Virus record (IMG/VR): IMGVR_UViG_2778261463_000008
Location: 1-8,853 of that record
Reading direction: 5' to 3' (one strand)
Source: a virus
Taxonomy: Duplodnaviria > Heunggongvirae > Uroviricota > Caudoviricetes
DNA length: 8,853 nucleotides
Shown: one piece after another, positions 1 to 8,853 of the stretch
How positions within the stretch are numbered: position 1 is the stretch's first letter
How the letters are laid out: every line of letters starts with the position of its first letter
Program-made: the position numbers and the translations under genes
The notes under the pieces: generated by a model
Seen by the model: only the letters and a program-made list of their open reading frames with translations
Databases searched by the model: none
Told to the model about the DNA's origin: nothing

Positions 1-48
1 CTTCCTAATACAAGAACTACGCAATCCGTTACTGGCGGAGGCGTTGCT

Positions 49-264
49 ATGAAATCCATGGATAAGATAACAACGGGTGTCGCCTATGGCACCTCGGCAG
101 GCAGTGCCGGGTACTGGTTTTTGCAGTGGATTGATCAGGTTAGTCCGTCACAGTGGGCTGCTATTGGTGTGCTGGGGAGTCTGGCACTGGGCTTTCTGAC
201 TTATCTGACGAATCTGTACTTCAAGATAAAAGAGGACCGTCGCAAGGCGGCGCGGGGAGAGTAA
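49..264 (+). CDS. S: Class II holin (pinholin), phage 21 S-type, 71 aa
   Basis: Protein [27 protein letters not shown]... matches my recollection of the phage 21 S holin nearly residue for residue. Dual-start motif Met1-Lys-Ser-Met4 is present (antiholin/holin pair). Two transmembrane segments and a basic C-terminus ([11 protein letters not shown]). GGCGGAGG ribosome-binding site 8-15 nt upstream. Confidence 0.9.
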
Positions 265-268
265 TTCA

Positions 269-742
269 ATGGAACATAATAATGAAAAATCCAGAGAGCA
301 CTCTGGAAACAGCAAACATTATTCCATTGCTCATTCATTCGGCGGCTTTCGTGATGTAGTCGGACAGGGTGCTGAGAGAGAACAGGAGAGTAATACAATG
401 ACTCAAAACCATGAACTGGTTGTTAAAGGAACCCGAAATTTTGAGAATAAAATTGCGGTGATTTTAACCCTGCGTGACAAAAAGCGTTTTGCCGGTGAGA
501 TATTTGACTTACACATCAACCTTGAACGACAGGAAGGCGCCACTCTGGAGTTTTATGAGTCAGAGGCAATAAAACGGGCAAAGACATTGTTCCGGGATGT
601 TGCTGCAGGGTTATGTGAAGGGGACGAGCTGTCGCCGGAAAAGCGCCCCATAATTTTAGAGGCGCAGAATGTGTGGATAACCTACAAAGGAAAGCTACCG
701 GGAAGAATTACTGGTTCTCTGAAGACTCCGCCGAAATGGTAA
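269..742 (+). CDS. Hypothetical protein, 157 aa, inserted between holin and endolysin (alternative start ATG 398 gives 114 aa)
   Basis: Open frame starting 5 nt after the holin stop, with GGGGAGAG upstream. An internal ATG at 398 has its own AGGAGAG site 7 nt upstream. The product is soluble and charged, with no transmembrane segment and no motif I recognise. The first ~43 residues are low complexity, so the 398 start may be the real one. Confidence 0.45.
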   Translation: MEHNNEKSREHSGNSKHYSIAHSFGGFRDVVGQGAEREQESNTMTQNHELVVKGTRNFENKIAVILTLRDKKRFAGEIFDLHINLERQEGATLEFYESEAIKRAKTLFRDVAAGLCEGDELSPEKRPIILEAQNVWITYKGKLPGRITGSLKTPPKW

Positions 743-980
743 TTTCACCAGCATATTTTTCTTCCAGTAATGCCGCCAGCCACTTGAAAGAATTTTGTTG
801 TTCCTGGGACCATTTGGGGTTGCGTGACTCAAGCAGAAGCGATGCCAGTGTTGGTTGCATTTGTTCTCTGGGAATTGAGAAGGCCAGATATGAAAATGCA
901 ACAGTGAGGGCATTTACATCATCCCGAAGCCTGGAAATGCAGTCGAGCAACTCCTGTAGAGAAATGGTGCTATTGTCCAT
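708..980 (-). CDS. Hypothetical protein, 90 aa, antisense to the late operon and convergent with the preceding ORF
   Basis: Minus-strand ORF starting at ATG 980-978, with GGAGAGG 7 nt upstream. Product (MDNSTISLQELLDCISRLRDDVNAL...) looks like a helical soluble protein. The + strand frame over the same DNA (673..1005) is Ser/Cys-rich and looks non-coding. Its 3' end overlaps the 3' end of 269..742 by 35 bp. Confidence 0.4.
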   Translation of the reverse strand: MDNSTISLQELLDCISRLRDDVNALTVAFSYLAFSIPREQMQPTLASLLLESRNPKWSQEQQNSFKWLAALLEEKYAGEITISAESSENQ

Positions 981-1085
981 AAACAATCCTCTCCATTGTA
1001 TTTAACTATTCCTTGCCTGATTCAACAGGCCGGGACAGATAAACATATCCAGGGTTCAGAAACCGATAAATCCTGATAAATATCC

Positions 1086-1619
1086 ATGAACGCAAAAATC
1101 AGATACGGCCTGTCGGCTGCCGTTCTGGCACTGATTGCCGTCGGTGCGCCCGCGCCTGATATTCTCGACCAGTTTCTGGATGAAAAAGAAGGTAACCACA
1201 CAACGGCATACCGCGATGGTTCCGGTATATGGACCATCTGTCGTGGTGCCACAATGGTGGATGGTAAGCCCGTCATACCGGGAATGAAGCTGTCGAAGGA
1301 AAAATGCGACCAGGTTAACGCTATTGAACGTGATAAGGCACTGGCATGGGTGGAGCGCAATATTAAAGTACCTCTGACCGAACCACAGAAAGCGGGTATT
1401 GCGTCATTCTGTCCCTATAACATTGGCCCCGGTAAGTGTTTCCCGTCGACGTTTTATAAGCGGCTTAATGCCGGTGATCGAAAAGGCGCCTGCGAGGCGA
1501 TTCGCTGGTGGATAAAGGATGGTGGGCGCGATTGCCGCATACGTTCAAATAACTGCTATGGACAGGTTATTCGTCGTGACCAGGAAAGCGCATTAGCCTG
1601 TTGGGGGATAGATCAGTGA
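1086..1619 (+). CDS. R: SAR endolysin (T4-lysozyme-like, GH24 family; phage 21 R / P1 Lyz type)
   Basis: N-terminal Gly/Ala-rich weakly hydrophobic signal-anchor-release segment ([19 protein letters not shown]). Catalytic triad spacing E...D...T in FLDEKEG / YRDGSG / IWTICRG. Sits where the endolysin is expected, upstream of Rz/Rz1. Confidence 0.9.
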
Positions 1620-2083
1620 GCAGAGTCGCCGCGATTATTTATGCTCTGGTTATCTGCATCATCGTCTGCCTGTCGTGGGCGGTCAATCATTACCGTGATA
1701 ACGCCATCGCCTACAAAGAACAGCGAGATAAAAAAGTCAGTGAGCTGAAGCAGGCGACCGCCACCATTACTGACATGCAGCAACGCCAGCGTGCTGCTGA
1801 TGTACTCGATGCTAAATACACGAAGGAGTTGGCTGATGCGAAAGCTGAAAATGATGCTCTTCGGCGCAAGCTTGATAATGGTGGTCGGGTGCTCGTCAAA
1901 GGAAAATGCTCTGTGCCATCCTCAGCCGAAACCTCCAGCGCCTCCGGCATGGGCAATGATGCCACCGTCGAACTCTCTCCAGTTGCTGGACGAAACGTTC
2001 TCGGTATCCGGGACGGAATTATCCGCGACCAAACAGCACTGAGAACGCTTCAGGAATATATCAGGACGCAATGCCTTCGATGA
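1616..2083 (+). CDS. Rz: i-spanin Rz (inner-membrane spanin subunit)
   Basis: GTG start overlapping the endolysin stop (GTGA). N-terminus [34 protein letters not shown] closely resembles lambda Rz as I recall it. One N-terminal transmembrane segment followed by a coiled-coil periplasmic domain. The ORF track extends to a TTG at 1601, which I consider less likely. Confidence 0.85.
1836..2042 (+). CDS. Rz1: o-spanin Rz1 (outer-membrane lipoprotein), embedded in the +1 frame of Rz
   Basis: ATG at 1836 with AAGGAG 7 nt upstream. Signal peptide with lipobox VVGC. Pro-rich mature region ([16 protein letters not shown]) comparable to lambda Rz1. Lies entirely inside Rz. Confidence 0.8.
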
Positions 2084-2223
2084 TAGCGATAATTTTACTC
2101 ATCATCCTTCACATTTGGCTCTGTAGACAGGGTGGTGATCACTTCTGGAGTGAATCCAGATTAAACATCTCATTGCTGATGCTTGAAGTTGAGCATCTGG
2201 CGCGCGGTAAGGGGCTGCGTTGA
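2080..2223 (+). CDS. Possible small membrane peptide, 47 aa
   Basis: ATG overlaps the Rz stop (ATGA), suggesting translational coupling. Product [47 protein letters not shown] has a hydrophobic N-terminal helix. A terminator hairpin lies ~35 nt downstream. No clear ribosome-binding site and many rare codons, so confidence is low. Confidence 0.25.
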
Positions 2224-2257
2224 AATAAGAGCCAGTCATTAAAAATACCTGGATTTA

Positions 2258-2283
2258 GCCTCGCATTCGCGGGGCTTTTTATT
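2258..2283 (+). terminator. Rho-independent terminator (7-bp GC-rich stem, loop ATTC, T5 tract)
   Basis: GCCTCGC-ATTC-GCGGGGC followed by TTTTTATT, read directly from the sequence. Confidence 0.45.
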
Positions 2284-2292
2284 GCCATTACA

Positions 2293-2318
2293 AAAGCCAC
2301 TCCCTACAGAGTGGCTTT
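2293..2318 (-). terminator. Perfect 10-bp inverted-repeat hairpin, possibly a minus-strand or bidirectional terminator
   Basis: AAAGCCACTC-CCTACA-GAGTGGCTTT. On the minus strand it is followed by a short T run. It sits back-to-back with the + strand terminator, between convergent small ORFs. Confidence 0.3.
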
Positions 2319-2364
2319 GATAATGGCTTATACCCTACACGGGATAACTTAACTGATATCCCTT

Positions 2365-2541
2365 TTAACGGATAAAGGTATTCAAGCCTGACACATCATG
2401 CGCTGTATCGTCGCCGTATTCCCGTATTAACAGAGACCGTAGCCCGACGGGGAACTCCTTCTGCGCGAGTGTGCGGGAATAATCAAAAACGATGCACACC
2501 GGGTTTTTACCGCGTTTATGGTTCGCGGGTTTGTCCCTCAT
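2365..2541 (-). CDS. Possible small protein, 58 aa
   Basis: Minus-strand ORF translated by hand: MRDKPANHKRGKNPVCIVFDYSRTLRQKEFPVGLRSLLIREYGDDTAHDVSGLNTFIR. Weak ribosome-binding site. Followed on the minus strand by the 2293-2318 hairpin. Occupies the position that bor-type accessory genes take between Rz and cos in lambda. Confidence 0.25.
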   Translation of the reverse strand: MRDKPANHKRGKNPVCIVFDYSRTLAQKEFPVGLRSLLIREYGDDTAHDVSGLNTFIR

Positions 2542-2708
2542 GCTCGCCAGTCCTGTGCGGGGGTGGAAGAAACAGGATACTCACACAGATTCTTGTGGGC
2601 ACGATGCTATTCCTTTCTGGATTATCCCGATGCCATTCATGCAAGGCGCTGTATCAGACGTTCGTCATGGCTGTCAGGCTGACGGGTCCTCCCGGTGGGG
2701 TGGCCTGC

Positions 2709-2907
2709 CACGGGGCGGGAGCGTCGCGGAAAAAGGCTGGTTTTTGCATTTCCATGGCGGCGGCAGCATGTTTGGTAATTTATTGATAATTAAAAGTTAT
2801 TTCTCTTTTTACCTGTACAATATTTTTTCTCCCTGTCATTAGACCAGTTTGCAATTAATTGAAATATATAAATAAACATGATTTTCATCTGCCAGATGGA
2901 GTTGCTT
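2709..2907. other. cos site: cosN-like nicking region (~2711-2729) plus AT-rich cosB-like region up to the small terminase start
   Basis: ACGGGGCGGGAGCGTCGCGG resembles the lambda cosN region ACGGGGCGGCGACCTCGCGGG as I recall it. It lies ~190 bp upstream of the small terminase start, the same spacing as cosN to Nu1 in lambda. An AT-rich stretch with IHF-like sequence follows. Predicted 12-nt cohesive end GGGCGGGAGCGT at 2713-2724. Confidence 0.5.
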
Positions 2908-3444
2908 ATGTCAAATGTGAGCGGGATCGGTGATGCTTATTACTGGAGTGTTTTTAAAATCGCTGAGGCCTTTGGGCTTCACCGGGACACAGTAAAAAAA
3001 CGGCTCCTCGCGGCCAACACTCCTGTGGCTGCGACTGTCAGGGGGAACCCCGTTTACGCCCTGCAGCATGTCGGGCCAGCCCTGTTTAGTGTGAAGCATG
3101 AGGCAGCAGACTCTGTTCATGATCCATCCCGTATGGAGCCGAAAGAGAGAAAGGACTGGTACCAGTCTGAAAATGAAAGGATCAAGCTGGAAAAGGAGCA
3201 GCGAAAACTCATCCCCGTTGATGAAGTAGTCATCGTCTATTCGTCCATGAGAAAGGCTGTCGTCCAGGTTCTGGAGACAATTCCGGATGTTCTTGAACGC
3301 GATTGCGCCCTGACTCCTCAGGCCGTCGGCGTTGTACAGCAGGCCATTGATGACCTGCGATACACTCTTCAGGAAAAATCCTACGAGGCTTGTGCTGCTG
3401 AATTAATTCCTGATGAGGAAGGAGAGAGTCTCCAGGAGGAATAA
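2908..3444 (+). CDS. Terminase small subunit (lambda Nu1-like)
   Basis: Immediately downstream of cos and upstream of the large subunit; its stop TAA is directly followed by the large-subunit ATG. N-terminal helix-turn-helix-like region, acidic C-terminus. GGAG 7 nt upstream of ATG 2908. The ATG at 2878 listed in the track has no ribosome-binding site. Confidence 0.8.
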   Translation: MSNVSGIGDAYYWSVFKIAEAFGLHRDTVKKRLLAANTPVAATVRGNPVYALQHVGPALFSVKHEAADSVHDPSRMEPKERKDWYQSENERIKLEKEQRKLIPVDEVVIVYSSMRKAVVQVLETIPDVLERDCALTPQAVGVVQQAIDDLRYTLQEKSYEACAAELIPDEEGESLQEE

Positions 3445-5543
3445 TGGGTTTTTCATCAGCGCGAAATTTGGGAAGGGACATATCGGCAGGATTTTCCCCA
3501 CCACGTCGCATGCCGATTTCGGAGGCTGTTAAAAAATTCATGCGTGTTCCCAAGGGGGCTGGTAACTCGGTGCCATGGGATCCTGAACTGACACCCTACA
3601 TCATTGAGCCCATGAACTGCCTGGCATCGCGTGAATACGATGCGGTGATTTTTGTTGGTCCTGCGCGAACAGGGAAGACCATTGGTCTGATCGATGGATG
3701 GATTGTCTATACCATCGTTTGCGATCCTTCGGACATGCTCGTTGTGCAGATGACCGAAGATAAGGCCCGCGAGCATTCTAAAAAGCGCCTCGACAGAACG
3801 TTCAGAAGCAGTGCGGCGGTAAAGAAAAGAATGAGTCCACGTCGTAACGACAATAATGTCCATGATAAGACGTTCAGGGATGGCTCGTTCCTTAAAATTG
3901 GTTGGCCCTCGGTCAACATTATGTCGTCGTCGGATTACCGGTTTGTCGCCTTAACCGATTACGACCGTTTTCCGGAGAATATCGACAGCGAGGGTGATGG
4001 TTTCTCCCTGGCCTCAAAACGTACCACCACATTTATGTCCGCCGGGATGACTCTGGTGGAGAGCTCGCCGGGACGTGACATCTGCGACAGCAAATGGCGA
4101 CGTAAGTCGCCTCATGAAGCGCCACCGACGACTGGTATTCTTTCCCTTTACAATCGTGGTGACCGCCGCCGCTGGTACTGGCCATGTCCGCACTGCGGTG
4201 AATATTTTCAGCCAGCCATGGATGCCATGACCGGCTACCGTAATGAACCGGATCCCTTTAAAGCCAGTGAGGCGACGTATCTACTTTGCCCGCACTGCAG
4301 CGGCATTATCACTGCGGAGAAAAAGCGTGAGCTCAATAGTGCAGGAGTCTGGTTACGTGAAGGTCAGGTCATTGATCGTAACGGCAACGTTTCCGGTGAA
4401 CCGCGCCGCTCCCGTATCGCCAGTTTCTGGATGGAAGGGCCAGCTGCTGCGTATGAGACCTGGGCGCAACTGGTTTACAAATTACTGACTGCAGAACAGG
4501 AGTATGAAGCGACAGGAAGCGAAGAAACACTCAGGGCGGTTATCAACACCGACTGGGGATTGCCTTATCTTCCCCGCGCCAGCATGGAGCAACGAAAAAG
4601 TGAACTGCTTGAGCAGCGGGCAGAGCCAGTTCCTTCACGCAGTGTGCCGGATGGCGTTAATTTCCTTGTGGCGACAGTGGATGTGCAGGCGGGACGTCAT
4701 CGCCGTTTTGTGGTTCAGGTAACGGGCTATGGCAGTCGTGGCGAACGCTGGATTATTGATCGTTACAACATCACGCAGTCATTGCGCGGTGACAGCGACG
4801 GGGAGAGCCAGCGAATTGATCCGGCCAGCTATCCGGAAGACTGGGATGTCCTGCTGACGGATGTTTTTCATAAAAGCTGGCCGCTGGCCTCCGATCCTTC
4901 TCAACAAATGCGACTGATGGCAATGGCGGTGGACTCCGGCGGTGAAGACGGGGTCACTGATAATGCCTATAAATTCTGGCGTCGTTGCCGTCGTGATGGA
5001 CTTGGTAAAAGTATTTACCTGTTTAAGGGCGACAGCATCCGGCGAGCAAAACTGATCACCCGTACATTCCCTGATAACACCGGACGAACGGGCCGACGGG
5101 CGCAGGCCGCAGGTGATGTGCCACTCTGGCTTCTTCAGACGGATGCCCTGAAAGACCGGGTTAATAATGCGTTATGGCGTGATTCACCGGGTCCCGGCTA
5201 TGTGCATTTTCCTGACTGGCTGGGGAGCTGGTTTTACGACGAACTGACGTATGAAGAGCGGAGCAGTGACGGAAAGTGGAGCAAACCAGGGCGGGGGGCT
5301 AACGAAGCCTTTGACCTGATGGTGTATGCCGAGGCTCTGGTCATTCTGCATGGTTACGAGAAAATTCAGTGGCCGGATGCGCCGGAATGGGCATGCAGGG
5401 AAACCTGGCTGGAGTGCGTCAGTGATAACACTGAGCAACCTGTTCTGCCGGAGCCAGTGCTCCAGCCGGACAGAAAAAAGAAACGAAAAAAAACGGTACC
5501 CGATGAGGAAAATCCCTGGGTGACTTCCGGAGGATGGTTATGA
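3444..5543 (+). CDS. Terminase large subunit (lambda gpA family)
   Basis: 699 aa. Walker A motif VGPARTGKT (nt 3657-3680). Two CPHC motifs (WPCPHCGEYF and LCPHCSG) as in lambda gpA. AGGAGG ribosome-binding site 4-5 nt upstream. Lys-rich C-terminus. Confidence 0.92.
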   Translation: MGFSSARNLGRDISAGFSPPRRMPISEAVKKFMRVPKGAGNSVPWDPELTPYIIEPMNCLASREYDAVIFVGPARTGKTIGLIDGWIVYTIVCDPSDMLVVQMTEDKAREHSKKRLDRTFRSSAAVKKRMSPRRNDNNVHDKTFRDGSFLKIGWPSVNIMSSSDYRFVALTDYDRFPENIDSEGDGFSLASKRTTTFMSAGMTLVESSPGRDICDSKWRRKSPHEAPPTTGILSLYNRGDRRRWYWPCPHCGEYFQPAMDAMTGYRNEPDPFKASEATYLLCPHCSGIITAEKKRELNSAGVWLREGQVIDRNGNVSGEPRRSRIASFWMEGPAAAYETWAQLVYKLLTAEQEYEATGSEETLRAVINTDWGLPYLPRASMEQRKSELLEQRAEPVPSRSVPDGVNFLVATVDVQAGRHRRFVVQVTGYGSRGERWIIDRYNITQSLRGDSDGESQRIDPASYPEDWDVLLTDVFHKSWPLASDPSQQMRLMAMAVDSGGEDGVTDNAYKFWRRCRRDGLGKSIYLFKGDSIRRAKLITRTFPDNTGRTGRRAQAAGDVPLWLLQTDALKDRVNNALWRDSPGPGYVHFPDWLGSWFYDELTYEERSSDGKWSKPGRGANEAFDLMVYAEALVILHGYEKIQWPDAPEWACRETWLECVSDNTEQPVLPEPVLQPDRKKKRKKTVPDEENPWVTSGGWL

Positions 5544-5752
5544 ACCAGAATGATATTGAAGCCATGATCCAGCGTTATATCGATGCGGAAATGGCAGTTC
5601 TGGACGGAAAATCCGTCACTTTTAATGGTCAGCAGATGACCATGGAAAATCTGTCCGAGATCCGACGGGGGCGTCAGGAGTGGGAGCGGCGTCTTGCTGC
5701 CATGACTGCGCGGCGACGGGGGGATCCGGGATATAAACTGGCGAGGTTCTGA
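5540..5752 (+). CDS. Head-tail joining protein (lambda gpW-like), 70 aa
   Basis: Small ORF between terminase and portal. ATG overlaps the terminase stop (ATGA), with GGAGG 6 nt upstream. Its stop overlaps the portal ATG (TGATG). Size and position match lambda gpW. The ATG at 5534 is an alternative start. Confidence 0.75.
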   Translation: MNQNDIEAMIQRYIDAEMAVLDGKSVTFNGQQMTMENLSEIRRGRQEWERRLAAMTARRRGDPGYKLARF

Positions 5753-6657
5753 TGGCAATTCTGGATGATGTGATTGGTGCTTTTTCACCAGGCTGGAAAG
5801 CTGCGAGGTTGCGGTCAAGAGCATTAATTCAGGCCTATGAGGCAGTGAAACCTACCCGCACACACAAAGCCCGACGGGAAAACCGTTCTGCCGACCAGCT
5901 CAGTAAGTACGGGGCGGTATCCCTGCGGGAGCAGGCCCGTTTTCTGGATATCAATCATGACCTTGTCATCGGTGCTTTCGACAAGCTTGAGGAGCGGGTG
6001 ATTGGCGCAAAAGGGATCATTGTTGAACCCCAGCCATTACTGAAAAACGGTGATATGGCTACAGACCTGGCAATGATTATCCGTCGTTTGTGGGCGGAAT
6101 GGTCTGTCAGCCCGGATGTGACCGGGCAGCATACGCGCCCCATGCTCGAGCGTTTGTTGCTGCGTACCTGGTTACGTGATGGTGAAGTGTTTGCCCAGAT
6201 GGTCAGTGGTGCAGGGGCCGGACTGGTGCGGACTGCCGGCGTGCCTTTCTGGCTCGAGGCAATGGAGCCGGATTTTGTACCCATGTTCAGTGATGAGTCT
6301 GCGGGAATGAATCAGGGGGTTTTTCTGGATGAGTGGGGCAGGCCGAAAAAATACCTGGTTTATAAAAATTATCCGGTCACCGGGCGACAGAGTGATACCA
6401 AAGAGATCGCCGCTGAAAATATGGTGCATCTGAAGTTTACCCGCCGGCTGCATCAGACGCGTGGCACATCCATGTTGTCAGGTGTGCTGATGCGGATCAG
6501 CGCGCTTAAGGAATATGAAGATTCCGAGCTGACAGCGGCGCGCATTGCTGCAGCACTGGGGCTGTATATCCGTAAAGGAGACGGGCAGGATTATGAGGCC
6601 CCCGTTCTTCCCATTCTCCTGACAGTTACCGAGTCCATACGGGAACACACAGACTGA
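5752..6657 (+). CDS. Portal protein (lambda gpB family), N-terminal fragment, disrupted at ~6613
   Basis: Aligns with recalled lambda gpB through a shared ...QTRG... block up to ...EAPVLP (residue 287, nt 6612). The last 14 codons (ILLTVTESIREHTD) and the stop are non-homologous read-through into the junction. The portal C-terminal half is found on the opposite strand at ~8200-8807. Confidence 0.85.
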   Translation: MAILDDVIGAFSPGWKAARLRSRALIQAYEAVKPTRTHKARRENRSADQLSKYGAVSLREQARFLDINHDLVIGAFDKLEERVIGAKGIIVEPQPLLKNGDMATDLAMIIRRLWAEWSVSPDVTGQHTRPMLERLLLRTWLRDGEVFAQMVSGAGAGLVRTAGVPFWLEAMEPDFVPMFSDESAGMNQGVFLDEWGRPKKYLVYKNYPVTGRQSDTKEIAAENMVHLKFTRRLHQTRGTSMLSGVLMRISALKEYEDSELTAARIAAALGLYIRKGDGQDYEAPVLPILLTVTESIREHTD

Positions 6658-6667
6658 AAGGGGGGCA

Positions 6668-7138
6668 TCATGAACCACCCCGATCGCCTTTTTCGCCCTT
6701 CGGCCCCTGAGGTCCTGCCGGGCCACGCTCACCTGTATCACCCTTTGGCCCCTGAGGTCCCGGCTCTCCCTTTTCTCCTCTCGGGCCCGTGTCCCCCTTT
6801 TCTCCCCTGGCACCACCAAAGTTAATCCTGACAGCGACGACATCACTCCCGGTACCAGCCTCTTCCCAGACAACCCCGACCAGCGGATCAGAGCCGCTGT
6901 TAGTCAGCTGAACTTTTCCGGACTTCAGATAAACCTTCTTACCCGTTTTCATATCATCCGTTTTCAGCTTAGGCAGCATAAACACACCTTCGGTCATGCC
7001 GTCGCCTGTTTCACCCTGTGGAATATCGGTCAGCGCCACCGCAAAAACATCACCCACCTGCACCAGATCTCCGCTGCTGATGGCTGCACTGGCAACAATC
7101 GCCACCGTTTTTCCTTCTTCTACAAAATTCTTTGCCAT
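6668..7138 (-). CDS. Head decoration-like protein (DUF2190 family) with C-terminal collagen-like Gly-X-Y repeat tail, 156 aa
   Basis: ATG at 7138 with GGAGA 7 nt upstream. N-terminal ~110 aa ([30 protein letters not shown]...[15 protein letters not shown]) matches the DUF2190 pattern. The C-terminal ~45 aa is uninterrupted G-X-Y ([43 protein letters not shown]). Confidence 0.8.
6696..6760. repeat. Direct repeat of a 45-bp unit inside the collagen-like coding region
   Basis: CCCTTCGGCCCCTGAGGTCC (6696-6715) and CCCTTTGGCCCCTGAGGTCC (6741-6760) are 19/20 identical and 45 bp apart, which is five G-X-Y triplets. Confidence 0.7.
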
Positions 7139-7185
7139 AACTGTCTCCACACAGCCCCGTTCAGGGGCTGATTTCAGGTACAAAA

Positions 7186-7204
7186 AAAGCCCTTACGGGC
7201 CATC
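7186..7204 (-). terminator. Weak Rho-independent terminator or attenuator after the 521-aa ORF
   Basis: On the minus strand: GGCCC-GTAA-GGGCT (5-bp stem including one G-U pair) followed by TTTTTTTG. It sits between the stop of 7225..8790 and the start of the decoration gene. A second 7-bp hairpin (CAGCCCC-GTTCA-GGGGCTG, 7152-7170) has no T tract. Confidence 0.3.
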
Positions 7205-7224
7205 AGAGTTGTTGTCTGCGATGT

Positions 7225-8790
7225 TTACGCCGTACATTTCACCAGACCGCGGTGATCAACTGGCGCGACACCGGCGTCAATACGCACTTTCGTTGTCACG
7301 CCATCCACACTGAACCCCTCCATCTGATCAATATATGGCGTATCCACACCGTTGAGATAAGCCACTTCAATCGTATCGGAGCCTTTTGACGCAGCCAGGT
7401 AGAAGGTGGTCTGGCTGTTATCATCAAGACGAGGCTCTGCAATAACGGTCGCAAAATCTTTCACCGGGTTAATAATACCGGCGTTAATGTCAGCCCCCTT
7501 GACACTTGAGGAGCGAATGACCTGGTTAGCAACAGACTCCATCGCCGTCGGTACCAGTACGAACGCAGGACGAATATTCAGATGACGCTCCCCCTCTTTC
7601 TGAACGCGCATCAACTGGCGGGCTTTATCCAGCGATGCCACGTCCATTGCAGCGCTCTCCAGTACGTTTGCATGTTTCGCTTTATCGAACAGACTTACAT
7701 TATCTGTGGAGATTTTCGGGTTAGACGTCAGAATGGCATAAACCAGATCGGCAATAGTGGATTTCGCCGCACGGCCCAGTTTCATCGGGACATCGGTCAG
7801 CATATTCAGATCATCATTGATAATGGCCTGACGGGTGATACTGAACAGCTCGCCATAGGTCGCCAGTGCAATAGTGGCCTGTTTATCTCCGGTGGTGATG
7901 TATTTATATTCCGCCCCTTCACGCACCTGACGCAGAGCACTGAAGCCCCCCATACCCACACGATGAGCAATTTTAAAATCAGACAACTGACCTTTCCGCG
8001 TCCACTGTTCATAGGTTTCAGGGGCATCTTCCCAGCCCTGCAGAATGGCTTTGTTCGCAACATCCAGCAGAATATTACCGAAGTCAGACGTACTGTGTGT
8101 GAACGCCGCACCGACCATCTGCATCGGGTTATAACCGGAAACCCCAATACCCCGTTCAGTCAGTGACATACGGGCATATTCACGCAGGGTCATCCCGTTG
8201 TAGACATTATCACGTTCGGTTTTTTCAAATCCGGCACGCGCCATCAGCGCCTGGCGGATCCCGTCCCCCACAAAATTACCGTTACGACCACCTGCACGTA
8301 CCCAGTCTGATTCTGTCGCCGCTCCACCACGAATCTGAATTTTCCAGGCTTCAGCTTCCTTGACAGGATCAATCCACGGCATGACCGGACCAGAATAGGT
8401 TGCGTTATATAGTGTTTTCATATCCACATCCGACGTAATTTTCAGCAATCCCGCGGCCACAACCATATTCAGCCATGCCCGGTACACCGGACGGGTTACA
8501 GCACCAATAAAACAGTCCTGCAGGATCAGATAACCATCTGTGGACTCAACCAGCTCCTGTCGCTGGGCACTGTAGGTACCGTTATAATTACGTGCTGCAC
8601 TGGAAAAACTCAGACGTGTGCCCGCCGCCACGGCCCGCAACTGACCATTACGAAAAGTTTCCAGGTTAGTGTTAGGCCGATCAGATTTGACCATGCCGAT
8701 ATCTTCCCCCTTACGCAGATCGTCATAAATAATTCCGGGTGTGATATGCAGTTCCCGATCATTATCTTTATTCGTCACGGCAAGGTGCAC
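7225..8790 (-). CDS. Portal protein C-terminal half fused in frame to a ~320-aa head-morphogenesis domain (protease/scaffold or capsid-like); 521 aa
   Basis: Residues ~1-190 align with the recalled C-terminal region of lambda gpB, with consistent spacing across several blocks (FRNGQLRAVAAGTRLSFSSAARNY, WIDPVKEAEAWKIQIRGGAATE, IRQALMARAG). No stop codon and no internal ribosome-binding site before the downstream ~320 aa. The annotated start is a GTG directly after an in-frame TAA at 8806-8808; there is no ATG until codon 33, so this is an internal gene fragment, not a native start. Confidence 0.75.
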   Translation of the reverse strand: MHLAVTNKDNDRELHITPGIIYDDLRKGEDIGMVKSDRPNTNLETFRNGQLRAVAAGTRLSFSSAARNYNGTYSAQRQELVESTDGYLILQDCFIGAVTRPVYRAWLNMVVAAGLLKITSDVDMKTLYNATYSGPVMPWIDPVKEAEAWKIQIRGGAATESDWVRAGGRNGNFVGDGIRQALMARAGFEKTERDNVYNGMTLREYARMSLTERGIGVSGYNPMQMVGAAFTHSTSDFGNILLDVANKAILQGWEDAPETYEQWTRKGQLSDFKIAHRVGMGGFSALRQVREGAEYKYITTGDKQATIALATYGELFSITRQAIINDDLNMLTDVPMKLGRAAKSTIADLVYAILTSNPKISTDNVSLFDKAKHANVLESAAMDVASLDKARQLMRVQKEGERHLNIRPAFVLVPTAMESVANQVIRSSSVKGADINAGIINPVKDFATVIAEPRLDDNSQTTFYLAASKGSDTIEVAYLNGVDTPYIDQMEGFSVDGVTTKVRIDAGVAPVDHRGLVKCTA

Positions 8791-8853
8791 CTTACTCCGG
8801 CTCAGTTATCCATGCTTCTTGAAGGTATCAACTGGAAGCACCCGAAACGAACG

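Follow-up and report, generated by a model that had tools for sequence, protein, structure and literature searches.

The window, by which we mean the whole 8,853-nucleotide stretch of DNA that we analyzed, contains a phage lysis cassette in which about 820 bp (265..1085) separate the holin gene from the endolysin gene. Within this interval lie two open reading frames on opposite strands, which converge and overlap at their 3' ends. The features are as follows.

49..264, + strand: S21-type pinholin (class II holin; PF04971, E = 2.3e-35, 121 bits)
269..742 or 398..742, + strand: open reading frame between holin and lysozyme, with a Shine-Dalgarno sequence (GGAGAG) at 385..390
269..397, + strand: in-frame 129-bp insert at the 5' end of ydfR, from the junction alignment
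398..742, + strand: ydfR (DUF1327), 114 amino acids (PF07041, E = 1.1e-30; phrog_406 and phrog_2091)
708..742, both strands: convergent overlap of 35 bp, comprising the final 11 codons of X and, for ydfR, its final 11 codons (ITGSLKTPPKW) and stop codon
708..980, - strand (read from 980 to 708): gene X, 90 amino acids, PHROG 2411 (phrog_2411, E = 6.1e-58, residues 1-90 of 90), with a Shine-Dalgarno sequence GGAGAGG (reverse complement of 988..994)
748..1020 (approximate), no strand: block of ~273 bp with X, present or absent, from the DNA alignment against the X-less locus L006; divergence begins already from ~734
981..1085, no strand: spacer from X to the endolysin gene, with the Shine-Dalgarno sequence of X (988..994), a hairpin, and, just ahead of the endolysin ATG, a leader that is conserved
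1086..1619, + strand: phage lysozyme (endolysin; PF00959, E = 1.2e-24)
1601..2083, + strand: Rz spanin (PF03245 and PF06085), with Rz1 embedded in the open reading frame 1791..2042

The coordinates of the open reading frames, both Shine-Dalgarno sequences, and the 35-bp overlap of the 3' ends all agree with a first-pass annotation, which was made from the sequence alone. The lower GC content that it described is also there, but the drop is modest: 0.42 to 0.49 over 265..1085 versus 0.50 to 0.55 in the flanks. The counterparts of the pinholin in relatives are annotated as class II holin or EssD, and the lysozyme is probably of the SAR type, judging from its hydrophobic N terminus. The same annotation took the 820 bp to be a single insertion. 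Instead, it is made of three nested layers, which can be named firmly: the late gene ydfR, a block with the opposite-strand gene X, which is of probable host origin, and a rare 129-bp insert.

First, we consider ydfR. Its product matches PF07041 with 106.2 bits (the cutoff is 25) across profile positions 1-92 of 93, and the 114-amino-acid form, which starts at 398, is named "YdfR family protein" by PGAP/RefSeq. The earlier statement that neither product could be recognized was thus wrong for this gene. In the Qin prophage of Escherichia coli K-12, the gene order is essQ-ydfR-rrrQ-rzpQ, and the order holin-ydfR-lysozyme is also found in loci L001 to L007 and in 80 loci from IMG/VR. Since ydfR lies between essQ and rrrQ in Qin, a gene between an S21-type holin and the lysozyme is a standard arrangement in E. 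coli prophages. In relatives, ydfR starts just 4 nt past the stop codon of the holin gene, and it therefore belongs to the late operon. Among 5426 complete E. coli genomes, 3151 (~58%) contain DNA from the C-terminal half of this allele, at 6703 places in total. Holin and endolysin genes had been described as normally adjacent in such cassettes, which does not hold, given both the arrangement in Qin and the frequency of this part of ydfR.

Direct repeats (256..286 and 385..415, with a spacing of 129) flank the 129-bp insert and duplicate the Shine-Dalgarno sequence and the ATG of ydfR. Because the repeats copy these signals, ydfR has an alternative start at 269, and this allele has the option of a 43-codon N-terminal extension. 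The insert also carries a terminator-like hairpin on the minus strand (307..290). It is rare, being present in 3 of 5426 E. coli genomes.

YdfR has a dN/dS ratio of 0.38. In its AF2 model, residues 1-73 are predicted to form three strands and a helix (pLDDT of 66 to 87), and residues 75-114 score below 50. A profile search with YdfR against the sequences in the PDB gave no match. From about residue 70 to residue 114, the protein consists of a basic tail module that ends ...GRITGSLKTPPKW and is conserved yet predicted to be disordered. Past about residue 70, alleles of ydfR differ in their C termini: there is a K-12 type, there are long types of 176 to 183 amino acids, and there is the type in the window, which ends ...ITGSLKTPP. 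What follows is KW and a stop codon in alleles that bear X, versus ESQP and a stop codon in X-less alleles, so that the two diverge past KTPP. The YdfR of the K-12 Qin prophage (b1555) is like that of the window in its family, in its position between genes of the essQ and rrrQ types, and in residues 1-69 at the N terminus, which are the only common stretch. It differs in its length (103 amino acids), in its unrelated C terminus, which overlaps the start of rrrQ, and in having no X gene beside it, whereas the window's YdfR has the ITGSLKTPPKW tail module and, as a rare option, the 43-codon extension.

The functional data that we found on YdfR come from a single study from 2026 (PMC13232886). 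According to this study, K-12 YdfR interacts through its residues 1-72 with the N-terminal, catalytic half of RNase E, both in two-hybrid assays and by co-purification; RNA co-purified with the protein; there was little effect on the transcriptome; and overproduction of this allele, which lacks the window-type tail, caused neither toxicity nor a growth defect (PMC13232886). As a late phage protein with reported binding to RNase E, YdfR bears a likeness to known phage modulators of RNase E, namely Dip of phiKZ, gp0.7 of T7, and Srd of T4.

Second, we asked what X is. The match to PHROG 2411 is shared by the X homologues from Citrobacter and from L104, a metagenomic contig. X is an acidic protein (pI of 4.4; proteins of the family range from 4.4 to 5.5), and the family has the motif AFSYLAFS...E....L.SL..ES.N. 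The AF2 model of X (pLDDT of 82) has three predicted helices, at residues 8-34, 38-52, and 59-77, and residues 81-90 are predicted to be disordered. This disordered tail is the part that is encoded within the 708..742 overlap.

We also considered whether X might be no gene at all, just the antisense shadow of a + strand frame at 673..1005. The two frames have their third codon positions in common, which lets both stay open, and the dN/dS ratios are alike (0.33 for X versus 0.27 in the antisense frame). Because of this coincidence, dN/dS cannot tell the coding strand. However, of 26 unique alleles from E. coli, 23 keep the frame of X intact, and 9 have stop codons in the + frame. In addition, gap-free relatives of X, 81 to 106 amino acids long and 25-45% identical to it, are found in Serratia, Sodalis, Chania, Gibbsiella, Chimaeribacter, and Acerihabitans (by an exhaustive profile search and by a second, word-based search), and X from Citrobacter is 60% identical to the window's. 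The coding strand is settled by the stop codon counts and the distant protein homologues; the homologues in other genera effectively refute the shadow reading, which we find scarcely credible. The confident predicted fold also argues against it, as does the annotation of X as a gene by PGAP, under the label "hypothetical protein" everywhere. X is a real protein-coding gene, and the first-pass annotation was correct that both open reading frames are genes, as judged from the matches to DUF1327 (E = 1e-30) and PHROG 2411 (E = 6e-58) and from the homologues of X in other genera.

Comparisons to known families said little about what X does. X did not match any entry in Pfam, NCBIfam, or PADLOC; in PADLOC, neither X nor YdfR had a hit at E <= 1. 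When 41 members of the X family were scanned against Pfam, there was just a scatter of sub-threshold hits (DUF7423, for one, scored 18.7 bits where the cutoff is 27). A profile search against PDB sequences yielded nothing significant (the best hit was YibL, E = 0.31), and fold and profile searches with X gave no informative relative. A literature search on X found nothing. The IraM-like moron of Stx phages is like X in its size (about 100 amino acids) and in having chromosomal homologues; the two are not similar in sequence or profile, as hhalign gave a probability below 0.1% for X versus the phage IraM-like protein, and likewise for X versus BssS of Serratia.

X comes as a block that some prophages have and otherwise collinear ones lack, and to this extent the region is an accessory one that differs among related prophages, as had been proposed. 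The extent of the block was taken from an alignment of the window, L002, L005, and L007, which have X, against L006, which does not; L005 and L006 share an identical holin protein (WP_000284510.1) and closely related lysozymes. Across 5426 complete E. coli genomes, X occurs at 1354 places in 1221 of them (~22%), including BL21(DE3), where the remnant of the Rac prophage has the order essD-ydfR-X-rrrQ at ECD_RS07130-07145. Most copies of ydfR are not accompanied by X, and X is missing from about 80% of the sites that have the tail module. In prophages, X lies in the late region and is always antisense to the late operon. Other antisense accessory genes occur in the same neighborhood: L002 has ompC there, and in phiSTEC1575-Stx2k, which has the order S-ydfR-X, an antisense gene for an IraM-like anti-adaptor lies just upstream of the holin.

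X is not confined to prophages. In Serratia marcescens, S. rubidaea, and Chimaeribacter, it is part of the core chromosome, in the order pyrC-dinI-X-bssS-solA; other fixed chromosomal contexts are found in Sodalis ligni and in metagenomic taxa, and the chromosomal homologues have at least three syntenic contexts. In none of these chromosomal loci (Serratia, Chimaeribacter, Sodalis, and others) did we find a convergent partner beside X. A variant with ~74% identity lies in IS-rich islands and plasmids of E. coli, next to iha or an autotransporter gene and without ydfR; the plasmid copy has a frameshift at its start, and only a vestige of the partner tail is left. In a neighbor-joining tree, which has limited resolution because about 75 residues could be aligned, the prophage type of X is separate from a large chromosomal clade of the Serratia type. 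Because Serratia, Sodalis, and their allies have relatives of X as ordinary genes of the chromosome, X was likely captured from a host, as far as comparisons of sequence and gene context can tell.

These patterns raise the possibility that X is an independent moron, that is, a lysogenic-conversion gene like bor of phage lambda. On this account, X would be a host-derived, regulator-like gene with a target in the host and no functional tie to ydfR; it would have been inserted once, and the 3' overlap would block its separation from ydfR. The presence or absence of X in collinear prophages fits this well, as do its location on the opposite strand, its somewhat lower GC content, its stand-alone chromosomal homologues, the other antisense accessory genes nearby, and the many copies of the tail module without X. 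X resembles the lambda genes bor and lom in being small, on the opposite strand, beside the lysis genes, present in a subset of collinear prophages, and slightly lower in GC content. bor is expressed in lysogens. Unlike bor and lom, the product of X is predicted to be soluble, acidic, and helical and is neither a lipoprotein nor an outer membrane protein; prophage X is tied to a specific tail of a late gene; and a promoter and a terminator of its own were not found in our scans.

That tie became apparent when we surveyed related prophages: the convergent, 3'-overlapping pair recurs in divergent prophages. All 80 of the E. coli-type loci from IMG/VR have the order S-ydfR-X (antisense)-R, with identical spacing. 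More broadly, each of the intact prophage copies of X that we examined (from E. coli, from two species of Citrobacter, and from two metagenomic contigs) is convergent with a gene on the late strand and overlaps its 3' end, and that gene always ends ...[KR][IL][TI]G[SD][LI]..P.... The five partners are as follows.

E. coli (window): 114 amino acids (YdfR); C terminus ...KGKLPGRITGSLKTPPKW; overlap of 35 nt
C. freundii (L088): 63 amino acids; MTLEQRVEILER...NEKITGSLRAPIKL; overlap of 14 nt
C. meridianamericanus (L186): 238 amino acids; ...NEKITGSLRVPMKL; overlap of 14 nt
L187: at least 61 amino acids (cut by IS110); ...SNRIIGSLITPPEL; overlap of 20 nt
L104: 62 amino acids; MTLEQIVSHLEK...YKRLTGDILIPLES; overlap of 20 nt; X is 39% identical to the window's

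The tails of the partners align across these five contexts, and the tail frame is open and conserved in all of them. The partner in C. freundii ends EKITGSLRAPIKL, and a different holin gene follows downstream of the module; in C. meridianamericanus, the end is EKITGSLRVPMKL, and the cassette has a lambda-S-type holin and a CHAP endolysin. The tail is NRIIGSLITPPEL in L187. In L104, the partner begins with MTLEQ, as in C. freundii, and ends KRLTGDILIPLES. This short MTLEQ partner has been kept beside alleles of X that are just 36-39% identical to each other. Otherwise, the N terminus of the partner varies between loci, and so does the setting. The module occupies the gap between holin and lysozyme in E. 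coli and lies upstream of the holin in Citrobacter, and the nearby lysis cassettes consist of a pinholin and a lysozyme, a Phage_holin_2_3 protein and a lysozyme, or a lambda-S-type holin and a CHAP endolysin. The N-terminal domain of the 238-amino-acid partner resembles DUF1327 with E values of 0.01 to 0.09, which is suggestive only. A search with the partner protein found three further loci, all close to the C. freundii type, and X adjoins the partner in both of those that reach far enough; a scan of genome contigs with a narrow pattern found 2 loci.

The overlap is 11-20 nt in the prophages from Citrobacter and the metagenomic contigs. We had entertained the idea that the 35-bp overlap is an artefact of a junction, with X reading into ydfR, and we dropped it, as the Citrobacter and metagenomic prophages share both the tail and the overlap. 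In Citrobacter, X ends earlier and the tail frame is still conserved; therefore, the constraint is on the tail of the partner and not on the end of X. X and a late-gene tail of about 25 codons are inherited as a unit. Thus, X and a tail-bearing late gene form an accessory module of two genes that is conserved in lambdoid late regions and appears to be unreported in the searchable literature.

What holds the two genes together? One answer is linkage, which alone could preserve the pair, since recombination does not easily part genes that overlap; this would suit a moron. On the other hand, the partner's tail frame has stayed open and conserved in five divergent contexts while all else was exchanged, and the MTLEQ partner has been conserved beside alleles of X that have diverged so far; neither is readily explained by a moron with no tie to its neighbor. 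The results of the promoter and terminator scans, which found none of consensus quality for X, may also count against a moron. In particular, a consensus scan found no sigma-70 promoter or terminator for X; a relaxed scan gave TTGAAT-19 nt-TACAAT as the best candidate promoter, which has 9 of 12 matches and a spacer of non-optimal length. There is no LexA box upstream of X by eye. The hairpin in the spacer (GCCTG-ATTCAA-CAGGC) is at 1015..1030.

We tentatively favor another answer, which is that X is a binding partner of the YdfR-type tail. This idea is drawn from the persistence of the pair, down to 39% identity of X, while its surroundings were exchanged, from the conservation of the short MTLEQ partner, and from the mostly opposite charges of X and the tails: three of the four partner tails are basic, so this complementarity is not universal. 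Several observations argue against such a coupling. X is dispensable for YdfR, as the tail occurs at 6703 places in 3151 genomes, versus 1354 places in 1221 genomes for X; chromosomal X has no convergent partner; the copies of X beside iha and on plasmids have no ydfR; and the consensus scans turned up neither a promoter nor a terminator of X. The reading of X as a plain moron comes close behind the protein-binding role and is quite possible, and the two further explanations that we considered are less likely.

One of these is that the regulation occurs in cis and at the level of RNA: transcription of the X strand, or the 3' end of the X mRNA, would regulate ydfR and the lysis genes, by interference or by duplex-directed decay, and would tune the timing of lysis. 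X runs antisense to an operon with strong transcription, a 3' overlap of 11-35 nt is conserved, and no terminator was found between ydfR and X, all of which could fit. However, X encodes a protein that is under purifying selection and has distant homologues; the length and sequence of the overlap vary on the X side; no known RNA family in Rfam was matched; and the scans did not establish a promoter for X. We consider antisense regulation of this kind to be quite unlikely.

The other is that the pair is a toxin and its antidote or a system for defense against phages by abortive infection, as the first-pass annotation had suggested. A two-gene module that is held together in mobile elements, with small products of opposite charge, in a variable accessory region of a prophage (a usual site of cargo), would suit such a role. 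In the type I toxin-antitoxin systems of Bacillus subtilis prophages, such as txpA/RatA and bsrG/SR4, the units are also convergent with overlapping 3' ends. These systems differ in that they consist of a non-coding RNA and a small hydrophobic toxin, and the pair described here encodes two conserved soluble proteins that are not known to be toxic: we found no hydrophobic peptide of the type I toxin kind and no antisense RNA with a match in Rfam. Type II systems are co-directional operons with a toxin or antitoxin domain, whereas X and ydfR are convergent, and searches of Pfam, NCBIfam, and PADLOC found no toxin, nuclease, or defense domain in the pair. Furthermore, the tail-less YdfR of K-12 could be overproduced without a growth defect (PMC13232886). 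Each gene is common without the other, and homologues of X stand alone. A role in toxicity or defense therefore finds little in its favor, and we view it as improbable. The regulation of lysis timing and the exclusion of superinfecting phages, which had been suggested as well, are neither favored nor disfavored by these results.

If X does bind the tail, then a mechanism can be sketched. X would be made, most likely in the lysogen, from a weak promoter of its own that works apart from late transcription. It would act by binding to another protein, and the likeliest target would be the conserved tail of YdfR-type late proteins. The tail might belong to the prophage's own YdfR, in which case X would damp leaky expression, or it might belong to the YdfR of a related superinfecting phage. 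Either way, binding would modulate the activity of YdfR in the late phase of infection, for example in RNase E or RNA handling, or in lysis. More ambitiously, X and the YdfR-type tail may be an unrecognized regulatory pair, in which a host-derived X that is made in the lysogen captures the tail and thereby blocks or retargets a late protein that binds RNase E and RNA, which could be encoded by the prophage itself or by a superinfecting relative. In this way, X would control the timing of lysis or exclude related phages. This fuller scenario seems somewhat doubtful to us.

Overall, X and ydfR are a widespread accessory module, and neither an exotic system nor an artefact. A ydfR with the tail lies beside the lysis genes of prophages in about 58% of complete E. 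coli genomes, and X is present in about 22% of them. The ydfR family was already known; X has no family in Pfam or NCBIfam even though it is conserved across the Enterobacterales. If there is no interaction between X and the tail, then X is one more uncharacterized gene of lysogeny. If X does bind the tail of YdfR, it would offer a first handle on the late role of YdfR, which one report has linked to RNase E, and it would be an example of prophages using a captured host protein to control YdfR.

Divergence is distributed unevenly along ydfR, the plus-strand gene that follows the pinholin gene. When the window copy (398..742) was compared with its relatives in other prophages, the N-terminal half of YdfR was far more diverged than the C-terminal half (pS of 0.19 versus 0.11); dN/dS was equal in the two halves. 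Also, in E. coli-type IMG/VR loci, the minus-strand gene X (PHROG 2411) is 92-98% identical to the window copy, while the neighboring YdfR is just 73-84% identical. Because the two halves of YdfR differ in divergence and X is better conserved than the adjoining YdfR, these comparisons indicate mosaic recombination within ydfR.

The 5' end of ydfR in the window also carries an insert, which is rare (3 of 5426 E. coli genomes) and contains a hairpin:
269..397, in-frame 129-bp insert, flanked by a direct repeat within 256..415 that duplicates the Shine-Dalgarno sequence and ATG of ydfR
307..290, minus strand, terminator-like hairpin within the insert
This hairpin could halt X-strand transcripts ahead of the holin gene. 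In Stx1a phages, a 263-amino-acid variant of YdfR has a C-terminal extension that resembles part of the insert (76% over 62 nt).

Another hairpin lies between X and the holin in prophage loci from Citrobacter freundii (L088) and C. meridianamericanus (L186) and in two metagenomic prophage contigs (L187 and L104):
L088 4927..4950, and equivalent positions in L186, L187, and L104: conserved hairpin with an 8-bp stem, 55-75 nt upstream of X
An example is CGCCAGTG-GTAGGA-CACTGGCG. Across these four sequences, two stem positions show compensatory changes, and the hairpin had no match in Rfam. The E. coli copies have a different hairpin in its place (GCCTG-ATTCAA-CAGGC, window 1015..1030).

X is also found in other settings. 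Chromosomal homologues in Serratia and Chimaeribacter (L091, L093, and L095) lie in the conserved order rne-ABM-pyrC-dinI-X-bssS-solA, with an intrinsic terminator downstream of dinI; X appears to be monocistronic there. E. coli K-12 lacks X at the dinI-bssS locus. A variant of X, at about 74% nucleotide identity and without ydfR, is present at two E. coli sites:
L191 (E. coli GF60) 2946..3218, diverged X
L004 (plasmid p-1122) 3971..4225, diverged X, with a frameshift at its start
IS remnants surround both copies; one site neighbors iha (an adhesin/siderophore receptor gene) and the other an autotransporter gene.

In phiSTEC1575-Stx2k (L100 1569..4176), the holin gene, ydfR, and X are followed by a second, distinct lysis set, comprising two holins and an M15 peptidase, which takes the place of the lysozyme. 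This phage also has an antisense gene for an IraM-like anti-adaptor between stx2 and the holin gene.

Elsewhere in the window, the head genes (5752..8790) are in a rearranged order:
5752..6657, plus strand, match to positions 3-252 of the lambda-family portal model
7183..6668, minus strand, cement protein with collagen repeats
8790..7225, minus strand, ORF whose N-terminus matches portal positions 273-354, fused to a Phage_capsid_4 domain
The rearrangement looks like either an inversion, with one breakpoint inside the portal gene, or an assembly error; a real rearrangement would probably mean a defective prophage.

Follow-up and report, generated by a model that had tools for sequence, protein, structure and literature searches.

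An inverted head-gene block and a split portal gene in a defective lambdoid prophage of Escherichia coli

The rearrangement described here is real, inherited and inactivating, and it belongs to ordinary prophage decay. We analyzed a stretch of 8,853 nucleotides (the window), which is the entire draft contig NNVD01000101.1 of E. coli GCA_002485525.1 and covers a lambdoid prophage from its lysis region to its head region. The window very probably carries a scar that illegitimate (microhomology-mediated) recombination left in one lineage and that is fixed there. The prophage is defective: the portal gene is split, the prohead protease domain is deleted and a head-tail gene is truncated. This rearranged state is passed on vertically. 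Given that there is neither an intact portal nor a protease, and that the genes for the capsid and the cement protein are antisense relative to the late operon, the prophage is predicted to be unable to make heads. A preliminary description had proposed the precise inversion of a head-gene block of about 2.2 kb that splits the portal gene. The inversion and the split stood, but the precision did not, since an internal deletion of about 1.07 kb lies at 8282-8285.

Gene order and the three junctions

On the plus strand, TerS is encoded upstream of the portal gene, and TerL (3444-5543) and a gpW-like gene (5540-5752) are also found there. The N-terminal part of the portal (native aa 1-285) occupies 5752..6605 of the plus strand and matches positions 3-252 of the PF05136 profile. 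The open reading frame does not stop there but takes in 16 foreign codons and ends at 6657, so that its product has 301 aa. Native aa 286-450 of the portal lie inverted on the minus strand at 8286..8780, where they match PF05136 positions 273-354. The Pfam profile search thus divided a single family match between a plus-strand and a minus-strand ORF, in agreement with the earlier placement of the N-terminal part on the plus strand and the C-terminal part on the minus strand. We compared the portal with that of the E. coli GF4 prophage (NZ_CP172217.1, at dusA); the identity was 99.97 % up to 6605 and 99.8 % in the inverted part. Re-joined at the correct breaks, the two parts equal the GF4 portal at 100 % over aa 1-450, and the native join reads ...EAPV followed directly by TNKDNDREL. 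The portal break is single, at nt 850-854 of the gene, with zero portal bases lost, and the C-terminal 51 aa of the portal are deleted. The identification as a lambda-family portal holds, as evidenced by two halves that match complementary parts of PF05136 and re-join contiguously.

Two further head genes are reversed. A cement/decoration protein (DUF2190/Phage_cement_2) with a collagen-like G-X-Y C-terminal tail is encoded at 6668..7183 of the minus strand (PF09956, E = 9e-21; PF01391). The gene for a fusion of a ClpP-like prohead protease with the major capsid protein is represented at 7225..8285, minus strand, by its capsid half only (about aa 323-675; PF25209, E = 3e-54), which shows 99.5 % identity to strain Ch1; the protease half is absent. 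In intact relatives, the head genes (TerS to cement, capsid and portal) are all co-linear, and our search of phage records returned co-linear relatives only. The ancestral order, which the preliminary description had proposed to establish from related prophages, is accordingly the co-linear one. A tRNA scan of longer sister contigs found none.

The inverted block measures about 2.18 kb. By comparison with the 99.8-99.97 % identical GF4 prophage, its breaks lie at 6601-6605 and 8776-8780, and the tetranucleotide CCGT/ACGG occurs at both portal breaks. At the left junction, J1 (6602..6605), the ends of the alignments to portal nt 851-854 and to a reversed Gifsy-2-family gene overlap by the 4 nt CCGT. 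Across J1, portal codon 285 is followed by the opening ~66-70 nt of this head-tail gene in reverse; the truncated start of the gene lies at 6606..6671 on the minus strand (ATG at 6671-6669) and matches GF4 and Ch1 at 100 % and 99.9 %. The gene is annotated as a 'DNA breaking-rejoining protein' and was assigned to the Gifsy-2 family (PF13856) via a relative, L016. J1 was found unchanged in contigs L005-L014.

At the right junction, J2 (8777..8780), a 4-nt ACGG overlap lies where the reversed portal meets tnpB of an IS66-family (ISCro1-like) element, at a point inside that gene. The tnpB sequence (PF05717) extends over 8777..8853 of the plus strand as a 77-nt repeat tail at the contig end. This segment is 100 % identical to at least 1,889 records, under tnpB, at about 970 nt inside the element. 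Since the second junction enters an insertion sequence, more than a plain inversion with two breakpoints is involved. The third junction, Jdel (8282..8285), has a GTAA overlap on the minus strand. It removes about 1.07 kb, comprising portal aa 451-501 and the protease half, and fuses portal codon 450 in frame with the capsid half of the protease/capsid gene.

The three junctions were mapped exactly by comparison with GF4, Ch1 and a copy of ISCro1, and the overlap is 4 nt at 3/3 of them (CCGT, ACGG and GTAA). The chance of an overlap of at least 4 nt is ~0.016 per random join and ~4e-6 for all three. Each junction thus has the short overlap (~1-9 nt) without extended homology that defines a microhomology scar. 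ACGG/CCGT is common to the portal, the head-tail gene and IS66 at the break.

These positions revise several details given earlier. The breakpoints had been placed at 6613 and 8807; reverse-complementing 6614-8807 in silico yields an ORF of 814 aa, which is a fusion of portal and capsid with 13 foreign residues in it. The supposedly restored join 'LPKLSRSKVHLAV' spans 39 nt of non-portal DNA that is in frame by chance. The AGGAG motif and the ATG at 8812 had been taken for a translation start, but this ATG is an internal methionine of TnpB, and MLLEGINWKHPKRT is TnpB sequence (PF05717). The sequence 'CAGGAGAA', assigned to the second junction, is located within the Gifsy-2-family gene. The argument that inversion makes both junctions sensible is lost, as the right one enters the interior of an IS66-family tnpB. 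The proposed TTCTTCC/TTCTCC microhomology lies entirely within one partner and gives way to the three overlaps above. We note as a caution that, at misplaced breakpoints, chance can produce both a 'restored' ORF that stays in frame and a motif resembling a Shine-Dalgarno site.

Recurrence of the junctions and origin of the rearrangement

We found J1, Jdel and J2 in identical form in 19 independently assembled contigs (NCBI and Logan assemblies), for which about 30 samples are listed. The contig versions that carry them differ by up to 21 substitutions. Each of these contigs ends in the IS66 repeat, with tails of 127, 77 and 30 nt that correspond to assemblies with k = 127, 77 and 31, and a TerL-based look-up returned only contigs likewise stopping at IS66. 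The block has one orientation in 19/19 contigs, and no unitig at k = 31 branches at J1. P0139, encoded in a 5.3-Mb NCBI genome, carries J2 and Jdel. Sub-lineages decay further, as evidenced by an additional 672-bp deletion and by an additional junction at 7223.

We searched 5,426 complete E. coli genomes for each of J1, J2 and Jdel, and 0 had any of them, even singly. An inversion of 2.18 kb combined with the 1.07-kb in-frame fusion of portal and capsid and with a tnpB-interior junction is therefore unseen in these 5,426 genomes. Exact-pattern scans gave 0 hits for J2 and Jdel in the GTDB representative genomes and for J2 in the JGI metagenomes. The 801-aa fusion expected of an intermediate with the deletion but without the inversion had no match by exact look-up in a collection of 15 billion proteins. 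The missing intermediates and missing lone junctions fit a single complex event, without proving it.

The preliminary description had left three options: a fixed inactivating rearrangement of a cryptic prophage, a switchable segment and an assembly error. Given the recurrent identical junctions, the variety of k-mers, the sequence divergence and the co-linear intact relatives, the first of these is supported. In the process that we propose, at least three double-strand ends (in the portal, the head-tail gene and a downstream IS66 copy) would have been resected and then re-joined. Joining may have proceeded through the RecBCD/ligase-dependent alternative end joining of E. coli or through replicative template switching, to judge from the anatomy of the junctions; the one hint of the pathway is the Chi or Chi-like octamer beside Jdel. 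The outcome would be that the 2.18-kb block was flipped and that the DNA separating the head-tail gene from the interior of IS66 was lost. Microhomology-dependent illegitimate recombination and end joining are documented in E. coli (PMC3375238; bioRxiv 10.1101/605246).

The same product may instead have arisen by successive events. A two-break inversion between the portal and the head-tail gene could have been followed by an ACGG-to-ACGG deletion into the downstream IS66, or a deletion that brought the head-tail gene up to the interior of IS66 could have come first and the inversion second, with Jdel as a separate deletion before or after. Taken jointly, we consider these orders possible but rather unlikely. 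Since ACGG/CCGT is shared by all three partners, a second microhomology deletion would be traceless, and P0139 indicates that the lineage is still rearranging. Against this, the later break must have hit the earlier junction exactly, and no intermediate was seen among the 15 billion proteins or the 5,426 complete genomes.

An inversion driven by the IS66 transposase through intramolecular transposition is improbable. An IS66-family element is indeed one partner at J2, and we observed ISCro1 insertions in the portal and protease genes of related prophages. However, J2 falls deep in the element (about 970 nt in), within tnpB and away from the terminal inverted repeat, J1 is without any IS sequence, and the 8-bp target-site duplication is absent, there being the 4-nt overlap only.

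It is more improbable still that the junctions are chimeras made by an assembler or by reads. In favour of such a chimera, the window, a short draft contig, breaks off 77 nt after entering a repeat, and its junctions occur in 0/5,426 complete genomes. Yet the three junctions recur unchanged under differing k-mers (31, 77 and 127) and assemblers, the 4-nt overlaps are too short for a de Bruijn graph mis-join, and versions up to 21 SNPs apart must come from independent isolates. An assembly artefact is effectively refuted.

We dismiss as the least probable reading a programmed invertible segment (a Gin/Pin/Cin-type or tyrosine-recombinase switch) frozen in one orientation: a Pin-type invertase does occur near the tail-fibre genes of related Rac-like prophages, but the inverted-repeat search found no pair at ~6600/~8780 (the best pairs were at chance level and elsewhere), the genes called on the contig gave no Resolvase or Phage_integrase Pfam family, the junctions fall within essential ORFs and within an insertion sequence, a single orientation runs throughout the contigs with k = 31 unitigs crossing J1 directly, and re-inversion would still yield a dead portal-capsid fusion, so that portal and protease are defective either way.

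The microhomology-mediated scar in the window represents one more route of prophage death and has little wider importance. Its three unique junctions can serve as a lineage marker for a group of E. coli isolates.

Recurrent portal breakpoints beside a Chi-like octamer

A by-product of the analysis, a hot spot of portal breakpoints beside a Chi or Chi-like octamer, may outweigh the finding on the window itself. The portal endpoint of Jdel falls in this recurrent hot spot. At least 10 independent chimeric junctions in Rac-like/lambdoid E. coli prophages stop the portal at one of just two positions, ...GACTGGGTA(C)^ or ...GGTCGTAA^, which are 17 nt apart and have an octamer GC(T/A)GGTGG between them. 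The right-hand partners of these junctions vary, and include capsid, tape measure (three times), J, Lom, tail fibres and others. In the window, the Chi-like octamer GCAGGTGG is found at 8288..8295 on the minus strand, directly 5' of the deletion endpoint in the phage orientation. In strain Ch1, the octamer is the canonical Chi, GCTGGTGG; the alleles named in our analysis are GCTGGTGG, GCAGGTGG and GCCAGTGG. The octamer is oriented to be readable by RecBCD coming from the downstream late genes, and in Ch1 there is no second Chi so oriented for at least 8.7 kb downstream. RecBCD cuts 4-6 nt 3' of Chi, and the 3' breakpoint cluster matches this cut position.

Tentatively, positions 8282-8285 of the window could be an instance of this portal hot spot, in which Chi-arrested RecBCD fixes one end and microhomology picks the variable partner; we hold this to be somewhat doubtful. 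The literature that we found gives GCAGGTGG the status of a candidate motif only as regards an active Chi variant, and so the Chi explanation stays hypothetical. If it is true, Chi sites would dictate where prophages get truncated. If the hot spot holds in a systematic survey, prophage decay could record RecBCD/Chi-guided end processing and joining in wild E. coli.

Comparison with known systems

The closest comparison is the GF4 prophage, whose DNA is 99.6-99.97 % identical to the window and which also has an inverted head-tail block. Its portal breakpoint, with the microhomology AATCC, lies 5 nt or less from the deletion endpoint of the window. GF4 differs in that its inverted block is another and larger one (from the 3' end of the capsid gene through the 5' half of the tape-measure gene) with deletions on both sides, and in that its portal is uninterrupted across the J1/J2 site, unlike that of the window. 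A common rearranged ancestor of the window and GF4, reached via deletions only, was considered but not adopted, as the portal segment would have had to undergo an inverted duplication and the coincidence of breakpoints would still lack an explanation.

More broadly, the window resembles the defective lambdoid prophages of E. coli (Rac-, Qin- and DLP12-like, and the defective pool of O157), in which late genes are likewise eroded by deletions, insertion sequences and rearrangements. In these cryptic prophages, as here, essential head genes are dead while their neighbours persist and are inherited vertically. Many such decayed variants exist among the related loci.

The G segment of Mu (Gin), the C segment of P1 (Cin) and the P segment of e14 (Pin) are similar in that a segment of phage structural genes is inverted. 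Such systems depend on inverted recombination sites of ~26-34 bp, on a neighbouring serine invertase and on both orientations being functional, and this contig has none of the three.

Inversions and adjacent deletions mediated by insertion sequences share with the window an IS partner (IS66-family), but here the break is inside the element and the other junction is IS-free. The alternative end joining of E. coli, which Chayot et al. reportedly described in 2010 as involving RecBCD resection and LigA, is like the present case in its microhomologies of 2-5 nt without long homology and in the loss of flanking DNA. Those events were obtained in the laboratory and were mostly simple deletions, whereas the window holds a natural multi-junction product that includes an inversion.

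Inversion of the head-gene block and the true portal breakpoints

The draft contig NNVD01000101.1 (E. coli assembly GCA_002485525.1, locus L006) is identical to the window over all 8,853 nt. The genes run from a holin (49-264) and a DUF1327 gene through lysozyme (1086-1619), an Rz-like lysis gene, the DUF1441 small terminase, the large terminase (3444-5543) and a gpW-like gene (5540-5752) to a lambda-family portal gene starting at 5752. Position 1 of the cdtI and Tritos phage records is the exact start of their alignment to the window, at 2713. The cos (cohesive-end) site of such phages is probably at about 2712/2713, inside the non-coding gap (2223-2878) upstream of the small terminase gene.

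In the intact relatives (E. coli Ch1, DS26-1 and 16843; metagenomic contig L016; phages cdtI, Tritos and mEp460), one strand carries the portal, a ClpP-like prohead protease/major capsid fusion, a DUF2190 cement protein, a small Gifsy-2-family head-tail gene (annotated as 'DNA breaking-rejoining protein') and the tail genes, in that order. In the window, the ~2.2 kb past the plus-strand N-terminal part of the portal carry the cement protein (6668-7183), the capsid (7225 upward) and the C-terminal part of the portal on the minus strand. The portal is thus split by an inverted head-gene block, as the preliminary description had claimed. The Pfam profile PF05136 is divided between the plus-strand ORF (profile positions 3-252) and the minus-strand ORF (273-354), and re-inverting the block in silico made the window co-linear with Ch1 and L016. 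About 16 G-X-Y repeats (PF01391) form a collagen-like tail at the C-terminus of the cement/decoration protein (PF09956). In most relatives this protein is 107 aa long and tail-less, and the Ch1 and GF4 copies are pseudogenes per PGAP.

Strain GF4 (NZ_CP172217.1) carries the closest relative of the window, a prophage linked to dusA (99.6-99.97 % identity). Aligned to GF4, the portal N-terminal part reaches window position 6605 and the C-terminal part runs inverted from 8780 down to 8282; in GF4 both ends adjoin and share 4 nt (CCGT/ACGG; portal nt 851-854). When 6605 was joined to 8776 in reverse complement, aa 1-450 of the resulting protein were 100 % identical to the portal of GF4, reading ...GQDYEAPV before the breakpoint and TNKDNDRELHITPG after it. 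The inversion had been described as precise, with two cleanly restored junctions. This does not hold, because the right junction enters an IS66-family element and the proposed join of 6613 to 8807 adds 39 foreign nt, of which 8 belong to the reversed head-tail gene and 31 to the insertion sequence. The 'LPKLSRSKVHLAV' read there is spurious, encoded by those 39 nt and in frame by chance.

Three junctions and the IS66 element

At the left junction (J1, 6602-6605), the window enters the Gifsy-2-family gene, whose initial ~66-70 nt (ATG 6671-6669) it carries in reverse complement from 6602 on, 100 % identical to GF4 and 99 % to Ch1. The portal and the reversed head-tail gene overlap by CCGT. The supposed Shine-Dalgarno 'CAGGAGAA' is internal to this gene (...VTVRRM...).

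A plain inversion is expected to place the reversed portal next to nt 71 onward of the head-tail gene, but the right junction (J2, 8777-8780) differs. Window 8777-8853 matched at 100 % an IS66-family element in about 2,000 records, chromosomes and plasmids alike. The match maps to tnpB, starts about 970 nt into an ISCro1-like copy and is directed toward the transposase gene; 'MLLEGINWKHPKRT' is accordingly TnpB sequence (PF05717). The overlap between the reversed portal and the tnpB interior is ACGG. Since J2 continues into tnpB, re-inversion does not restore the second junction. The IS66 repeat at contig ends is exactly 77, 127 or 30 nt long (window; L005, L007-L011). A k-mer of 77 is common in assemblers, and de Bruijn assemblers behave in this way on entering a repeat; this contig, like all the others, therefore stops at the same point in IS66 because of the k-mer limit inside the repeat. 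Contigs of 50-200 kb with the same terminase likewise end at the IS. Complete ISCro1-like IS66 copies were found in the portal and S49 protease genes of other lambdoid prophages (strain 16843, L015 11657-14341; strain E2865, L003 3022-5722). This element lands often in the head genes of this lambdoid phage group.

At the deletion junction (Jdel, 8282-8285), the portal (...GCAGGTGGTCGTAA) is followed immediately by mid-gene sequence of the protease/capsid fusion (CGGTAATTTTGTGG...), with a GTAA overlap. Relative to Ch1, 16843 and L016, about 1.07 kb is gone, comprising portal aa 451-501 together with the protease (ClpP) half of the fusion. The in-frame fusion creates a 521-aa ORF with both PF05136 and PF25209. 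Even a perfectly re-inverted prophage would therefore be without a complete portal and protease.

Origin and inheritance of the rearrangement

The overlap is exactly 4 nt at all three junctions; the computed chance of at least 4 nt is 0.016 at a random join and about 4e-6 for all three. There is a single portal cut with both sides retained and no loss, which points to a reciprocal break rather than two unrelated deletions. As the distal partner at J2 is the interior of the IS and not the remainder of the head-tail gene, a re-joining of three or more ends is the simplest history. Chayot et al. reportedly described, in 2010, end joining in E. coli that depends on end resection. Microhomology-dependent illegitimate recombination and resection-dependent end joining occur in E. 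coli (PMC3375238; bioRxiv 10.1101/605246). We infer that ends in the portal, the head-tail gene and a downstream IS66 would have been re-joined by microhomology, flipping the 2.18-kb block, with loss of the DNA that had separated the head-tail gene from the IS66 interior. Jdel may belong to this event or to a separate one.

A stepwise route through successive events is possible, given that ACGG is common to all three partners, although a later break must then fall exactly on an earlier junction. Intermediates were not found, and the 801-aa 'deletion only' fusion was not among 15 billion proteins. Inversion by the transposase is unlikely and failed its defining tests, as J2 lies away from the IS termini and J1 is free of IS sequence. 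The 'switchable segment' suggested earlier is excluded: no inverted-repeat pair was found in the window at the two block boundaries, no gene of the contig matched a recombinase family, the contigs show one orientation only, and either orientation is non-functional. Nor are the junctions the 'assembly error' once considered, which is excluded by their identity across 19 contigs from independent NCBI and Logan assemblies and by 4-nt overlaps being unable to produce graph mis-joins.

The exact 301-aa truncated portal was present on these 19 contigs, for which about 30 samples are listed; they derive from three NCBI assemblies and, for the rest, from many SRA runs assembled in Logan. J1, Jdel and J2 were byte-identical in every contig reaching them, and the versions differed by up to 21 substitutions outside the junctions. 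The rearrangement is real and inherited. Some sub-lineages that share J1 show further decay: L012/L020 carry an additional 672-bp deletion (window 6854 to 7527), fusing the capsid to the cement collagen tail (P0137), and L013/L019 have a new junction or contig break at window 7223. Protein P0139 (230 aa), on a 5.3-Mb NCBI contig, begins at J2 (MHLAVTNK...), crosses Jdel and diverges beyond ...TERGIGV (window ~8150), so a related sub-lineage is represented by a closed genome. All three junctions were absent from 5,426 complete RefSeq E. coli genomes, and exact-pattern scans of GTDB representative genomes (J2 and Jdel) and JGI metagenomes (J2) gave no match, indicating that the rearrangement is lineage-specific.

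A portal breakpoint hot spot and cryptic-prophage erosion

The 99.9 % identical prophage of GF4 has a larger, different inversion, which brings the tape-measure gene, in reversed orientation, up against the portal. The inverted block (L004, NZ_CP172217.1, 8572-13628) covers about 5 kb, from the 3' end of the capsid gene up to and including the 5' half of the tape-measure gene, and is flanked by a deletion on each side. The 460-aa truncated portal is on 21 contigs. The GF4 portal breakpoint (after ...GGTCGTAATCC) lies within 5 nt or less of Jdel (after ...GGTCGTAA).

We collected portal homologues of odd length by protein search and compared their DNA. These chimeras are co-linear deletions in Rac-like/lambdoid prophages with varied right-hand partners. 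In five proteins the portal part ends at ...GACTGGGTA(C)^ (^, breakpoint): P0013, P0016 (partner J), P0017 (tail fibre), P0020 (tape-measure C-terminus) and P0058 (Lom). The endpoint ...GGTCGTAA^ is shared by P0010 (tail fibre), P0011 (tape-measure C-terminus), GF4 (reversed tape measure) and the window (capsid). At least nine independent chimeric junctions thus end at one of these two points (window 8282-8305, minus strand; L004 13594-13640; portal 3' ends of L021-L028), with microhomologies of 2-5 nt; the only other endpoints, within the roughly 110-codon range detectable by protein search, were aa 397, 419 and 438. The portal contains a hot spot at which breakpoints recur. Several prophages with such portal deletions (L021, L025, L028) are Rac-like, with tail fibre, Tfa, Pin-type invertase and YnaE/YnaM neighbours; they keep TerS, TerL, gpW and portal aa 1-438/450, and all head and tail-shaft genes are gone.

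The two endpoints flank GC(T/A)GGTGG, which in Ch1 has the canonical Chi sequence GCTGGTGG. The orientation of this octamer suits recognition by RecBCD arriving from downstream, and in Ch1 no other top-strand Chi follows the portal within at least 8.7 kb. RecBCD cuts 4-6 nt 3' of Chi (PMC5041463), and the CGTAA^ endpoint cluster agrees with this distance. We hypothesize that breakage here may be Chi-guided, but all four junctions that keep the octamer carry GCAGGTGG, for which no Chi activity was documented in the literature searched.

The hot spot beside Chi is the sole element that might repay systematic study; the finding itself is otherwise of low interest. As in other cryptic lambdoid prophages, erosion here involved illegitimate recombination, an IS and the loss of head functions, and the rearrangement in the window is a fresh instance of this known process.

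Follow-up and report, generated by a model that had tools for sequence, protein, structure and literature searches.

Among the capsid appendages that have been described, the head fibre of phage phi29 is the closest architectural analogue of the protein reported here. Residues 1-110 of its gp8.5 form a trimeric base at quasi-three-fold sites, and residues 117-280 form a trimeric fibre that extends from the end of this base (PMC6542822). A second related system is gp12 of SPP1, a collagen-like, trimeric and non-essential capsid accessory protein (PMC6316719; PMC7602432), which shows that capsid decoration by a short collagen-like trimer is possible. SPP1 gp12 consists of 64 aa, lacks a cement-type beta domain, and binds at the hexamer centre, a quasi-six-fold position (PMC7602432; PMC6316719). 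The solved relatives of the cement domain considered below were described as trimeric and as occupying the trimeric interfaces of HK97-type capsids. Gp48 of phiCD508 is organised as trimers, with 420 copies on a T=7 head, and the cement protein of Ralstonia phage GP4 has an Ig-like fold and forms trimers on quasi-three-fold axes. Collagen is also known from E. coli prophages, where the type in question belongs to the side tail fibres EPclA-D; the statement of an earlier, sequence-only reading of this DNA that collagen-like repeats are more usual in tail fibres thus holds for this collagen type. Recombinant EPclA is trimeric, and its collagen domain, which contains no hydroxyproline, forms a triple helix with a melting temperature of 42 C (Ghosh et al. 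2012, PMC3368898). The collagen segments of E. coli prophage proteins are 48-322 aa long, with an expected rise of 2.88 A per residue (PMC3368898).

The window, which here means the whole 8,853-nt stretch of Caudoviricetes DNA that was analysed, carries a gene in which modules of both kinds are joined: a cement domain is continued, via G108, by a collagen-like tail. The cement-type capsid decoration protein is a known kind of protein, and what is new here is its probable extension into a collagen head fibre. As in phi29 gp8.5, a base fold of the cement type, here a predicted one, is followed by a C-terminal extension, but the phi29 fibre is a supercoiled helix-turn-helix of 164 residues whereas the extension is collagen-like here; the base of phi29 gp8.5 attaches to Ig-like domains in the phi29 capsid protein, and no sequence similarity was detectable between the two proteins. 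The cement-collagen protein is not of the SPP1 gp12 type, since it has a cement domain of 107 aa and the relatives of this domain bind at three-fold sites; no homology between the two proteins was detected. Its tail is of the same collagen type as EPclA-D, sharing their GP(Q/P)-GPK-G(D/E) pattern and their preferences at the X and Y positions. Unlike those tail fibres, however, it sits on a head protein and ends in GGS, and its 48-aa collagen lies at the short end of the 48-322 aa range. Neither the PfN (PF08400) nor the PfC domain of EPclA-D was matched in the 156-aa protein, and there is no room in it for a PCoil-like segment.

The complete cement-collagen gene lies at 6668..7138 on the minus strand and encodes 156 aa, from an ATG at 7138-7136 to a TGA at 6670-6668, as read from the ORF listing and the sequence. 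The open frame can be extended upstream to a TTG at 7183; the start is placed at 7138 because MAKNF begins all homologues and a Shine-Dalgarno-like GGAG, read from the sequence at 7145..7148 (minus), lies 6 nt upstream of the ATG. At the other end, the TGA stop overlaps the ATG of the head-tail adaptor gene in an ATGA (6668..6671, minus, read from the sequence). The annotated start of a "DNA breaking-rejoining protein" in the Ch1 genome maps to this very overlap, and the called cement-collagen and adaptor genes of intact loci overlap as well (10001-10471 and 10468-10743). In the window, only the first 70 nt of the adaptor gene are present (6602..6671, minus, by alignment to loci L001 and L010), the gene being cut at a rearrangement junction. 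The adaptor of the intact loci belongs to the Gifsy-2 family of Pfam (PF13856), and in six of these loci (L004, L005, L008-L010, L013) the cement-collagen gene is placed between a fusion of ClpP protease and major capsid protein (MCP) and this adaptor, with the portal gene before and the tail genes after. The order from capsid to cement-collagen to adaptor is kept in the inverted segment of the window. Between the capsid stop and the cement start (7188-7201, minus), GGCCCGTAAGGGCT resembles a terminator hairpin and precedes a T run; one such site is about what chance would give in this 1.1-kb stretch (0.8 expected).

The capsid cement, or head-decoration, domain comprises aa 1-107 (6818..7138, minus). 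PF09956 (Phage_cement_2, formerly DUF2190) matches aa 7-105 with an E-value of 7e-21 and 75 bits against a cut-off of 24, spanning profile positions 2-103 of 103, and PHROG 122 ("head decoration") matches aa 1-106 with an E-value of 1.3e-45 over profile positions 1-108 of 109. An AF2 monomer model, calculated from a 61-sequence alignment, has a mean pLDDT of 84.7, with values above 90 over most of the cement domain and below 50 in the tail, where low values are expected of a monomer model. Comparison of the model with known folds identified the predicted cement domain as the small beta-barrel decoration fold common to solved cement proteins. The comparison scores were 10.6 for phiCD508 gp48, 9.5 for the HFTV1 capsid stabilisation protein (CSP), 8.5 for both Sf11 gp40 and the Pam3 cement protein, 7.7 for the TW1 stabilising protein, 7.3 for the FCWL1 and XM1 decoration proteins, 6.7 for the N-terminal base of phi29 head-fibre gp8.5, 6.2 for E217 gp24, and 4.9 for lambda gpD. 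Pfam, PHROG 122 and the predicted fold therefore agree with the sequence-only reading, in which the N-terminal domain had been called DUF2190-type and decoration-like. The link to solved structures is drawn from the fold comparison because sequence searches of the PDB provided none: they returned collagens only, and the cement-domain profile gave nothing significant. None of the fold matches, among them phiCD508 gp48, HFTV1 CSP, TW1 CSP, Pam3 gp6, E217 gp24 and lambda gpD, was described in the fold-search results as having a collagen tail. A literature search on DUF2190 found no functional study.

The last beta strand of the domain is retained ahead of the tail, and reads VAVRINF in the tailed allele versus VPVKLNV in the common allele. 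All 60 aligned homologues have this strand and then either end or continue for at most about 12 residues. Extensions of about 12 residues, rich in Gly, Ala, Ser and Thr (e.g., GAGISATTSGS), were seen in distant homologues from Erwinia and relatives (P0317, P0331, P0334) at the point where the collagen tail begins here; judging from these three, the cement C-terminus tolerates additions. In BFVD, the same predicted fold occurs as a domain within proteins of 500-950 aa (e.g., A0A6G8R632_2, A0A0F7L3R5, A0A6J5PNV2), several of which are annotated as tail-fibre-like; some of the latter may be capsid fibres instead.

The collagen-like tail (aa 109-156; 6671..6814, minus) is matched by PF01391 over aa 109-154, with an E-value of 1.8e-7 and 31.2 bits against a cut-off of 27.2. 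It consists of 15 G-X-Y triplets plus GGS, with 16 glycines in register and no interruption, so that the run of about 15 uninterrupted triplets noted earlier is confirmed. Seven prolines, 17 charged residues out of 49 and five KG[DE] motifs characterise its composition; the X position is occupied by Pro or by D/E and the Y position by K/R, and the GP(Q/P)-GPK-G(D/E) motif occurs twice (GPQ-GPK-GDT and GPQ-GPK-GEK). In the Pfam analysis of the 156 aa, PF09956, PF01391 and a sub-threshold match to PF22758 were the only results. At the DNA level, the tail had been described as a near-identical 45-bp unit, and this description was not upheld. Tandem Repeats Finder (TRF) reported no array in the tail even at a minimum score of 30, and a repeat search gave a single pair of 38 nt, 45 nt apart and 82% identical. 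The two 45-nt units are identical at 32 of 45 positions (71%), and the self-identity of the whole tail is 58% at a shift of 45 as against 41-51% at other multiples of 9. By eye, a nearly identical core is limited to about 21 nt, GGACCTCAGGGGCC[A/G]AAGGG.

The tailed allele is real, intact and rare, and in these searches it was restricted to one E. coli prophage lineage. Among 5426 complete E. coli genomes, the tail was found in two, GF4 (chicken meat) and Ch1 (chicken faeces), so that both complete genomes with this allele come from chickens. In both, PGAP labels the gene "incomplete; missing C-terminus", and this truncated-pseudogene label hides the allele in the standard annotation of both complete RefSeq genomes. 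One of at least 551 IMG/VR relatives (L014) carries the tail. The tailed allele was present in none of 50,697 phage records and hence in no isolated phage among them, while the untailed allele was found in the isolated phages mEp460, cdtI, Ayreon and Tritos. The GTDB species representatives yielded five relatives, none of them tailed. A Yersinia protein that aligned to query residues 1-121 proved to be an ordinary untailed protein.

In the assembly collection, the identical 156-aa protein is present on at least 174 contigs (251 index blocks). A full-length collinear lambdoid structural module was found in six of the ten places shown, which are the six loci named above. The order in this module is DUF1441 protein, large terminase, portal, ClpP-protease/major-capsid fusion, cement-collagen gene and Gifsy-2-family adaptor, followed by Z, U, tail tube, G/T and tape measure, and by M, L, K, I and J where the locus reaches that far. 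All 13 tailed loci that were fetched, most of them retrieved by exact identity, encode 156 aa; ten of these genes are the same as that of the window and two differ by one synonymous change. In a collection of 5.8 billion proteins, queried with the whole protein and with a profile of the cement domain alone, PF09956 and PF01391 were combined in a single cluster, P0001 (44 members), none of whose 15 listed members exceeds 156 aa. The domain-profile query gave 280 matches, and among the 120 listed all except P0001 are 83-186 aa long and lack PF01391. The whole-protein search of protein representatives was dominated by long collagens and revealed no further cement-collagen fusions; P0139, P0236 and P0239, which showed long aligned stretches, are unrelated collagen proteins. 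The comparison of G-X-Y presence and number across homologues, which had been suggested beforehand, thus shows one tailed cluster and close homologues that stop where the tail starts. Many members of P0001 are partial proteins of 53-102 aa, and a separate cluster, P0025, contains 214 sequences of a partial 88-aa protein whose contigs measure roughly 400 nt. It seems that short-read assemblies are interrupted at the collagen region or immediately ahead of it, and for this reason the allele would be under-counted.

The common allele encodes a 107-aa DUF2190 protein that ends in VPVKLNV, and its gene overlaps the next one. About 1830 records from the 5426 complete E. coli genomes match the region, and the listed matches begin at window position 6851, approximately codon 96 of the cement gene. 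When the intact tailed locus L010 was compared by blastn with the canonical locus L002, the two alleles differed by a mosaic patch (6642..6850, minus) in which 209 nt replace 58 nt. This patch is composed of the last 12 or so cement codons, the 147-nt tail and the first 10 or so codons of the adaptor gene, while the DNA for cement aa 1-95 and the C-terminal part of the MCP is 98.7-99.3% identical to the common allele. Because both flanks of the tail are diverged too, the arrangement looks as if it had been imported as a unit from a diverged relative, and not assembled by insertion of a fragment.

That the tail might be a captured piece of a tail fibre had also been proposed, and this proposal is weakly supported. 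In its favour, a peptide of 22 aa from the tail recurs unchanged in a repeat within a prophage tail-fibre gene (L094). Against it, 13 of the 22 codons for this peptide are identical, which is close to the level that shared codon usage predicts (in simulations drawn from tail-fibre collagen codon usage, 9.8 per comparison and a mean of 12.6 for the best of nine), and the flanks within the 209-nt patch are diverged. In DNA comparisons with tail-fibre genes, the closest match reached 77% over 129 nt, or 88.7% when limited to 62 nt. Since the codon identity is at the simulated level, the idea of a recent tail-fibre capture was rejected, there being no evidence for it, and the tail is taken to be of the same collagen type. 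The Ch1 allele (L001) is the only divergent tailed allele; it has D134E and three synonymous changes, all of which keep G-X-Y. These four substitutions are clustered in nt 402-429 of the cement gene (28 nt), where they raise the best local identity to tail-fibre collagen from 88.7% to 91.9% over 62 nt, and the segment may be a small gene-conversion patch.

We consider it reasonably likely that the protein is a structural component of an mEp460-like lambdoid prophage, in which cement trimers at the three-fold sites of the capsid would each carry their three tails as one collagen triple-helix spike. A triple-helical spike is the best reading because the predicted fold matches those of trimeric decoration proteins and of the phi29 head-fibre base. 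It had been pointed out before that a trimeric decoration protein would suit a collagen triple helix, and the solved relatives, which are trimers at three-fold capsid positions, are in line with this idea. According to the proposal, the cement domain would trimerise on the HK97-type capsid lattice, at its three-fold and quasi-three-fold junctions, and the trimer would serve as the nucleating and registering domain for the helix. The three 48-residue tails, with their C-termini presumably directed outwards, would zip into a single collagen triple helix projecting from the capsid. The spike would be about 13 nm long (45 residues x 2.88 A), and there would be about 140 thin collagen spikes per head if T=7, a value assumed from the phiCD508 example and not derived from this phage. 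The layout of the phi29 head fibre would thus have been built with a collagen module that is normally found in the side tail fibres of E. coli prophages. Without hydroxyproline, 15 triplets may confer only marginal stability.

As to function, the most likely role of the proposed spike would be a non-essential one, in weak and reversible adhesion to cell or mucosal surfaces or in dispersal of virions, by analogy with phi29 head fibres, SPP1 gp12, Hoc, pb10 and the capsid fibres of flagellotropic phages. Added capsid strength is unlikely, as phages with the untailed allele have nearly the same capsid-binding part and major capsid protein. At the identity given above for cement residues 1-95 and the capsid protein, capsid binding should be unchanged and the tail would be an add-on. 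A more specific version, that the 140 or so collagen head fibres act as a host-mimicking adhesin for gut mucus, extracellular matrix, collagen receptors or a bacterial surface structure and so retain virions in the intestine, appears improbable to us; an adhesin role is speculative because the tail has no terminal globular domain.

Several other explanations were weighed against the collagen spike. The cement domain could be normal and the Gly-X-Y tail a flexible, unstructured and neutral passenger acquired by recombination, forming no helix and having no function. We regard this as less likely than the spike, but still plausible: the tail is short, with 15 triplets, has neither hydroxyproline nor a C-terminal trimerisation knob, and falls below a pLDDT of 50 in the AF2 model, while the tailed allele is rare and the untailed one evidently suffices in isolated phages such as mEp460 and cdtI. 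However, a neutral passenger accords poorly with 16 uninterrupted glycines in register, with X and Y preferences that are exactly those of a collagen type known to form a stable triple helix, with direct fusion to a domain whose relatives are obligate trimers, and with the fact that the only substitutions seen keep G-X-Y.

It is very unlikely that the gene is a pseudogene or a fusion artefact, i.e., that a piece of tail-fibre collagen came to lie at the end of a DUF2190 gene by insertion or through mis-assembly. Such an origin might be suspected from the partial-gene call of PGAP in both complete genomes, from the matches of the tail to tail-fibre PHROGs and tail-fibre genes, from the rearranged state of the prophage in the window and in GF4, and from the several partial cluster members (53-102 aa) on short contigs. 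Nevertheless, no stop interrupts the frame before the one that overlaps the next start codon, the same 471-nt gene recurs in closed genomes and in collinear structural modules, and the last beta strand of the cement domain is kept before the tail. Divergence on both flanks of the patch indicates import of a pre-existing arrangement, and the tail-fibre match is no closer than 77% over 129 nt, with a codon identity no better than shared usage predicts. The ATGA overlap and the identical protein in collinear modules likewise argue against the clear fusion artefact with a tail-fibre gene that the sequence-only reading had named as the observation that would count against it. Least likely of the readings considered is a contingency locus, in which the 45-bp repeats would expand and contract by slippage or by recombination with tail-fibre repeats and produce head fibres of variable length; a repeat number that varies by slippage or recombination had been envisaged when the repeat was first noticed. 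A 14-nt exact repeat 45 nt apart, the many 45-bp collagen units elsewhere in the same genomes (in the tail-fibre gene, L094) and the clustered Ch1 changes with their gain in tail-fibre identity speak for it. On the other hand, the units are identical at only 32 of 45 positions, TRF finds no array, all 13 tailed loci have the same length, and the one tailed cluster includes no longer protein among its listed members. Slippage-driven length variation was therefore rejected, the repeat being weak and length variants absent from these sequences.

If the capsid does carry the tail as a triple helix, one protein would combine a head fibre of the phi29 type with the collagen-like accessory of SPP1, and would do so in a lambdoid coliphage that is amenable to genetics and has, in its untailed allele, an almost isogenic control. 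It would also represent a minimal collagen free of hydroxyproline, for which a small trimeric beta domain would provide nucleation, displayed at high copy on a phage head, which would be useful for studies of collagen folding and for display engineering. The biological pay-off is modest unless a function of the fibre is shown.

The three examined copies in rearranged prophages are those of the window, GF4 and L006. Compared with intact prophages, a 2.2-kb block of the window (6602-8780) is inverted relative to the terminase and portal genes on its left, with 4-nt overlaps at the inversion junctions (CCGT, 6602-6605, on the left). The block contains the 5' end of the adaptor gene, the cement-collagen gene, the C-terminal 353 capsid codons and a portal fragment. 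This inversion divides the portal gene into an N-terminal part at 5752-6605 (plus) and a later fragment at 8780-8286 (minus). A 1068-bp deletion at 8282-8285 (L010 7786-8853, overlap TTAC) has cost the portal its C-terminus and the protease/major-capsid fusion its ClpP-protease half, and leaves an in-frame portal-capsid chimera of 521 aa (ORF 7225-8790, minus), in which Pfam recognises Phage_portal_2 (aa 10-91) and Phage_capsid_4 (aa 226-518). The last 73 nt of the window (8781-8853) match, at 100% identity, an internal stretch of an IS66-family tnpB that was found in 1449 E. coli genomes, and since this piece is joined directly to the portal fragment, it marks a third illegitimate junction. 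With its portal split and its protease part deleted, the prophage in the window cannot build heads, although the cement-collagen gene itself is intact.

The GF4 locus (L003, NZ_CP172217.1 2912000-2942000) and L006 show a different and larger rearrangement, in which the block from cement to tape measure is inverted relative to portal and terminase; in both, the portal breakpoint is the one found in the window at position 8282, and a copy of IS150 adjoins the terminase gene in GF4. P0018 (181 aa, on a Logan contig of 13,126 nt) is a frameshifted gene that runs in another frame through the collagen and into the portal antisense, as in window 6478-6668, so that the inversion junction of the window occurs in at least one other public assembly. 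At the left end of the window, positions 734-1041 have no match of 150 nt or more in L004, L010, L012 and L013. The length of the DUF1327 ORF (269-742, plus) varies, being 157 aa in the window and L009, 104 aa in L005, and 311 aa in several prophages that are similar in other respects (L004, L010, L012, L013).

Follow-up and report, generated by a model that had tools for sequence, protein, structure and literature searches.

The 521-codon open frame at positions 7225 to 8790 of the window (the whole 8,853-nucleotide stretch of DNA that was analysed) is, at a probability that we put at about 90%, a non-functional chimeric remnant, or pseudogene, in a defective lambdoid E. coli prophage of the mEp460/Gifsy-2 type. 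In the ORF listing of the window the frame comprises 521 codons plus stop, unbroken between 8790 and 7225 on the minus strand, and it draws on three sources: codons 1-4 are IS66-family tnpB sequence read in antisense, codons 5-170 correspond to portal residues ~285-451, and codons 170-521 correspond to residues 301-652 of the protease-scaffold-capsid protein of mEp460/Gifsy-2-type phages, with 99.4% identity. When compared by blastp with proteins translated from related records, frame residues 5-174 matched portal residues 285-454 (94%, E. coli DS26-1) and frame residues 170-521 matched residues 301-652 of phage mEp460 gp05 (99.4%). Pfam placed positions 273-354 of the portal model PF05136 on frame residues 10-91 and positions 7-261 of the 262 in PF25209 (Phage_capsid_4, 3e-54) on residues 226-518, beside a weaker match to Mu gpT, while NCBIfam placed positions 266-432 of the 457 in TIGR01539 on residues 8-170 and positions 300-651 of the 652 in NF045540 on residues 169-520, the latter with 566 bits against a cut-off of 475. 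The TIGR01539 score (170.3 bits) fell below the family cut-off of 172.7, and the frame is not a full-length lambda-family portal of ~500 residues, as it covers only model positions 266-432 and portal residues 1-285 lie separately. Scans of the 521-residue product with Pfam and NCBIfam returned no PF00574, PF01972, Clp or S49 match, in agreement with a sequence-only reading of this DNA that had seen no S49 or ClpP motif in the second domain.

The same reading had described a long open frame with a portal-like first third and a second domain continuing in frame, which the ORF listing, Pfam and NCBIfam all confirmed. Its second domain stands, with other limits: instead of a boundary at residues 190-200 followed by ~320 residues, blastp and the nucleotide junction placed the boundary at residue 170 (...WVRAGGRN/GNFVGDG..., the slash marking the joint), so that the second part comprises 352 residues and the GNFVGDGIRQALMARAGFEK stretch belongs already to the second gene and not to the portal. 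The guess that this domain could be capsid-like proved right, given the Phage_capsid_4 match, the NF045540 match over 300-651 and the identity to mEp460 gp05 301-652. The segment from the second gene (7225..8285, minus strand; codons 301-652 plus stop) holds the last ~55 residues before the Pfam capsid match and the entire capsid-shell domain (Pfam match 7237-8115); upstream of that match, where the scaffold-like segment would lie, only gp05 residues 301 to ~356 are left. Membership of this C-terminal part in the HK97-fold major capsid proteins is predicted from sequence families; its sequence matched the solved Mu GpT-domain capsid proteins 8rkx and 8rkc weakly (E 2e-4), and an AlphaFold2 model of the domain reached a mean pLDDT of 33.9, too low to be of use, from a shallow alignment (15 close homologues, at least 80% identical).

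The two phage-derived parts meet at a deletion junction, J2, at 8282..8285. By blastn, the window matched mEp460 in two pieces, 6851-8285 (98.5%) and 8282-8739 (81.5%), which overlap by 4 bases in the window and lie 1,072 bases apart in mEp460, with DS26-1 giving the same picture. Alignment to both parental sites in mEp460 and DS26-1 showed the portal parent as ...GGTGGTCGTAA/TCCGGAT..., the capsid-gene parent as ...GCCGGTAA/CGGTAATTTT... and the window product as ...GGTGGTCGTAACGGTAATTTT..., with the crossover lying within the microhomology GTAA on the minus strand and the Asn codon there being common to portal N451 and protease/capsid N301. The bases absent from the window comprise portal codons 452-502 with their stop, the spacer, and codons 1-300 of the downstream gene, i.e. 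900 bases encoding the ClpP protease and most of the scaffold segment. In mEp460 the two genes differ in frame by +1, and 1,072 bases equal 357 codons plus one base, which offsets this difference exactly; the joint is therefore in frame. The in-frame outcome is due to chance, the prior for a random deletion being 1 in 3. The long open frame itself is not a chance event, because two real coding sequences were joined in frame by the deletion. Upstream of J2, the portal fragment (8286..8780, minus strand; codons ~285-450 of ~502, frame residues 5-169), which was identified by PF05136, TIGR01539 and blastp, shares 99.8% DNA identity with the portal gene of the closed E. coli genome GF4, where it is contiguous with the N-terminal part.

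The parental arrangement was found intact in relatives. A megablast search of 5500-8853 against phage records returned mEp460, cdtI, Ayreon and others at ~95% identity, and in each of the 16 close phage records, as well as in the complete genomes listed, the two-piece match extended over ~2,961-3,032 bases, compared with 1,889-1,928 in the window. In all of these relatives the portal gene, with a stop of its own, and the protease/capsid gene are separate, which is what an alignment with related prophages, proposed in the sequence-only reading as a check on the boundary, was meant to reveal. In mEp460 the terminase and head-tail adaptor genes precede the portal gene (1,509 bases), which a spacer of 13 bases separates from gp05 (1,959 bases), and the terminator, decoration gene and tail genes come after; in DS26-1 the portal and the downstream gene overlap. 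Complete E. coli genomes follow the same order, with PGAP names of 'phage portal protein' and 'ClpP-like prohead protease/major capsid protein fusion protein', and the annotation of mEp460 gp05 calls it a head maturation protease and compares it to the cdtI protease/scaffold protein. Intact relatives have a portal gene of ~502 codons, one tripartite gene and then a decoration gene; the product of the tripartite gene begins with a ClpP-like prohead protease, continues through a scaffold-like segment and ends in the major capsid protein. A profile built from intact family members matched solved ClpP structures at positions 55-198, a region missing from the window's frame. A tripartite capsid gene of this kind in Gifsy-2 is attributed to a 2010 study in a passage of PMC12315714, and a passage of PMC8538268 also refers to it.

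The window's gene resembles the NF045540 tripartite gene in its capsid domain (99.4% identical to that of mEp460 gp05) and in the terminator and DUF2190 decoration gene that follow, but it lacks the first 300 codons, which encode the protease and most of the scaffold, and has a portal fragment in their place. Likewise, its residues 5-170 equal positions 266-432 of the lambda-family portal model (gpB; PF05136, TIGR01539) and the N-terminal 285 codons lie nearby on the other strand, whereas, unlike such a portal, the gene is split by an inversion, has lost its final ~51 residues and is fused to a different gene. The head genes of lambda run in the order B, C/Nu3, D, E. The present locus shares with that order a portal in first place and a decoration protein nearby; it differs in that protease, scaffold and capsid form one gene before the decoration gene, with no S49-type gpC or nested Nu3. 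The lambda order is thus the wrong template for mEp460/Gifsy-2-type phages, and the earlier placement of the second domain in a protease/scaffold slot, which followed that template, has to be given up: since the actual order is portal, protease-scaffold-capsid gene and decoration gene, the domain sits at the place of the capsid protein, and the protease expected before it has been deleted.

The chimeric frame lies within an inverted block. On the plus strand, a gpA-type large terminase (3444-5543) and a small head-tail gene (5534-5752) are followed by portal codons 1-285 (5752..6605; PF05136 model 3-252, TIGR01539 223 bits), which are 99.97% identical to GF4 up to 6605; the listed ORF 5752-6657 (301 codons) reads 17 unrelated codons after this portal part. 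At junction J1 (6602-6605, overlap CCGT) the window passes, in inverted orientation, into the next head-tail gene, a 'DNA breaking-rejoining protein' (PF13856, Gifsy-2) that is cut by the junction and represented by its first 70 bases (6602..6671, minus strand; aligned to GF4 17672-17741), while in GF4 the portal is unbroken across this point. The block continues on the minus strand with a head decoration (cement) gene of the DUF2190/Phage_cement_2 family (6668..7138, 156 codons; PF09956, 9e-21), a terminator-like hairpin after the capsid gene stop (7188..7201), detected by a terminator scan and matching in position a rho-independent terminator annotated in mEp460, the capsid part and the portal fragment, so that the order of portal fragment, capsid part, terminator and decoration gene is preserved inside it. 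The sign of the GC skew switches near 6500-6750, which agrees with an inverted block. With the inversion restored, the portal frame would comprise ~802 codons (285 + 517), close to the ~810 residues that had been estimated from the sequence alone. The tail of the decoration protein (6668-6820, minus strand) carries ~49 C-terminal residues of collagen-like Gly-X-Y sequence (PF01391 Collagen, 2e-7), which are absent from the 107-residue mEp460 decoration protein and present in GF4 and strain Ch1.

At the other end of the block, junction J3 (8777..8780), defined by aligning the window jointly with tnpB and the portal of GF4, joins the inverted portal to the interior of tnpB with the overlap ACGG, the same portal tetranucleotide as CCGT at J1. 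The tnpB interior fragment (8777..8853, plus strand), from an ISCro1-like element of the IS66 family, has a 100% match in ~1,450 E. coli genomes, and it is within this repeat that the contig stops. The portal tetranucleotide CCGT/ACGG therefore occurs at either end of the inverted block and also in both partner sequences; a 4-base staggered break with microhomology joining would give such J1 and J3 ends, one partner being the tnpB interior and not an IS end. Transposition from an IS end was rejected as the cause of the 8777-8780 junction, as the IS66-family match begins within the tnpB coding sequence, ~1 kb from the end of the element. A single common ancestor for the structures in the window and in GF4 was rejected as well: the GF4 prophage is 99.9% identical and carries comparable rearrangements, but its portal is intact across codon 285 and its next gene is intact, and therefore neither structure derives simply from the other. 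The GF4 copy has, in addition, an IS150 inserted between the DUF1441 gene and terL (L002 8239-9608) and a deletion that joins a DUF1133 gene fragment to a lysozyme fragment (L002 6001-6002), further evidence of rapid decay in this prophage lineage.

We propose that a RecA-independent, microhomology-mediated deletion at GTAA, by slippage or end-joining, would have removed the 1,072 bases, whereupon the middle of the portal and the capsid-shell part of the neighbouring gene would have fallen into one frame by chance. A further rearrangement would have flipped the segment between portal codon 285 and the beginning of the next head-tail gene and set it beside the interior of the IS66-family element, and this inversion would have severed the portal N-terminus, its start codon and transcription from the late operon. 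Judged from its position, the GTG 'start' of the 521-codon frame (8788-8790, minus strand) is an ORF-finder artefact, because the GTG and the first codons sit in antisense IS66-family tnpB. A promoter scan of 6600-8853 found no promoter-like site and the terminator after the capsid stop is kept; the GTG has a GGAG 5 bases ahead of it, and a read-through transcript from the IS could be translated. The chimera would nevertheless be expected to have no role in morphogenesis, because its portal part lacks the N-terminal 284 residues, its capsid part lacks the protease and scaffold that are normally made with it as one polypeptide, and the frame is severed from the late operon.

The intact capsid domain, 99.4% identical to that of a viable phage, indicates that the remnant is young or possibly conserved. 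In an exapted chimera, the host would keep and express the capsid-shell domain, for example to poison the capsid assembly of superinfecting relatives or to serve a defence system. The completeness of the domain speaks for this, as do the many independent decaying prophages that keep exactly this domain as in-frame fusions, with breakpoints clustering upstream of it. However, the native start has been lost and no promoter was seen, a search that finds only proteins retaining the capsid domain is subject to ascertainment bias, and clustering at the level of single nucleotides points to a mutational and not a selective cause, and we consider exaptation improbable.

The window constitutes the whole draft contig NNVD01000101.1 (GCA_002485525.1), which ends in a repeat and contains three non-canonical junctions, features that a chimeric short-read contig might also show. 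Such an artefact is more improbable still: the sequences overlap by only 4 bases at the junctions, far less than any assembler k-mer; a twin in GCA_002468825.1 (L003) shares the structure and extends 50 bases further into the IS (overhangs of 77 bases in the window and 127 in the twin), which suggests different k-mer settings; and the closed GF4 genome holds the 99.9% identical prophage with its comparable rearrangements. Moreover, the identical fusion (P0001, annotated 'partial') was found in a large protein collection on at least 33 draft E. coli contigs, and in every P0001 contig that was read it lay at the contig end next to the IS and the same prophage genes. None of 5,426 complete E. coli genomes, 2,033 of which matched a 401-base junction probe in part, spans the junction, nor does any of the 31 matching phage records, and no record covered 80% of 5500-8853. 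The fusion is a lineage-specific scar and not a conserved gene, and its persistence in at least 33 assemblies may reflect one clone.

This distribution also bears on the view, one of two origins suggested from the sequence alone, that the frame encodes a natural, functional portal with a capsid- or protease-like C-terminal extension. The frame is indeed open and in frame, and other portal-capsid fusions of 764-882 residues exist in public E. coli data (P0003-P0006); yet they are joined elsewhere (portal 372, 445 or 473 with capsid-gene residue 256 or 243), at least one of them lies in a prophage with further deletions (L012, without terL and with a V-J fusion), and no phage record contains the fusion, the related phages and intact prophages all having separate portal and protease-scaffold-capsid genes. 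Here, in addition, the first 284 portal residues are missing from the frame and located on the other strand, and the frame has neither the portal C-terminus nor the essential prohead protease, leaving this view a very remote prospect; nor do residues 170-521 represent an extended portal C-terminus, the outcome that had been named as a possible refutation, as they match the protease/capsid gene instead. The second suggested origin, read-through between two intact genes after a point mutation or frameshift had removed the portal stop, is scarcely credible even though relatives have the two genes side by side (with a 13-base gap in mEp460 and an overlap in DS26-1), because the 1,072 missing bases include 300 codons of the downstream gene and no Clp domain remains.

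A deletion remnant, by comparison, has close parallels. Fusion pseudogenes formed by deletion in cryptic prophages share with the window short-microhomology junctions, loss of essential morphogenesis functions and the involvement of IS elements, the loci L009-L013 being analogous, and nothing essential sets the window apart from them. Analogous in-frame fusions of the portal, the terminase or a DUF1441 protein to the same capsid domain occur in other decaying prophages, and such scars are therefore common; the present fusion is not novel and adds one more such scar, left by a deletion in a prophage that is decaying. Annotations should record the frame as a pseudogene remnant consisting of a portal fragment and a truncated protease/capsid gene, not as a portal or a new fusion protein, while equivalent proteins now carry public names such as 'phage portal protein' and 'ClpP-like prohead protease/major capsid protein fusion protein, partial'.

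In 19 clusters among the 120 best protein hits, the portal, the large terminase or a DUF1441 protein is fused in frame to the same capsid domain (P0002-P0006, P0026, P0033, P0038-P0044, P0087, P0088, P0093, P0094 and P0097, with loci L009-L013; E. coli and Salmonella). We mapped their breakpoints on mEp460 gp05 and checked five at the DNA level. Residue 73 was used in one Salmonella case, residue 88 with two different partners, residue 242/243 with two partners and residue 348/350 with two partners, while residue 255/256 was joined to five partners (portal 372; terminase 176, 264 and 463; the DUF1441 stop codon), and residue 300/301 was shared by the window, an equivalent Salmonella terminase fusion and an internal duplication junction in P0002. 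Among 14 junctions, 14 pairs lay within two residues of each other, compared with 1.3 expected under uniformity, a value reached in 0 of 200,000 simulations; when the five events at 255 were counted as two, the observed value was reached in 430 of 200,000. Some of the clustered events could be nested deletions, in which the microhomology of an earlier junction was used again. In the portal gene, the breakpoints of the window, GF4 and P0004 fall within 15 bases of each other: the GF4 portal (L002 13350-13360) is broken within 3 bases of the window's and joined to an inverted tape-measure gene through the microhomology AATCC, and the P0004 break lies 15 bases upstream, so that the portal site may be a hot spot or a coincidence.

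Random deletion does not account for the recurrence of near-identical breakpoints in independent prophages. The candidate sites are portal codons 445-451 and tripartite codons 88, 242-243, 255-256, 300-301 and 348-351, two of which are used by the window's junction. That they represent nucleotide-precise hot spots for RecA-independent rearrangement in the head-gene block of mEp460/Gifsy-2-type prophages is a tentative suggestion that we consider unlikely to hold. Site-specific breakage, template switching or selection for an expressible capsid domain could each be the cause, and the search covered only in-frame products that keep the capsid domain, data from which selection and mutation are not separable. 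Hairpin stalling as a general cause was found to be unsupported, as fold results were mixed: when single-stranded DNA of the intact gene was folded in sliding 36-base windows, 4 of the 10 most stable lay near hot spots, compared with ~2 by a rough estimate of chance, and individual folds gave z = -2.1 at the window's capsid-gene site, +0.4 at codon 255-256, the most reused, and +0.6 at the portal site. Nor was any convincing sequence motif common to the breakpoints; the portal site shares ATCAGAC...TGCAGG with the site at codon 255, possibly by chance.

Several of the loci showed further peculiarities. L012 (12245-16171 and 7122-7789), which encodes the 855-residue portal-capsid fusion P0004, has lost most of terL and also carries a 1,308-residue frame in which the major tail protein is fused to the J-type tip protein; this one prophage has therefore undergone several internal deletions, of which two or more are in frame. 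P0026, P0038 and P0039 share an identical junction of terminase residue 463 to Tyr256, but two codons beyond it they encode Thr, Met or Ala (ACG, ATG or GCG, with ATG and GCG each one base from ACG), and two of their terminase alleles have no more than 81% identity; repeated events, recombination that exchanged alleles or hypermutation of the site could each be the cause. In the metagenomic proteins P0029 and P0051, unrelated N-terminal parts resembling a pyridine-nucleotide oxidoreductase and a response-regulator receiver are joined to the same capsid domain, and these are probably chimeric metagenome contigs.

If the hot-spot proposal is true, decaying prophages would repeatedly yield chimeras joined in frame, with the capsid-shell domain preserved in full. 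The reuse of breakpoints is the only point of wider interest in this locus, and, if upheld in a systematic survey, it would inform how prophages are dismantled.
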